NCBI GenBank assembly: GCA_002418835.1
Contig: DIEX01000011.1
Coordinates: 40,435 to 104,434 of the forward strand
Length of the DNA: 64,000 bases
Reading direction: 5' to 3'
Source of the DNA: Spirochaetia bacterium UBA5763
GTDB taxonomy: Bacteria > Spirochaetota > UBA4802 > UBA5550
In this document: piece after piece, positions 1 through 64,000 of the stretch
Numbering within the stretch: the stretch's first letter is position 1
Layout: every line of letters starts with the position of its first letter
Position numbers and translations under genes: made by a program
Notes under the pieces: generated by a model
Seen by the model: only the letters and a program-made list of their open reading frames with translations
Databases searched by the model: none
Told to the model about the DNA's origin: nothing

Positions 1-25
1 AGCAAGGGATTGCAACCCCTTGCTG
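1..25. repeat. Copy 1 of a 26-nt palindromic hairpin repeat (AGCAAGGGATTGCAACCCCTTGCTG), truncated at the window edge
   Basis: Near-identical to 1795-1820 (two substitutions). Perfect 8-10 bp stem. Lies just 3' of the minus-strand acyl-CoA ligase gene. Confidence 0.5.
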
Positions 26-39
26 TGTGTATGCTGCAT

Positions 40-1665
40 TTAATTCTTCAGTTTCTCCATCTCCCTGTTCCGCAATTCATTCCTCATCGGTTTTCCCACA
101 GCGGTTAATGGCAGTTCATCGATAAACTCCACATACTTCGGTACCTTGTATGCTGAGAGCTTTTCACGGCAGTGATTAATCACCTTTTCCTCTGTAAGTT
201 CTGCTCCGGGATTAAGAACAATAAATGCTTTTACAGATTCCCCCCTTTTGGCATCAGGCACACCGATTGCACATGTTCTGAACACCTGCGGCAGTTCATA
301 GATCACCTCGTCAATCTCTCTGGGATATACATTGAAACCGCTTGAGAGGATCATATCCTTTTTCCTGTCCACAATAAAGAAAAACCCGTCCTCATCCATA
401 TAAGCGAGATCCCCTGTATAAAGCCAGCCGTTACGCAGTGCATTTGCTGTCTCTGCCTCATTCTTCCAGTATCCGGACATGATGTTAGGACCGCGAGCGA
501 TAAGTTCACCCGGCTCGCCAACCGGCATATCTTTTGTTCCAGTCTCTATATCAACAATGCGGATATCGATGTCAGGCCACGCGAGGCCGACGCTCCCCGG
601 CTTTCTCTTCCCGAAGGGTGTGCATGTGAGCACATTGGAGGTTTCGGAGAGTCCGTACCCTTCAGTTATTGTGGCGCCGGACAACTCCTCAAATTTTTTC
701 ATTACTTCAACTGCAAGTGGTGATGAGCCGCAGATCATACCCTTTATTGATTTTATCTTTGATGAGGGTGTAGCGGGATGCTGATTCAGCCCGAATATCA
801 TTGCGGGTACTGCTGAGTAGTAGTTCGGCTCATGCTGATTTATGGCATTAAGTATATTGTCAACAGTTGGTTCAGTTACAAGGATTGAACATCCGCCAGC
901 AACCTTGTTTATGTTTATGTTGGTGTTGAATCCATATATATGATATAGCGGCATACAGCAGAGCGTTTTGAGATAAGGTTCGGACTCATAGCTTCCTTTA
1001 AACCACTCATGATCCTGGAAAGCCTGTGAAAGCACATTCATATTGCTCAGCATACACCCCTTTGATACGCCCGTAGTGCCGCCGGTATACTGAAGCATGG
1101 CGAGATCTTTCGATGACACCTGCACATCCGGCTCAGTGTCTGGTGCCGCAGCAATTATATCTTCATATTTCAGAACATCGTCTGAGAAAGAGAAGCTCTC
1201 ATCCCCCTTTGAACGGAATACAATGACTTTTTTAAGAGCGGCTTTCTTTTCATTCAGAACTTCAAATGGTTTTGCCGCAATCCCTGCCCAGGCAATAACA
1301 GCTGAGGTTCCGCTGTCACTGAACTGATGGGTAATCTCTCGCACTGTTGCCATTGGATTAGTCGGCACAACTACCGCTCCAAGTTTATAACATGCCTCCA
1401 GTGCAATGACATACTCCGGAAAATTCGGTGACATCAGCGCCACCCTGTCCCCCTTTTTAATACCAAGCGTTGTAATTGCATTTGCAAGTTTACGGGCAGC
1501 GGAATTTGCTTCTGAGTATTTAATCTCCTGACCGCCAAAAATCAGGTAAGGCCTCCCGGGATTTTTTTCGGCATTTCTGTTGAACATTTCCTTGAGCGGA
1601 ATTTCAGGATAATTAAGTGATGAGGATACCCCTTTGTCATACCATTTGAGCCAAAGTCTTTCCAT
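40..1665 (-). CDS. Long-chain acyl-CoA synthetase (AMP-dependent synthetase/ligase)
   Basis: 541 aa ORF with AMP-binding signature YTGGTTGVSKG, plus GYGLSE and YTGDL motifs. GGGGGAG RBS 5 nt upstream of the ATG. Confidence 0.85.
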   Translation of the reverse strand: MERLWLKWYDKGVSSSLNYPEIPLKEMFNRNAEKNPGRPYLIFGGQEIKYSEANSAARKLANAITTLGIKKGDRVALMSPNFPEYVIALEACYKLGAVVVPTNPMATVREITHQFSDSGTSAVIAWAGIAAKPFEVLNEKKAALKKVIVFRSKGDESFSFSDDVLKYEDIIAAAPDTEPDVQVSSKDLAMLQYTGGTTGVSKGCMLSNMNVLSQAFQDHEWFKGSYESEPYLKTLCCMPLYHIYGFNTNININKVAGGCSILVTEPTVDNILNAINQHEPNYYSAVPAMIFGLNQHPATPSSKIKSIKGMICGSSPLAVEVMKKFEELSGATITEGYGLSETSNVLTCTPFGKRKPGSVGLAWPDIDIRIVDIETGTKDMPVGEPGELIARGPNIMSGYWKNEAETANALRNGWLYTGDLAYMDEDGFFFIVDRKKDMILSSGFNVYPREIDEVIYELPQVFRTCAIGVPDAKRGESVKAFIVLNPGAELTEEKVINHCREKLSAYKVPKYVEFIDELPLTAVGKPMRNELRNREMEKLKN

Positions 1666-1794
1666 AATACTCCCCCGTTTTTTTATTTTGTGGAATATTA
1701 TAGCTTTTAATTTTTATATTTCAACAATTAATTAGACATAAATCTGTTAATTTGCCGGATTTAACTCTACTTTATTGCCAGGTATCGAAACATT

Positions 1795-1820
1795 CAGCAA
1801 GGGGTAGCAACCCCTTGCTG
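1795..1820. repeat. Copy 2 of the 26-nt palindromic hairpin repeat (CAGCAAGGGG-TAGCAA-CCCCTTGCTG)
   Basis: Perfect 10 bp stem with a 6 nt loop, 14 nt 3' of the oppF stop. No adjacent U-tract on either strand, so REP-like rather than a classic terminator. Confidence 0.5.
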
Positions 1821-1833
1821 AATAATAAAAATA

Positions 1834-2802
1834 TTACTCATAAAGCCAGCAGGATACTTTGTGCCCCGGTGCAATTTCCTTTAACGGGGGGTACTCCTCC
1901 CTGCATCTCGGCATGGCATTGGGGCACCGTGGATTGAAGTGGCACCCCTGCGGCGGATTTATCGGAGAAGGGACATCTCCCACAACGATTTTCTTCTCCC
2001 TTTTATTCCTCGGATTAATGTCAGGAAAAGCCTCAAAGAGAGCTTTTGTGTAGGGATGGAGTCTGTTGCCGATGAGATCAGCTTTTGAAGCCTCCTCAAC
2101 GATACGCCCCAGGTACATCACGATTATCCTGTCGGAGATCAGCTCCACCACCGCAAGATCGTGCGCGATGAAAACATAAGTGAAACCGTACTTCTGTTGA
2201 AGATCCATAAGAAGGTTCAGTATCTGCGCCTGCACTGATACATCGAGGGCTGACACAGCCTCGTCGCATACAATGAATTCAGGACGGAGTGAGAGAGCCC
2301 GGGCTATGCCGATCCTCTGCCTCTGTCCGCCGGAGAACTGGTGCGGGTAGCGGTTTTTATATCTCCTGTCAAGTCCCACAACATCAAGGAGTGTATCAAC
2401 CCTTTCATCAAGATTGAACTCTTTATCCAGTCCATTTACTCTCATAGGCTGTGTCAGCAGATAGGAGATCTTTTTACGCGGATTAAGGGAGGAGAATGGA
2501 TCCTGAAAAATCATCTGCATCCTTCTCCTGTAGGCCTTCATCTCCCTGTCAGAAAGACTGCTTATATCTTTCCCTTCAAAGATTACTTCACCCCCGGTCT
2601 TGCGTTGAAGGTTCAGCAGAGTTTTGCCGAGAGTCGATTTACCGCACCCCGACTCACCAACTATACCCAGGGTTTCACCTTTATATACATCGAAGGATAC
2701 TCCGTCAACAGCCTTCAGTATATGATGGCCGCTGCTTCTCATACCCTCTTTCTTTATTTCAAAATGCTTTTTAAGATTTTTTACTTCTAATATCTTTTCC
2801 AT
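1834..2802 (-). CDS. oppF: Oligopeptide ABC transporter ATP-binding protein OppF
   Basis: Walker A GESGCGKST and ABC signature LSGGQRQRIGIARAL. OppF/DppF-type C-terminal extension (PYTKALF...Cys-rich tail). Last gene of the opp operon. Confidence 0.85.
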   Translation of the reverse strand: MEKILEVKNLKKHFEIKKEGMRSSGHHILKAVDGVSFDVYKGETLGIVGESGCGKSTLGKTLLNLQRKTGGEVIFEGKDISSLSDREMKAYRRRMQMIFQDPFSSLNPRKKISYLLTQPMRVNGLDKEFNLDERVDTLLDVVGLDRRYKNRYPHQFSGGQRQRIGIARALSLRPEFIVCDEAVSALDVSVQAQILNLLMDLQQKYGFTYVFIAHDLAVVELISDRIIVMYLGRIVEEASKADLIGNRLHPYTKALFEAFPDINPRNKREKKIVVGDVPSPINPPQGCHFNPRCPNAMPRCREEYPPLKEIAPGHKVSCWLYE

Positions 2803-2822
2803 TATCAGACCTTCAGTCGTAT

Positions 2823-3818
2823 TCAGATGAATTTTATATCACCGGCAAAGTGGCACCACACGGAATGGCCGTTACCGGCCTCCTTCACATCAGGGAACTT
2901 CTCTCTGCATAGAGGCTCGGCATATCTGCACCTGCTTTCAAAGGGGCAGCCTGAACCGATCTCGAGCAGATTGGGAACATTCCCTTCAATTGCTTCGAGT
3001 CTCCCGGCGTGCCTGTACTTTTCATTGGAAGGCATTGAGTTCAGAAGGCCCACAGTATAGGGATGCATCGGATTTTCGAATATATCGTAAACATCCCCTG
3101 CCTCGACCTTTCTTCCCGCGTACATAACAGCAACGCGGTTAGCCATCTCAGCCACAACCCCCATATCGTGTGTTATAAGGAGGAGAGACATCTGTATCGA
3201 TTTCTGCAGTTCACGCATGAGGTCCAGTATCTGCGCCTGGATCGTTACATCAAGGGCAGTTGTAGGCTCATCCGCAATCATTAAACCGGGATTAGGCGAT
3301 GACAGAGCCATGGCGATCATCACCCTCTGCCGCATTCCGCCGGAAAGCTGGTGCGGATAGTCCCTTACCCTCTTTTCAGGAGCCGGAATTTTAACCATGT
3401 CCAGCATTTCTACAGCTTTTGCGAGAGCTCCCTTTTTATCCATGTTGTAATGAGTTATAAAAACTTCGGCAATCTGTTCCCCGATCCTGAATACAGGATT
3501 CAATGAAGTCATGGGTTCCTGAAAGATCATTGAGATCCTGTCACCCCGAATCTCCTGCATCTCTTTCTCCGTGAGTCTTAGCAGGTCTTTACCGTCCAGG
3601 AGTATTTCACCCGATTCGATCTTTCCCGGAGGGGAAGGAACAAGCCTCATTATTGCGGATGCAGTGACCGATTTGCCGCACCCGGATTCACCCACAAGCG
3701 CAAGAGTCTCGCCTTTGTTAATCCACAGGTCCAGTTCACGTACTGCGGGAACAACACCTTTTTGTGTATAGAATGAGACATTAAGCCCTTTTATATCAAG
3801 GAACCTGTTATTATCCAT
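2823..3818 (-). CDS. oppD: Oligopeptide ABC transporter ATP-binding protein OppD
   Basis: Walker A GESGCGKSV and signature LSGGMRQRVMIAMAL. Start moved to the internal ATG at 3818 (MDNNRFLDIKG) because a GGAGGG RBS precedes it and it follows the oppC stop at 3829. Confidence 0.85.
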   Translation of the reverse strand: MDNNRFLDIKGLNVSFYTQKGVVPAVRELDLWINKGETLALVGESGCGKSVTASAIMRLVPSPPGKIESGEILLDGKDLLRLTEKEMQEIRGDRISMIFQEPMTSLNPVFRIGEQIAEVFITHYNMDKKGALAKAVEMLDMVKIPAPEKRVRDYPHQLSGGMRQRVMIAMALSSPNPGLMIADEPTTALDVTIQAQILDLMRELQKSIQMSLLLITHDMGVVAEMANRVAVMYAGRKVEAGDVYDIFENPMHPYTVGLLNSMPSNEKYRHAGRLEAIEGNVPNLLEIGSGCPFESRCRYAEPLCREKFPDVKEAGNGHSVWCHFAGDIKFI

Positions 3819-3828
3819 AGTAACCCTC

Positions 3829-4725
3829 CTAATCCTTAAGCCTCGGATCAAGGACATCCCTGATCCCGTCACCCAGGAGGTTAAACCCGAGAACAACCAG
3901 AACTATTGCTATACCGGGGAATGTTACGATCCACCATGCATTGGAGACAAACTCACGGGCTGATGCAATCATAAGGCCCCACTCCGGTGTGGGGGGCTGC
4001 GCGCCGAGTCCCAGGAAGGAGAGTGCTGCTGATTCAATTATTGCGCTCCCCACGCCAAGGGTTGCCTGCACAATTATGGGAGCAAGACAGTTCGGAAGGA
4101 TTGACATGAACATAAGTTCCATGTTCCCCACACCGAGAGACCTCTCCGCTTCAACGTATTCAGCTTCTTTCTCGGCAAGAACAGAAGCCCTCATAATCCT
4201 TGTGTACTGCGGGAGACGGGCAATACCGATGGCAATCATGGCGTTAAGTAGAGTTGGGCCCAGAAGCGCCACAATAACAATGGTAAGGAGAATATACGGG
4301 AATGCCAGCATGATGTCAATTACCCTCATGGATATTCTGTCAAACCACCCGCCGTAGAAGCCGGAGATGAGCCCGATGAGAGATCCGAACACAAGGGATA
4401 TTGATACGGCAAAAAAACCTATAACAAGCGATATGCGGGAACCGTAGATAATACGTGAAAGGATGTCCCTGCCGAAATCATCTGTCCCCAGGATGTAGGG
4501 CCAGGAGAAGTAAGTCATTTTTCTCAGATCAATATTCTGAAGATAGGGATCAAAGGGCGCAACAACAGGCGCGAATACAGCAAGAAATACAAAAAATATG
4601 ATTATGTAAAGTCCGAACATGGCGGACCTGTTTTTCTTAAGGAGAAGCCAGTTCTCATACCAGATCGATTCAGCAGCGTTGTTCTCTGCATCATTACCGG
4701 CTTTAAATATCTTAATAGGATTCAT
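3829..4725 (-). CDS. oppC: Oligopeptide ABC transporter permease OppC
   Basis: 298 aa with multiple TM helices and a BPD-transporter (EAA-like) motif region. Sits between oppB and oppD. Confidence 0.85.
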   Translation of the reverse strand: MNPIKIFKAGNDAENNAAESIWYENWLLLKKNRSAMFGLYIIIFFVFLAVFAPVVAPFDPYLQNIDLRKMTYFSWPYILGTDDFGRDILSRIIYGSRISLVIGFFAVSISLVFGSLIGLISGFYGGWFDRISMRVIDIMLAFPYILLTIVIVALLGPTLLNAMIAIGIARLPQYTRIMRASVLAEKEAEYVEAERSLGVGNMELMFMSILPNCLAPIIVQATLGVGSAIIESAALSFLGLGAQPPTPEWGLMIASAREFVSNAWWIVTFPGIAIVLVVLGFNLLGDGIRDVLDPRLKD

Positions 4726-4743
4726 TATGTGCTACCTTCGGAA

Positions 4744-5760
4744 TTATTCTGTTCTAATTTTGGGATTGATTACTGAATAGAGTAGATCAACAAAGAGATT
4801 TATAATGACAAAACATGTTGATATCACTATTATTCCACCCTGCACTGCCGGAAAATCCCTTGATTCAATTGCATGATAGAGCCACTTACCTATCCCGGGC
4901 CAGGCAAAAATTGTTTCAGTAAGTATTGCTCCTGCCAGAAGCATCCCGAACTGGAGGCCTATTACAGTAATTACAGGGAGGAGAGCGTTACGCAGCGCGT
5001 ACTTGAATACCACCTTCCTCTCGGACATACCTGTGGCACGTGCTGTCTTGATGTAGTCCTGTTTCAGCACCTCAAGCATTGAGCTCCTTGTTATACGGGC
5101 AATAATCGCAAGCGGTATAGTGGCCAGCGTTACAGCAGGAAGAATCAGATGAGTCAGAGCTGATCCTAAAACTTTAGGGTCTCCTGTTTTAAAAATGTGT
5201 ATTATCCCGTCAAGTATGTAGAAATTTGTAATAGGGGTAAAATAATACCTTATATCCATTCTTCCCCCCGTGGGGAGGAGGTTCAGATTAACTGAAAATA
5301 TTATTATAAGCACAAGCCCGAGCCAGAATACCGGCATCGAAACTCCGAACAGTGCCCCGAACATTGAGGCATAGTCCCAGAAGGAGTACCTCTTTGTGGC
5401 TGAAATAACTCCAACAAATATTCCCAAAACTGATGCAAGGATCATTGAAAAAATAGCCAGTTCGATTGTGGCAGGGAAACGGGCTTTTATCTCATCTATA
5501 ACGTTCTGTCCTGTTTTGATCGATTTGCCGAAATCAAGCTGAACAACTTTTTTCAGGTATATGACATACTGAATATGCATAGGCTTGTCAAGGCCCAGTT
5601 CAGCATTCATCTTTTCAACAGCCTCTTTGTTTGCCCTTTCACCGAGAATTACCCTTGCAGGTTCGCCGGGAGAGAGCGCAAGCATGAAGAAGACAAGGGT
5701 GATCACTCCGAAAAGTGTTGGTATAAGGAGCCCGAGCCTTTTTAAAATAAATCTGTACAT
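4744..5760 (-). CDS. oppB: Oligopeptide ABC transporter permease OppB
   Basis: 338 aa polytopic permease of the DppB/OppB type. GGAG RBS upstream. Confidence 0.85.
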   Translation of the reverse strand: MYRFILKRLGLLIPTLFGVITLVFFMLALSPGEPARVILGERANKEAVEKMNAELGLDKPMHIQYVIYLKKVVQLDFGKSIKTGQNVIDEIKARFPATIELAIFSMILASVLGIFVGVISATKRYSFWDYASMFGALFGVSMPVFWLGLVLIIIFSVNLNLLPTGGRMDIRYYFTPITNFYILDGIIHIFKTGDPKVLGSALTHLILPAVTLATIPLAIIARITRSSMLEVLKQDYIKTARATGMSERKVVFKYALRNALLPVITVIGLQFGMLLAGAILTETIFAWPGIGKWLYHAIESRDFPAVQGGIIVISTCFVIINLFVDLLYSVINPKIRTE

Positions 5761-5818
5761 ATTAAAACTCCGTAAGACTTTGTTTTGCTTTAAAATAATG
5801 AAATATTATTTAATTCCC

Positions 5819-5953
5819 TGTCATTTCGAAGAAGCGGCAGCGACTGAGAAATCTCAATTACAGAATCAGTTTAAGAACAGAATTCACTGCAATTATTAAA
5901 TTATGCAATTGAGATTTCTCACCCGAAAAATTGAATAGGGTTCGAAATGACAT
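5819..5953. repeat. MITE-like element, copy A (~135 bp) with nested inverted repeats
   Basis: Terminal inverted repeats TGTCATTTCGAA / TTCGAAATGACA and inner inverted repeats TGAGAAATCTCAATT / AATTGAGATTTCTCA. Homologous to 13049-13158. Located between the oppA stop and the oppB start. Confidence 0.5.
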
Positions 5954-6001
5954 GTTGTAAACCATATTGTTTGCTGTTTAAACTATGTTTCTTAAAACAG
6001 C

Positions 6002-6027
6002 ATCATCCCCGCTTTCGCGGGGATGAT
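6002..6027 (-). terminator. Stem-loop (ATCATCCCCGC-TTTC-GCGGGGATGAT) 3' of oppA, a putative intra-operon terminator/attenuator
   Basis: 11 bp GC-rich perfect stem. On the minus strand it is followed by GCTGTTTTAAG (a short U-tract). Confidence 0.45.
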
Positions 6028-6044
6028 TACTAAATCAGTCCGGA

Positions 6045-7625
6045 CTATTTCTGAATCCAGACATCCCTGAATTCACGTTTTGACATTGGAGAAAGTTTGA
6101 AATCCATAACTGTTTTCTTCATAGGCTCAACAACAACAGAGTGAGCTAAGGGCACCCATGGAGCCTCTTCATGGAATATAACCTGTGCTTCTTTATAAAG
6201 CTTTATTCTCTTATCTTTATCAACAGTTTCTTTCGCCTGTGTTATGAGAGAGTTGAACTTCTCGTTTTTCCAGAACGCATAGTTCTGAGCAGGCTTGATT
6301 GTCGACTGTATTGAAAGAAGAACATAAAGGAAGTTGTCAGGATCTCCATTGTCACCTGTCCATCCTATAAGACACATGTCATGCTGGAGGTTATCCAGTT
6401 TATCAAGATATGTACCCCACTCATAAGAAACGATGTTAGCCTTAATGCCGACCTCTTTGAGCTGTGACTGCATAATCTCAGCAACTTTCTTCGCATTCGG
6501 ATTATACGGCCTTGATACCGGCATTGCCCAGAGAGTAGTTTCAAAACCGTTTTCAAGTCCCGCTTTCTTCAGAAGTTCTTTGGCAAGTTTAGGATCGTAT
6601 TTGTATTCCTGAACCGCATCATTATATGACCACATTGTAGGAGGGAGGGGGTTCTTTGCAGGCACACCGAGATTCCCGTAAACAGCCTTGATTATATCAG
6701 CTTTGTTTATTGCATGGTTAACAGCCTGACGTACAAGCTTATTGTCAAAGGGTTTTCTTGACTGGTTCATTGCCATGTAACCAACATTAAGGCCCGGTTG
6801 TTCAACTATCTTAAGTTTTGAATCAGCTTTTATATTCTCAATATCTTCGGGTGAAGGGAAGTCTATAATATCAACTTCACCTTTTTTGAGTGCAAGATAA
6901 CGTGCTGTAGGCTCAGGTATTACTTTCAGGATCAGCCTGTCGATATAAGCTTTTCTCCCCCAGTAATTATCGTTTCTTTCAAGTATTATTGAATCATCCT
7001 TGATCCACTGGACAAACTTGAAAGGGCCTGTACCGCATGCTGTACTTTTAAAATTTTCCTTCTCCTTTTCAGCAGCTGTTGGAGATACAATTGCAGCAAA
7101 CTGCATTGCAAGATTCGCGAGGAATGGAGCTTCTTTTTTCTTCAGTAAGATCTTAACCTTGTAATCATCCACTTTAACAACATCTTTAATGATATCATCC
7201 ATACCCATTGCGCTCCAGTATTTCCATGGACCGTATTTATATGCAGGGTGATCTTTCTTAAACTGACGCGCCAATGAATAGACAACAGCGTCCGCATTAA
7301 AGTCTGTGCCGTCATGGAACTTAACGCCTTTTCTGAGATAGAATGTAAATTCAAGACCGCTTGCTGCAACATCCCATTTTTCAGCGAGTCCCGGTTCAAT
7401 ATCTGTTGTGCCGTTTATAAAAGACACAAGATTGTCATAGACATTGTCCGCGATATAGAACGATTCCCCGTCAGTTTCCCTTGCAGGGTCAAGACCGCTG
7501 GCATCACCTGAACGGCCGAACACCAGTACACCGCCTGCCTTATCGCCGCTCTTACCGCATGATGTTAAAGAAAAGACCATGAGTGAAGCAAGAAGCAGAA
7601 CAAGCAATAGACTTATCCTTTTCAT
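6045..7625 (-). CDS. oppA: Oligopeptide ABC transporter substrate-binding lipoprotein OppA
   Basis: SBP family 5 fold. Start set at the internal ATG (MKRISLLLVLLLASLMVFSLTSC lipoprotein signal) with an AGGAG RBS. The upstream extension in the ORF track lacks an RBS. Confidence 0.85.
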   Translation of the reverse strand: MKRISLLLVLLLASLMVFSLTSCGKSGDKAGGVLVFGRSGDASGLDPARETDGESFYIADNVYDNLVSFINGTTDIEPGLAEKWDVAASGLEFTFYLRKGVKFHDGTDFNADAVVYSLARQFKKDHPAYKYGPWKYWSAMGMDDIIKDVVKVDDYKVKILLKKKEAPFLANLAMQFAAIVSPTAAEKEKENFKSTACGTGPFKFVQWIKDDSIILERNDNYWGRKAYIDRLILKVIPEPTARYLALKKGEVDIIDFPSPEDIENIKADSKLKIVEQPGLNVGYMAMNQSRKPFDNKLVRQAVNHAINKADIIKAVYGNLGVPAKNPLPPTMWSYNDAVQEYKYDPKLAKELLKKAGLENGFETTLWAMPVSRPYNPNAKKVAEIMQSQLKEVGIKANIVSYEWGTYLDKLDNLQHDMCLIGWTGDNGDPDNFLYVLLSIQSTIKPAQNYAFWKNEKFNSLITQAKETVDKDKRIKLYKEAQVIFHEEAPWVPLAHSVVVEPMKKTVMDFKLSPMSKREFRDVWIQK

Positions 7626-8197
7626 ACACAACTCCTGAATTAATTTTAATTTTTTTTTGTACGTGCTGATAAAAAAAACTATACTGCTTTCCGGGAAATC
7701 AGTATTAGAGGCAAACATTACAGAAAAGCGCCCCATACTCCCACGGGTATCCGGAAAAATCTCTATTATTCCGGAATGCCTGCCACAAAATGCTCTTTAT
7801 ATCAGCATATACATTATTAAACTTATAATTCATGCAGAAAACAATTATAATCAAGCTTTTTTTAAACAAAACCCTTTCGCAGCTTTTGTTTAAAAAAATT
7901 CAGCAGCAGTATCAATACAACAGTGAAATTACTTTTTTTCCTTTTTTTCTTTTTTTAATTGCCATATTATAGATATTGGAAGGATTATACAGGTACAATT
8001 TAATCCTTTACACTATCCATATCCGGGTAGTCATAATTAAATATCCTGAAACGCTGCTGGGAGATATCCAGACAACATGCCCTCAGTAAAAAACCCGGAC
8101 GTAGCGCTTAACAGGCGTTAGCGGGATTTCTGCGATCGGGAGTTTTTTTGTGACACTTTAATTACTACGCAGAACAGTGCTGTCAGGGGGGTTTCTT

Positions 8198-9373
8198 ATG
8201 GACGACTTTCTGATTTTCGATGGAATATCAAAAAGTTTCAGCAATCATAAAGTTCTCGATAATGTTTCCCTGACTGTAAAGAAAGGTGAGATATTCTCAC
8301 TACTGGGCCCCAGCGGCTGCGGCAAAACAACCCTGCTCCGGATATGCGCGGGGCTGGAAGAGCCGGATTCAGGAAGAATAATTCTGAACGGCGAGGACAT
8401 AACAGATCTTAGCCCCAATAAACGCCAGGTTAACACAGTGTTTCAGAACTACGCACTGTTCCCCAACCTTTCCGTTTTTGATAATATCGCATTCGGCCTG
8501 AGAATCTCCGGCATGAAAGAAAGCGGGATAAAGGATGAAGTCTATAAATACCTTGAAATGATCCAGCTTACGGATCACGCGAGAAAAAAACCTGATAAAC
8601 TGAGCGGAGGGCAGAAGCAGCGGGTAGCTATAGCCAGGGCACTTATTAACAAACCGAAAATACTCCTCCTCGACGAACCTCTTGCAGCACTTGACCTTAA
8701 ACTGAGGCAGAGGATGCTTGTTGACCTTGATAATATTCATGACGAAGTGGGGATTACATTTCTCTATGTTACCCACGACCAGAGCGAGGCCATGAGCTTA
8801 AGCGACAACATCGCTGTGCTTAACGAAGGCCTTGTGGAGCAGGTGGGCACCCCGACCCAGATTTACGAAGCTCCCCGCACAAGCTTTGTGGCTGCGTTTA
8901 TCGGAGACACCAACTTCTTCGAAGGTGATGTTATTGAAGTTAATGAGCCGTACAGTACACTGCACATTGAAGATTTCACTGATGTACTGGTATATAATGA
9001 CAAGAAGATAAGAAAAGGGGACAGGGTATATCTATCAATCCGTCCTGAAAAATTTACCGTTACTCTTCAGAAGCCGCAGCTTCCGGAAAGCTACAATATT
9101 GTAAAAGGGAAAGTTGAGGAGATTATCTATCTCGGTTATCACACGAAATACTGGGTAAGGGTTAATGAATACCTGATTGAGACAAAGCGCCTTCATGACA
9201 GGTATATGCTTGATGAGAAGATGATCACATGGGGTGACGAGGTATGGCTCTCATGGCACGCCGATTACTGCTACATGCTTGAACAGTACAACATGGAGGA
9301 CGAGGCACTCCTCACTCTCCCTGATGAAGAGATTATGGCTGAAATTGAAAGTGAATCAGGGGAGGATGAATAG
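8198..9373 (+). CDS. potA: Spermidine/putrescine ABC transporter ATP-binding protein PotA
   Basis: Walker A GPSGCGKTT and signature LSGGQKQRVAIARAL. TOBE-like C-terminal domain plus an acidic tail. Start at MDDFLIF, preceded by a GGGGGG RBS. Confidence 0.85.
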   Translation: MDDFLIFDGISKSFSNHKVLDNVSLTVKKGEIFSLLGPSGCGKTTLLRICAGLEEPDSGRIILNGEDITDLSPNKRQVNTVFQNYALFPNLSVFDNIAFGLRISGMKESGIKDEVYKYLEMIQLTDHARKKPDKLSGGQKQRVAIARALINKPKILLLDEPLAALDLKLRQRMLVDLDNIHDEVGITFLYVTHDQSEAMSLSDNIAVLNEGLVEQVGTPTQIYEAPRTSFVAAFIGDTNFFEGDVIEVNEPYSTLHIEDFTDVLVYNDKKIRKGDRVYLSIRPEKFTVTLQKPQLPESYNIVKGKVEEIIYLGYHTKYWVRVNEYLIETKRLHDRYMLDEKMITWGDEVWLSWHADYCYMLEQYNMEDEALLTLPDEEIMAEIESESGEDE

Positions 9374-10248
9374 TGTCTCTCCAGGGTCTTAAGAAAAGAA
9401 AAAGTGAAGTACTAATCTCTGTCTCCCCGATGGGATGGCTCTTTATATTTTTTGTCATACCGACATTTCTTGTCATAGCAATGGCATTCAGGAGTGCGGA
9501 TCCCTACGGCGGAATCGGAGAGCAGTGGACTCTCAATACGTTAAAAGATCTGCGAAACCCGAACTATCCTCTGATAATCTGGCGCACAGTGTGGCTCAGC
9601 ATAATATCAACCGCGATATGCATTCTTACCGCCATACCTGCAGCCTACTACATTTCACGAATTAAAAAGAAATATCAGGATATAATTCTGCTCTTTATAA
9701 TTGTTCCCTTCTGGATTAATTTTCTCATCAGAATTTTCGCGTGGAAAGTTTTTCTCCACCCTGAGGGGATGTTTAAGCAGCTATTGGTTACACTGCACAT
9801 ATCCGGCCCGGACTCTCTCCTGCTGTACAGGCCGGAAGCTGTTCTTGTGGTAATTGTTTATTCCTATCTCCCTTTTGCGCTGCTTCCGATATACGCCTCC
9901 GCTGAAAAATTTGATTTCCACCTCATGGAGGCGGCTTACGATCTCGGGGCAGGGAGACTTCAGGCATTCATACGGGTTTTTATACCCGGAATCAGACAGG
10001 GACTCCTTACAGCAATAATTGTGGTATTCATACCGGCGCTGGGTTCTTATGTAATCCCTGATATTGTGGGGGGACCATCTGCCGAAATGATCGGGAACAA
10101 AATCGCCCAGAGAACTTTCATAGACAGGAACCTCCCTCATGCAAGCGCCCTGTCTGCGATCCTTGCTTTTGCAGTTATCATACCTTCAGCTCTTGCTCTC
10201 ACAAGACGTTTTTTCAAAGAAAAAAATTCAGGGTCACTGGGGATATAA
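9373..10248 (+). CDS. potB: Spermidine/putrescine ABC transporter permease PotB
   Basis: Polytopic permease. GTG start abuts the potA stop. An alternative ATG lies at 9430. Confidence 0.8.
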   Translation: MSLQGLKKRKSEVLISVSPMGWLFIFFVIPTFLVIAMAFRSADPYGGIGEQWTLNTLKDLRNPNYPLIIWRTVWLSIISTAICILTAIPAAYYISRIKKKYQDIILLFIIVPFWINFLIRIFAWKVFLHPEGMFKQLLVTLHISGPDSLLLYRPEAVLVVIVYSYLPFALLPIYASAEKFDFHLMEAAYDLGAGRLQAFIRVFIPGIRQGLLTAIIVVFIPALGSYVIPDIVGGPSAEMIGNKIAQRTFIDRNLPHASALSAILAFAVIIPSALALTRRFFKEKNSGSLGI

Positions 10249-10250
10249 CC

Positions 10251-11021
10251 ATGAAGAGAAGCCGGTTCCCCTTTTACATGACAATCGCAATTCTTGTTTT
10301 TTTCTATCTCCCCATAGTTATTGTTTTTACACAGTCATTTAACGCGTCCCGGTTCGGGGGGACGTGGAAAGGATTCACATTCGACTGGTATTTCAAACTG
10401 TTTTCTGATAAAAATATCTGGCATGCTTTTTCAAACACCCTTATCATAGCTTTCAGTTCAACAGCTGTATCTGTGGTGCTGGGTACTCTTTCAGCTTTCG
10501 CCCTTTACAAGTATAAAACAAAACTTCAGATAACACACAATATACTGGTTTACCTCCCGCTCGTTATGCCGGATATACTTATGGGTATAAGTTTACTTCT
10601 CTTTTTTGTTTCGCTGAAACTGGAACTGGGGCTCTTTACTATACTCCTGGCGCACATCACTTTCAGTATCAGCTATGTGGCAATGGTGGTGCTTGGGAGA
10701 TTTCAGGATTTCGATTATTCCATATTTGAGGCTGCACTTGATCTGGGCGCCACATGGTGGACAGCGGTCAAAAAAATCATGATCCCTTATCTCATGCCGG
10801 GTATTGCAGCCGGGGGGCTTCTTGCTTTTACTCTCTCCCTTGACGATTTTGTAATTACATTCTTTGTATCAGGGCCGGACTCCACCACTCTCCCGCTATA
10901 TATATACAGCATGATGAGGCATGGTTCACCATCGGTAATCAACGCGCTCTCTGTAATTATGGTATTATTTACTTTCGTAGTAGTCTTTATAAGTAAAAAA
11001 CTTCTGGAGGTTAAGGAATGA
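10251..11021 (+). CDS. potC: Spermidine/putrescine ABC transporter permease PotC
   Basis: 256 aa permease located 2 nt after the potB stop. Confidence 0.8.
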   Translation: MKRSRFPFYMTIAILVFFYLPIVIVFTQSFNASRFGGTWKGFTFDWYFKLFSDKNIWHAFSNTLIIAFSSTAVSVVLGTLSAFALYKYKTKLQITHNILVYLPLVMPDILMGISLLLFFVSLKLELGLFTILLAHITFSISYVAMVVLGRFQDFDYSIFEAALDLGATWWTAVKKIMIPYLMPGIAAGGLLAFTLSLDDFVITFFVSGPDSTTLPLYIYSMMRHGSPSVINALSVIMVLFTFVVVFISKKLLEVKE

Positions 11022-12052
11022 AAAAAGTTCTCCTTGCCGCAGCTGCTGCGGCGCTCTCTCTTCTTATTATCTCATGCGGTTCAAAAAAGAATGAACTTCA
11101 TGTTTACAACTGGGCTGATTACATGAACCCTGCTGTTATTGAAAAATTCGAGAAAGAATACAACTGTAAGGTTGTAATGAATTATTTTGATTCTAATGAA
11201 GCGTTATATGCAAAACTTAAAGCAGGCGCTTCCGGGTACGATATTCTCTTCCCCACAAGCTACATGTCAAAGCTGATGTTTGAGCAGAAAATGATTCAGC
11301 CTATAGATCATTCCAAACTGAAAAATCTGAAGAATATAGATACAAAATTTATACAGAAAGGTCTCGACCCTGAAATGAAATACAGCGTCCCCTACATGAT
11401 GACATTCACCGGTATTGCATATAACACAAAGAAGGTGAAAAACTTCAGGGCATCATGGTCCATGTTTGACAGAGCCGATCTCGCGGGGAGAATGACGCTG
11501 CTGAACGACCTCCGTGAAGTAATAGGCGCTGCCCTGAAATTCAATGGATATGAATACAACTCCATTGACGATAAAGAGCTTGAAACGGCAATGAACACAG
11601 TAATCAAGTGGAAGAAAAATATTGCAAAATTTGACGTTGACGAAGCAAAGAGAGGATTATCTTCAGGAGAATTCTTTCTTATACAGGTTTATAACGGCGA
11701 TGCTCTCCAGCTAATCAGTGAAAATCCTGATCTTGCCTTTGCAACCCCGGCAGAAGGGACAACTCTGAGCCAGGATGATTTTGTTATACCTGTTACAGCC
11801 AAAAATACTGATCTTGCATATAAGTTTATCGACTTCATGCTGAATCCGGAAAACTCAAAGACTAATATGGAGTTCGTATACTATCTTTCACCTAACATCC
11901 CGGCCCAGAAACTCATGAGTGAAGAATTTCTGACAGACCCGGCAATAAATCCGCCGAAAGCTGTGCTTGATAAAAGCGATTTTCTGAAAGACCTGGGTGA
12001 AAATAATTCAAAATATTCTGTTACCTGGGATAAAATTAAATCCTCCAATTAA
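11018..12052 (+). CDS. potD: Spermidine/putrescine-binding periplasmic lipoprotein PotD
   Basis: Lipoprotein signal LLIISCGS. PotD/PotF family fold. Overlaps the potC stop by 4 nt. Confidence 0.8.
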   Translation: MKKVLLAAAAAALSLLIISCGSKKNELHVYNWADYMNPAVIEKFEKEYNCKVVMNYFDSNEALYAKLKAGASGYDILFPTSYMSKLMFEQKMIQPIDHSKLKNLKNIDTKFIQKGLDPEMKYSVPYMMTFTGIAYNTKKVKNFRASWSMFDRADLAGRMTLLNDLREVIGAALKFNGYEYNSIDDKELETAMNTVIKWKKNIAKFDVDEAKRGLSSGEFFLIQVYNGDALQLISENPDLAFATPAEGTTLSQDDFVIPVTAKNTDLAYKFIDFMLNPENSKTNMEFVYYLSPNIPAQKLMSEEFLTDPAINPPKAVLDKSDFLKDLGENNSKYSVTWDKIKSSN

Positions 12053-12195
12053 TAAGCACTAATGCTCCGGCTTTTCTGCTCTTAACGCCGGAGCAAATAT
12101 GTTTATGAATAAAGGCGGACAGACCGGAATTATTTTCCTGATTCAATACCGCACCAGTCTTTTAATTCAATCCATAAATAAACCGGAGTATTGAG

Positions 12196-12903
12196 ATGAA
12201 CCAGATCCTCCTCTTCCCTGAAGATTATATTTCAGACAGCAGGGTTATTCTCAGGGAGAGGCGCTTTCAGCACCTCCTTTCAATTATAAAAATAAAAACC
12301 GGGGACAGGCTTAAAGCCGGAATTATAAACGGCATGCGCGGCGAAGCAGTTGTTGCTGAAAAAGGGAGCGATTATGCCATACTTGAAACATCTCTAACTG
12401 ACCCTCCACCTGCGTCGCTGCCTCTGACTCTTGTTATTGCCATGCCGCGTCCCAAAAGTCTTCGTAAAGCTGTTCACTATGCCACAGCAATGGGTGTAAA
12501 AAAAATCTTTATCATACGCACATGGAAAGTTGAGAAGAGCTACTTCGATTCACCTGCTCTTGAGGAAGGCGCACTGAAGATGGAGATGATTCTGGCTCTT
12601 GAACAGGCTCGCGATACAATACTACCTGAAATCCAGGTTAAAAAGCTTTTCAGGCCCTTTGTGGAGGATGAACTCCCTTTAATCTCTGATGGAACATTAA
12701 AACTGACTGCACACCCCTCAGCGGAGAGTGAATGCCCGCGGTATGTCAGAAGCCCTGTCACACTTGTGCTCGGTCCGGAGGGGGGACTTATCGATTATGA
12801 AGTGGAGCTGCTCGAAGAGATCGGTTTCTCCACAGTTCATATGGGGGAGAGAATTCTCCGCGTTGAGAATGCTGTCCCAGCCCTTATTGGAAGGCTTTAT
12901 TGA
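12196..12903 (+). CDS. rsmE: 16S rRNA (uracil1498-N3)-methyltransferase RsmE
   Basis: 235 aa. N-terminal PUA-like region (RFQHLL) and C-terminal SPOUT motifs LVLGPEGGL...GERILRVENA. GGAG RBS. Confidence 0.75.
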   Translation: MNQILLFPEDYISDSRVILRERRFQHLLSIIKIKTGDRLKAGIINGMRGEAVVAEKGSDYAILETSLTDPPPASLPLTLVIAMPRPKSLRKAVHYATAMGVKKIFIIRTWKVEKSYFDSPALEEGALKMEMILALEQARDTILPEIQVKKLFRPFVEDELPLISDGTLKLTAHPSAESECPRYVRSPVTLVLGPEGGLIDYEVELLEEIGFSTVHMGERILRVENAVPALIGRLY

Positions 12904-13048
12904 TATTCATCCCCCTGTCTGCCGCAAAAAAATATATAAAACTTATTATAATAAACTTAAATATCATTCTTGACAAATAATCAAATCATGGAATCAATTC
13001 TATCTTAATTTTATTATAGCATTTTACGATTGAATTATAACATTAAAT

Positions 13049-13158
13049 TGTCATTTTGAAGAAGCGTAAGCAACTGAGACGACCGTAGTAGAGCTGTGAG
13101 CTAATCTATCTTTTAAAAATAATTTTTTAGATTTCTCACATGCGTTCGAAATGACATT
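13049..13158. repeat. MITE-like element, copy B (~110 bp), a diverged copy of 5819-5953
   Basis: TGTCATTTTGAAGAAGCGTAAGCAACTGAG... ...AGATTTCTCACATGCGTTCGAAATGACA. Shares the terminal inverted repeats and 5' ~30 nt with copy A; the inner left arm is degenerate. Confidence 0.45.
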
Positions 13159-13347
13159 GCCCTAATCATTTCGTAAATCGCTATAGCTGTATTAATTGCA
13201 GCGTTAAAAAAACTCATTATTCATATATTCACAAAAACTTTTTTTTAAAATTAGCAGGCATTCCACAGTGTCAGTAATGCCGGAGGGGTTATATGATCCC
13301 GAACATATGCTGACCAGCCTGAATCAAAAACTCTGACGAGGTGGTCA

Positions 13348-14805
13348 ATGACATTTTCAATAGTACTGCTTTCAATCTTCTTCGCAGTGATGATAGGCAT
13401 CGGCGTATGGGGCATGAAAAAGACAGTATCACTTAATGATTTTTTCCTGGGGGGGAGATCAATCGGCCCCTGGGTATCTGCCCTTGCCTACGGGACAACA
13501 TATTTTTCCGCTGTTGCATTTATCGGCTTTGCCGGTAAATTAGGCTGGGTCTTCGGCCTGCATACAATGTGGATTGTGGCTGGCAACGCCCTCTTCGGCG
13601 CTTTTGCCGCATGGATGGTGCTGGGACGCAGAACAAGGATTATGACACAGAACCTTGATGTTATGACAATGCCGGAGTTCCTCCAGGAGAGATACCAGGG
13701 CAAATACACGAAGATGTTTTCCGCAGTTGTAATTTTCGTCTTTCTCCTCCCTTATTCAGCATCTGTCTTCAAAGGGCTGGGGCATTTATTTGAAGCAAAC
13801 TTCCATATATCCTATGATGTGGCGCTCCTTATTATGATAGGTATAACAGGTATATATCTTGTGTTAGGTGGATACTTCGCGATTACACTCATTGATTTTA
13901 TCCAGGGGCTTATTATGATAATAGGTTCTCTTGCCATGGTATCTGTATTTGTATCAAAGGGTGGCGGGATTACTGAAATTATCGGGAATATAACAGAGGG
14001 GTATAACCAGCATATGCCTGCTGATAAACGTCCGCCTATGCTTCTGCTTGCGGGGCTTGTTTTTATGACATCCTTCGGAACATGGGGGCTCCCGCAGATG
14101 GTGCAGAAATTTTATGCCGTGAAAAACGAGAAGGTTATACCGAAGGCTGCTGTTGCCACATTTTTCTTTGCCCTCGTTATCGGATTCGCAGCATATTTTA
14201 CAGGTACAACATCCCATGTTTTCATGGATAAACTCCCTTTAGTTAACGGCACGCCCGCTTTTGACAGGATTGTACCTCAGCTGCTTACGGGTTATCTGCC
14301 GCAGGGGCTAATGGCGCTTATTCTTCTCCTTGTGCTCTCCGCTTCGATGTCAACACTGTCATCACTTGTGCTTGTGTCATCATCATCAATCGCGGTTGAC
14401 CTCTACAAGGGGCATGTGAACACAGAGGTTTCCACAGAAAATTCTGTTGCAATGATGCGATTTCTCAGCGCGCTCTTTATAATAATATCTTTCTTCATCG
14501 CGCGTTACGAGTTTGCAATAATCATAACGCTGATGTCACTTTCATGGGGAGCTGTTGCCGGAACATTCATGGCCGCTTATCTCTACGGACTATACTGGAA
14601 AAGAGCGACACTTACAGGTGCAGCTTGCGGTATGGTAACAGGGCTTGTAACTTCCATTACGTTGTTCTATGTTCTGGGGCCTGCAAATTCACCAATAGCT
14701 TCATCGATTGCCATGATTATTCCATTCTTTATTATTCCGGCTGTAAGCTTTTTTACAAACCCCCCTGAAAAGGAACTGATTGATCAGGCTTTCAAAGGAA
14801 TATGA
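13348..14805 (+). CDS. Sodium:solute symporter family transporter (PanF/PutP-like)
   Basis: 485 aa with 12-13 TM helices. SSF signature region GGRSIGPWVSALAYGTTYFSAVAFIGFAG. GAGGTGG RBS. Confidence 0.8.
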   Translation: MTFSIVLLSIFFAVMIGIGVWGMKKTVSLNDFFLGGRSIGPWVSALAYGTTYFSAVAFIGFAGKLGWVFGLHTMWIVAGNALFGAFAAWMVLGRRTRIMTQNLDVMTMPEFLQERYQGKYTKMFSAVVIFVFLLPYSASVFKGLGHLFEANFHISYDVALLIMIGITGIYLVLGGYFAITLIDFIQGLIMIIGSLAMVSVFVSKGGGITEIIGNITEGYNQHMPADKRPPMLLLAGLVFMTSFGTWGLPQMVQKFYAVKNEKVIPKAAVATFFFALVIGFAAYFTGTTSHVFMDKLPLVNGTPAFDRIVPQLLTGYLPQGLMALILLLVLSASMSTLSSLVLVSSSSIAVDLYKGHVNTEVSTENSVAMMRFLSALFIIISFFIARYEFAIIITLMSLSWGAVAGTFMAAYLYGLYWKRATLTGAACGMVTGLVTSITLFYVLGPANSPIASSIAMIIPFFIIPAVSFFTNPPEKELIDQAFKGI

Positions 14806-14820
14806 AACAATTTCACTGTT

Positions 14821-14859
14821 AAAAGGCGCCGGAAGGTGCCTTTTAACTTCCAGTTTTTT
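14821..14859 (+). terminator. Rho-independent terminator downstream of the symporter gene
   Basis: AAAAGGCGCC-GGAA-GGTGCCTTTT stem (GNRA loop, one G-U pair) followed by AACTTCCAGTTTTTT. Confidence 0.5.
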
Positions 14860-14896
14860 CTTGCTTTTTATCCCGCATTAATTATTATTCATTAAC

Positions 14897-15688
14897 ATGA
14901 AATTCAGGGCAATATTCATATCACTGTTCATCACTATACTGACATCATCTTTTTCTCAGACAAGAGATGTGGTAAGAGTGGCTTGCTTTTCATATCCTCC
15001 GAACCTGATTACTGACAGACTTGGAGCAGGCCCCGGCAGACCGAAGGGGGCAATTGTCCAGGTCTGGGAAAATTATATCGCGCCTGAGGCGGGAATAAAA
15101 ATCGAGTGGATCGGTCCATACCCCTTCACACGGGCAATGGCAATGCTTGAATCTGGCGAAGCTGACGCTATACAGCACTTGTCAAGAACACCTGATCGCA
15201 CAGCCCGGTTTATATTTTCAGATAAACCCGTTATGTGGGGTAGGCAGGGGATACTTGTACTTAAATCTGAAAAGGCCCGGGAGCTCAGTAAACCGGAGGG
15301 ACCCGGCAATAGAAAAATAGCAATGATTGGAGACGGATACCTGGCTCCTTTCCTGCTGCATAATAAAAAAAATCTGAATATTATCGAAGTCTTCGGTGAA
15401 GATGCCGGTCAGAAGATTGTAAGGATGCTTCTTTCAGGGAGAATCTGGGGCGCTTACTTTACCTTCCCGGACGTACTTCTTTACTACGCGGCTCTGGAAC
15501 GGAGACTCGATGACGTGAAAGTTATTTCATTCCCGGGTTCGGACAGCGATGAGGTCACTTACGCGGCAATGTCTAAAAAGCTCGACCCCGCTATTACACG
15601 GAGAATTAACTCCGCAATCACGAAAGTCTCCGGCACATATAATTACCCAGGCATGACCAGAAAAATTTTTAATGAGATAAACCGCTGA
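14897..15688 (+). CDS. Periplasmic solute-binding protein, family 3 (orphan; no cognate permease adjacent)
   Basis: Signal peptide MKFRAIFISLFITILTSSFSQ. Bilobal PBPb-like composition. Call is by fold-level resemblance only. Confidence 0.55.
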   Translation: MKFRAIFISLFITILTSSFSQTRDVVRVACFSYPPNLITDRLGAGPGRPKGAIVQVWENYIAPEAGIKIEWIGPYPFTRAMAMLESGEADAIQHLSRTPDRTARFIFSDKPVMWGRQGILVLKSEKARELSKPEGPGNRKIAMIGDGYLAPFLLHNKKNLNIIEVFGEDAGQKIVRMLLSGRIWGAYFTFPDVLLYYAALERRLDDVKVISFPGSDSDEVTYAAMSKKLDPAITRRINSAITKVSGTYNYPGMTRKIFNEINR

Positions 15689-15829
15689 CATTATTTTAAA
15701 AATACCTGAGCAGCCTGAATATGAGCACCATTCCAAGCACGAGGATAATTATATTTATTATAATAAAAAAAATATATCCTGCCATAAAATAGAATTTTCG
15801 TTTATCAGTAATTCTTTTCAATGGCATAT

Positions 15830-16447
15830 TTATTCACGTCCCTTCCCTATCAGTTTTTTAATAAAAATTTCTTCACGTTCAATCTCCTCCAGCCTGTCCG
15901 AGATGTATTTTCTGGTCTCTTCATGAGCCGGAATAAATATTTTTTCCAGAGCATTTACCCTTCGCTGGACTTTTTTAAGCTCAATAGAGAGAAGAAAAAC
16001 TTTTTTTGCGAGTGAAGCATAATCTGTTATTAGTTTCAGCAACGAAGGAGTGCCGAGCTTAATCATATCATAAGACGCCCCTGTGCCGAGTAGAGATGCG
16101 GACATTTCCGGAGGGGCGGACTCTATCATGTTATGCGGAATTGATATCCCCATGAGCCTTGTCCATTCCACTGATATATTATATTCCGGTTTCTCCGACA
16201 TTGCTTTTACAGCAAGAGTCTCAGCACCTGAATCAACAGCTGCGGATTTATACCTGCCATAGAGTTCATCCAGCGACTGTTTGAACTCATCTTCAATCAC
16301 CCTGATATTCTTAACAGTTTTCACGATCTCAAGAACAAGTATCTCTCTCTTCTGGTTGAGAAGGTCAAAGCCTTCGTATGCAAATTCGAGATCCGACTTA
16401 ACTTTTCTCAGATTGGATTTTGTCGGTGCAACGTCTATCCTCTGCAT
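15830..16447 (-). CDS. atpD: V/A-type ATP synthase subunit D
   Basis: 205 aa. Conserved N-terminus ([37 protein letters not shown]) typical of V-type D subunits. Start overlaps the subunit B stop by 1 nt. Confidence 0.85.
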   Translation of the reverse strand: MQRIDVAPTKSNLRKVKSDLEFAYEGFDLLNQKREILVLEIVKTVKNIRVIEDEFKQSLDELYGRYKSAAVDSGAETLAVKAMSEKPEYNISVEWTRLMGISIPHNMIESAPPEMSASLLGTGASYDMIKLGTPSLLKLITDYASLAKKVFLLSIELKKVQRRVNALEKIFIPAHEETRKYISDRLEEIEREEIFIKKLIGKGRE

Positions 16448-17850
16448 TACTTCTCTCCGCTTTTATCAGGGATATAATACCGCTGTATATCATCGCGGGA
16501 AATCCTGTATAGCTCCTCTTCCGGAAGGAACGAAAGCATCTTCCATCCTATTGAAAGCGTAGTTTCAATGTCACGATTTTCGTCATATCCCTGGCTCAGA
16601 TACTCATCTTCAAAAGCCCGGCCAAAATGGAGATAAAGCTTATCGATTTTCGACAGTTCCTCTTCACCTACAATTGCAGCAAGGGATCTTATCCTTTTAA
16701 CTTTCGCATAACAGGCAAACAACTGAGCCGCAAGCCCGGCATGATCTTTACGCGTTCTCCCTTCACCTATTCCGTCCTTCATCAGACGGGAGAGAGAGGG
16801 GAGTCCGGCAATAGGGGGATATATCCCGCGATTAAACAGCTCCCTTTCGAGAACTATCTGGCCTTCAGTTATATAGCCTGTAAGATCCGGAACAGGATGC
16901 GATATATCATCACTTGGCATTGTGAGGATCGGTATCTGCGTAATTGATCCCCTTCTCCCCCTGATTCTTCCGGATCTTTCATATATTGAAGCAAGGTCGC
17001 TGTACAGATAACCGGGATATCCTTTCCGGGATGGTATTTCTCCACGGGAGCTTGAAAGTTCGCGAAGTGATTCACAATAGTTTGTCATGTCTGTCAGTAT
17101 AACAAGAACATGCATTTCGAGATCGTATGCAAGATATTCAGCCAGTGTAAGCGCGGCACGTGGAGTTATAATTCTCTCTATTGACGGAGAGTTTGCAAGA
17201 CTCAGAAAAATTGCCGAGTTATCAAGAACTCCGCTCTCCTCAAGTGAATTGATAAAAAACCATGCAACGTCAAACTTCACACCCATTGCTGCAAAAACAA
17301 CAGTGAACTCCTCTTCAGATGTCAGAATTTTTGCCTGCCTGGCAATCTGCGCAGCTATTCTGTTATGCGGCATACCGCTTCCGGAAAACACGGGGAGCTT
17401 CTGTCCCCGGATAAGGGTATTCATTCCGTCAATGGCAGATATGCCTGTCTGAATAAAGTCACGGGGATACTCCCTGCTGTAGGGATTGATCGGAAGCCCG
17501 TTTATATCACGCATAACCTCAGAAACCACCTGCGGTGCGCCGTCAATAGGCCGCCCGAGCCCGTCGAAAATTCTCCCTAACATATCTCTGTGAACCGGTA
17601 TCTCCAGTGTTTTCCCGAGAAATACTGTTCGCATATTCCTCTGAGAAAGTCCGGTAGTCCCTTCAAAAACCTGCACCACAGCTTTATCTTCATCCACTTC
17701 AAGGGTCTGGCCGATCCGAATCTCACCTGAAGGCGTTCTGATTTCAACAAGCTCACCATAGCCTACACCCTTCACCCCCTCCACAATAATCAGAGGGCCC
17801 GTGATACCTGCAACATTCATGTACTCACGCTCAGACACCGGAAGCACCAT
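16447..17850 (-). CDS. atpB: V/A-type ATP synthase subunit B (non-catalytic)
   Basis: 467 aa ATPase alpha/beta-fold protein without a canonical P-loop Lys, with conserved V-type B blocks ([22 protein letters not shown]). Exact start uncertain: ATG at 17850 or 17820. Confidence 0.9.
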
Positions 17851-19618
17851 CCTTAGCTTTTCTCAGTAATTCATACATCCCTGACACGAGTTTCTCTTCA
17901 AACTGGTCTATCATTTCATTCTCATCATTCCCGATTTCTGATTTGAGCCTTGCCAGTTCCGGAATACCGGGCATTTCAAGGATATCCTTAAGATCAACAC
18001 CACTACTGATAAGCTTGTTCCCCTCATGGAAAAATTTCGTCATCAATTTTAATAGTTTCATCTGCTTCAAAGGCGTGCTGTACATATCCTTTGGATCAAA
18101 GGCATTCTGCTGAAGAAAACCGTTTTTTATCAGTTCCGCACACTGCAGAAGGAATCTCTGTTCAACAGGAAGAGCATCAGGCCCCACAAGTTTAACTATC
18201 TGCTGAAGCCTGTTCTCTTCGAGGAGAATATTCAGCGCCGCAGACCGTATCTCATGCCAGGCGCTGTCCACTGCTATCCACCAGCCCTTTATATCATCCA
18301 GATACTCGCTGTAACTGTCTATCCAGCTGATTGAAGGGTAATGCCTTGCATCGGCAAGTATCTTGTCAAGAGCCCAGAAGCACCGTACAAAACGTGTGGT
18401 ATGCTGTGTTACAGGTTCGGAAAAATCCCCTCCGGGTGGCGAAACAGCTCCGATTATTGAGATACTCCCCTCTGTACCGCATAACGTTTCAACATACCCC
18501 CCCCGCTCGTAAAACTCCGCAAGTCTTGTTGCAAGATAGGACGGGAACCCCTCCTCTGCCGGCATATCACCCAGCCTGCTGGAGAGTTCCCGGAGAGCCT
18601 CTGCCCACCGCGACGTGGAGTCTGCCATTATAGCTACATTGTACCCCATATCGCGGTAATATTCGGCAATGGTAACCCCGGTGTATATGCTCACCTCCCG
18701 GGCGGCAACAGGCATATTGGATGTGTTTGCAATCATCACTGTGCGTTCCATAAGGGGGTGCCCGGATCTGGGATCAACCAGTTTAGGAAACTCATTGAGC
18801 ACATCGGTCATCTCATTACCCCTTTCACCGCAGCCGATGTAGACGATTATCTCAGCATCGCACCATTTTGCCAGGGCATGCTGCGTCATGGTTTTTCCGG
18901 TGCCGAAACCTCCGGGTATAGCAGCTGTCCCTCCGCGAGCTATAGGAAAAAAGGTATCAATAATCCGCTGTCCTGTTATAAGTGGTACTGTTGATTTCTT
19001 CTTCTCCAGGAAAGGCCGGGGTTTACGCACAGGCCAGTAGTTAGCAAGCTTCCCTGAAAAAATTCCTGTTTCTGTTTTTATACGATAGATCTCATCCTCA
19101 ATAGTGTAACTTCCGGAGGGGGCGATGTAGTCTAACCTCCCTGAGACACCGGGGGGTATCATAACTCTGTGGAGCACAGCTTCACTCTCCATTATTCCCC
19201 CGATTACCATACCGCTCTTTATCTCATCACCTTCAGTCGCAGTAATATCAACACACCATTTTCTTTCAATATCAAGAGGAGATGCTTTAACACCTTTGGT
19301 GATGAATGAGCCTGTAATCTGTTCGAGACTGATAAGGGGGCGCTGGATGCCGTCATAGATATTGGATATTAAACCGGGGCCAAGAAGCACAGAGAGCGGC
19401 CTCCCTGATGTTGTGACCGTGTCTCCAGGTTTTAATCCAGTGTTATCCTCGTAAACCTGGATCACCGCGATTTCATTCTGGAACCGGATAAGTTCACCTA
19501 TAAGTCTGTATGGCCCTACTTCAGCCATATCCATCATCCCGGCGCCGGTGAGCCCCACAGCTTTAACTATAGGGCCGTTAACGCTTACGATTCTCCCTGT
19601 CAGACCGGTTTCGCTCAC
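17831..19618 (-). CDS. atpA: V/A-type ATP synthase catalytic subunit A
   Basis: 595 aa. Walker A GGFGTGKT, and [17 protein letters not shown] and GFPSYL motifs diagnostic of the V/A-type A subunit. Confidence 0.9.
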
Positions 19619-20250
19619 CTGATTTCCACCCCGTCAGCGTAATCATTAACAAACCTCATAATAATTCTTTTCAGCTCATCACTCTTCCTGTACAAAATTC
19701 TTTCCACGGTATTATTGAAAACAACTTCAGGTTCATCATCAATAACCAACGCGCCCCCTGTTGTAATACGTTCATCATAAGTAATCCTGATTTTAATATT
19801 ACTGCTGTTTTTTACCACTTCATTCATTATCATTTCATGAAATTCCGCGTCACCGGGAGATAAACATATTGTCATGCTTTGCCCTGTTATATCCTTCAGA
19901 GGTGTGATTACGCATTGCTTAAGAAAATCTGCGTATCGTCTGTCACCCCTTATAATCTCTGACGCTCCGGTTAACACACTGCTGATGAACCTGTTTATTA
20001 CCTCAAGATTCTGCTTTTTTAATTCGATTGAAAAGAGATTTGCGGCTTTACCCTCTTCGTACTCAATCATTTTATCTGACTTTGTCTGCTCCTCAGCACG
20101 GAACTTCCCGATCTCATCTTTTACTGCATCTTCTATTCTTTTAATTTCAGCATCAGCATCAGAATTAATCCCGTCAATTTTTGATTTCACATTCCTGCGC
20201 AGAGTTTCAATCATACCGGCAGGGTCATTCTTTAATACTGTTTCATTCAC
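19615..20250 (-). CDS. atpE: V/A-type ATP synthase subunit E (peripheral stalk)
   Basis: 211 aa with a charged coiled-coil N-terminus and a globular C-terminus. Position immediately upstream of atpA. Confidence 0.6.
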   Translation of the reverse strand: MNETVLKNDPAGMIETLRRNVKSKIDGINSDADAEIKRIEDAVKDEIGKFRAEEQTKSDKMIEYEEGKAANLFSIELKKQNLEVINRFISSVLTGASEIIRGDRRYADFLKQCVITPLKDITGQSMTICLSPGDAEFHEMIMNEVVKNSSNIKIRITYDERITTGGALVIDDEPEVVFNNTVERILYRKSDELKRIIMRFVNDYADGVEIR

Positions 20251-20552
20251 AGCGCCACCCCCAGGGCATCTGTTATATAACCTGTAAGTGACTTACCGAA
20301 TCCCCCCTCATCATCAATACCGGGTATTTCAATTATAACCCGGCGCGGCGTTTCGAGGTTTACCCTTTTGATAATATCACCCAGAGATTCAGAGCACCCC
20401 CTTGTCACAAGTATAACCAGTGCCTTATCATCTGAAAGAAGAGATTTAAGAATATGAGCGGAATTTGACGCATCAGCATAAAAACCTTCAATCCCGCATA
20501 TCCTGAAGGCATTCACGGTATGAGCATCACCTATGAGAAAAATTTTTTCCAT
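20247..20552 (-). CDS. atpF: V/A-type ATP synthase subunit F
   Basis: 101 aa (MEKIFLIGDAHTVNAFRICGIEG...ALVILVTRGCSE) resembling the V-type F fold. 4 nt overlap with atpE. Confidence 0.65.
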   Translation of the reverse strand: MEKIFLIGDAHTVNAFRICGIEGFYADASNSAHILKSLLSDDKALVILVTRGCSESLGDIIKRVNLETPRRVIIEIPGIDDEGGFGKSLTGYITDALGVAL

Positions 20553-20557
20553 AAGAA

Positions 20558-20908
20558 CTAAATCTTGTTAACAAGCATAATCGCAATAATAAGCCCGTAT
20601 ATAGCGATCCCCTCAGCCATTCCGAGAAAGACCAGAGCTCTTCCACCCAGTTCAGGTTTTTCGCTCATGGCTCCCATAGCTGCAGTTCCAATCCGTGCCA
20701 GGGCATACGAGCTTGTTATGCAGGAGATACCGACTGCTGCAACTGCCGCATATGCAAAAAGCGCCCGCCCGTTTTCTGTCTTCATAGCCACAGGCGCTGT
20801 TTCAGCAACAGCTTCTGCGGCAAATGCCCCTGCCGCAAGGAGCAGAACTCCTGCCGCCAGAAAAATCAGTCTTAAGAATATACCCGTTGAAAATATTTTT
20901 CTATGCAT
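20558..20908 (-). CDS. atpK: V/A-type ATP synthase proteolipid subunit K (c-ring)
   Basis: Hairpin of two TM helices with the ion-binding Glu in GMAEGIAIYGL, plus a hydrophobic N-terminal extension. Start placed at MHRK (GGAGGGG RBS). Confidence 0.75.
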   Translation of the reverse strand: MHRKIFSTGIFLRLIFLAAGVLLLAAGAFAAEAVAETAPVAMKTENGRALFAYAAVAAVGISCITSSYALARIGTAAMGAMSEKPELGGRALVFLGMAEGIAIYGLIIAIMLVNKI

Positions 20909-20927
20909 AAACCCCTCCATCCTGCAT

Positions 20928-22898
20928 CTACCTTAGTTTAAATGAAAACGGCGCGAAAGCTGTACCGTCCCCTTTAAAAAATTTACCGAAAAATTCATAA
21001 TATTCAAGTCTCATAGACTGGATTGAACAGACCAGCCCCTCAAGCAGTATAATAAATATATTACCTGTAACAATTGCAGCTATTGCTCCGATGTTTTTCA
21101 TAGATGGATCAATAATTTCAGCAAGAGTGAACACAGCAATGCTCAACCCCGCGTGGCTGAGAGCAAAGGCCCCTGCCCTGATGTATGATATTGTATTCCC
21201 CAGAAAACCTGAGAACATCTCGATGATTTCAACCATTGATTCAACAATGTACTCGAATAAGCCCTGCGGGAAAAGAGTCTCTCCATGAAAAAAGATATAA
21301 CCGAGCGGCCCCCTGAGCAGAAAAAGAACAGATGGCGGAATAAACACAGCTGCAATCATGGCAGCACCGAGGAACTCCCCTCCAGTTATGTACCGCATAA
21401 CAAAGTATACAACAGAAAGATAAACAGCAAGACCGCAACACCCCTTTGTACCGAAAAGAGCCCCCTCGTAATGCCCCGAGAATAATCCGTTTACCACGTT
21501 AAAAACAAGCCCGGCTGAGATAAAAATTACCCCTGCCATAATTGCCATTAAAAAAAGTTCCATCATGTTTTCCATAGGGTGAAAGAGAACTGCGGGTATA
21601 AGATTCTCATAACTGAAGACACTGCCGTAGAGAATTCCGAAAACTGCTGCGGAGAGCCCGCACCAGATCATAATCCCGCCGAAATCGGAGATACTGTTTC
21701 TCTCCCCGTATCTTCTCCTCCCATATCTCAGAAAGAATAAACCTGCTGCCGCAATGGTAAGCCCCTGCCCCAGGTCGCCAAACATCACACCGAATATTAC
21801 AGTATAAGCAATTGCAGCAGCTGGTGTGGGATCAACTTCACTGTTTCCCGGGGTCCCCATCATCCTTACCAGAAGTTCAAAAGGCCTGAAAATTTTTATG
21901 TTTTTAAGAAGGACCGGAATCCTGCCGCGAAAATTCCTGTTCTCCTTAACTGAAGCAATGTGCATGTAGAAGCTTTCACCGGAACCTTCACCAAGCAGAG
22001 ACTTCAGAGACTCCGCATCAGCGAAATTTATCCATCCGCTGATAACAACAAGTTCATCCGAAGATAAAAGACCAGATTCCACTTCTGAAATTTTAAGAAT
22101 AATTCTGTAGACTTCAGATAAATAGAGCAGCCTCCCCGATAATTTTTCTCTGCTGTTCTCATAGAGCTGATGCAGCCGTTCAAGCCTCCCCCGCAGAATG
22201 CCGAGTCTCCTCTTCAGATTCAGCTCAAAAGCGCCGCCCGTCAGTAAAAAATCATCAGTCATTGATGATCCGTAAAAGCCTTCAATTTTAAGTAGCCCGA
22301 GCACATCTTCCCTGTCGGAAGAGGGGAACATTACAAGAAGTCTGTTGCCATTCATAATATAGAACCAGCTCTCCCGCATCTCACGAAGACAACTATCACT
22401 GTTTACTGTTCCGTAAAAATATGAAGCATACTTCAGGCTGTTAAGCGGTAGGAAATCGATGTTGTCTTCGCGGATTATTCTGAGTTCATCAAGCTGTTTC
22501 TCAAGAGAAATTATTCTCTTTTCAATTGCAGCCTCCGCTTTTTCAAATTTTTCTCTGCTGCTGACAATACGCCTCACCTCACGGAGGTCCTCTCCTGCAT
22601 TTCTCAGAAACAGTGCCGGCAGATCATACGTAAAAGATCCCCCTGTAAGCTCCGTATCAGTGGAGATAGCCTCCTCTGAAAAAAAGTCTTCTGCTGCTGA
22701 AACAATCAGCCCGGCAGTTTCACTGATAGAGGAGAGCCCCCGGTTTTTTAATCCATATTCCAGAGCCGGTGTTTGACCCGCAATTTCTCTGTCAAGATGC
22801 AGAAGTCTACTCTTCCCGAGACTTACGATGAGATCACTATACCTTACCGCCGGTATTACGATGTTCACTCTCCGTATGTCACTCTTTGTGAACATCAC
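20928..22898 (-). CDS. atpI: V/A-type ATP synthase subunit I (a-subunit homologue, stator/ion channel)
   Basis: 656 aa. Soluble coiled-coil N-terminal half and a polytopic C-terminal half with a conserved Arg-containing TM region (SIQSMRLEYYEF). Confidence 0.8.
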   Translation of the reverse strand: MMFTKSDIRRVNIVIPAVRYSDLIVSLGKSRLLHLDREIAGQTPALEYGLKNRGLSSISETAGLIVSAAEDFFSEEAISTDTELTGGSFTYDLPALFLRNAGEDLREVRRIVSSREKFEKAEAAIEKRIISLEKQLDELRIIREDNIDFLPLNSLKYASYFYGTVNSDSCLREMRESWFYIMNGNRLLVMFPSSDREDVLGLLKIEGFYGSSMTDDFLLTGGAFELNLKRRLGILRGRLERLHQLYENSREKLSGRLLYLSEVYRIILKISEVESGLLSSDELVVISGWINFADAESLKSLLGEGSGESFYMHIASVKENRNFRGRIPVLLKNIKIFRPFELLVRMMGTPGNSEVDPTPAAAIAYTVIFGVMFGDLGQGLTIAAAGLFFLRYGRRRYGERNSISDFGGIMIWCGLSAAVFGILYGSVFSYENLIPAVLFHPMENMMELFLMAIMAGVIFISAGLVFNVVNGLFSGHYEGALFGTKGCCGLAVYLSVVYFVMRYITGGEFLGAAMIAAVFIPPSVLFLLRGPLGYIFFHGETLFPQGLFEYIVESMVEIIEMFSGFLGNTISYIRAGAFALSHAGLSIAVFTLAEIIDPSMKNIGAIAAIVTGNIFIILLEGLVCSIQSMRLEYYEFFGKFFKGDGTAFAPFSFKLR

Positions 22899-23875
22899 CC
22901 CTCACATATAACATTTTCCATTATAATATCGGGATCAAGCTCAAACCTCAGCCCGTCAGCAATGGCAAAGAGATTCCGTATCTGCCTGTAAAGCAGCGCC
23001 AGATAACACGTCACAGTATTCATCGAATGAAAATTCTCATGAAATGTGCGGCTGAAATCACGAAACAGCGCCCGCTCCATAACTCTCTCCGCAGAAATAA
23101 CTCCTGCTCCTGTGAGGATATCAACATAGCTGGTCTGGACCTGTTTAACCAGGAACCTCTCCCACTCCTCAACAGATGAACGTATACCGAAGCCGTATGC
23201 CGGGATAGATATATTCGTTTCAATATATCTCCTGATGCTTGATTCGTCCCAGCAATAAACATTCTGAAGCCTCCAGCTCCAGGAGAGTCTGAAGTAAGCC
23301 GCAAGCCCTGTAATAATCTTCATTGAATCCCCTCCGCGGGAGAAGCTCATTGAGTTAGGAAACTCAGCGGCCAGCCGGAGAGCTGCACGGTCAATAGAAA
23401 ACTCCACCTCTTCAAATGAACCTGCTGATTCAGAAGTGAGTATATCTCTCATCCATGTATTTTGTGTGTATTTCAAAATAGCGGCCACATCGGTGTTGTC
23501 CGTGAGCATACCACGGTCCAGTACCGCAAACTCTCCGGTGTTATACCAGATTGACGGCACCGGTGTACGCCTGAATGCTTTTGCGTAAAGCTGTTTAAGA
23601 TTCAGTATTTCAAAATAGCGGAGAAAGAGGACAAAAACTTTATGGTATGACTCTGATGCTTCAGCCAGTGAAATTATAAGCTGAATCTGGCTTTCAAAAA
23701 GTCTCTCTTTGATCGAAGTGTAATCGTTTTTAATATTTCCGGAATTGAGCCCGTTTATAACCGGATTAAAATTTCCGTTCCTTGCCATTTCGGAATAATC
23801 CTTCCTGGAAAGAAGCAGACTGTGCAGCGCGTAAATTTTAGCATGAATATAACCACTGTCAGCATAGAAATTCAT
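22895..23875 (-). CDS. atpC: V/A-type ATP synthase subunit C (d-subunit homologue)
   Basis: 326 aa all-alpha protein. Size and position (between I and the upstream gene) fit the V-type C/d subunit. 4 nt overlap with atpI. Confidence 0.7.
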   Translation of the reverse strand: MNFYADSGYIHAKIYALHSLLLSRKDYSEMARNGNFNPVINGLNSGNIKNDYTSIKERLFESQIQLIISLAEASESYHKVFVLFLRYFEILNLKQLYAKAFRRTPVPSIWYNTGEFAVLDRGMLTDNTDVAAILKYTQNTWMRDILTSESAGSFEEVEFSIDRAALRLAAEFPNSMSFSRGGDSMKIITGLAAYFRLSWSWRLQNVYCWDESSIRRYIETNISIPAYGFGIRSSVEEWERFLVKQVQTSYVDILTGAGVISAERVMERALFRDFSRTFHENFHSMNTVTCYLALLYRQIRNLFAIADGLRFELDPDIIMENVICEG

Positions 23876-23887
23876 AACCGCACCACC

Positions 23888-24202
23888 TTATGTCCGGTTA
23901 TCAAGTATTACAGATACTATCCTCCCGGTTATTTTATTCTTCAGTCTCCCGTCATCAAGGAGCAGCTGCTGCTCCTGCCGCGCCTCCTTAAGCCTGTTCA
24001 ACATGCTGCATTTTATTTCCTGCAATTTCTCTTCACTCATACTTCTGTATTCGGCTGCAATCCTGCTTAATTCCGATTCCCTGAATTCAGCCAACTCTCT
24101 CCTGCGGATTTCGACCCTCTCCCCGGCACTCAATTTTGCTGCTTCGAGCTCCCTGGCGAGCCGTTCATCCTCTTCAATAATATGACTGATATCCGGATCC
24201 AT
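23888..24202 (-). CDS. Putative V-type ATPase subunit G/H-like coiled-coil protein (first gene of the operon)
   Basis: 104 aa from the first in-frame ATG (the ORF track uses an upstream TTG). Highly charged coiled coil (EELRRREL...). Operon position only; RBS weak. Confidence 0.35.
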   Translation of the reverse strand: MDPDISHIIEEDERLARELEAAKLSAGERVEIRRRELAEFRESELSRIAAEYRSMSEEKLQEIKCSMLNRLKEARQEQQLLLDDGRLKNKITGRIVSVILDNRT

Positions 24203-24316
24203 CTCTACACCATATAACGGTTCCAACTTCTACTAATTTAGCGATTAATGTGTCCCTGGTCAATAAAATGATCATTAATGGCTAAAAAACTTCTTTAAAA
24301 TTAAATAACTTTTCCC

Positions 24317-24338
24317 GGAAAAATTTACAAAAAATGTC
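24317..24338 (+). promoter_or_regulatory. Candidate ECF-type promoter (GGAAA-N14-GTC) upstream of the ECF sigma gene
   Basis: GGAAAAATTTACAAAAAATGTCA lies ~50 nt upstream of ATG 24389. Spacer is shorter than the classic ECF spacing, so tentative. Confidence 0.25.
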
Positions 24339-24388
24339 ACACATAGCAGTTAAAAAGGTATATGTAAAAGAGGAGAGAGAAAGAGTTT

Positions 24389-25261
24389 ATGTACAACCCC
24401 TTTACAGAAATTGAATCTCATGATGATAACACTACTCTTATAGAGGATACACTCCGCGGCAGCCGGAAGTCTCTTGAAAATCTTATACTTCGCCACCAGG
24501 GGTGGATTTACAATATTGCATTCAAAATGGTTATGGATCATGATGACGCAAGCGATATTACTCAGGAGATACTTATTAAGTTCATCACAAGCCTCTCCAC
24601 TTATGACCCGGCTAAGGGAGCATTCAGAACATGGCTCTACCGTATCGTTGCAAATCATGTGCTCACAATGAAAAAGAAAAAATTTGAAAAGCGTATACAC
24701 GATTTCGACACATACCTGGCGCTGATTGAAAGACTTCCGGATAACAGATCCTTTTCACATCCGGACGCCGGAGTCATGGAGGAGGAGCTTAAAACAGGGT
24801 GCATGATGGGTATGCTGATGTGCCTCAGCAGGAGGGACAGACTGGTTTTTCTCCTTGGAGCTGTATTCAATGTCACTGATATTATCGGTTCGGAGATCAT
24901 GGATGTTTCAAGGGAAAACTTCAGGAAGATCCTTTCACGCTCAAGGCAGAAGGTCTACTCACACATGAATGGTTTCTGCGGAGTTGTGAATCCTGAAAAT
25001 CCATGCCGCTGTTCACACAAGACAAAAGCATTTTATGAAATGGGGATGCTGAACCCCAGAAATACCAGGTTTTACAAACCTGACCGGAAAAGTCTGCGTG
25101 AGCTGCTGAACATAAAACTTGAACAGTTCGATGAATCATTCTATGGCCCGTTTCTGGAGACTTTCCGGGAACAGCCATTTTATGATGCACCGGACATGGT
25201 GGTCTGGCTAAGACACATGCTTCACCGCGATGAATTCAGAGGTATATTCGAACTGCATTAA
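24389..25261 (+). CDS. ECF-type RNA polymerase sigma factor with a ~100 aa Cys/His-containing C-terminal extension
   Basis: Sigma-70 region 2 (DITQEILIKF...FRTWLYRIVANHV) and region 4 HTH. C-terminal tail contains FCGVVNPENPCRCSHK. Strong AGGAGAG RBS. Confidence 0.75.
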   Translation: MYNPFTEIESHDDNTTLIEDTLRGSRKSLENLILRHQGWIYNIAFKMVMDHDDASDITQEILIKFITSLSTYDPAKGAFRTWLYRIVANHVLTMKKKKFEKRIHDFDTYLALIERLPDNRSFSHPDAGVMEEELKTGCMMGMLMCLSRRDRLVFLLGAVFNVTDIIGSEIMDVSRENFRKILSRSRQKVYSHMNGFCGVVNPENPCRCSHKTKAFYEMGMLNPRNTRFYKPDRKSLRELLNIKLEQFDESFYGPFLETFREQPFYDAPDMVVWLRHMLHRDEFRGIFELH

Positions 25262-25289
25262 TCAGCATAAATTTTTAAAGGAGATATAG

Positions 25290-25712
25290 ATGGAGGATTT
25301 GAAAAAAAGAATAAAGCAATCTTTCCGCATGGAGATGATCGGCACAGGGATGTACAGATCCCTTGCATCACAGTACAGCGGCAAAACCGGACTTAGCAGC
25401 AGGTTTATGGAATTTGCAGACCAGGAGGAGATGCACGGAAGGATGTTCAGAGAATTGTACAGAAAAAATTTCGAGGAGGAGATCGGCAGCGGCAGGCTGT
25501 GGCTGCTCACTGGTAAAACAACGGCCTTTATAATGCGGCTACTCCCACTTGAAAAAAAGATGAAAAAATTGAGCACAGCTGAGTCAGACGCGGTAAAGCG
25601 CATTGAAGAAGCACTCGCCGGAGAGTGCGAACCGGGCTTTAGAAAGATAATCAGCAGAATCCTGCCGGACGAAAAAGCTCACGCCGCGTTATACGGTGAA
25701 ATTTTCGGCTGA
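25290..25712 (+). CDS. Ferritin-like (rubrerythrin-like diiron four-helix-bundle) small protein
   Basis: 140 aa with E...ExxH...E...ExxH spacing (MEMIG, QEEMHG, DEKAHA). AGGAG RBS. 28 nt downstream of the ECF sigma gene. Confidence 0.5.
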   Translation: MEDLKKRIKQSFRMEMIGTGMYRSLASQYSGKTGLSSRFMEFADQEEMHGRMFRELYRKNFEEEIGSGRLWLLTGKTTAFIMRLLPLEKKMKKLSTAESDAVKRIEEALAGECEPGFRKIISRILPDEKAHAALYGEIFG

Positions 25713-26061
25713 TTAGAATCAGACGTCAAAATGATACAGGTTTTTCACTTCTTGAAAATCAGACAGCCACTCAGATCAGCGAAATAGACAGAAAAATCCG
25801 CCAACCTCTGACAACAGAAAAATGCCGGGGTATAATTGATACTCCGGCATCTCATAAAACGACAGATAAAAAATCCCATCCTTAAAAACATTTTATTGAA
25901 AAGATATAAAAATCATATTATATTTATCTATACGAAATTTAGCAAATATAGCCAGACCCGACATTACCGGTTCATCCAAAATTTCTAAACGGAAAAGTGA
26001 ATCTGCCGGATGGAACGGCAACATCAGTATAATCAAACGACAGGTTAAACATAATCAGGTT

Positions 26062-29000
26062 ATGAAAGAAAGAGTTTCATCACTCGGGGTAAGCGAAGAC
26101 AGAAAACTGGCATTCAGTTTTGGCGCCCTTATTCTCGTGCTGATGCTGATTGTAACAATTACAGGTATGTACCTTTACAGTTACCAGCAGATGAAAGAGG
26201 AAAACCGCCTATCCTACGCGCTTGCAGGGCTTTTAAGTGAATCTATAAGCAAGGTAAATTTTTCCGGCAGAAATAATACACGCGTCTTTGTTGAAGATAT
26301 AAAAAAGAAAGTACCTGTCCTCGAATCAGTCTCCGTGGAAACATTCGGTGGCAGAATAATAGCTCACAGCAATCCTGCTCATAATGATGGTCCACACCTG
26401 GATAACGAGCCTGCTGTTGACATTAATCAGTTTTTGGTCAGTGACGCCATTGTATCAGAACATTTTCATGGCGACATCCTGGTTAAAGAAGTTATAGTAC
26501 CTTTCCGCGAAGGTTTGAGTAACCGGCCTGCGGGTATTATTCGTATAGCCATAAATGTTGACAGAACCCGCTGGTGGCTCAGGGTAAACCGTATTGTCCT
26601 GTTTTTTCTTATAACCGTCCTTACATCTGCCGCAATATTTATTGTTTTCAAACTGAGCGGATATTTCGGCGGCCGGGTAAGAAACCTGGCATTAAGAATG
26701 CTTACAATTCTCGACAATTCCCCGGCGCTGATATACATGAAAGATTTCGAGGGCAGATACCTCTTTATCAACAGGAAGTGGGAGGAACTTTTTAATACCA
26801 CCAATGATGCTGTAAAAGGTAAGACTGACTCCGAGATATTCACAAAAGAGATAGCAGACGGATTTATTGCTAACGACCGTTATGTGATGGATAATGACAA
26901 ATTACTGGAGATAGAGGAGTATGCGTCATTTCCGGATGGTTTACGCAGCTACCAGAGCATTAAAGTGCCGATAAAGGACAGTAACGGTAGAATTTACGCG
27001 CTTTGCGGGATATCCACAGATATTACAGAAAGAAAAAAGTCCGATGCAGCTCTCAGGGAAAGCGAAGAACAGTACCGGGTACTTTTAGACCTTGCGCCTG
27101 ATCCATTTTTCCATGGGGACTCAAAAGGAAATTTTATCAATGTGAATAATGCAGCACTGGAGCTGACAGAATACTCCAGGGATGAACTCCTGGGAATGAA
27201 TATTAGAGAACTTTTCCCTGATGATGTACTCAACAGGATACCACTGAGATTTGATCTCCTCGAACAGGGGCTTATACTCAAAGTTGAACGTACTATGCAG
27301 ACAAAAAGCGGCGGGCGTTTAACAATTGAGATGAACTCAAAAAAAATGCCCGACGGAACTTATCAGTCATTCTTCAGGGATATCACCAGAAGAAAGCAGG
27401 CTGAAGAAGCCCTGAAAGAAACAGAGGAAATATTCAGAAATTTCATGGAGAACAGCCCCATTTATGTATTCTTCAAAGACGAGGAGATTAGATCCATCAG
27501 GTTGAGCAGAAACTATGAACAGATGATCGGCAGGCCGATGGAAGAATTAATCGGAAAAAACATGTACGATCTCTTCCCGTCTGATCTGGCAAAGAATATA
27601 ATTGAAGATGATAAACGGGTTCTTAACAACAGCGAGATTGTCACCGTTGATGAGGAGATGAACGGCCGGTATTTCACCACAATAAAATTCCCGATTCTGA
27701 TAGACGGAAAGCCGAGATACCTCGCCGGATACACAATTGACATAACAGAGCGTATTCTTTCAGAAAAGATGATCGACGCGGAACGCGAAAGACTACTGGT
27801 AACACTCCGCAGTATTGGTGACGCTGTAATAACATCAGACATAGAGGGAAAAATCGTGCTTATGAACCGGGTGGCGGAAAATCTTACCGGCTGGACTCTC
27901 TCTGAAGCACAGGGGCGCCAATTAATGGAAGTTTTTAATATTGTAAACGAGTATTCACGAGAGCCCGGAGAGAATCCCGCGGACAGGGTGCTTAATTCCG
28001 GCGATATAATTGAGCTCCCGCAGAATACTATTCTTGTAAACCGTGACGGAACTGAAAGGCTTATCGCCGACAGCGGCGCGCCAATACGCTCCAGCGACAG
28101 CAGCATAACAGGTATTGTACTTGTGTTCCGTGATATCACTGAGAAGAGAAACACAGAGCTTCTATTGCAAAATTCTCAGAAGCTTGAATCACTGGGAGTA
28201 CTGGCTGGAGGAATAGCCCATGACTTCAACAATCTTTTGAGCGGTATATTCGGTTATATGGAGCTTATGAAACTCCATATTAAAAATCAAAATTTTAATA
28301 AGCTTGATGAAAATCTCAATAAATCAATCCAGGTATTTGAGAGAACCAGGGCGCTGACACAGCAGCTGCTGACTTTTTCCAAAGGTGGAGAACCTCATAA
28401 AAAGCAGATTCACCTTTCACAGATGCTTGTTTCCACCACTCAGTTTGCACTGAGCGGAACAAAGGTAAGCAGCAGGCTTGACATACAGCCTGATCTCTGG
28501 TACTGCATAGCGGATGAAAATCAGATTGGCCAGGTACTTGATAATATAATCATTAACGCTGTGCAGGCGATGCCTGATGGGGGCGGGATAAACATATGCG
28601 CTTCAAACTATTACCATAAACTTCACGACCCGGGTCTTATGCTGCCGCCGGGAAAATATGTCCGTGTCGGTATAACTGACCAGGGGCCGGGTATACCCCG
28701 TGAAAACTTAAGCCGGATTTTCGATCCATTCTTTACTACAAAGCCATCAGGCACAGGGCTCGGGCTTGCAACAGCCTATTCAATAATAAAAAAACATGGC
28801 GGAAGTATTGAAGTAACCCCGGCCGAAAATACAGGAACCACATTTATCCTTTATCTCCCTGCTGAAGATAAAGGCTCCGGCCGACGGGAAGTATCCCCCG
28901 GAATGACCAATACACAATTTAGCGGGAAAGTGCTGATTATGGATGACGAGGATTTTGTGCGGAATACAACATGTGAAATGCTTACGTCATCCGGGATAAA

Positions 29001-29298
29001 AGCTGATAGTGCCGCAAATGGTGAAGAGGCGGAAGCTAAATACAGGACGGCATACATAAGCGGAGATGCATATAAAGCCGTCATACTTGATCTTACTGTG
29101 AAGGGTGGTACAGGGGGGAGAGATACGATAAAAGCACTGAAAAAAATTAATCCCGATGTTATTGCAATAGCCTCAAGCGGATATTCTGCTGACCCTGTTA
29201 TGGCTAATCCGGCCGGGTACGGCTTTACAGACAGGCTGATAAAACCGTACAGGCTGGACGAACTGTTTACTGTGCTGAACAGAATAATGAAGAGATAG
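26062..29298 (+). CDS. Hybrid sensor histidine kinase (periplasmic sensor, multiple PAS, HisKA, HATPase, REC)
   Basis: 1078 aa. Two TM segments flank a ~130 aa extracytoplasmic domain. At least 4 PAS-like repeats. H-box GGIAHDFNNLLSGI, G-box GTGLGLA. C-terminal receiver (VLIMDDEDFV...). Confidence 0.85.
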   Translation: MKERVSSLGVSEDRKLAFSFGALILVLMLIVTITGMYLYSYQQMKEENRLSYALAGLLSESISKVNFSGRNNTRVFVEDIKKKVPVLESVSVETFGGRIIAHSNPAHNDGPHLDNEPAVDINQFLVSDAIVSEHFHGDILVKEVIVPFREGLSNRPAGIIRIAINVDRTRWWLRVNRIVLFFLITVLTSAAIFIVFKLSGYFGGRVRNLALRMLTILDNSPALIYMKDFEGRYLFINRKWEELFNTTNDAVKGKTDSEIFTKEIADGFIANDRYVMDNDKLLEIEEYASFPDGLRSYQSIKVPIKDSNGRIYALCGISTDITERKKSDAALRESEEQYRVLLDLAPDPFFHGDSKGNFINVNNAALELTEYSRDELLGMNIRELFPDDVLNRIPLRFDLLEQGLILKVERTMQTKSGGRLTIEMNSKKMPDGTYQSFFRDITRRKQAEEALKETEEIFRNFMENSPIYVFFKDEEIRSIRLSRNYEQMIGRPMEELIGKNMYDLFPSDLAKNIIEDDKRVLNNSEIVTVDEEMNGRYFTTIKFPILIDGKPRYLAGYTIDITERILSEKMIDAERERLLVTLRSIGDAVITSDIEGKIVLMNRVAENLTGWTLSEAQGRQLMEVFNIVNEYSREPGENPADRVLNSGDIIELPQNTILVNRDGTERLIADSGAPIRSSDSSITGIVLVFRDITEKRNTELLLQNSQKLESLGVLAGGIAHDFNNLLSGIFGYMELMKLHIKNQNFNKLDENLNKSIQVFERTRALTQQLLTFSKGGEPHKKQIHLSQMLVSTTQFALSGTKVSSRLDIQPDLWYCIADENQIGQVLDNIIINAVQAMPDGGGINICASNYYHKLHDPGLMLPPGKYVRVGITDQGPGIPRENLSRIFDPFFTTKPSGTGLGLATAYSIIKKHGGSIEVTPAENTGTTFILYLPAEDKGSGRREVSPGMTNTQFSGKVLIMDDEDFVRNTTCEMLTSSGIKADSAANGEEAEAKYRTAYISGDAYKAVILDLTVKGGTGGRDTIKALKKINPDVIAIASSGYSADPVMANPAGYGFTDRLIKPYRLDELFTVLNRIMKR

Positions 29299-30576
29299 TT
29301 AATCCTTAACTTTTACAAGGGAAGTTTTCTTCCCTTTCTTTATCTTCTTTCTGTCTAGAGGTTCACCCTCCCATGCCTTTTCAAGAACCATAAGCGCATC
29401 TTTATAATCAAGATCCTCAGGATTATAAACCATGGCTCCGTCATTCAGTGAAAGAAGCGCAATATCAGAGAGCACCTCTCTTGGCACCATCATATTGCCG
29501 TCTCTATCTACAATCTCTTTCAGACATGTGGGATGTTTCCCCCCTGTAGCTTTTCTGAGATCTGAATTCATTTCCCTTATTGCTTTGATAGTAAGAAGAG
29601 GGCGCTCCTCAGCCTTCGCGCTGTTATATGCCTCTGCTCCTTTCAGAGGGAAGAGGAGTTCACCTGTGAGGTGGCCTGTTTTATGCAGATTATACTCAAG
29701 CCCGTAGGGAAGCAGCACACTCATGCAAACGCCGTGGGGCACATGACATATTGCTCCGATAGAATGGCCTATCGCATGAATCATCCCCACCATGGAATTC
29801 GAAAAACTCATCCCTGCAAGAGCTGAAGCATTAGCAAGCGCAAGGCGCGCCTGCATATCACCCGGCTTTTTTACTCCCTGCATAATATTTTCGCTTATCA
29901 GTTTTATAGCCATTACAGCAGTTGAATCACTGAGAGGATTTTTTGAAAGGCAGGTATATGCCTCACATGCATGAGTCATGGCATCCATAGCAGTAAAAGC
30001 AGTAAGTGCTGCGGGCAGGGTCTTTGTCATCCGTGAATCGAGCACGGCAAAATCAGGGAGAAGAAAGAGAGACGGGAATAGCATCTTCACATCGCGCTCA
30101 TGATCAGCTATTACAGCAACCAGTGTCATCTCTGAGCCTGTGCCGGAAGTTGTTGGAACAGCAATTAAAGGTTTCAGCCTCCTCTTAAGTGCGCCAAACC
30201 CCACAAAATTCATGAGGTTGTCCGAATTCTCAGAAACCAGAATATTCACACCCTTGGCTGTATCAAGAACCGAACCTCCGCCTACAGCAATGATAGAATC
30301 ACACTTCGCAGCCCTGTACTTTGCAGCTATATCTTTCACTGTTTTTACATCTGAGTCAGCCGGTACATCGTCATATATCCCTCCGGCCTTCACCTTTGCT
30401 CCAAGGGCTTTCTTCACAGGCTCAATGAGCCCTGCCCCGTTAACTCCCCTGTCAGTAATAATCATCGGCTTCACGGAATTCACAGAGGCAAGCATTTCAG
30501 GCAGTTTATCAAGAGCATTATGCCCTGAAACTGTTTTTACTTTATTGCAAAATTCATAATATCCCGGTATCTGCAT
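29299..30576 (-). CDS. Iron-containing (group III) alcohol dehydrogenase
   Basis: 425 aa. Fe-ADH fold with a GGGSV(L)D-type NAD-binding loop and His-rich metal site (HAIGHSIG...HG). AAGGAG RBS. Confidence 0.85.
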   Translation of the reverse strand: MQIPGYYEFCNKVKTVSGHNALDKLPEMLASVNSVKPMIITDRGVNGAGLIEPVKKALGAKVKAGGIYDDVPADSDVKTVKDIAAKYRAAKCDSIIAVGGGSVLDTAKGVNILVSENSDNLMNFVGFGALKRRLKPLIAVPTTSGTGSEMTLVAVIADHERDVKMLFPSLFLLPDFAVLDSRMTKTLPAALTAFTAMDAMTHACEAYTCLSKNPLSDSTAVMAIKLISENIMQGVKKPGDMQARLALANASALAGMSFSNSMVGMIHAIGHSIGAICHVPHGVCMSVLLPYGLEYNLHKTGHLTGELLFPLKGAEAYNSAKAEERPLLTIKAIREMNSDLRKATGGKHPTCLKEIVDRDGNMMVPREVLSDIALLSLNDGAMVYNPEDLDYKDALMVLEKAWEGEPLDRKKIKKGKKTSLVKVKD

Positions 30577-30605
30577 TATTCGCTCCTTTATCAGTTATCA
30601 CGCCA

Positions 30606-31148
30606 TCAGAATGTAAATGTTCTTACATAGACCAGCACGCGGCCGGCATATTTTCTCATAGGACTCATCTGTGACCACTTCGGATATCTCTTCACTGCGA
30701 AAGAAGTAATAATCTTCGGGAGGAGATAAGTCTCCACAATATTCAGTATCCTGATAAAGGCCATTGTATCAGGAACATTCCCTGAAACAGCAAGCCTGTT
30801 GTTCGCGGAAGCCACACATGTGGATTCCTGGAAAGTAAACATCAGCATCGCACCTTCGATATTCTTTACTTTCATGTCGAGAGTGATCTTCTTCCCCTTA
30901 GGGTTCCATCCCATGTATTTAACCTTTCCGTTTTTATCCTTACCCACAATCATTCCGGGGCCGGAGGGGAGCACATGGAGGTGCATCATGAAATCATCAC
31001 TGAGCCGTCCGAACTCCTCTTTCACTTCGCGGTCAACACGTGACGCTGCCTGTATAGCACGCCCCACAATCCAGAGCATAACAGCAACGTATATCTTTTT
31101 TATGAGCTTCCCCCCGCTCTTAATCTCAGGGTATTTATTAATATTCAT
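30606..31148 (-). CDS. Hypothetical protein between the two Fe-ADH genes
   Basis: 180 aa with an N-terminal hydrophobic segment and no recognisable motif. Start overlaps the upstream ADH stop (ATGA). Confidence 0.4.
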   Translation of the reverse strand: MNINKYPEIKSGGKLIKKIYVAVMLWIVGRAIQAASRVDREVKEEFGRLSDDFMMHLHVLPSGPGMIVGKDKNGKVKYMGWNPKGKKITLDMKVKNIEGAMLMFTFQESTCVASANNRLAVSGNVPDTMAFIRILNIVETYLLPKIITSFAVKRYPKWSQMSPMRKYAGRVLVYVRTFTF

Positions 31149-32320
31149 TATTTTTTACCTCCGGATACTCTTTCTCCATTATATGCAGATTCGAGAATCA
31201 TCAATGCCCCGCCTTTGCCGTACTGTTTTGCAAAGCTGTCCTCAACAGCCTCCGCAGTGCTTTCAAGAATATAACGGGGAATATTCAGTTCCTTAAGCGT
31301 AACCGGTATATACTTATTCATACCTTTCACTATTTCGAAAACTGCTTCCACTCCAAGGAGCCCCCTCTCTGTTTCAGCAGCAGCGCAGTAACGATCAATC
31401 CCAGCAACCGGAAGAAGGAGCTCACCCCTCACACTTTTTTTTGTATTCTTAAGCTTATAATCAAGTGTATGCGGAAGGAGTACAGCAGCACAAAGCTCCC
31501 TGCTGTTACCTGTTCTAACCGCCAGTTCCTCAGCAAGAGCAGAACCTATACCTTCAGGGGCATTTGACCAGACGATTCCGGAGATCGCTATACCATTAGC
31601 AAGTCCCAGTACTGATTTCACGGAACCGCCATTAACTGCTGCTGCAAGATTTTCACAAATCAGCTGTATTGATGCAAATGCAAATGAATCATTCATCGGG
31701 TTGGCCGCATCTTCAGTACATGCTTCAACAGCCTCTGCCATTGCCCTCAGAGCGGGGAGTATTGTTTCAGCCTTCCCCCTTTTTTTCAGCATCCTCGGAT
31801 CAATCACAGCAATATCAGGCATAAGTTCATCAGATTCATAGATACGCCCGTCTATGACGCTCCGCGTGGAAGTCTCTCTCCCTGAAGAGTCAGACGTGGG
31901 GATAACAATAAAGGGACACAGATGCATATTATCTGGGAGTGAATCAAACTGCAGGAGATCTTCAGTTTTATGCGAAACCAGCAGGTTCAGTGCCTTTGCT
32001 GCAAATGCGCAGCTCTCACCACCGATTGATATTATAGAATCGCAGCCGCGGGCCCTGAAAAGCCGGGCTGCATCAAGCACTGTCTTTGCTGAAGTATATG
32101 CTGTTACCCCATCAAAGACCGCGCCAATCACAAGCCCTGAATCACCATATGCATCAATAAGTATCTTTACAAGGCCTTCATCAACCGATCTTTTATCGGT
32201 GATTACAAGCGGCTTCACTGCATCCATGCTCTGCAGTTCATAAGGGATATTCTCAAGAGACTTCTTCCCTGATACTATCCTTGTTTTATTAAAAAATTTA
32301 AAGTAATCCGGTATCTGCAT
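31148..32320 (-). CDS. Iron-containing alcohol dehydrogenase, paralogue 2
   Basis: 390 aa. Same N-terminus as the other ADH (MQIPDYFKFFNK vs MQIPGYYEFCNK). Located 3 nt after the AOR stop. Confidence 0.8.
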   Translation of the reverse strand: MQIPDYFKFFNKTRIVSGKKSLENIPYELQSMDAVKPLVITDKRSVDEGLVKILIDAYGDSGLVIGAVFDGVTAYTSAKTVLDAARLFRARGCDSIISIGGESCAFAAKALNLLVSHKTEDLLQFDSLPDNMHLCPFIVIPTSDSSGRETSTRSVIDGRIYESDELMPDIAVIDPRMLKKRGKAETILPALRAMAEAVEACTEDAANPMNDSFAFASIQLICENLAAAVNGGSVKSVLGLANGIAISGIVWSNAPEGIGSALAEELAVRTGNSRELCAAVLLPHTLDYKLKNTKKSVRGELLLPVAGIDRYCAAAETERGLLGVEAVFEIVKGMNKYIPVTLKELNIPRYILESTAEAVEDSFAKQYGKGGALMILESAYNGERVSGGKK

Positions 32321-32323
32321 ATA

Positions 32324-34198
32324 TCACACCGCCATTCTTTTCTTTATTTTAAGTCGTCTTACAGTTCTCTCTTTAGGGATTCCGTTTTTATCAAAACCCC
32401 GGACAAAGTAATACCTGTTAAGCATCTTTTCAAGGGGGATCGCCCTCTCCTTTGAATCGCACTTGCGGAATTCATTAAGCAGCCTGTCAGGAAGTGTATC
32501 ATCCTTGCGTGAAATCCCCTCAGCACAGTTCATCACCCTTTCAAGCACCTGCACCCTTGCACCCACACGGAGAAACGCTGTCATACCAAGCCTGTTCCCT
32601 ATTACGGCAGACCAGAGTTCAGGCCAGAGGCTCACATCAACAAATCTCATGGCAACACCTGCCATAAGGTTCATCATAAATTTAAGGACAGGCCTTGGCG
32701 AATACTTCATCAGCAGCGTTTCCAGCTCATATGGGAAGACTGTGAACACACAGGTCTGAAGGGAGTTTATGGCTGAGTAGATATCCTCCTGATACTTCAC
32801 CATTGATGCCTTACTCCTGTACGAGTAGGCATCCATGAGACCGAGATATACCTCAAGCCCGAATGCCGTTGCCGACAGGTGACATGCCCCCCTGTTTGCA
32901 ACAGCATAAGAGAGTCCCTGACCGAATGCGCCCCTGGGATCATAAGCCGCCATCTCAAGCCCCTTGACCTGAATCGCGAAATCCTCTCCGCCATATTTTT
33001 TTGAGCAGTATCTTGAACCCATTGCGAGGTCTTTCCCTATACCCTTCATATGAGCTATATCTTTTAAAACTTCGCATACACCATCTGCTGACCCGAACTT
33101 CAGATCTGACTTAAACAACCCCCGTTCTGTAGCCTCCATTGCCCATGCGATTGTTCCACCCGCTGTAATTGTATCCATGCCCATAAGTGTACATATCTCG
33201 TTGAAATCAGAAATCTTCACAGGGTCAAATATCTCAAGGTTTGACCCCATGAGCCCCACAGTTTCATATTCGGGGATCTGCCTCATCTGGCCGTTAATGT
33301 TACCCTTGTGGCCGCAGAGTATCGTACAGGGTTTGCATGTACTGTAGGAGGTCTTGAACTTCTCGGCCATCTCCTCTCCTGAAATTTTATGCGCCTCTCC
33401 GTGAGTCCCCCCTGTAAAATTTCTCACAGGGAGGAGCCCCCCTGCATTGTTGAGATTAACATTGGCATTGGTTCCGAAGTTCCTGTAGCTCCCTGCGGAG
33501 ATATCATTCCCGTTTATGTAATCTGTGGCTTTCTTCTTTGCCTTCTCAAATTTTTTCTGGTTTACAGGGAGAATTTTAAACTCCTTACCCTTCGCGGATA
33601 TTGCTTTGAGATTTTTCGAGCCCATTACTGCTCCCATCCCTCCGCGCCCCAGGAACCTGTGGCCTGAAGCGACATTGGCGTAAAGCACAAGGTTCTCTCC
33701 GGCAGGGCCGATTGCAAGCGCTCCGCCTGAATCTTTAGAAATCTCCTCCTGGGTCTTCTGTGTGTCCATTCCCCAGAGTTTTTTTGCATCCCTGAACTCA
33801 ACTCCCTTTGAATCCACATAGAGATAAACCGGGGTATTTGACTTACCTTTAACAATAAGGCCATCCCATCCTGAAGTCTTCAGAGCCATGCCGAAAGCCC
33901 CTCCGCATGAACATGATGTCATAATCCCTGTAAGAGGTGACTTCGTTACAGCTGCAAACCTCCCGGAGCATGGAGCCCCTGTGCCCAGCAGCACCCCTGT
34001 ATGTATTGCGATCATGTTATCCTCGCCAAGCGGATCAATACCCGGCTCCATTCTGTCATAAAGCATTTTCAGAGCCAGACCCTTACCGCCTAGGTAGAGC
34101 TTCAGATCCTCCTTCGGAACTTCATATACGCTGAAGCTCTTTTTTGTCAGGTTAACTTCAAGGATCCTGTTGCTTGTGCCGGTTATCTCCTGCATCAC
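32324..34198 (-). CDS. Aldehyde:ferredoxin oxidoreductase (tungsten/molybdopterin AOR family)
   Basis: 624 aa. Characteristic AOR N-terminal domain (RILEVNLTK...YLGGKGLALKML...TGVLLGTGAPCSGRFAAVTKSPLTG) and C-terminal alpha domains with Cys ligands. AGGAG RBS. Confidence 0.9.
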   Translation of the reverse strand: MMQEITGTSNRILEVNLTKKSFSVYEVPKEDLKLYLGGKGLALKMLYDRMEPGIDPLGEDNMIAIHTGVLLGTGAPCSGRFAAVTKSPLTGIMTSCSCGGAFGMALKTSGWDGLIVKGKSNTPVYLYVDSKGVEFRDAKKLWGMDTQKTQEEISKDSGGALAIGPAGENLVLYANVASGHRFLGRGGMGAVMGSKNLKAISAKGKEFKILPVNQKKFEKAKKKATDYINGNDISAGSYRNFGTNANVNLNNAGGLLPVRNFTGGTHGEAHKISGEEMAEKFKTSYSTCKPCTILCGHKGNINGQMRQIPEYETVGLMGSNLEIFDPVKISDFNEICTLMGMDTITAGGTIAWAMEATERGLFKSDLKFGSADGVCEVLKDIAHMKGIGKDLAMGSRYCSKKYGGEDFAIQVKGLEMAAYDPRGAFGQGLSYAVANRGACHLSATAFGLEVYLGLMDAYSYRSKASMVKYQEDIYSAINSLQTCVFTVFPYELETLLMKYSPRPVLKFMMNLMAGVAMRFVDVSLWPELWSAVIGNRLGMTAFLRVGARVQVLERVMNCAEGISRKDDTLPDRLLNEFRKCDSKERAIPLEKMLNRYYFVRGFDKNGIPKERTVRRLKIKKRMAV

Positions 34199-34246
34199 AT
34201 TTCTCCTTCATTTTTTATTTTTGTTTAACAGGCTTGTTGAGGAGGT

Positions 34247-34501
34247 TCATCCCCCTCCTGATATTTTAAGACATGAAATCTCTGCGGATTCCATAAATTT
34301 CGTGCGTAGATTAATTCTCTCCCCTCCTGAAAAAAAAGCGTATCCGGAAAGTTTCTGAAGCCCTGAATCAGCAATAATATTCTTCAGCTTTGTTCCCTTA
34401 TTAACTTTGATTATTACCCCGGAATTAACATTATAATCCGGAATTTTTAGCTCTTTTTCCAGACCGGAGTACAGTTTTAATGTAATTATTATATCTTCCA
34501 T
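34247..34501 (-). CDS. MoaD/ThiS-like sulfur-carrier (beta-grasp) protein ending in Gly-Gly-Gly
   Basis: 84 aa whose C-terminus FFSGGERINLRTKFMESAEISCLKISGGG matches the MoaD pattern vNGEyV.L.T.L.DGDEV.I.PPVSGG. Lies directly upstream of AOR. No good RBS. Confidence 0.5.
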   Translation of the reverse strand: MEDIIITLKLYSGLEKELKIPDYNVNSGVIIKVNKGTKLKNIIADSGLQKLSGYAFFSGGERINLRTKFMESAEISCLKISGGG

Positions 34502-34621
34502 AAAATTTTAAATGAATAATCAAATTCAGGACAGTCTATGCTATTATTAACAGAAATTCCGGAGAGATCGTCCGAATCTATATATCCGGACAGATTTTTT
34601 ATGAAAACCGGAGAAAATAAC

Positions 34622-35716
34622 TCATTTCACTGTTTTACTTTTGCGGAACTCAAGGGGGGTAATCCCTGCAATTTTTGTGAAGGCATCGTAGAAGGTGGAT
34701 TTTGAATTGAAACCTGCTTCATAGGCGATATTGAGCACAGTCCACTCTGTTTTTTCGAGAAGAAGTTCCTTGGCGTATTCAACGCGGTAGGTATTTACGA
34801 AAGTATTAAAATTCATATTAAGTCTTTCATTAAGAAGCTGCGACAGCTGGTGGTGGGTTATATCGAGGATAATTGCCACATCCTTCAGTGTAATCTCCTC
34901 ATTAAGGAAAAGCCTTTCACTCTTCATAATTGCATCAAGACTCACCATCAGAGTATCGACATCAACCCCTTTTAAAAGAGATCTCGAATAATTCCCCTTC
35001 TTTACATTCATGGAGAGGAGTTGAAGAAAATGAGGATACCTGATGCTCACAAGGTAAGTAAAGATAAAACATATTGAGATCAATATAGCGCTATACCTTA
35101 TAAAACCGCTGTCACCGGCAAGATACCCTGGAACCGCAAGGAGGGTTGACATGGTTGATCCGATAGAATAAAGAAACGTTATACATACAATATTATTCCC
35201 CTCCCCTGCTTTTAACGAAGGAACGAGTATCTTTATAAGTGCAAGATGATACATAAGCATCTGAAAAAGCCCCCCTGCCGCAGTCAGTTTGAATATCAGT
35301 ACACCTGCGGAGTTGCTGCCGGAAAAAAATTCATGAACAATGGCAATCTTGATTTCCCGGTCAAGCATTACGAGGTATGTGTCCAGTATCAGGGCAAGAA
35401 GCGCCGGAAGAAAAAAAAGATAGAACCTTCGCGGAGGCTCAACTCCGGGGAAAGCAACAACATAATAAGCATAATAGAGTACCGGCGAAAAAACAAAGAT
35501 CACCGTTGAATGATACGATATAAGCTCCGGCCTTACAAGAATCGAATGAGTAACTACAGAATAAAACTGAAGAAGTATAACCCCCATAAGGCTGAAGAGA
35601 ATAAAAAGATTAATATTCTCCCTCTTCCTCTTTTTCACAACAAGCTGCCCTGCTGCTGTGAGGAAACAGGAAAGTCCTGAAAAGAATATGAAGTTTTCTG
35701 AAATTGTAATCATCAA
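34622..35716 (-). CDS. Membrane-embedded AraC-family transcriptional regulator (polytopic N-domain plus HTH_AraC)
   Basis: 364 aa. ~250 aa with 6-7 TM helices, then the AraC HTH (LKDVAIILDITHHQLSQLLNERL...IAYEAGFNSKSTFYDAFTKIAGITPLEFRK). Confidence 0.75.
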   Translation of the reverse strand: MMITISENFIFFSGLSCFLTAAGQLVVKKRKRENINLFILFSLMGVILLQFYSVVTHSILVRPELISYHSTVIFVFSPVLYYAYYVVAFPGVEPPRRFYLFFLPALLALILDTYLVMLDREIKIAIVHEFFSGSNSAGVLIFKLTAAGGLFQMLMYHLALIKILVPSLKAGEGNNIVCITFLYSIGSTMSTLLAVPGYLAGDSGFIRYSAILISICFIFTYLVSIRYPHFLQLLSMNVKKGNYSRSLLKGVDVDTLMVSLDAIMKSERLFLNEEITLKDVAIILDITHHQLSQLLNERLNMNFNTFVNTYRVEYAKELLLEKTEWTVLNIAYEAGFNSKSTFYDAFTKIAGITPLEFRKSKTVK

Positions 35717-35888
35717 AATTCACCGCCGCTGGAAATATTACAATATGCAGCGGCTTAACTTCAAGCGTTTTCTCACTGAAGGAATAACATTTCAGGTAAA
35801 TATATTTCATTTAAGCTTTCGCAGAAAGTTGATTATCTTATAATTTGTAATTACTATAGAATAAAGATTACCGGAATGAAATTCTGAC

Positions 35889-38534
35889 ATGACAGAGATA
35901 TACCAAAAAACACCAAAAAGAGATCTCCTGCTTAAACCTCTGGTATCCATAATTCTTCTTGCGTGTATAACCATAGGCACGTTTCTTTTTCTTCATCAGC
36001 AGTGGATAGAATCTCTCTCAGAAGAGGTTGAACTTCAGCACCGTCAGAATATCTCACAGATTGCAGGGATAGCCAGAAACACAATAGAACCGATCCTCAT
36101 TCATTATCGCTTGGGTAAAATCAGCCGCAGCGATGCTGTCATGGCGATACGTAAAACAGTACGGCAGATGACTTACAAAGATCAATATGGTGATAACTAT
36201 GTTTTTATGAGCTCTTATAACGGCATAATGCTTGTACAGCCTTTCGAGCCTCACAAGGAGATGACAAATCAATGGGATCTGCGTGACAGCAACAGGGTAT
36301 ATATAATCAGGGAACTGGTTAAAGCCGCAAAGACATCCCCCGAAGGTTCCTTCGTAAAATATCATTACTACCTCCCCAGTGTACATTCTCTCCAGGAGAA
36401 ACTGGCTTATGTTATCGGTATACCTGAACTTGAATGTTATATAGGAACAGGTATGTATATGCAGAGGGCAATTCAGGAGCAGAAAGATATTCTGAAAAGA
36501 GTTAAATTCAGCTCCATCCTGTTTTTTATAGCTATACTCATCCCCCTTTCACTGGCCATCCTCTTTATACTGAACAGAAACCATCTCCTCTTAAACGAAA
36601 TCAGTTCACGCGAAGCAGCCGAAAATGAGCTGAAAAAGAGTGAAGAGAAATACCGATCGATTTTTGAAAACGTACCCCAGGGGATTTACCAGACAGAACC
36701 TGACGGGCGCTTCAGAAATGCCAATAAAACTCTGGCGAAAATGTACGGTTATTATTCAGCCGAAGATATGATTAAAAACACTTATAGTGTAGCAGAACAG
36801 TATTACGCGGAGCCATGCTACAGGGAAAACTTTCTGAAGATTATGAAAGAGAAGGGTTATGTTGAAAAATTTCTTACGCGGTTTAAAAGGATAGATGGCA
36901 CCTTTTTCTGGGGGACAAATAACGCAAGGGAAGTAAAAGATGAATCAGGGAATATTCTTTACTATGAAGGATCAATCGAAGACATAACAACTCTGATAGA
37001 AGCTGAAGCAAGGGCAAAACAGTCCGAAGAAAAATTTTCTAAAATATTTCTGACTTCACCTGAATTAGTTGCCATAACCCGCCTCCATGACGGAAAATTT
37101 ATCGATGTTAATCCCGGATTTGAAAAGATAACAGGCTGGAAAAAAGAGGAAGTCATGGGTCTGACCTCCCTTGACATTAAATTCTGGAATGATATATCGC
37201 ATAGACAGAAGATGTTTGATGAACTTAAAACTGCGGGGAGTGTGCTTTACAGGGAAGTCGCTTTCAGACGCAAAGACGGCTCAGTGGGCAACGGGATATA
37301 CTCAGCCAGGACAATTACCATAGCTGATGAAGAATGCCTTGTATTTGCCATGCACGATATTACCGAAAGAAAACAATTAGCCGAAGAACAGCGTAAACTG
37401 GAACAGCAGCTTTACCATTCACAGAAGATGGACGCCATAGGCAAGCTCGCAGGGGGAGTGGCCCACGACTTCAACAACATGCTTGCGGGTATTCAGGGCC
37501 TTGTGTCACTGATGCTTATTAAATGCTCTCCAGATGACCCAATGCATAAAAGGCTGACAAAAATCGAGGAGCAGATAAAGAGAGGCTCATCCCTCACAAA
37601 ACAGCTTCTCAACCTTGCGCATGAAAGTAAAAATGAAAAAACTACACTAGACATCAATGAACTTCTCAATAAAAGCGTTGAGATTTTCACTGAAGCAAAA
37701 AAAGGTATTGAGATCAATTTTAAACCGGGGAGCAATATTCATCCGGTTGAAGCTGACGCAGGGCAGATAGATCAGGTTATCCTCAATCTTTTCATCAACG
37801 CAGATCACGCGATGCCTGATGGAGGTTCTATTACACTTCAGACATCTGAAATTACTATAAACGAAAGTGATTCAAAAAGATTTGCACTGAAGCCCGGCGA
37901 CTATGTAAAGATATCTGTGTCTGATACCGGCACAGGGATGGACAGCGAAACAGTAAAAAAAATCTTTGAGCCATTCTTCACCACAAAAACCGAAAGAGGG
38001 GGCACAGGTCTCGGACTCGCTTCAGCATACGGGATTATACGGAACCATGAGGGGATAATCAGCGTTTACAGCGAACCGGGCCACGGAAGTACATTTAATA
38101 TTTATCTTCCTTCGTCATGCAAAGTAATTAAAAAAGAGAGGCTCCCGGCAAAGAATATTTTTTACGGCAGCGGCACCATACTTATCGTTGATGATGAACT
38201 GCCGATACTTGAAGCAGTTTCCGAGATGCTTAATATACTGGGGTACAGGGCTTTGCAGGCATCTTCCGGGGAGGATGCTGTCTCAATTTACAGGGAGGAG
38301 AAAGATACCATCAATCTGGTGATACTGGATATGATAATGCCTGTGATGAGCGGTTCTCAGGTGCTCAAGGCTCTTCGTGAGATTAATCCTGACGTCAGAG
38401 TCATACTCTCCAGCGGATACGTTATGCAGGGGAACGCGGTTAAAGTTCTTGAATATGAACACAGCAATTTTATGCAGAAACCGTACAGTATTACCGACCT
38501 CTCAAGGATTGTGCACGATGCACTGAATTCATAA
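35889..38534 (+). CDS. Hybrid sensor histidine kinase (Cache-like periplasmic domain, PAS, HisKA, HATPase, REC)
   Basis: 881 aa. TM helix, ~150 aa extracytoplasmic domain, second TM helix, PAS repeats. H-box GGVAHDFNNMLAGI, G-box GTGLGLA. Receiver ILIVDDELPILEAV. Confidence 0.85.
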   Translation: MTEIYQKTPKRDLLLKPLVSIILLACITIGTFLFLHQQWIESLSEEVELQHRQNISQIAGIARNTIEPILIHYRLGKISRSDAVMAIRKTVRQMTYKDQYGDNYVFMSSYNGIMLVQPFEPHKEMTNQWDLRDSNRVYIIRELVKAAKTSPEGSFVKYHYYLPSVHSLQEKLAYVIGIPELECYIGTGMYMQRAIQEQKDILKRVKFSSILFFIAILIPLSLAILFILNRNHLLLNEISSREAAENELKKSEEKYRSIFENVPQGIYQTEPDGRFRNANKTLAKMYGYYSAEDMIKNTYSVAEQYYAEPCYRENFLKIMKEKGYVEKFLTRFKRIDGTFFWGTNNAREVKDESGNILYYEGSIEDITTLIEAEARAKQSEEKFSKIFLTSPELVAITRLHDGKFIDVNPGFEKITGWKKEEVMGLTSLDIKFWNDISHRQKMFDELKTAGSVLYREVAFRRKDGSVGNGIYSARTITIADEECLVFAMHDITERKQLAEEQRKLEQQLYHSQKMDAIGKLAGGVAHDFNNMLAGIQGLVSLMLIKCSPDDPMHKRLTKIEEQIKRGSSLTKQLLNLAHESKNEKTTLDINELLNKSVEIFTEAKKGIEINFKPGSNIHPVEADAGQIDQVILNLFINADHAMPDGGSITLQTSEITINESDSKRFALKPGDYVKISVSDTGTGMDSETVKKIFEPFFTTKTERGGTGLGLASAYGIIRNHEGIISVYSEPGHGSTFNIYLPSSCKVIKKERLPAKNIFYGSGTILIVDDELPILEAVSEMLNILGYRALQASSGEDAVSIYREEKDTINLVILDMIMPVMSGSQVLKALREINPDVRVILSSGYVMQGNAVKVLEYEHSNFMQKPYSITDLSRIVHDALNS

Positions 38535-38582
38535 CGGGTAAAGAATAAAAATTATTTCTTTTTCATAGACTCCGCGCATACA

Positions 38583-38951
38583 TCACCCTCCTCCGCGGCT
38601 TCGAGCCATTTTTTTTAATTCAGAAGTCCGGGCTTCGGTGAGATCTTTCAGAAGAAAAAGCTGACACATGGTACGGGTAGAACCGGCTTTGCTGTTGTAA
38701 TCATGGAACTTAAGTTTAACCTCTGCATCACGGAATTTAATCCAGAGAGCCTGCGATTCCTTCAGGTTCCGGATAAATACTTTATCAGATTTATACTCTT
38801 TCAGAATCTTATTGTAGACTTCATTAATGGCTGTATCAGCAAGCTTATAATCCTGAAGCGCGGCGTAGGTCATTTCACTTTGTGTCTGGGGATAGAGATT
38901 TATTGAGAACAGAAGTGCCGTGAGAATAAATAATACTTTGTACTGTTTCAT
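38583..38951 (-). CDS. DUF1311 (LprI lysozyme-inhibitor-like) periplasmic protein
   Basis: Signal peptide. Motifs AINEVYNKILKEY, QALWIKFRDAEVKLKF and a conserved Cys (TRTMCQLFLLKDLTEARTSEL), typical of DUF1311. Confidence 0.55.
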   Translation of the reverse strand: MKQYKVLFILTALLFSINLYPQTQSEMTYAALQDYKLADTAINEVYNKILKEYKSDKVFIRNLKESQALWIKFRDAEVKLKFHDYNSKAGSTRTMCQLFLLKDLTEARTSELKKMARSRGGG

Positions 38952-38957
38952 TAAATG

Positions 38958-39425
38958 CTAATCCTCTTTTATGAATTCAAGAAACTTCACATCACATTTC
39001 TTAAAGCATACATACTGATTTAAAGAATTTCCATAATTCTGTACAGTAATTTTTCCTTCAGAGTATAGTCCCTCTATTGCCGCATTATCTCCGCTCCGTT
39101 TTGTACCTGTGAAAGCAAGATATATATTCTTCCCATCCTTAACAACAGAAAGTTTACCTGAATTTTTCACACCTTTGCCGGTTATTGAATAGGTATATCC
39201 GCTGTTATCTTTTTTAATTGTTATAACAATATCACAAACCTGATTATCAGAGAGTTTATAAACTCCGGAGTAATCAACATCAACGGATTTACTCTCAGTC
39301 ATACCGGTCTTTCCGGCTCCATTATTCCTAGAAGATTTACTGACGGCACAGGATATTACTGTCATTGTTACAACAATAACCAGAGAGACTACTGAAAGAG
39401 CTGATAAAGATTTCTGAATTTTCAT
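38958..39425 (-). CDS. Hypothetical lipoprotein
   Basis: 155 aa with a lipobox-like VISCA after the signal peptide, and two Cys pairs. Operonic with the genes on either side. Confidence 0.45.
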   Translation of the reverse strand: MKIQKSLSALSVVSLVIVVTMTVISCAVSKSSRNNGAGKTGMTESKSVDVDYSGVYKLSDNQVCDIVITIKKDNSGYTYSITGKGVKNSGKLSVVKDGKNIYLAFTGTKRSGDNAAIEGLYSEGKITVQNYGNSLNQYVCFKKCDVKFLEFIKED

Positions 39426-40075
39426 TTACTCACCCTGGTATAATCTACAAGAATATACCTGCTCTTACCTTTTTCGGTTACCTTCTGAAGTGTCGCTTTC
39501 ATTTTATCTGTTATCTGCGGGACATCATCAGGGGAAGCTTTTTTCCATACATTCTCATTTGCATGAGTGTCTCCGGCCCATCCTGAACCTGCGCTGTAGA
39601 CATTCACTGTTGCGGTGAATATATTACCGCCATTATCGTAGAGGCTCGCAATCTGCGAAAAGTCGAACTCCTCTCCGGACGCATCAGTTGTGTAATACCA
39701 TCCGTCTTTGTAGTCAATACCGCTGTCTGCAATGGACTGGTGCTTTGTAATCTTTTTACCGAAAAATTTCATTACTGTCTCATCGATGTACGAGGCCTTG
39801 ATCTTCACCTGATATTCCTTGCCGCCCTTTGTAAAACGCTTTTCATTGTTCCTGTAATTGTGATAGATACTGAATTCAATGAGTTTAATATCGCTGATTT
39901 TATCCTTCGCGAAAGGTTCGACAAAGACTTCAGAGAAATTACTGAAGAAGGTATTCAGTTCCTTTTTTTCCTTCGGGGTGAGTTTTACTTCTTTGCCGGG
40001 GGTCTGGGCGAAAGCAATTGATGCTGCGAATGCTAATATAAGTAATATACCTGCTGTATTTTTAAATTTCATCAT
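39422..40075 (-). CDS. Hypothetical secreted protein
   Basis: 217 aa with signal peptide MMKFKNTAGILLILAFAASIAFA. 4 nt overlap with the downstream lipoprotein gene. Confidence 0.45.
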   Translation of the reverse strand: MMKFKNTAGILLILAFAASIAFAQTPGKEVKLTPKEKKELNTFFSNFSEVFVEPFAKDKISDIKLIEFSIYHNYRNNEKRFTKGGKEYQVKIKASYIDETVMKFFGKKITKHQSIADSGIDYKDGWYYTTDASGEEFDFSQIASLYDNGGNIFTATVNVYSAGSGWAGDTHANENVWKKASPDDVPQITDKMKATLQKVTEKGKSRYILVDYTRVSK

Positions 40076-40178
40076 AGGTATTCTCCTTAATATTTCAAGA
40101 TCAAGACTATTGCACTTCTATGAGCATAAAAACCACTTCTGCTTACAAATAGCTACTACAAATCCATCTGGATACAGT

Positions 40179-41390
40179 TTAATACGACCGGATAGCCCTG
40201 ACAAAACGCTTATATCCGCTATAACCTTTGTCATTTGAACCCTGAACGCCGCTATTCCACTCAAAACCATGGAGCCACACCATATTGTAATTCATCTCGG
40301 AAGAACTGTAATGAAAATTCGTTGTGCCATAACCGCTGAGAAGGCCCTGTTGATACAAATTTGTGTAAACTAAATGCAGTTCTTCTTTTGACGGCAGAAA
40401 CCAGTCGCTCTTACCGTTATTGCTGTATGCTGTGCATTTTGCAGCAGCATATTCCGTCTGCAATGGATCATTTACCTGGGCAATAATCGCAATCGTGTTT
40501 GCTTTTCCCGTACCTACAGCTGCTCCTGTTGTTCCGATCAATGTACTAATTAAAGAACTGATTGTCCACATATAGTACCCCTGATCAGCCGGCGCTGCTT
40601 CAAGATACCTCCAGTCACCATTGGGATCTCCTGTTGTATACACACCCCTGTCATAAAAAACCAGTCCGCCGCCGGGTCCTGTGTAGCCGCATGTTTTTAA
40701 ACTAACTTCATCTCCATAAGCAGTGCTTCCGGTTGAACTTGTTGCATATGCCCTTACATAGTAAGTAGTACCACCTTTCACAAGACCAGTTATACTACTG
40801 GTAAAAGTTCCTGCACCTGAACCATCTGAAGTCTTTGAATCACTTATTGTCGGATTATTGCTGGTACTCCAGCAAACACCACGTGAGGTGATTGATAAAC
40901 CGGCATCATCTGTGATATTTCCACCGGCAGTCGCACTTACAGAATGAATATCTGTAACAATGGTTGTCGTTAAAGCAATTTCCCTTGGAATTGTAACAGT
41001 AAAACTGTATATAACAATACTCTTTCCGTTACCTGATACAACCTTAATCTCATATTTTATAATCTTATTTGTAGCACTCTGTAACCCGGTTACTGTTTGG
41101 GCACCTATCAAGTCAGTCCAAGCTCCTCCATCTATCCTGTAAAACATTATCGCATCAGATTTAGCCGGTACTGCAGTAATAGTAAGAGTATCTATTGTCG
41201 AACCTTCGGTAACAGTATAACTTGTCACTCCCCTATTAAAAGCAGGACTTAGACTCCCTATTGATACAGTCACATTCTCGAGTGCAGCCATCCCGACATT
41301 TATATCATTTATCATATCATCAAAACCGGCTTCACACCCTGCCAGAAAAGAAGTGAGTATTATCAGCATTATCATTTTTTTCAGTTTCAT
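40179..41390 (-). CDS. Surface lipoprotein with cadherin-like beta-sandwich and DUF1566 (Lcl C-terminal-like) domains
   Basis: Lipobox FLAGCEA. Beta-sandwich motif LSPAFNRGVTSYTV. Gly/Ser/Thr-rich repeats. C-terminal DWFLPSKEELHLVY matching the DUF1566 'WRLPT.EL' core. Confidence 0.55.
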   Translation of the reverse strand: MKLKKMIMLIILTSFLAGCEAGFDDMINDINVGMAALENVTVSIGSLSPAFNRGVTSYTVTEGSTIDTLTITAVPAKSDAIMFYRIDGGAWTDLIGAQTVTGLQSATNKIIKYEIKVVSGNGKSIVIYSFTVTIPREIALTTTIVTDIHSVSATAGGNITDDAGLSITSRGVCWSTSNNPTISDSKTSDGSGAGTFTSSITGLVKGGTTYYVRAYATSSTGSTAYGDEVSLKTCGYTGPGGGLVFYDRGVYTTGDPNGDWRYLEAAPADQGYYMWTISSLISTLIGTTGAAVGTGKANTIAIIAQVNDPLQTEYAAAKCTAYSNNGKSDWFLPSKEELHLVYTNLYQQGLLSGYGTTNFHYSSSEMNYNMVWLHGFEWNSGVQGSNDKGYSGYKRFVRAIRSY

Positions 41391-41401
41391 CTTCAGTGCT
41401 C

Positions 41402-42808
41402 CTACAATTCAAACTTTAGACCGATACTAATAAAGCCCTCATAAAACGGCTTCACGCCTGAACTCTCATATAAAAAACCATAATCCGCTCCAGTAGAGAG
41501 AAACAGATTTTCACCTTCAATAGCCAATGCAAGCCCGGCTGCAGCTACAGGGTCAATTACTGCCTTATCTTTTTCCCCTTCGAGGCCTGTATATTTTACC
41601 ATGGAATAAGACTCACCTATCTTAACAAAAGGAAAGAAGGAAAACCAGTCACCAATACCCAGATGATAACCGGCATAAACTGAAGCAGTAATCATGGTCA
41701 TACTGTCAGTATTCTCCTCATCTTTCCCTTTAAATACGAAGTATCCGGAATTAATTCCCGCTTCAAAATTCTGAAACATAAAATTGCGTAATCCGATATT
41801 TAACATCCCGCCGTACCCGGGACCGAACATCTCACCCAAATCCCCTGTAAGGACAAAAGTAGATGGCGCTACTGACACAACAAGCTGCATCGGCATAGAC
41901 ACCCTTACTTTCTCTGATTCACTCCCAAGGTCATCCTCAGCAGTAATTTCAATTTTATAAACAGAAACATTATCAGGAACTGTGTACTCAGGCCTTTTCA
42001 CAGTTGCAATTTTACTTTTGCCCTTGTCATCAATATTGTATATATTATATACTTTAACTTTGCCATCATTGTCTTTAGATTCATCCCATCTTAAACTGAT
42101 CCTGCCATTATCGGACTCGCGTGTAATCCCCTTCGGTTTATCCGGCGGGAGGTTTTTTGTTTTAAACTTCAGTTCATTACTGGGTTCAGATTCATTCCCC
42201 GCTGAATCAATTGCTGTTACAATCATGAAGTATTCAGTATTGCTGCTGAGATTTTTTATAGTAAGTGAAGTTCCGCCGGTTGTATCTGCGGGTTCATATT
42301 TATCTGACTGTTTCTTCTTTATAAAAAGTTTGTACTTCTTCACAGGATCATAAGGAGGGAGCCACTTAACGCTTACCCTGTCGGTTCCGATCTCACCATC
42401 AGGCTGAAGTCCTGAAGGATTCTTCTCTGCCATAAAGAGTACTTCATTTCTTTTAAGTGTAAACTCTTCAGGGCTGTACAGCTCCTTCCTGAATGTGTAG
42501 CTCTCCCTGTCCTCATCAACAAGGTGTGCAACTATACCCTTCCCGTCCCTCTTCTGAACATATATCTTCCCGAGTTTAAGTTCGGTATAGAGTATGCGCA
42601 TAATATCGGTGCGTTTAATCTGCCTGCTCATTTTTTCATGAGTGCGTATTGTAACTGAACCCGCACCATCCGAGATTATGCTTCCTTCAACAATCGATCC
42701 GTCTTTTAAGAATACAGCTTCAGCCACAAGAGGGGTTTCCTGTAGGACAGCTAAACACACAGATGCTGCAACCAGCACAGAGAGCCTGATAAACTTTCCC
42801 GGTTTCAT
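41402..42808 (-). CDS. Secreted FN3-repeat protein with a C-terminal beta-barrel-like domain (putative outer-membrane-anchored surface protein)
   Basis: Signal peptide, two fibronectin-III-like modules (…TAIDSAGNESEPSNELKFKT), then an aromatic-rich segment of alternating hydrophobic residues ending GFISIGLKFEL. Confidence 0.5.
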   Translation of the reverse strand: MKPGKFIRLSVLVAASVCLAVLQETPLVAEAVFLKDGSIVEGSIISDGAGSVTIRTHEKMSRQIKRTDIMRILYTELKLGKIYVQKRDGKGIVAHLVDEDRESYTFRKELYSPEEFTLKRNEVLFMAEKNPSGLQPDGEIGTDRVSVKWLPPYDPVKKYKLFIKKKQSDKYEPADTTGGTSLTIKNLSSNTEYFMIVTAIDSAGNESEPSNELKFKTKNLPPDKPKGITRESDNGRISLRWDESKDNDGKVKVYNIYNIDDKGKSKIATVKRPEYTVPDNVSVYKIEITAEDDLGSESEKVRVSMPMQLVVSVAPSTFVLTGDLGEMFGPGYGGMLNIGLRNFMFQNFEAGINSGYFVFKGKDEENTDSMTMITASVYAGYHLGIGDWFSFFPFVKIGESYSMVKYTGLEGEKDKAVIDPVAAAGLALAIEGENLFLSTGADYGFLYESSGVKPFYEGFISIGLKFEL

Positions 42809-43091
42809 AATTACTTCCTTAAAAACTTTTCTTTATAAAAAAGCCGATAATAACTTTTTCATGAACACTAATGATGCACCAATTCCATATATAGAACACA
42901 AATAAGCATACACACACTTCAATCGAGCATCGAAGACAATAATCTTTTGATTTATACTATGATTTAATAATTCCCGTCGACCAGATTTATAAATATAGAC
43001 GCATCAGAATTTTGCACCTGCACCGATTATTGGATAGACAGGATGTTGATGTCTTATAGAAGTGATGAAACTATGAATTATTAATATCCGA

Positions 43092-44189
43092 ATGATTGAG
43101 AGCATAATAAAATACAGTGAGTTTACATGCGGCATAGTACTGTCGCTCTTTGCTCTTATACAGATTACATATAAAAACCGGCAGTTCATAAACTTCAATA
43201 TAGCGGGACTCTACTTCTGCCTCTCCTATGTAATACTTTCGCTCTGGACATTTAAATCAGGAATCATATTTTATGTACCATGGCTTATGTATACAGATAT
43301 TACAGCAGCTTATGCTATCGGCCCGTTTGTTTATTTTTACCTGAGAACAGTGATGGGGTATAAAACAAAGATCGACCGCATGTATCTCTTTCACTTTATC
43401 CCGGCGTTTGTTGTGTTTGCACTGATTGTAACCAACAACATTGTTAACGATTCCTTCATGTTGTATTACAGAGCAAATCCTTCAGCATACCCTGTATACA
43501 ACCTGAACCCTGTTGTGAGAGCTATTGATTTTATATCAAATTTTTACATGTTAACCTATCTCATAGCAGCAACAAAAAATATACGTATATACCTGAGAAA
43601 AGGAAACCATAAACAGGCGGATGAACTGCAAACCTTATTATATTACATGTTCTTCATTCTCCTGTTCAGCCTGATGATGATTACTGCAAACATAACAGGG
43701 AGCAGCGTGCTCAATATCACAGCAATATACCTCCTGACTCTTGCGGGCTTGTGGTACTTCATATTCAGTTTCCGCAACCCGGAGTTCACTCAGAAGGCGA
43801 TTAAAGAAGCGAAAATTTTAAGATATGAAAACTCAATGCTCAGCGGGGTTGATGCAGATATTGTACTCCAGAGGCTTGACGACCTTATGAATGAAGAGAG
43901 AATATACATAGACTACGAACTGACGCTACCCCGGCTAAGCGAATACCTGATGGTCACACCACACCAGATGTCGAAGATCCTGAACTCCAGGCGTAAAATG
44001 AACTTCAGAACACTGGTAAACTCCTACAGGGTAAAGGAATCGATTATACAGATGGCTGAACACCCCGAAAAGACCATACTTGAAATCGCCCTTGCAAGCG
44101 GATTCAACTCCAAGTCTTCATTCAACTCTGTGTTCCTTAAATCAACAGGGAAAACACCGAGTGATTACAGGGAGAGTCTGAAAGAGTAA
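43092..44189 (+). CDS. Membrane-embedded AraC-family transcriptional regulator, paralogue of 34622-35716
   Basis: 365 aa with the same architecture (polytopic N-domain, GVDADIV linker, HTH_AraC LTLPRLSEYLMVTPHQMSKIL...ASGFNSKSSFNSVFLKSTGKTPSDYRE). Confidence 0.75.
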   Translation: MIESIIKYSEFTCGIVLSLFALIQITYKNRQFINFNIAGLYFCLSYVILSLWTFKSGIIFYVPWLMYTDITAAYAIGPFVYFYLRTVMGYKTKIDRMYLFHFIPAFVVFALIVTNNIVNDSFMLYYRANPSAYPVYNLNPVVRAIDFISNFYMLTYLIAATKNIRIYLRKGNHKQADELQTLLYYMFFILLFSLMMITANITGSSVLNITAIYLLTLAGLWYFIFSFRNPEFTQKAIKEAKILRYENSMLSGVDADIVLQRLDDLMNEERIYIDYELTLPRLSEYLMVTPHQMSKILNSRRKMNFRTLVNSYRVKESIIQMAEHPEKTILEIALASGFNSKSSFNSVFLKSTGKTPSDYRESLKE

Positions 44190-44209
44190 GACTCTCCGCA
44201 AAAAATAAA

Positions 44210-44230
44210 CGGGCGTCATATTGACGCCCG
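44210..44230 (-). terminator. Terminator hairpin between the convergent AraC and FecR-like genes
   Basis: CGGGCGTCA-TAT-TGACGCCCG stem followed on the minus strand by TTTATTTTTTGC. A second hairpin GGAGAGTC..GACTCTCC at 44171-44197 spans the AraC stop. Confidence 0.45.
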
Positions 44231-44260
44231 GCATAAGAATCATAACTTTTTATCTTAATT

Positions 44261-45163
44261 TTATCTTACGTCTGTTCTTCTTACATCCTTTGCTTTGATC
44301 GCAACTGGCCCGTTTGTTGTAAGCACCCTGTAGCTTTCTCCGCGTGAAACAATAATTCCCTGTATGGTTCTTCCGCTGTAAAGAGTAATCAAATCAATCC
44401 TGCCGTATTTAGCTTTCATCTCAGCGGGAGTGAGACCGGTCTCTTCTTTAATCTGCTCGTTAATGTCCACTTCTGTTTTCTCTATCTCATTAAATATCTG
44501 TTTCAGTTCATCCGGAGTCTTTTTTTCAACTTCCGGAACCACCGGGGTCTTCTCAAGTTTTGAAAGCTCAAGAGTTTCAACTTTATTTATTTCACGCAGT
44601 TCAACAAACTCTTTCTCAGTTTCAACAACGGCGCTGTTACCCTTCTCTACCAGCTTCTCGTCTGCGGCACCGGCAGTTCTCTTCACATTTACTACCCCTT
44701 TACCAACAGCAACAATCGATTTAGTCCCTGTAAACTCTGTTAAAAACTGTGTTCCCCTGACAGACGCAACAGCTGTCGGGGTCTTTACTGCATAACCGTG
44801 ACCCTTCTGAAGTTTCTCAACACTTGAGAGCACCCTCCCTTTATTAAGCGAAATCTCCCGTTTAGTTATATCAGTTATTGATGACATTACGGCTTCTGTG
44901 TTAGATTCAAATCTTATTACAAGGCCGTCACTGCTTTGAAGTATCAGTGCTGACTTCTCCCCGATTGTAAAAATATCCCCTTCCTGTGCTACGCTCTTTA
45001 CCTCTACCGGAACCGGTGTACCGCTTCTCGTCTGTGTCACAGAACCGGTAAAAAAAGATACAAAAATCTCCTTCTTTGTCTCTTTTGCGCATGAGATAAA
45101 CATTGCTGCGGCAGTTACCGCGCCAATAAGAACTGCCCTTTTCAATATTTTTTTTGAATTCAT
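44261..45163 (-). CDS. FecR-domain lipoprotein
   Basis: Signal peptide/lipobox FISCA. FecR-like central region (GDIFTIGEKSALILQSSDGLVIRF...GHGYAVKTPTAVASVRGTQF). Confidence 0.55.
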   Translation of the reverse strand: MNSKKILKRAVLIGAVTAAAMFISCAKETKKEIFVSFFTGSVTQTRSGTPVPVEVKSVAQEGDIFTIGEKSALILQSSDGLVIRFESNTEAVMSSITDITKREISLNKGRVLSSVEKLQKGHGYAVKTPTAVASVRGTQFLTEFTGTKSIVAVGKGVVNVKRTAGAADEKLVEKGNSAVVETEKEFVELREINKVETLELSKLEKTPVVPEVEKKTPDELKQIFNEIEKTEVDINEQIKEETGLTPAEMKAKYGRIDLITLYSGRTIQGIIVSRGESYRVLTTNGPVAIKAKDVRRTDVR

Positions 45164-45388
45164 TTTCTGCTCCTTATAATCAAAGTTGTCTTTTTCTGAA
45201 TAATAAAAAATTCAGTCAATATCACCACATTGCAGACGCATATTAAAGTGTGATATATGCAGGATACAGTACAGTATGATTTATTTTTTTCCGTGAGTCA
45301 ATCGTTTTTGGGATGCAAAAGACTGGAACTGAGAAAATCCGCTCCGGCAGAAAAATCACAAGAGCGGATTTAAGGGAGTTACAAAGTA

Positions 45389-47419
45389 TCAGACCCTGAA
45401 AAAATCGACCCTGTTCTTTAAAATATCAGACAGAGATGTAATCTCTTCGGCCATGGATGCCATCTCTTCTGCTGCACCTGCGATAGACTGCGTCATCTCG
45501 TTAATGCCCCCCGATGCCCGCACAATCTCTTCTGTGGATATTCTATGTTCATTTGTTGCGTTCTTAATCTCTTCTGTTTTTACACTTACAACATCCGATA
45601 CATCTGCAATGCCGTTCCGTGCCTCAATCTGCCTGTTCATGAATCCGGATACTTTATTCATCATCGCCATCACCTGCTCAACGCCATGAATGATTACTCC
45701 GAAAACTCTTACAGCTTCATCAACTCTTGAACTTCCGTTTTTAATCTCCGCTTCATTGGACTTGATAAGCCTGTTGATGTCCTTGATGCTCCCCGCAGTC
45801 TGATCTGCAAGTTTTGATATTTCGTCAGCAACTACAGCAAAACCTCGCCCCGCATCACCGGCCCTTGCGGATTCAATAGCGGCATTAAGTGAGAGGAGAT
45901 TTATCTGTTCAGATATATCATTGATTATCTTAATAATATTGTAAACCTGCGATGAACTGTCCTCAATCTTGTCCATGCTCTCTGTCATTGAACGGAGAGA
46001 ATTCTCCCCGTTACGCGCTTCGGAAGTCATCTTTACACCGAGACTTATGGACTCATCAATACTGAAGCTTGTTTCGTTTATCAGATCTGAAAGCTCACTT
46101 ATCCTGTTGATCAGGGCTTTCATACTTTCAGCCTGTACTTTTGTGCTTTCAGAGATCATCTCCATACCGGCAGAGAGCTCCTCTGTTGTGGCATTAACCT
46201 CCTCTATTGAAGACGCCTGGGACTGCGAATTATCTGAAAATATCCCCGTTGCCCTGTTAAGTTCACCGGCCATATTGTTCAGCTCCACTGCGACCTTTTT
46301 TATATCAACAACAACATTCTTTATCTTTTCAACAAACTTATTAAAATTACCCGCGAGTCTTCCGATCTCATCTTCCGAAACTTCATTAATACTCACGGTC
46401 AGATCCCCGTCACCTTCGGCAATCTCCTTAAGCCTTCTGTTAACCCTGTTAAGTCTCCTTATCACAGCGGAACCGAGAAATATACGCACTCCGAGAACAA
46501 ATCCTGCTCCCGACAGACATATCACAATTGACAGATAGAGGAGAAGCTTATTAATAAGTCCCCGTATTACACCTGCTTCACGTCCTATAAAAAGCATACC
46601 GGAGATTTTCTTCTCTGTATCAACAATGGGGATGTAGGCCGTATAATACCGCAGGCCCTGAATCATTGCATCACCATAATATATGGCGCCATCTTTCAGC
46701 ACTCTGTCTGTAATGGCATCTATACCTAATTTTGTGCCTATAATTCTTTTACCGTTTAAATCTTTAATTGTTGTGGAACTTCTGATATCTTTATGAAATA
46801 CTGTTACATGACAATCAAGGAGATCCTTCTGCCTGTCCACAAAGCTGTCGCCGCTTAACACATATCCCATAGAGATTGCTCCGATAATCCTTCCCCCTCT
46901 ATCCTTAAGAGGAGCCCCGGCCCTTATTGAGAATTTAACCACTTCCCCCTCTTCCACAGCGACACTGCTCTCCCCTTTCAATGCTTTCTGAATATTCACC
47001 TGATTATTTATATTGTCTCCGAATTTCTCCGGTGAATGAGCTCTTGCAAAAACATCACCATTTATATCAGCAACAACAAAGTAATCCAGCCCCAACGACT
47101 TCATCGCAGCCTGGCCAATTCTTACTGCCGCACCCCTGTCCTTTCTGCTGAAAGAGTCAATCAGTTCCGGTGATGATTTGAAAAGCTCTGTCGAATCGAG
47201 AGCCTGTTTCTGCATATTATCCACATTGCGGATTATAATCTGCGATTTATCTTTCACCTCTAAGGCTATATTATCACCAAGCACCTTTTTTATTACAAGC
47301 ACCATGCTTATTGATACAATCAGCAAGAATATTATAAAAAAAAGAATTCCCATAAATGTAAACTTCCTGGAAATCTTCATGTTAAGAAGAATAGAATTTA
47401 ATTTTCTCATTACAATCAC
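45389..47419 (-). CDS. Methyl-accepting chemotaxis protein with a Cache-type periplasmic sensor and HAMP
   Basis: 676 aa. TM helix, ~270 aa extracytoplasmic domain, second TM helix, HAMP, and the conserved MCP signalling hairpin ([31 protein letters not shown]). Confidence 0.85.
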
Positions 47420-47641
47420 CGGTTATATTATATTCTTTATATTTTTTTTATATGTTTAAAAATATTAATTTTCACAGAGAGTAAAAGTCAATTCAATAAA
47501 CAGTCCAGCCGGATTGAAGACTCAAAAAAAACAGTGAACAACGTTCCGTACTGATCAATTTCAATTAAATATACATTTATAAAATGAACAGTATGGTAAT
47601 TATAGTGGTAAAAGCTTAACGGGGATTATTGAAAGAAATTA

Positions 47642-47821
47642 TCAATTGGAGGCCTCATTCTCAGGGGAAAACATCAGACACCCAGCTGGCGTATCTTCAT
47701 TGCGTTTAACGGTAACAATGAGGCCCTGGAGATCGTGATTGTCCTCATGCTTCACACAGATTATCATGTCATCAAAATGTGTCAGGTAAAACCTGCATTT
47801 CATACATTCATGTATATTCAT
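47642..47821 (-). CDS. Possible small ORF (59 aa) in the MCP upstream region
   Basis: MNIHECMKCRFYLTHFDDMIICVKHEDNHDLQGLIVTVKRNEDTPAGCLMFSPENEASN. GGGAAG lies ~9 nt upstream. No recognisable family. Confidence 0.2.
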   Translation of the reverse strand: MNIHECMKCRFYLTHFDDMIICVKHEDNHDLQGLIVTVKRNEDTPAGCLMFSPENEASN

Positions 47822-48048
47822 TTTTATTTCTTCCCGTTTCAGATCCGGTTTATTCCGCAGTATTAATATAATTTTTTATTTTTATGACTTAACAGTCAAC
47901 CTATTTACAGTAGTGTAATAAACGTCCTGATACGGGTGAATATTATTAATGCAAATTCATTTTTTCAGGTAATTTTTATCCTTGTAATAAAGATGTCAAT
48001 AAAATATCCGGAATTATATTGGCAGGGAATCAGCATCAGGAGTTTTAT

Positions 48049-49230
48049 ATGAAATACAGATTTGATAATGTTATAGACCGGCATGGCACAGGCTGCGAGA
48101 AGTGGGATATGTGTGACCGGATTTTCGGAGGAGAGGATCTTCTCCCTTTATGGGTTGCTGATATGGATTTCCAGTCGCCGCCGGAAGTAATTAAAGCTCT
48201 TGCGGAGAGAGCAACGCACGGAATATTCGGCTACACAGCATATACAGATTCAGCATATGATTCTCTCATTCAATGGTTCAGCAGAAGGTACAGTTGGAAT
48301 ATTGACAAGGAGTGGATTGTCTACTCGCCTGGAGTTGTTCCGGCCCTGAGCCTCCTGGTGCAGTCACTTACAGAGCCCGGTGAAGGTGTAATTATTCAGA
48401 GGCCTGTATACCACCCCTTCATGCATGTGGTTGAGGGCAACGGGAGAAAGCTCCTTAATTCACCCCTCAGACAGAACAGTGACGGAATGTTTGTCATGGA
48501 CTTCGATGATCTCAGGGAGAAAGCATCCGACCCATCCGCGAAGATGATGTTCCTATGCTCACCGCACAACCCTCCTGGAAGAGTATGGAGTAGAGAGGAG
48601 CTCGAAACTCTTGTAGACATCTGTGCAGAGAAAAATTTAATAATTGTTTCTGACGAGATACATTGCGATCTGACCTATAAAGGGGTAACCCACATCCCGC
48701 TCCCCCTTGTAAAACCGGAGTATTCCGGCAGAATCATTACATGCACGGCACCAAGCAAAACTTTTAATATTGCAGGTCTTCAGCTCTCCAACATTATTAT
48801 ACCGGATAAATCTCTTCGTAAAAAATTCAGGCAGGCACTGATGAAAAACGGCATGATTGATCCCAACTCCTTCGCGGCAGTCGCAATGGAAGCCGCATAC
48901 ACTCACGGAACTGATTGGCTCGATGAACTGATGGATTACGTTAAAGCAAACCTGGAATACATGAAGCACGCCTTCCGGAACTCTCTGCCGCAGATCAAAG
49001 TTATTGAGCCTCAGGGTACATACCTTGTATGGACAGACTTCAGGGGATTCGGTCTCAACTACAAAGAGCTTCTGAGAATCTTTATTGAAGAGGCGAAAGT
49101 GGCTCCCGGTCAGGGAAACATCTACGGTCAGGAGGGTGAAGGGTTCATGAGATTTAACCTCGCCTGCCCGGGATCAATACTTGAAGAAGGGATTGAGAGA
49201 ATAATCAGGGCATTTACTAAATACATTTGA
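48049..49230 (+). CDS. PLP-dependent C-S lyase / aminotransferase (PatB/MalY family)
   Basis: N-terminus MKYRFDNVIDRHGTGCEKWD typical of MalY/PatB, and an aminotransferase class I/II fold with the PLP Lys in the SKTFNIAGL context. AGGAG RBS (the ORF-track upstream extension lacks one). Confidence 0.8.
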   Translation: MKYRFDNVIDRHGTGCEKWDMCDRIFGGEDLLPLWVADMDFQSPPEVIKALAERATHGIFGYTAYTDSAYDSLIQWFSRRYSWNIDKEWIVYSPGVVPALSLLVQSLTEPGEGVIIQRPVYHPFMHVVEGNGRKLLNSPLRQNSDGMFVMDFDDLREKASDPSAKMMFLCSPHNPPGRVWSREELETLVDICAEKNLIIVSDEIHCDLTYKGVTHIPLPLVKPEYSGRIITCTAPSKTFNIAGLQLSNIIIPDKSLRKKFRQALMKNGMIDPNSFAAVAMEAAYTHGTDWLDELMDYVKANLEYMKHAFRNSLPQIKVIEPQGTYLVWTDFRGFGLNYKELLRIFIEEAKVAPGQGNIYGQEGEGFMRFNLACPGSILEEGIERIIRAFTKYI

Positions 49231-49244
49231 TATCTGCCGGATAT

Positions 49245-49703
49245 TTATTCCATTCCGCCGAAAAATTTCGTTACTGATTTTATCCGGTTACCGTAGATCA
49301 TTGAGAAATAGGTATCCCTCAATTTTGTTGTCCCTCCTCCGGTGATGCTGTATTCAAGATAGAGGGAATATAACTGGTTATCGGATGAATCCTTCATCAC
49401 TATAAAAAATACAGCGTTTCCTGAATCCTTCAAAAACCTGATCTTCTCAAGCTCAAGGTTACTCCTCCTGCTGTCATAAAGAAAAAAAGCGAACCTGTCG
49501 ATAAGGCGCGAACCGGTATTTCCGTCTCTGACCATTAAACCGAGGCACTTTCTTATCTCATCCTCTCTGCCGGGATTATCCATTATTATCCTGGCCATAA
49601 ATGCACTCCTTAGCCCGGCTAGTTCACCCTCGCCGATATCAGCTGAAACTATAGTATTCATAAAGAGGATTATGATAAAAAAAGAAGGTAGTATATGCTT
49701 CAC
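49245..49703 (-). CDS. Hypothetical secreted protein
   Basis: 152 aa with a signal peptide and no recognisable motif. Confidence 0.4.
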   Translation of the reverse strand: MKHILPSFFIIILFMNTIVSADIGEGELAGLRSAFMARIIMDNPGREDEIRKCLGLMVRDGNTGSRLIDRFAFFLYDSRRSNLELEKIRFLKDSGNAVFFIVMKDSSDNQLYSLYLEYSITGGGTTKLRDTYFSMIYGNRIKSVTKFFGGME

Positions 49704-49795
49704 CCTGTCCCCCGTAAAATATGTCGCTTAACTTTATAAAGAGAAATCCCGATAAATTATAAGAGTTCAAATTATCTGTTGGCAAGATTTTTTTA

Positions 49796-52162
49796 ATGAA
49801 AACAAAAAATATAATAATATATACTCTCCTCGCTCTGCTGGTGCTGATGCCATTTGCCTATACAGTATATGCCTACTCAGCAGGTTACAAAGCTTTCAGT
49901 GAATCGAGAGATCTTAACCAGCCCCTCCCGACAAAACTTTATGACCGCAACGGTGAACTGATTTCAGAACTTTACGATGAATACAGAGAGTATGTGAAAT
50001 TTTCTGACATCCCGGAAACATTGATTAAAAGCTTTCTTGCGGCTGAGGACAGTTCATTTTTCATGCATACAGGCTTTGATGTTGCAGGGATACTCCGCGC
50101 TATTATTATTGACATAGCCAGCGGCGAGATGAAACAGGGCGGCTCAACAATTACTCAGCAGCTTGTGAAGCAAATATATACGGGGAGAGAAAAGAGCATC
50201 AAAAGAAAGCTCGTTGAACTCTTCATCGCTCGTGAATTCGAAAAAAGATACACAAAAAACGAAATCCTTGAGATGTACCTTAACCAGATATATATGGGAC
50301 ACGGAGTTTACGGCATAGCAGCTGCATCTGATTTCTATTTCGGAAAGAGGCTGACTGAGCTTAACGCGGCAGAAGCCACTCTCCTTGCGGGGATACCCTC
50401 AGCTCCAGACAGATTCTCACCTCTTAAAAATCCTCAGAACTCTCATGATCGGACTCAGGCGATAATCTTCAACCTCATAGCCTCGGGATATATCAGCAGA
50501 GCTGACGCTGCCGCACAATTTAACGCGATGTGGGAAACTCTCTCCGGAAAATTAAAGACAGAGTTTCCTGAAGCTGGAATCCGTCGTGAAAGCAGGGACA
50601 GGGCGCCATGGCTCACGGAATATGTCAGGCGTGAGCTTATATCAAGATATGGCGAGGCAGCTGTTTACAGGGGGGGGATGAAGGTTATGACAACAATAGA
50701 TCTGTCGTACCAGGGAATATCCGACTCGCTCATCACTTCATCACTGGAAGCGCAGAACAGGATCTCGGCCGGTTACAACCGATCAAGACTATGGAAACTG
50801 GAGGCGCAGATTGCAGCAAAGGCCCTCCCTCCGGAGAAAAAAAAATCTTTTGAAAGCGAAGCAATGAAAACCGTTGTGCATTTCAACAGGGAATTTATAA
50901 AATCAGTTTCTGATGAACTTGAAATTCTTTCACTCATATCAGATCTTCCTGCGATTGAAAAACAGCTATCAGTACATATTGAATATTACGATAAACTGAT
51001 GTCACGGTCAAGAGCCGAAGGCGCACTTGTGGCGATTGATCCCCGCACAGGGGAGATCCTTGCCATCACCGGGGGGAGCGAATTCAACCCGGTTAATCAG
51101 CTCAACCGCGCGGCGCAGAGCAGAAGGCAGCCCGGCTCCGCATTCAAGGCTTTTGTTTATGGCGCAGGCATTGAATCAGGGGCTATAAACGCCGCGACTC
51201 CGATTCAGGACTCCCCTGTTTTTTATGGAGGAGGGAGCAAGGCATGGTCTCCGTCTAATTATGACAAAGACTACTCCGGACGTGTGCTTGTCAGGAAAGC
51301 CCTTGCTCTTTCACTTAATATAGTATCAGCAAAGGTATATGACCTCACCGGTGGAGAGAAGATTGCTGACTTCGCATCGCGAATGACAGCGGTACAGAAG
51401 GATAGGTTCCAGGTTGACCCTACACTCTCTCTCGGTACAAGCGAATTTACACCTCTTGAAATCGCTTCTGGCTTCGGCGCCTTCGCCAACAAAGGTATTC
51501 TCATTCCGCCCCATGCCATAAAAAGAATTGAGGACAGGCACGGCCTGGAGATATACAATGCCGGCACTATAAAACCTCTTAAAGCTACTGACGAAAATAC
51601 TGCTTTTATCATGACAGACATGATGAGAGATGTAATAGAATCGGGAACCGCTTCTTACGCAGTAAAAAAAGCCGCAGGGTTCAGGCTGCCCTGCGCAGGT
51701 AAAACAGGGACAAACACAGGTTTCCGGGATGCATGGTTTATCGGATATACTCCGGATCTTGCGGCTGCTGTGTGGGTGGGGTGCGATTCCCCTGAATATT
51801 CTCTCGGTTCAGGACAGAGCGGTTCAGCTTCAGCAGCGCCGGTATGGGGAAGATTCATGACAGAGGTCTATAAAACCCGGAAGAAAACATCTTTCCATGA
51901 TAAACCCTCCGGTGTTGTTATAAGAAATGTATGTTCTGTTACCGGCGCAATTCCGGATAAAGGATGCCCGGCAAGGAAAGAATTCTTTATTTCAGGATAT
52001 GAGCCTGCGGAAAAATGCGACGGCCTCCATGGAAGGCTTTCTAACATTAAGGAACTTGTCAATAAAGGCAAAAATAAGATGTCGCCTGAAAGCGGAACAA
52101 CACTGTTCAGTGAAGAAGCACCTGAAGAAAAATTAGAAGAGGAGAATATCTTTTTCGACTGA
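49796..52162 (+). CDS. mrcA: Penicillin-binding protein 1A (bifunctional glycosyltransferase/transpeptidase)
   Basis: 788 aa. GT51 motifs (EDSSFFMHTGFD, GGSTITQQLVK) and transpeptidase motifs (SAFK, SLN, KTGT). Confidence 0.9.
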   Translation: MKTKNIIIYTLLALLVLMPFAYTVYAYSAGYKAFSESRDLNQPLPTKLYDRNGELISELYDEYREYVKFSDIPETLIKSFLAAEDSSFFMHTGFDVAGILRAIIIDIASGEMKQGGSTITQQLVKQIYTGREKSIKRKLVELFIAREFEKRYTKNEILEMYLNQIYMGHGVYGIAAASDFYFGKRLTELNAAEATLLAGIPSAPDRFSPLKNPQNSHDRTQAIIFNLIASGYISRADAAAQFNAMWETLSGKLKTEFPEAGIRRESRDRAPWLTEYVRRELISRYGEAAVYRGGMKVMTTIDLSYQGISDSLITSSLEAQNRISAGYNRSRLWKLEAQIAAKALPPEKKKSFESEAMKTVVHFNREFIKSVSDELEILSLISDLPAIEKQLSVHIEYYDKLMSRSRAEGALVAIDPRTGEILAITGGSEFNPVNQLNRAAQSRRQPGSAFKAFVYGAGIESGAINAATPIQDSPVFYGGGSKAWSPSNYDKDYSGRVLVRKALALSLNIVSAKVYDLTGGEKIADFASRMTAVQKDRFQVDPTLSLGTSEFTPLEIASGFGAFANKGILIPPHAIKRIEDRHGLEIYNAGTIKPLKATDENTAFIMTDMMRDVIESGTASYAVKKAAGFRLPCAGKTGTNTGFRDAWFIGYTPDLAAAVWVGCDSPEYSLGSGQSGSASAAPVWGRFMTEVYKTRKKTSFHDKPSGVVIRNVCSVTGAIPDKGCPARKEFFISGYEPAEKCDGLHGRLSNIKELVNKGKNKMSPESGTTLFSEEAPEEKLEEENIFFD

Positions 52163-52223
52163 TAATATATTAAATTATCAAAAAGAGCCATAAAACACTA
52201 ATTAGAATAATAAGGATATTTAC

Positions 52224-53708
52224 ATGCAGGTATTCTGTTCAAATTGCAATACGGCCCATGAAGTGACACAGGATCAGGCAGGAGATAAAGAGCGATCTGT
52301 TATCCACTGCAGGCGGTGCGATAAAAATATCAAACTTCAGTTCTGCCCCCACTGCGGCTCATTCTACTCTATAACTTTCGCCAACATTAAAAACGGAAGG
52401 TACAGATACAGATGCCGTAAATGCATGAAAGACTTTGCCATAGAGTTTACCGGGGCGAAACCGGATATCCATGTGCTCACAAGGACTACGCATGAGGGAT
52501 CATCGCAGGTAATCAATACGGAACAATCGGCCGGGTTATCCAGGACTGTTCAGTCACCACTCCGGGTTGAAACTTCACAGACAATACAGGCACCGGCAAA
52601 TGTCGTTCATGAAGAACAGGCAGAGAAGTCTCAGGCCGTTTCTGCTGAAAAAATTGATGTGGCAAGTTTTATCAGCAACAGCATCAACTCATTCAGCATC
52701 AATGAGCTCTTTGCAGCTGCTGCAGGAGCATTCTCGTTTAACAGGCTTCTTGTTGCATCCGGTGGTGTTGTAATGATGCTTCTCCTCATGGCAATTTTTA
52801 ACAAAGTTGAGACTTTGTGGTTCAGCGGAGGAACCGCTTTATATCCTTTTGTCGGTTCAATTATTGCACTACTCCCTCTTGCCATAATCTTTTCATTATA
52901 TACCGCGACTGCGGCAATAATTTCACGCATAACACTTGATATAATCTTTCACAACAAATCTCCGGAATGGGATGATATTATAAGGTTTTCATTCAAAACA
53001 GCCCCTGCGGTTTTTATGGGAAATATTGCAGTGCTTCTTGCAGTCAGCGCTCTCCTTGTTCTTTTCGGCAGAATACCGCTGCTTGGGCCGATTATCTTTT
53101 CACTGATATTCCTCCCCGTCTATATCGCGGGAATTATAATCACACTGTTATGCGTAATCGGAATCTGGTTCTATCCGCCAATATCAGCACACAGGGAAGG
53201 GGGGATTTTCGGAAACATGAAAAACCTTATGCTTTTCATTAAGAAGCATAATCTGGCCATGCTATATATGATACCGGTAATCATACTTGTTTCAATAATC
53301 ACTCTAACTGCAATATTTCTTATACATACAGCAGCATTCTCTTTTACAATTTCACTTTCTCAATGGCTCCTGGGTAATGACGCCGGAGGTGTATTCGCAT
53401 CAATTCCAGCGTCCTTTATAAAAGCATCAGAATCAACAATCAGCGGACTCGGGAACGGACTCTTCAGGCAGCTCTCTATCAATCTCGGCATGACCCATCA
53501 TGTCAGCGGATTTATACTGGGAGCAATCATGATGTTCATAACGACACTGCTTCTCTCGATAGCTGTATCAGTAACCGCGACAGTCTCATCTCATATCTAT
53601 ATAGTAATGGAGAGGGGCCTTACAATTGACGACAAAAAGAAAGGTGCAGTTTTCCTGATTCTGACATTAATGCTGTCAGTTATGCTGCTGCTGAAAAAGC
53701 TTATATAA
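52224..53708 (+). CDS. Zinc-ribbon (MJ0042-like CxxC x4) N-terminal domain fused to a polytopic membrane domain; hypothetical
   Basis: CSNC..CRRC..CPHC..CRKC in the first 75 aa, a low-complexity linker, then ~8 TM helices. Confidence 0.5.
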   Translation: MQVFCSNCNTAHEVTQDQAGDKERSVIHCRRCDKNIKLQFCPHCGSFYSITFANIKNGRYRYRCRKCMKDFAIEFTGAKPDIHVLTRTTHEGSSQVINTEQSAGLSRTVQSPLRVETSQTIQAPANVVHEEQAEKSQAVSAEKIDVASFISNSINSFSINELFAAAAGAFSFNRLLVASGGVVMMLLLMAIFNKVETLWFSGGTALYPFVGSIIALLPLAIIFSLYTATAAIISRITLDIIFHNKSPEWDDIIRFSFKTAPAVFMGNIAVLLAVSALLVLFGRIPLLGPIIFSLIFLPVYIAGIIITLLCVIGIWFYPPISAHREGGIFGNMKNLMLFIKKHNLAMLYMIPVIILVSIITLTAIFLIHTAAFSFTISLSQWLLGNDAGGVFASIPASFIKASESTISGLGNGLFRQLSINLGMTHHVSGFILGAIMMFITTLLLSIAVSVTATVSSHIYIVMERGLTIDDKKKGAVFLILTLMLSVMLLLKKLI

Positions 53709-53720
53709 GCCGGCAGCAGC

Positions 53721-54056
53721 TTAACCCTTTACAAGCACATTGAAAAGCTTTACATCAGTTACTGCTTCTACTCCGTAGCTGATACCCGATTCAAGTGCCG
53801 TCATCTCCCCCTGCCTCAGAATAATCTCTTCATCTTCTCCGTATAGAATTTTAACTATACCTTCAATAACGAAGAAGAGAGTTTCCATTATGTAGTACTC
53901 CTTATCAATACTTTCACCTTCAGCAAAAGAGAAAAAACGTATCTCTGTGTTTTCACTATCAATAAGTGCTTTACTGGCAATTTTGTTTCCAGTGTGCTTT
54001 ACTATGTCAGCCATAACAACAGGCTCATAGGGCCTGATATTTTTCAGATATCTCAT
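53721..54056 (-). CDS. Cupin-domain protein
   Basis: 111 aa small beta-barrel (cupin_2-like) with G..H..E-type motifs. Confidence 0.55.
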   Translation of the reverse strand: MRYLKNIRPYEPVVMADIVKHTGNKIASKALIDSENTEIRFFSFAEGESIDKEYYIMETLFFVIEGIVKILYGEDEEIILRQGEMTALESGISYGVEAVTDVKLFNVLVKG

Positions 54057-54058
54057 CT

Positions 54059-54397
54059 CTATTCCTCTTTCACAACAATAAGAAGCATCTTCATATCCTC
54101 TTTTGCTGTAACCTGATGCGGAATATTTGCAGGCATAACCACTATCTGCCCTTTTGATGCTTCCATTACCATGTCTCCAACCTTAACTGTTGCAATCCCC
54201 TGATGTATATATATGAGGGCGTCACCTTTTGCCGAGTGTGGCCCTACACCTTCACCTTTACCAAAGGCAAGCGCAGTAAGGCCGACACCTTTCTTCTGTG
54301 TCATAGTCACAGTTTCGATCTGCCCTTCCTGACAGTTTACAAGGCTGTCAAAATCAATAACTTTTCCCTTTGCGATATTTTTAATTAATTCCTGCAT
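54059..54397 (-). CDS. Cupin-domain protein
   Basis: 112 aa with a [26 protein letters not shown] cupin_2 motif. Tandem with the previous cupin, 2 nt apart. Confidence 0.6.
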
Positions 54398-54560
54398 TGA
54401 GAATTCTCCTTTAGTTTAATAAGTTCAATATATCACATTAATTACCAATTAAAAATGACCTGGATCAATCTGCTCAATTTTTATTTTTTTTATTAACATG
54501 GGAACCTTTTTCACTTTTTACAGGTCTAACTCACATATAAGAAAATGGAGGAAATAACAA

Positions 54561-55193
54561 ATGAAACGTATAATGCTCACACTGCTGGCTCTTGCTATTC
54601 TGGCTGGAACCGGCTCATCGCTCTTTGCAAGGGGTATGGGGAATGGCGGAAACTCATGCTACGGCATGGGTATGAACGGCGGCCCCGGATATCACGGCTG
54701 GATGTTTGATGACCTGAAGCTCACAGAGGAACAGGAACTCAAAATCCATAAAATCAACAAAGAGTACGCAGACAAATTTTTTGAAGCCAGAAAGGATCGT
54801 GACACTCATTACAAGGTAATGGAGAGTCACAAAAAAGAGATCGAAAAAGTTCTGACAAAAGAACAGCTCGAAAAAGTAAAGGATTTTAAAGGCCCCCGTC
54901 AGGGGAAAGGAAAAGGTATGCGTCAGGGAAAAGGTGACGGCAAACCCGGCATGATGCATAACTACCTTGGCATTACAGATGAGCAGGCTGAAAAAATTCA
55001 TAAGCTCAACATGGATTTCCATGATAAAATGTTCAAAAGCAGAAGTAATGAGAAAGAAATGGAAAAACTTCGTGAAAACCATTTAAAAGAATTTAAAAAA
55101 GTTCTTACGAAAGAACAGCTCGAAAAATTTAACGGTTTTCAAAAACATCACAGAGGCATGGGTTTCGGGCCTGGATTCGGAGGGATGTGGTAA
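54561..55193 (+). CDS. Periplasmic LTXXQ-motif protein (CpxP/Spy/ZraP family) with an internal tandem duplication
   Basis: Signal peptide. Four LTxEQ motifs (LTEEQELKIHKIN, LTKEQLEKVKDF, ITDEQAEKIHKLN, LTKEQLEKFNGF). Gly/Met-rich ends. Confidence 0.6.
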   Translation: MKRIMLTLLALAILAGTGSSLFARGMGNGGNSCYGMGMNGGPGYHGWMFDDLKLTEEQELKIHKINKEYADKFFEARKDRDTHYKVMESHKKEIEKVLTKEQLEKVKDFKGPRQGKGKGMRQGKGDGKPGMMHNYLGITDEQAEKIHKLNMDFHDKMFKSRSNEKEMEKLRENHLKEFKKVLTKEQLEKFNGFQKHHRGMGFGPGFGGMW

Positions 55194-55257
55194 TCAACGG
55201 TTCTATTGGCGGCTCTTTTGCCGCCGGTAACCTTTATTTTATTGAGAGAGAATAATT

Positions 55258-55548
55258 ATGAAATATATCACAGCAATTATAATGATAACGGTACCCGCGG
55301 TATCAGCATTAGCCGGACCATATTACTGTTATACACCCTTTTATAACAGAGGAGGTGGAATTATGTGGTTAATTACAATTGCCCTTTTCGGATTCATTAT
55401 ATATCTTCTTTATAAGAACATCGCGAGAGCGGGGCGGAATAATTGTGATGATTCCCCTGATGTCATGAGTATTCTTAACAGACGGCTTGCAAAAGGGGAA
55501 ATATCTGAAGATGATTACGAAAGACTGAAGAGCAGAATTTCAGGTTAG
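55258..55548 (+). CDS. Small membrane protein with a C-terminal SHOCT domain
   Basis: 96 aa with two TM helices. C-terminus ILNRRLAKGEISEDDYERLKSRISG matches the SHOCT consensus. Confidence 0.55.
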   Translation: MKYITAIIMITVPAVSALAGPYYCYTPFYNRGGGIMWLITIALFGFIIYLLYKNIARAGRNNCDDSPDVMSILNRRLAKGEISEDDYERLKSRISG

Positions 55549-55563
55549 ATGGAGACCGGTGTT

Positions 55564-56112
55564 ATGAACAGCAGGATAATTATAATAATACTTTCAGTGA
55601 TAATAGCAGTACTTGTCACTGTAAACATAATGATGTTCAGAGATCACAGGGAACCGCAATTCATGCCCGGTCCCGGGGGCGGGCCGGAGTTTCTGGATGA
55701 GGGCCCCGGAATGAAAGGGAGACACCCCATGCCGGGAAACAGATACGGCAGAAATTTCTGCGGACCTGACTTCATGAGAGAAAAACTTAATCTAAGTGCT
55801 CAGCAGATTTCAACGATTGAAGAGCTCAACAGAAAGTTCGGAGAAGAAAATAAAATTTTATTCCGCGCCATGGAACCGGAGAAAGAAAGACTCAGAAGCA
55901 TTCTGCAGAAAAACGATAAACCTGATATAACAGAGGTGAAAAAGTCTCTTGAAAAAATGGCATCACTGAATGTCGAATTACAGATACTGAGAATAAAACA
56001 GGGGAGCGAAATAGACTCAATACTCTCGGCGGAGCAGAAAAAAATTCTTAAAAGCGAGAGAAACAGGTTCTTTGAAAAAATGCAGAGAGGGCGTGGCGGC
56101 AGAAATGAATGA
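55564..56112 (+). CDS. Membrane-anchored periplasmic Spy/CpxP-like helical protein
   Basis: N-terminal TM helix. Helical region (LNLSAQQISTIEELNRKF...LSAEQKKILKSERNRF) resembling LTXXQ chaperones. Start at MNSRIII (GGAG RBS). Confidence 0.45.
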   Translation: MNSRIIIIILSVIIAVLVTVNIMMFRDHREPQFMPGPGGGPEFLDEGPGMKGRHPMPGNRYGRNFCGPDFMREKLNLSAQQISTIEELNRKFGEENKILFRAMEPEKERLRSILQKNDKPDITEVKKSLEKMASLNVELQILRIKQGSEIDSILSAEQKKILKSERNRFFEKMQRGRGGRNE

Positions 56113-56608
56113 GCGTGAATTCGCTGATATAGTGGGGAGAACAAAAAAAGCAGTCCTCTCTGCCGTAGAAAAAAATCTTGCTTCCCGATTCTATCACTCC
56201 ATAGACGATGTTGTGCAGGAGACCTATATCCGGGCATACAGCAGCCTAACAAAAGGCAAATTCCGGGGTCAATCTTCAATCAATACATGGCTCTACAGTA
56301 TTGCACGGAACGAATCCCTGCGTATGAACGAAAAACTTTTACGGGAGGAGCGGAAGGAGAAGAAGCTGATCGATGCTGATGATTTAACTGTAAATTACGA
56401 AGACGACAGCATCGCACTTCTGCAGGAGAATATACTGAAACTTCCCGAAAAGTACGGGGCAGTGTTATCGCTGGTTTCACTTGGATACAGCCTTAACCAG
56501 ATTTCCGAAAAGCTCGGGTTAAATACAGGTACTGTAAAGTCAAGAATATCAAGGGGTAAAAAAATTTTACACGATAATATGAAAGGGGGGAAAGATGCAG
56601 GACTATAA
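56105..56608 (+). CDS. ECF-type RNA polymerase sigma factor
   Basis: Region 2 (DDVVQETYIRAY...INTWLYSIARNE) and region 4 HTH (LSLVSLGYSLNQISEKLGLNTGTVKSRISRG). Start at MNEREF. Confidence 0.8.
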   Translation: MNEREFADIVGRTKKAVLSAVEKNLASRFYHSIDDVVQETYIRAYSSLTKGKFRGQSSINTWLYSIARNESLRMNEKLLREERKEKKLIDADDLTVNYEDDSIALLQENILKLPEKYGAVLSLVSLGYSLNQISEKLGLNTGTVKSRISRGKKILHDNMKGGKDAGL

Positions 56609-56915
56609 AACAAAAATGGATGAAGAGATCAGTCTCAGGCTGGAGAGCGATTCATGGAATCTCTCAATAGCCGGCAGGGTATTGTCTGAAAAGAATGCCC
56701 GTAAAGAGAAGACTATATTCAGAAGCTATATAACTTCTCTCGCTGCGGCATCGGTTTTCCTTGTGCTTTTTATTTTCAATGTCTACAGCTATTTCAGCAC
56801 AGGCACAGATGCATCTTCATATAATTCGTATCTTTACAGCTACAGCAGCGATTCGGACTCAATAAATACCGAGGAGACAGATCTTATAATAAATGAGGCG
56901 TTTCCTATGAGATAG
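56595..56915 (+). CDS. Putative single-pass anti-sigma factor
   Basis: 106 aa with one TM helix. 14 nt overlap with the sigma gene (translational coupling). No diagnostic motif. Confidence 0.45.
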   Translation: MQDYKTKMDEEISLRLESDSWNLSIAGRVLSEKNARKEKTIFRSYITSLAAASVFLVLFIFNVYSYFSTGTDASSYNSYLYSYSSDSDSINTEETDLIINEAFPMR

Positions 56916-57196
56916 CGCGTTCAAGGGTTCTGCATGAATCGCATGATTCTGAGCCCTGAAAGCCGCTTAAATTTATGTAGGTTCTGAGAGAAAACTCCTC
57001 CCTTTTCCCGATATTCCACTGGTTAACCGGCCTGAAATAACCTGAAACTCTTGAAAAAACTTCAGCAGGAACAACAATCTTTTTATTCATATTACCCCCT
57101 GTCAGATTACTCCGGATTATGGCTAATGAGACATAATATGTCAAGGATTAATAACATTAATAGAGCTGAAAAATTGATTAATTCCGGTATACTTAT

Positions 57197-59452
57197 TTAC
57201 TCAACAGCCGGGAGGTATATATGGAAAACAGTTCCTCTCCCCTGCTCTGACTCTACCTCAATCAGGCCTTCATGCCTTGTTATAATTGTATTAACAATGG
57301 CAAGCCCAAGGCCGTTCCCCTCTTTTTTTGTTGTAAAGAAAGGATCAAAAATAGTCTCCAGGTGTTCTTTGTCAATACCGGGGCCATTATCACGTACAGA
57401 TAAACGCCAGATATATCCTTCCGGAGAAGTGAGAGGTTTATCCCCTGTTTCTGTTTTTTCAAGTTTTAGTTCAATTTTTCCCGGCACATCTAACCTCTGA
57501 TTATCCTGCTTTATAGCCTCAGCGGCATTGACTATAAGATTAAGAATAACCTGCTCAAGCTGTGTGCGATCTCCAAATACATATGAATTACCACTGCCGG
57601 CATCAAATGTACATTCAACGTCCTTAATTGTTGCTGCCGCCAGACCTGACACTTCAGAGATAATAGTCCCCAGGTCAACTTTTACATGTTCAAACCTGCT
57701 GCCTTTTGAAAATGACATGAGGTTTTTCACAAGCCCGGCAGCCTTCTCACCAGATGTCCTGATGATATTCAGATGAGACTGTATCTCATTTATGCCGGTT
57801 TCACCTCCGCTTTTCAATATTACATCGAGATAAGAGGCTGTACTTACTATTCCTGATATTATATTGTTGAAGTCATGTGCAAGCCCTCCGGCCATTGTAC
57901 CCAGGGCTTCAGCTTTTCTGGCCCTGTCAAGCTGCTCCTCTTTTTTCGCGAGCTCAGTAACATCATCAATTCTAAGTATAACGCCTGTTATCTGCTCTTT
58001 ACTGAAGGGGAAAATGTAAATGTTCTTAACATAAACATCCTCCCTCCCGTTTCTTTCAACGATAAAGTTTTCACCGTAAAGTTCGGCTTTAATCCTCTTC
58101 TGACGCACATCTTCACATTTTGCCCTGTATTTATAAAGCTGAGGTATGGCATCCCATAAAGTCAGCCCTGTCGCCTCTGATGATGAAAGACCTGAAATTT
58201 TTTCAGTTTCCCTGTTCCACTGAATAATTCTGTCTTTGTCATTAATCGAAATGAGGGCTGATGGCATAGAATCAATTATATCATTTACGAAAGCTGTTAT
58301 CTCGCGCAGCTGTTCATTGGTTCTGTTTATTTCACCTGTTCTCTGCTGAATAGTTCTGGTCATCATGTTGATATTTGATGTTATATCAGAAATTTCATCG
58401 CCATAATTATCATCTATTGCTATACTATAATCGCCGTTTTTTATCCTCTTAAGGCTTTCAATAATATTATGAATCCGTTTGATGAACATATCATTCATCT
58501 TCATTGTCGATATCAGGAAAATGACCGCAGTGATTATTATACAGGAGAAGAGTGAGTATAAAATTATTCTTCGCATATACTGTGAAAGTATTGAAACATC
58601 ATAAACAAGCTCCGCATAAACAGGCGTTGTGCGGTTGAACATATACTTATTCATTTTTATCTTGTGGTAAACACTGATCCTGTTCTCCTTTTCCACGACT
58701 GCTTCCCCTTGCGTGGTAATAGTTCTGACAAGATCTTTGTCAAGTTCAAGCTTCTTCCCCGAATTAATCAGAGACCAGCTGACACCCCCGGCAATTGAGT
58801 ATATATCGATAGATATAAGATATTCGTTATAAAAATTTTTAAACATATCACTGAAGAGGAATTCATAAAGGGCAAAATTGTATTTTTCATTAACAAAGCT
58901 CTGCACATCCATTGACACTTCATAGATAATTCTGCTCCCCCTGGGGGAAAAATACATATAATGATTAATCTTCCCTTCTTTAATTGATACAGAAATCCCC
59001 TGTGAAATAATCTCGCTGCGTCCGTATATTGAACTAATGTAGCGTGTGAATGAAGGGCTGATATTCATAAGATTGAGCCCGATCTCAGATTTCAGTGATG
59101 AGTTAAAAACGCTCCCCTCTGAATTAATGAAGTAGATATCACCCACTCCATATCTTTTGGCCATTGATTTAAGTGTAACAGGGGAGACCTTCCCGGCTGA
59201 TCCCGCATTGCTGATATCTCTATGAATTGAGTAAAGGGCTTTTCTCCCTGTACTGTCCATCTGTTCTTCTATTGAATGGAGAATACTCTGGTACTGTTCC
59301 AGCTGTTTTTCAATGCGTATGATCTTCTCTTCCCTGTTTTCACGGAGAACCGTCTTTACGAAATCATACGAGAACCGTCCTATGATAATGGATATCACAG
59401 CAGCAGTTATTACTATAACTGCCAGAAGCAGTTGAAAGAGCCTTTTTCGCAT
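57197..59452 (-). CDS. Sensor histidine kinase (periplasmic sensor domain, HAMP, PAS, HisKA, HATPase)
   Basis: 751 aa. H-box GGLAHDFNNIISGI, G-box GNGLGLA. Two TM helices flank a ~270 aa extracytoplasmic domain. No receiver domain. Confidence 0.85.
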   Translation of the reverse strand: MRKRLFQLLLAVIVITAAVISIIIGRFSYDFVKTVLRENREEKIIRIEKQLEQYQSILHSIEEQMDSTGRKALYSIHRDISNAGSAGKVSPVTLKSMAKRYGVGDIYFINSEGSVFNSSLKSEIGLNLMNISPSFTRYISSIYGRSEIISQGISVSIKEGKINHYMYFSPRGSRIIYEVSMDVQSFVNEKYNFALYEFLFSDMFKNFYNEYLISIDIYSIAGGVSWSLINSGKKLELDKDLVRTITTQGEAVVEKENRISVYHKIKMNKYMFNRTTPVYAELVYDVSILSQYMRRIILYSLFSCIIITAVIFLISTMKMNDMFIKRIHNIIESLKRIKNGDYSIAIDDNYGDEISDITSNINMMTRTIQQRTGEINRTNEQLREITAFVNDIIDSMPSALISINDKDRIIQWNRETEKISGLSSSEATGLTLWDAIPQLYKYRAKCEDVRQKRIKAELYGENFIVERNGREDVYVKNIYIFPFSKEQITGVILRIDDVTELAKKEEQLDRARKAEALGTMAGGLAHDFNNIISGIVSTASYLDVILKSGGETGINEIQSHLNIIRTSGEKAAGLVKNLMSFSKGSRFEHVKVDLGTIISEVSGLAAATIKDVECTFDAGSGNSYVFGDRTQLEQVILNLIVNAAEAIKQDNQRLDVPGKIELKLEKTETGDKPLTSPEGYIWRLSVRDNGPGIDKEHLETIFDPFFTTKKEGNGLGLAIVNTIITRHEGLIEVESEQGRGTVFHIYLPAVE

Positions 59453-59607
59453 TTATCAACACACCATTGAAATAATCATATATACGTTACAGGAGAGCAT
59501 AACCCCTGGTAAATGTTCATCTTTTGAATATTCCTGTATTTTTGCGGGCAGCAGACCATAATATATTTATATCATATATTATATCAAGGTCAACATAAAA
59601 AATGCAG

Positions 59608-62436
59608 TTAAAAATCGTTCCTGGCAATAACTACAGATGAGTTAATCAGGCTTACCTTGTATTTTATGCCGCAGTAATCACGGTGTTCTTTAAGGAGAGA
59701 TTCCATTTCTGTGCGGGCTTTGAGTATTTTGTTTCTGATACGGGTGATTACGCTTCTCATATCCTTGCCGTACCACTTCATCTGGCTTTCATGCAGGTCG
59801 AGTTTCTCTTCAAGTTCTTTGATCTGCTTTGTGTAAGATTCTTTGATCTTTTCTATTTCAGGATCTATCTGTATATCAATATTTTCATTAAGGTCAAAAA
59901 GTCTGTCATTGATACGTTCCATGATCTTTACCCTGGCAGCATCGAAACAGCATGATACGTTACACCTCACATTCTCAATTGCACCATAATGTTCAGACAG
60001 AGGGATATTGTGCATAAAATCATGATCCATAAACTGCTCTTCAATTCTCTTAACTTCATACTCAGAAAGTACCGACCCCTTTTCAACAAGTACCGGAAAA
60101 AACTGATGTGTAACTGAAGCTGAAGTAAATTCGACAAGGTAGTTAAAAATCATTCCATCAAAAGGTGTATCGCTCTTCATGAAAATCACACCGGACTCAC
60201 CTCCGAAACAGTCGCTGTTGCAGTAATCGATGATCCTGTCAACTGTGCTGTGCCCGAAAGCCAGAAACTCAAGGCTTTCGTCCTCCAGCGCCCTCTCGCT
60301 GTCAAATGTGCCGTATCTGATCTGGGAGTCATCACCTGAACCGGAGAAGACCCTGTAAAGTCCCGCTCTGCTGTTTTTCTTTGAAATCAGACCCTGCGCA
60401 TAAGAATCCTCATCCATGAAATCACTTATAAATTTTTCAATCCGCCGGTTTGTGAAACTGCGATCTTTCAGGGTAACCTTGTAGTAGTCATCATAATTAA
60501 AATCCATACGCCCTGCCACAGTCAGTTCAGAAAGTTTTTCAAAGCTCTGCCGCGCGTTCTCTATTCTGTCAGAGAGCTCAGACTCAACATCCTTCTTCTT
60601 CTTTCTTCCGGTGGCAAGTTCCATGAAAAGTGTATTAAGATTAACCTCATCTTCAATCTGACCCAGCATAATGTCAGGTGTGCCTATGGACTCCTCAAAT
60701 ATCTTAAGCTTCTCAGTGAGTACTTCAAGTACACGCTCCGCCACAGTCCCCCGTGTAGAGAAGTTATATATATGCACATCATTGGGCTGTCCGAATCTGT
60801 GAATACGGCCGATCCTCTGTTCTATCTTCAGCGGTGACCACGGCAAATCATAATTTATGAGAATGTCGCAGAACTGCATATTGCGCCCCTCTCCGCCCGC
60901 CTCTGTCGCTATTATGATCTCCACTTCATTCTTGAATTTGAGTATTGCCTCCTCCTTCTCGTCCCTGTTCATTGAGCCGTTAAAAGCGACCCTGCTGAAT
61001 CCGGAAAGAATGTCCATGAGGTAATCCTGTGTAGTCCTGAACTGCGTGAAAATCAGAAACTTTTCGTGCCCCTTTTTCTTTAAATCTTTTATGAGCCTTA
61101 CAAGCTTTTCACCCTTTTTGTTCGATTCGATCTGCGATGCGAGATTAACAAGCCGGTCGATAGTGAGTATCTCCAGCCTCAGTTCATCAATTGTCTTTTT
61201 AACAGTGAGTTCCGCATTCTCATCAAGTTCTTCAAGCTCAGATAATGTTTCATTATCAAAGCATCCGGTATTGAATTCCACGTATGCATTATTCAGAGAC
61301 TCGGCTTTAACCAGAAGATCTTTCAGCCGCGCAGACCTGTTCCTCAGTGCAACTAACAGAGCGTATGACGAAGAATCCAGGAGTTTCTGGAAAACAGTCA
61401 TTACAAATCCCACGGCACGGTTCTCAGACTGAAGAGCGCGGTTAAACTCCTCTGCCACGTATTTAGTTGTCTCGTCATAGAGGAACCGCTCGTCATCATA
61501 GAGATCAAACCTGATGGTGCGGGCATGGCGTTTTGTAAATCCTCCGACCTCGTTCTTGGTACGGCGGATTACAACCTGGTCCAGTTTTCTTTTAAGTTCA
61601 GAGAGGTCTGCTCCGTCAAGACAGAACTGGTTGTAGAATGACTGGTACGGCCCAAGTATATTTTTATCAACGAGTGCAATGAGATAGTAAAGTTCTTCAA
61701 GCTTTCCGCGGAAAGGGGTCGCCGAAAGAAGGAGGAGCGACTTTGTCCTGACCGCCACCTGCTCCGCCATACTGTATGCCAGTGTTGAACTGTTGGCGTC
61801 TCTCCTGAGCCTGTGTGCCTCATCAAAAATAACAAAGTCCCATGAGCAGTGAAGCAGATCCTCCTGGAAGTCCTTCCCCTTAATAAAGTCAAGAGAACAG
61901 ATCAGACGATCGTATACCTTCCAGGGATTCCCCCCTTCACCGGCAATCTGCGAAGCCTTCTTCAGAAGCTTCCTGTCCATGATTATAAATTTCTCGTTGA
62001 ATTTGCTCTCCATCTCATTCTGCCACTGGAAAAGCAGCGACGCAGGACAGATGATTATTATCCTTTTATAATTCTGCCTGTAGATCATCTCCTTGATCAC
62101 AAGACCCGCTTCAATAGTTTTACCAAGCCCCACCTCATCAGCAATGAGAAATCTCTGCTTGAATGAATTTACAATCCTGTGTGTGCTCTCCACCTGATGC
62201 GCTAAAATCCGGGTCCTGGAATTTGATAAAGAGAGTATTTTATTGTATGCATATGCAAGTTTTAATATAAATGACTCTGCTTTAAGTATAAACCTCCTGC
62301 CATGCGGCAACGGAGAGCTCTCGAAAAGTTCTCTGATGCGCCCCTCATTTTGTATGATCACCTCACCCGCCGGAATATTTTCATCCGGTTGATAAGTAAA
62401 GAGATCTGGCAGGATTAAATCCGCTTCAGTATTCAT
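59608..62436 (-). CDS. SNF2-family ATPase, RapA/HepA-like (RNA polymerase-associated remodeller-like)
   Basis: 942 aa. Motif I LIADEVGLGKTIEAG, DEAH-box (IFDEAHRL), helicase-C (LPWSPLKIEQRIGRIHRFGQ), and a ~330 aa C-terminal domain of unknown type. Confidence 0.75.
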   Translation of the reverse strand: MNTEADLILPDLFTYQPDENIPAGEVIIQNEGRIRELFESSPLPHGRRFILKAESFILKLAYAYNKILSLSNSRTRILAHQVESTHRIVNSFKQRFLIADEVGLGKTIEAGLVIKEMIYRQNYKRIIIICPASLLFQWQNEMESKFNEKFIIMDRKLLKKASQIAGEGGNPWKVYDRLICSLDFIKGKDFQEDLLHCSWDFVIFDEAHRLRRDANSSTLAYSMAEQVAVRTKSLLLLSATPFRGKLEELYYLIALVDKNILGPYQSFYNQFCLDGADLSELKRKLDQVVIRRTKNEVGGFTKRHARTIRFDLYDDERFLYDETTKYVAEEFNRALQSENRAVGFVMTVFQKLLDSSSYALLVALRNRSARLKDLLVKAESLNNAYVEFNTGCFDNETLSELEELDENAELTVKKTIDELRLEILTIDRLVNLASQIESNKKGEKLVRLIKDLKKKGHEKFLIFTQFRTTQDYLMDILSGFSRVAFNGSMNRDEKEEAILKFKNEVEIIIATEAGGEGRNMQFCDILINYDLPWSPLKIEQRIGRIHRFGQPNDVHIYNFSTRGTVAERVLEVLTEKLKIFEESIGTPDIMLGQIEDEVNLNTLFMELATGRKKKKDVESELSDRIENARQSFEKLSELTVAGRMDFNYDDYYKVTLKDRSFTNRRIEKFISDFMDEDSYAQGLISKKNSRAGLYRVFSGSGDDSQIRYGTFDSERALEDESLEFLAFGHSTVDRIIDYCNSDCFGGESGVIFMKSDTPFDGMIFNYLVEFTSASVTHQFFPVLVEKGSVLSEYEVKRIEEQFMDHDFMHNIPLSEHYGAIENVRCNVSCCFDAARVKIMERINDRLFDLNENIDIQIDPEIEKIKESYTKQIKELEEKLDLHESQMKWYGKDMRSVITRIRNKILKARTEMESLLKEHRDYCGIKYKVSLINSSVVIARNDF

Positions 62437-62540
62437 AGTTCAGAAGTATTAGAAATTGTCCCTGGAGGTTTTTCAGATGCGACATAATAGAACATATACA
62501 GGTTATGGGCAAGTATTTTTTTATGGGGGGGCTGGGTTGG

Positions 62541-62672
62541 GCTCTGACCCCGGTTTCCTTTTCTAATTTTCTAATGTCTGCCATATCTGTAAAAAACAAA
62601 ACATCGGCTCTGACCCTCCGTACCATAAAATGCTCATATTCCAAAAAAAAATCAAAATAATGCTCTGACCCC
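62541..62672 (+). repeat. Three direct copies of the 11-12-mer GCTCTGACCCC (62541, 62607, 62662) upstream of the transposase gene
   Basis: Seen directly. A fourth copy in inverse orientation (GGGGTCAGAGC) lies at 63350-63360. Confidence 0.6.
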
Positions 62673-62747
62673 AAAAAAAATTCAAAAATTTGAACGCCAG
62701 AATCGTATTAATAGCAGGAAGAACAAAAACTATATACGGAGAACCAA

Positions 62748-63338
62748 ATGCCACGACCTTTAAGAACAATCGCCCAGGGGGTAACTTATCATTGCTACAC
62801 CAGATGTCACGGAAAAAGAGATCTGCTCAAAAGCAGATACGGAAGGCGACATTTTATAGAAGCTGTTCAAATGTGCCAGGGAAAATATGTATTTGAACTT
62901 ATTGCCGCTGAAACTGTTGCAAATCATATACATCTTCTTATCAAAACCGTGGAGGATGAAGAAACAATCTCCCGGATAATGCAGTACATTAAGGCAAGAA
63001 TTGCCGAGAAATATAACAGGGCAACAGGTGAAACCGGTACTTTCTGGAATGAACGTTTCGGATCAACAATAATCGAAGAATCAGATAATCCCGAACAGTA
63101 CCTCCTATGGCTTTTATGGTATATAGGCTACAATCCTGTACGGAAAGGGCTGTCTCATGATCCCCGCAAGAATGAGATCGGTTTTATAAACTGTTATCTT
63201 GACGAAAACTTTAATTCACAAATAAAATTTACTCTACATGAATATTTTTACAATCTCGGGAACAGTTTCAGTATCCGTGTTAAAAGATTTCTGGAATATG
63301 AAGAAGCCTATCTGAAAAGGCTCGCTTTGTGGGTATAA
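62748..63338 (+). CDS. tnpA: IS200-like / REP-associated tyrosine transposase (Y1 HUH family)
   Basis: 196 aa. HUH motif NHIHLLI. Overall IS200-like arrangement (YHCYTRCH...FWNERFGSTII). GGAG RBS. A canonical catalytic Tyr is not obvious by eye. Confidence 0.65.
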   Translation: MPRPLRTIAQGVTYHCYTRCHGKRDLLKSRYGRRHFIEAVQMCQGKYVFELIAAETVANHIHLLIKTVEDEETISRIMQYIKARIAEKYNRATGETGTFWNERFGSTIIEESDNPEQYLLWLLWYIGYNPVRKGLSHDPRKNEIGFINCYLDENFNSQIKFTLHEYFYNLGNSFSIRVKRFLEYEEAYLKRLALWV

Positions 63339-63349
63339 GGATACGGTAT

Positions 63350-63360
63350 GGGGTCAGAGC
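63350..63360 (-). repeat. Inverted copy (GGGGTCAGAGC) of the GCTCTGACCCC repeat, downstream of the transposase
   Basis: Exact reverse complement of the upstream 11-mer. Confidence 0.6.
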
Positions 63361-63383
63361 CTGATTTTTCTCCTGCATAAAAA

Positions 63384-63399
63384 CCCCTGTTTCCAGGGG
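63384..63399 (-). terminator. Putative terminator of bfr
   Basis: CCCCTG-TTTC-CAGGGG hairpin followed on the minus strand by TTTTTAT. The 6 bp stem is weak. Confidence 0.4.
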
Positions 63400-63435
63400 C
63401 CTTTATGGGCTAAAAATTTAAAACAGGATTCACTC

Positions 63436-63906
63436 CTATTCTTTTACCTGTGTTGTAAGGAATATCTGGATCCCCATCTGTTCAATCTGATCCTTAATCT
63501 CCTCCAGTTTGTCAATATGAGCATCTTCATCCAGAAGAATACGATCCAGCATATCCTTGGTGGCGTTGTCACCGACCTCTGCAGCAAGTTTGATTGCATC
63601 GTTGTATGCTTTTATTGCGCCCTCTTCAGCATTTATATCGTTTGTCACCTGTTTAGTTACATCGGCTCCGATATTAATCTTATTAAGAGTCGTTACAACA
63701 GGAGTCCCTCCGAGGAAGAGAATTCTCCCGATTAACTGCTCAGCATGTTTCATTTCGTCAATTGCTCTCTTCTCAAACCCCTCATGGAGTTTAACATAAC
63801 CCCAGTCAGCACACATCTCAGAGTGAACCATGTACTGGTTTATTGCTGTCAGCTCATCCGCAAGCAGATAGTTCAGCATATCAATTAACTTCTGATTACC
63901 TTTCAT
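63436..63906 (-). CDS. bfr: Bacterioferritin
   Basis: 156 aa. N-terminus MKGNQKLIDMLNYLLADELTAINQY and ferroxidase ligands (E..ExxH x2) typical of Bfr. AGGAG RBS. Confidence 0.85.
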   Translation of the reverse strand: MKGNQKLIDMLNYLLADELTAINQYMVHSEMCADWGYVKLHEGFEKRAIDEMKHAEQLIGRILFLGGTPVVTTLNKINIGADVTKQVTNDINAEEGAIKAYNDAIKLAAEVGDNATKDMLDRILLDEDAHIDKLEEIKDQIEQMGIQIFLTTQVKE

Positions 63907-64000
63907 CTTTTTTCTCCTGCAAGTTTATATGTTATATGTTAATTTATATGCAAATAACAGGATAAGCAACCTTATTTTTTTAAAAACATGATGACAAAAA

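Follow-up and report, generated by a model that had tools for sequence, protein, structure and literature searches.

A transposase gene in the window (the whole 64-kb stretch of DNA that was analysed) appears to belong to an insertion of about 0.85 kb, in which an apparently intact RAYT-like gene is accompanied by short motifs facing in opposite directions. We consider it probable, at roughly two chances in three, that this combination represents a partnership of the REP/RAYT type built on a short, non-palindromic repeat. As judged from the comparison of homologous loci, the motif, with the consensus (A)(G/T)GCTCTGACCC(C/T) and a length of 10-12 nt, is specific to this gene family and is dispersed, mainly in extragenic positions, in the Spirochaetota that carry it. 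The link between the protein and the motif is positional and comparative, and the repeat is presumably both recognised and disseminated by the enzyme.

Architecture of the locus

The features of the locus are listed in table 1. The 11-mer GCTCTGACCCC is found exactly at 62541-62551 and 62662-62672 and, as an exact reverse complement, at 63350-63360, 11 bases from the TAA stop codon, so the inverted copy that the first-pass annotation had reported behind the gene is confirmed. That annotation had also counted three direct copies upstream; two of them are exact, but the one at 62607-62617, GCTCTGACCCT, is a 10/11 match to GCTCTGACCCC. The left (62540-62551) and right (63350-63361) copies together constitute a perfect 12/12 inverted repeat, GGCTCTGACCCC. 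The homopolymers and the G7 run previously noticed among the motifs are likewise present (the latter at 62525-62531, in addition to A8 and A9 runs), and the leader repeat D2 aligns 62591-62616 with 62646-71 at 73% identity.

Table 1. Features of the transposase locus and its immediate surroundings (positions are those of the window).
Feature	Position	Strand	Remark
Inserted unit, comprising the motif array, the gene with its promoter region and the downstream motif	62524..63374	+	absent from empty site L092; ends +/- ~10 nt
Outermost upstream motif, left boundary, GGCTCTGACCCC	62540..62551	+	preceded by a G-rich stretch
Second upstream motif, GGCTCTGACCCT	62606..62617	+	last base differs; A-rich leader resembles that of copy 3
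Promoter-proximal motif, TGCTCTGACCCC	62661..62672	+	86 nt before ATG; position typical of the family
Promoter-like stretch, TTCAAA ... CGTATTAAT	62681..62712	+	from family comparison; function inferred
Likely ribosome-binding site GGAG	62738-62741	+	
Y1 HUH transposase, RAYT-like (COG1943)	62748..63338	+	196 aa; stop TAA 63336-63338
H60/H62 codons	62925-62933	+	within transposase ORF
Catalytic Y125 codon	63120-63122	+	within transposase ORF
N129 codon	63132-63134	+	within transposase ORF
Inverted motif, right boundary, GGCTCTGACCCC on minus strand	63350..63361	-	11 nt after stop
Terminator-like hairpin CCCCTG-TTTC-CAGGGG where the transposase and bacterioferritin genes converge	63384..63399	.	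flank, not element

Four matches to the motif (with at most one mismatch) exist in the entire 64-kb window, and all of them lie within 820 nt. Shuffled versions of the window contained 0.86 matches on average, with four being reached in 1 of 100 shuffles. The stronger argument against a chance occurrence is the comparative one, namely that most homologous loci display the same core at corresponding positions.

An Rfam scan of the region 62300-63500 returned nothing meaningful. A generic scan for sigma-70 promoters and terminators did not list the conserved TTCAAA...TATTAAT stretch, because its spacer is 19 nt; the 'terminators' that it did list at 62534 amount to weak G/C pairing in the surroundings of the first motif copy and were discarded. 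Folding of both ends on both strands yielded no hairpin beyond shuffled controls (left-end z -0.5 to +1.1) except for the flank terminator at 63384-63399, an equivalent of which is also found in the empty site L092 discussed below.

An apparently intact RAYT-like protein

The original assignment of the gene to the IS200/RAYT-like Y1 HUH transposases holds. Residues 12-112 of the protein match the Pfam family Y1_Tnp (E=6.9e-12), and the top NCBIfam model is REP_Tyr_transpos (NF047646), which aligns with residues 6-140 at 62.3 bits, i.e. below its cut-off of 80; the model transpos_IS200 (NF033573) reaches 31.3 bits, below its cut-off of 55. Searching PDB with the single transposase sequence retrieved no match, and searching it with the family profile retrieved only the IS200 protein 2f4f, marginally (E=0.4), and spurious designed repeat proteins. 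Since these sequence searches were uninformative, a fold search was needed. With an AlphaFold (AF2) model (pLDDT 81.5) as the query, the top PDB entry was 4er8_A, the E. coli TnpA-REP in complex with a REP hairpin (E=1.9e-6, TM 0.65), followed by the TnpA proteins of IS608 and ISDra2. Automatic pipelines already give the names 'RayT' or 'transposase' to members of the sub-family.

The active site of the E. coli TnpA-REP comprises H59/H61, Y115 and N119 (PMC3479197). An hhalign comparison with RayT of E. coli K-12 places H60-I-H62, which belong to the HIHLLI motif (residues 60-65 of the 196-aa transposase), opposite H59-M-H61, with Y125 corresponding to Y115 and N129 to N119; in this profile alignment NHIHLLI is matched with EHMHCIW, FWNERF with IWQPRF, and WYIGYNPVRKG with DYIYINPVKHG. 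All four residues (H60, H62, Y125 and N129) are invariant in 24 homologues sharing 69-88% identity, Y125 being embedded in an equally invariant YIGYNPV. The first-pass annotation had looked for the catalytic tyrosine in the segment FWNERFGSTII, did not find it there, and therefore raised the possibility of an inactive copy. That segment was misplaced: FWNERFGS is a conserved strand preceding helix alpha-D, and the catalytic-Tyr helix is formed by residues 115-132, which contain WLLWYIGYNPVRKG and hence the tyrosine believed to be missing. Inactivity is contradicted not only by the intact catalytic residues but also by dN/dS values of 0.01-0.09 in 17 pairs of orthologues and paralogues (an 18th pair is saturated), which indicate that the gene is under strong purifying selection. 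The C-terminal extension (residues ~140-196) is conserved as well. By these sequence criteria, the protein is probably an intact RAYT-like enzyme, neither decayed nor inactive. A tblastn search of the 64-kb window revealed neither a further copy nor a fragment of the gene.

The transposase unit as an insertion

The gene order SNF2 helicase-transposase-bacterioferritin is common to the window and the loci L001, L002/L085 and L012/L086, the transposases of which are 94%, 88% and 79% identical, respectively, to that of the window; the SNF2 and bacterioferritin proteins are 87-97% identical where measured (L085 and L086). In these occupied orthologous loci the conservation of the flank extends as far as ...GCAAGTATTTTTTTA, and beyond this point only the motif copies persist (3, 3, 3 and 2 of them), separated by spacers that cannot be aligned. 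The related metagenome locus L092 represents an empty site, where the SNF2 and bacterioferritin genes are separated by a spacer of 227 nt that passes directly from this flank to the terminator hairpin of bacterioferritin, with neither the gene nor the motif, so the region ~62524-63374 of the window is an insertion. The conserved flank (gacataat...caag[tc]attttttta) stops at ~62523 and the bacterioferritin terminator hairpin resumes at ~63375, these ends being approximate because L092 comes from a diverged lineage (its SNF2 is 74% identical). Comparison with a locus lacking the insertion thus delimits the element, as the first-pass annotation had anticipated, and its suggestion of a variant element end survives in a broader form, with the 11-mers tied to the gene and placed at the ends of the inserted segment. 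In other lineages the same junction is occupied by a different MITE (L094) or by a 1.6-kb ORF (L090).

Several paralogues within a genome share only a unit of 705-841 nt, which begins just outside a forward motif copy. In the pair L005/L006 the similarity (98.7% over 841 nt) extends from position -244, with four motif copies included, as far as 3 nt behind the stop codon; with a dS of 0.008, this pair indicates that the unit is a very recent copy at a non-syntenic site of the same genome. The pair L017/L021 is 94.5% identical over 705 nt, from ~17 nt upstream of the proximal motif to a point shortly after the stop codon. Most within-genome pairs exhibit 64-90% protein identity and one pair reaches 99.8% nucleotide identity, bearing in mind that assembly of MAGs may collapse identical copies. 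Even in paralogues with 95-99.8% identity, the stretch from the stop codon to the downstream motif varies in both length and sequence, and the right-hand copy may therefore be derived from the target rather than carried by the element. The homology block of L006 stops inside a motif, between TAGGGG and TCAGAGCC. The transposase is retained at syntenic positions in the window, L001, L002 and L012, in L009, L015 and L019, and in L038 and L045. The comparison of all these loci indicates that the unit is old at the SNF2-bacterioferritin site and is occasionally copied within genomes.

Placement of the motif in homologous loci

Scanning one genome per species yielded 110 relatives, and 80 loci were kept, representing ~31 MAGs of Spirochaetota/Leptospirales with at most 7 loci per MAG. 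A forward GCTCTGACCC (with at most one mismatch) is located between -125 and -55 relative to the ATG in 66 of the 75 loci with enough upstream sequence (median -82, compared with -86 in the window), and an inverted motif occurs no more than 100 nt after the stop codon in 64 of 81 loci, the median distance of 11 nt being the same as in the window. The number of forward copies upstream of the gene varies from 0 to 6 per locus and their spacings from 15 to 150 nt, with no fixed period apparent in a histogram of spacings, which speaks against the iteron-like array considered previously. The proximal motif is usually preceded by an A-run and followed by a T-run, a conserved ACGTAT(T/A)AAT box, which recurs in most homologous loci, and a GGAG ribosome-binding site; we infer that this stretch is most simply taken for the promoter region of the gene.

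Some clades instead possess an inverted-plus-direct pair of motifs upstream of the gene. The general arrangement is also seen in L166/L167, the protein of which is only 41% identical, with two direct copies in front of the gene and an inverted one 8 nt behind the stop codon. In relatives at 31-36% identity the motifs are altered, namely CCTCTGACAC and a GGGTCAGTGAC/GCGACTGACC pair. The sub-family (E<=1e-30) comprises 27 clusters at 50% identity, out of a superfamily of >5000 clusters, and collections of plasmid and phage sequences contained no close relative, the best match being <35% identical. Individual MAGs, incomplete as they are, contain at least 3-7 diverged paralogues with one motif common to all of them. 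The pattern of divergence and synteny indicates that the family is a set of several old, vertically inherited paralogues per genome.

The motif as a dispersed repeat

The occurrence of the motif is not restricted to the immediate vicinity of the gene. In 655 kb of sequence (the window plus the homologous loci) the 10-mer is present in 459 copies as against ~1.2 expected, and 220 copies of the motif lie outside the interval -450 to +200 around family genes, where chance would account for ~1; apart from the window, the sampled sequence never extends further than 4 kb from a family gene. The density of the motif is 4.6/kb directly upstream and 2.2/kb directly downstream of the genes, 0.5-0.9/kb at a distance of 0.5-1.5 kb and 0.1-0.2/kb at 3.5-4 kb. 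Among the copies more than 500 nt from the gene, 65% fall into the 16% of the sequence that is outside ORFs of at least 120 aa. On the window's own contig the dispersed copies are few: the other 62 kb of the window contain none, and the sole further intergenic site in the 10 kb that follow the window is an inverted pair lying between two convergent genes.

The distant copies occur singly, in direct arrays whose spacers are unrelated, in a few genuine tandem arrays (the largest, in L041, consisting of 11 units of 19 nt) and in inverted pairs. The latter can form hairpins of 10-20 bp and are often situated between convergent genes, kilobases away from family genes; some of them (e.g. L063 7128-7163) resemble two element ends joined without the gene. 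Slippage as a source of the direct arrays was considered and rejected: the motif is a part of only 7 of 18 arrays reported by TRF, and most neighbouring copies are separated by spacers that bear no relation to one another.

A logo of 471 copies, a-(G/T)-G-CTCTGACC-C-(C/T), reveals a sharp core of 10-13 nt with uninformative flanks, and contains neither an internal palindrome nor a GTAG/CGTC tag. This non-palindromic logo, together with the lack of hairpins at the ends of the unit, bears out the initial impression that the arrangement resembles neither a classical IS200/IS605 element nor a palindromic REP.

To see the motif in a sample selected independently of the transposase, we can turn to loci chosen by the presence of bacterioferritin. 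In these the motif is confined to close relatives that possess the transposase, bar one copy in distant loci: the next-closest lineage has none in ~39 kb of bacterioferritin loci, and more distant lineages have 1 copy in 317 kb. The first-pass annotation had envisaged that the 11-mer might turn out to be common in the genome and unrelated to the gene; it is indeed common in the related genomes, but it is linked to the gene family.

Alternative explanations

The differing stop-to-motif spacers of paralogues that are 95-99.8% identical, the end of the L006 homology block within a motif, and the copies lying kilobases from family genes, often as hairpin pairs between convergent genes, would all suit a motif that belongs to the host or to some other system (an uptake-type sequence, a part of a terminator or a site of another protein), with the transposase unit only targeting copies that already exist; a precedent is provided by other IS families that target REPs. 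We nevertheless regard this explanation as unlikely, considering that the forward proximal copy resides inside the duplicated unit and keeps a fixed distance to the promoter and the ATG in 66 of 75 loci, that the empty site L092 lacks the motif, and that the density of the motif drops with the distance from the genes. Distant relatives equipped with matching altered motifs are, moreover, what would be expected if the protein and its site co-evolved. The possibility of an ordinary IS200/IS605 insertion sequence, with its true ends at subterminal hairpins elsewhere and the 11-mers being incidental, is very improbable in our view. The Pfam Y1_Tnp match and the similarity of the fold to the TnpA proteins of IS608 and ISDra2 would be in line with it, but the end hairpins are no better than those in shuffled sequences, the sole stable hairpin belongs to the flank, the transpos_IS200 score is 31 against a cut-off of 55, the copies within genomes, as far as the MAG assemblies show, are mostly 64-90% identical rather than near-identical, and the positions of the 11-mer are conserved across ~80 loci. 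The first-pass annotation had coupled such hairpin ends with an intact HUH motif and tyrosine; the catalytic residues proved to be intact, but the hairpins are not there.

It is also conceivable that the genes have been domesticated and have ceased to move DNA, the protein serving as a sequence-specific DNA-binding or nicking factor (e.g. one regulating its own gene or genes nearby) and the motifs as its operators. Very strong purifying selection and retention at syntenic positions would be expected of such genes, the proximal motif does abut a promoter-like region, and the plasmid and phage collections contain no close relatives. The E. coli TnpA-REP, too, is auto-inhibited and barely active (PMC3479197). 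Pure DNA binding would, however, require none of the invariant HUH histidines, tyrosine and metal-ligand asparagine, and copies of the unit have appeared at further, non-syntenic sites within genomes, in one case (L005/L006) very recently, while the number and position of the motifs turn over between orthologous loci; domestication without movement is thus improbable.

A possible mode of action

If the family does constitute a REP/RAYT-type partnership, the protein may, by analogy with the E. coli TnpA-REP and its GTAG tag, read the motif in a base-specific manner on single-stranded DNA. It would then nick the DNA at or beside the motif with the aid of Y125 and a metal held by the HUH histidines, and the nicked end would be joined to another 3'-OH adjacent to a motif. 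Such nicking and joining would spread the motif, mostly locally, with the gene unit itself being moved occasionally. The forward copy on the left and the inverted copy on the right may act on opposite strands; alternatively, they might pair in single-stranded DNA and bring the ends together, in the way that short inverted pairs could. The promoter-proximal motif may also permit autoregulation. A more far-reaching notion, which we put forward only tentatively and consider possible rather than likely, is that these proteins make up a distinct class of Y1 HUH enzymes, in which a linear, non-palindromic, single-stranded motif of 10-12 nt, and not a hairpin, is read and mainly seeded nearby, and in which many constrained, vertically inherited paralogues share one population of motifs.

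Comparison with known systems

REP/RAYT systems are the principal case of long-term persistence of a transposase together with its short repeats in bacterial lineages. Nearly all that is known of them comes from Proteobacteria, where the repeats form hairpins and the genes are single-copy. The family described here would add uncultured Spirochaetota, with a REP/RAYT-like partnership that employs a non-palindromic motif, several old paralogues sharing this motif and motif copies near the genes. If the protein indeed reads a linear motif, the recognition repertoire of Y1 HUH enzymes, which also serve as sequence-specific tools for tagging single-stranded DNA, would be wider than thought and would include a mode undescribed for RAYTs; likewise, surveys based on long k-mers (16-21-mers) or on palindromes would under-count such systems or miss them. 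As far as annotation is concerned, the gene is probably better described as an intact RAYT-like enzyme than as a decayed IS200, and the 11-mers belong with it. In the searchable literature, we did not encounter a description of the motif or the architecture of this Spirochaetota family, and the motif string retrieved unrelated primers only.

The closest parallels are found in the REP/REPIN-RAYT systems (the E. coli RayT/TnpA-REP with BIMEs, and Group 2/3 of Pseudomonas). Both have a Y1 HUH protein with the signature Y-x-x-x-N-P-V encoded by a gene between short repeats facing in opposite directions, the repeat also being dispersed in extragenic positions (in the present family, at least within 4 kb of the genes) and its inverted pairs being capable of forming hairpins. 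Vertical inheritance, fixed loci, strong purifying selection and the lack of close relatives in plasmids and phages are further traits in common. To our knowledge, every REP of known mechanism is a hairpin with a GTAG/CGTC tag; the motif found here, in contrast, is 10-12 nt long and non-palindromic, with no conserved flanks, hairpin or GTAG/CGTC tag. Further differences are the arrays of 1-6 direct copies in front of the gene and the clustering of the motif around the genes. The Spirochaetota protein scores below the NCBIfam RAYT cut-off and has a longer C-terminal extension (196 aa as opposed to 165 aa in total length). The known RAYT groups have 1.3-1.8 copies per replicon (PMC5581495), whereas here at least 3-7 diverged paralogues per MAG share one motif rather than having one each.

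With the TnpA-only members of the IS200/IS605 group (IS200, IS608 and ISDra2) the family shares the catalytic fold and residues, as well as a compact single-gene unit (0.7-0.85 kb) that is occasionally copied within a genome. Unlike them, it has no same-strand subterminal hairpins, its ends being a 12-nt inverted repeat; its copies in the MAG assemblies are mostly old and diverged, the motif is dispersed independently of the gene, and the protein scores below the IS200 cut-off. The inverted short pairs between convergent genes are, finally, reminiscent of MITEs and of uptake oligomers (e.g. the DUS pairs that act as terminators in Neisseria), but most copies of the present motif are single or in direct arrays and not in end-to-end pairs and, in a clear departure from uptake sequences, the motif is tied by its fixed positions to a Y1 transposase gene.

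Motif copies and their genomic context

The transposase and bacterioferritin genes are convergent and separated by a hairpin, CCCCTG-TTTC-CAGGGG (window 63384-63399). Its counterpart is present in L092, a related metagenome locus in which the SNF2 helicase-bacterioferritin spacer contains neither the transposase gene nor the motif bracketing it, and the hairpin is thus a flank terminator rather than an element end. The spacer itself (window 62437-63435) is an insertion hot spot. In other lineages, different inserts occupy this junction, following caag[ct]aatttttt. An identical transposase is encoded on one metagenome contig (L083); upstream of the gene, gene calling recovers a 228-aa ORF (clipped by the contig end) and a 66-aa ORF in place of the single SNF2 ORF (L083 1-995 versus window 61750-62747). 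The helicase N-terminus may be frameshifted here, or the split may be an assembly variant.

The motif also occurs inside 7 of the 18 TRF arrays in the loci sampled, including the true tandem arrays listed in the table. An inverted motif pair in L081, the continuation of the window's own contig, has orthologues in L001 (6100-6137) and L002 (6324-6374), and constitutes a conserved hairpin that is either terminator-like or REPIN-like. Another copy, ATGGGGTCAGAGCT, falls in frame within the adjacent beta-eliminating lyase ORF, close to its 5' end, and is kept in three genomes (L081 11427-11436, L001 5208 and L002 5428); it looks like a coding coincidence, not an element. Relatives of the transposase with 31-36% identity (L171, L174) are preceded by changed versions of the motif, which hints that the protein and its putative site co-vary.

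Motif-bearing features and inserts in the sampled loci.
Feature	Position	Structure	Remarks
Altered motif	L171 2440-2500	CCTCTGACAC, then T-run	
Altered motif, inverted pair	L174 1-150	GGGTCAGTGAC...GCGACTGACC	
Inverted motif pair	L081 12323-12360	GGGTCAGAGCC-N17-GGGCTCTGACCC	~1.7 kb past window end; lyase and methyltransferase genes convergent around pair
Tandem array, motif in unit	L041 2270-2478	11 x 19 nt	
Tandem array, motif in unit	L040 2544-2663	5 x 24 nt	
Tandem array, motif in unit	L019 848-1019	2.4 x 71 nt	adjoins masked N run
Tandem array, motif in unit	L070 221-269	2.6 x 19 nt	
MITE-like insert, unrelated	L094/L095 3960-4522	~25-nt terminal inverted repeats (tggtagcagtttaattttagggg...)	same spacer as window 62437-63435
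ORF insert	L090/L091 3969-5843	1.6-kb ORF	same spacer as window 62437-63435

Possible presentation of the promoter-proximal motif

In L013, L016, L017, L020 and L021 (~3890-3935) and in many other loci, the promoter-proximal motif, i.e. the forward copy ~82 nt before the transposase ATG, lies between an upstream A7-8 run and a downstream T7-9 run. In single-stranded DNA, these flanks could pair into an A/T stem that would display the motif in a loop. Not every locus shows this: in the window and in L001, the motif sits between two A8 runs instead of an A-run/T-run pair. Where the A-run/T-run pair is present, the possible A/T stem would resemble the arrangement at the nick sites of HUH Rep proteins, which are likewise presented in a loop on a stem.
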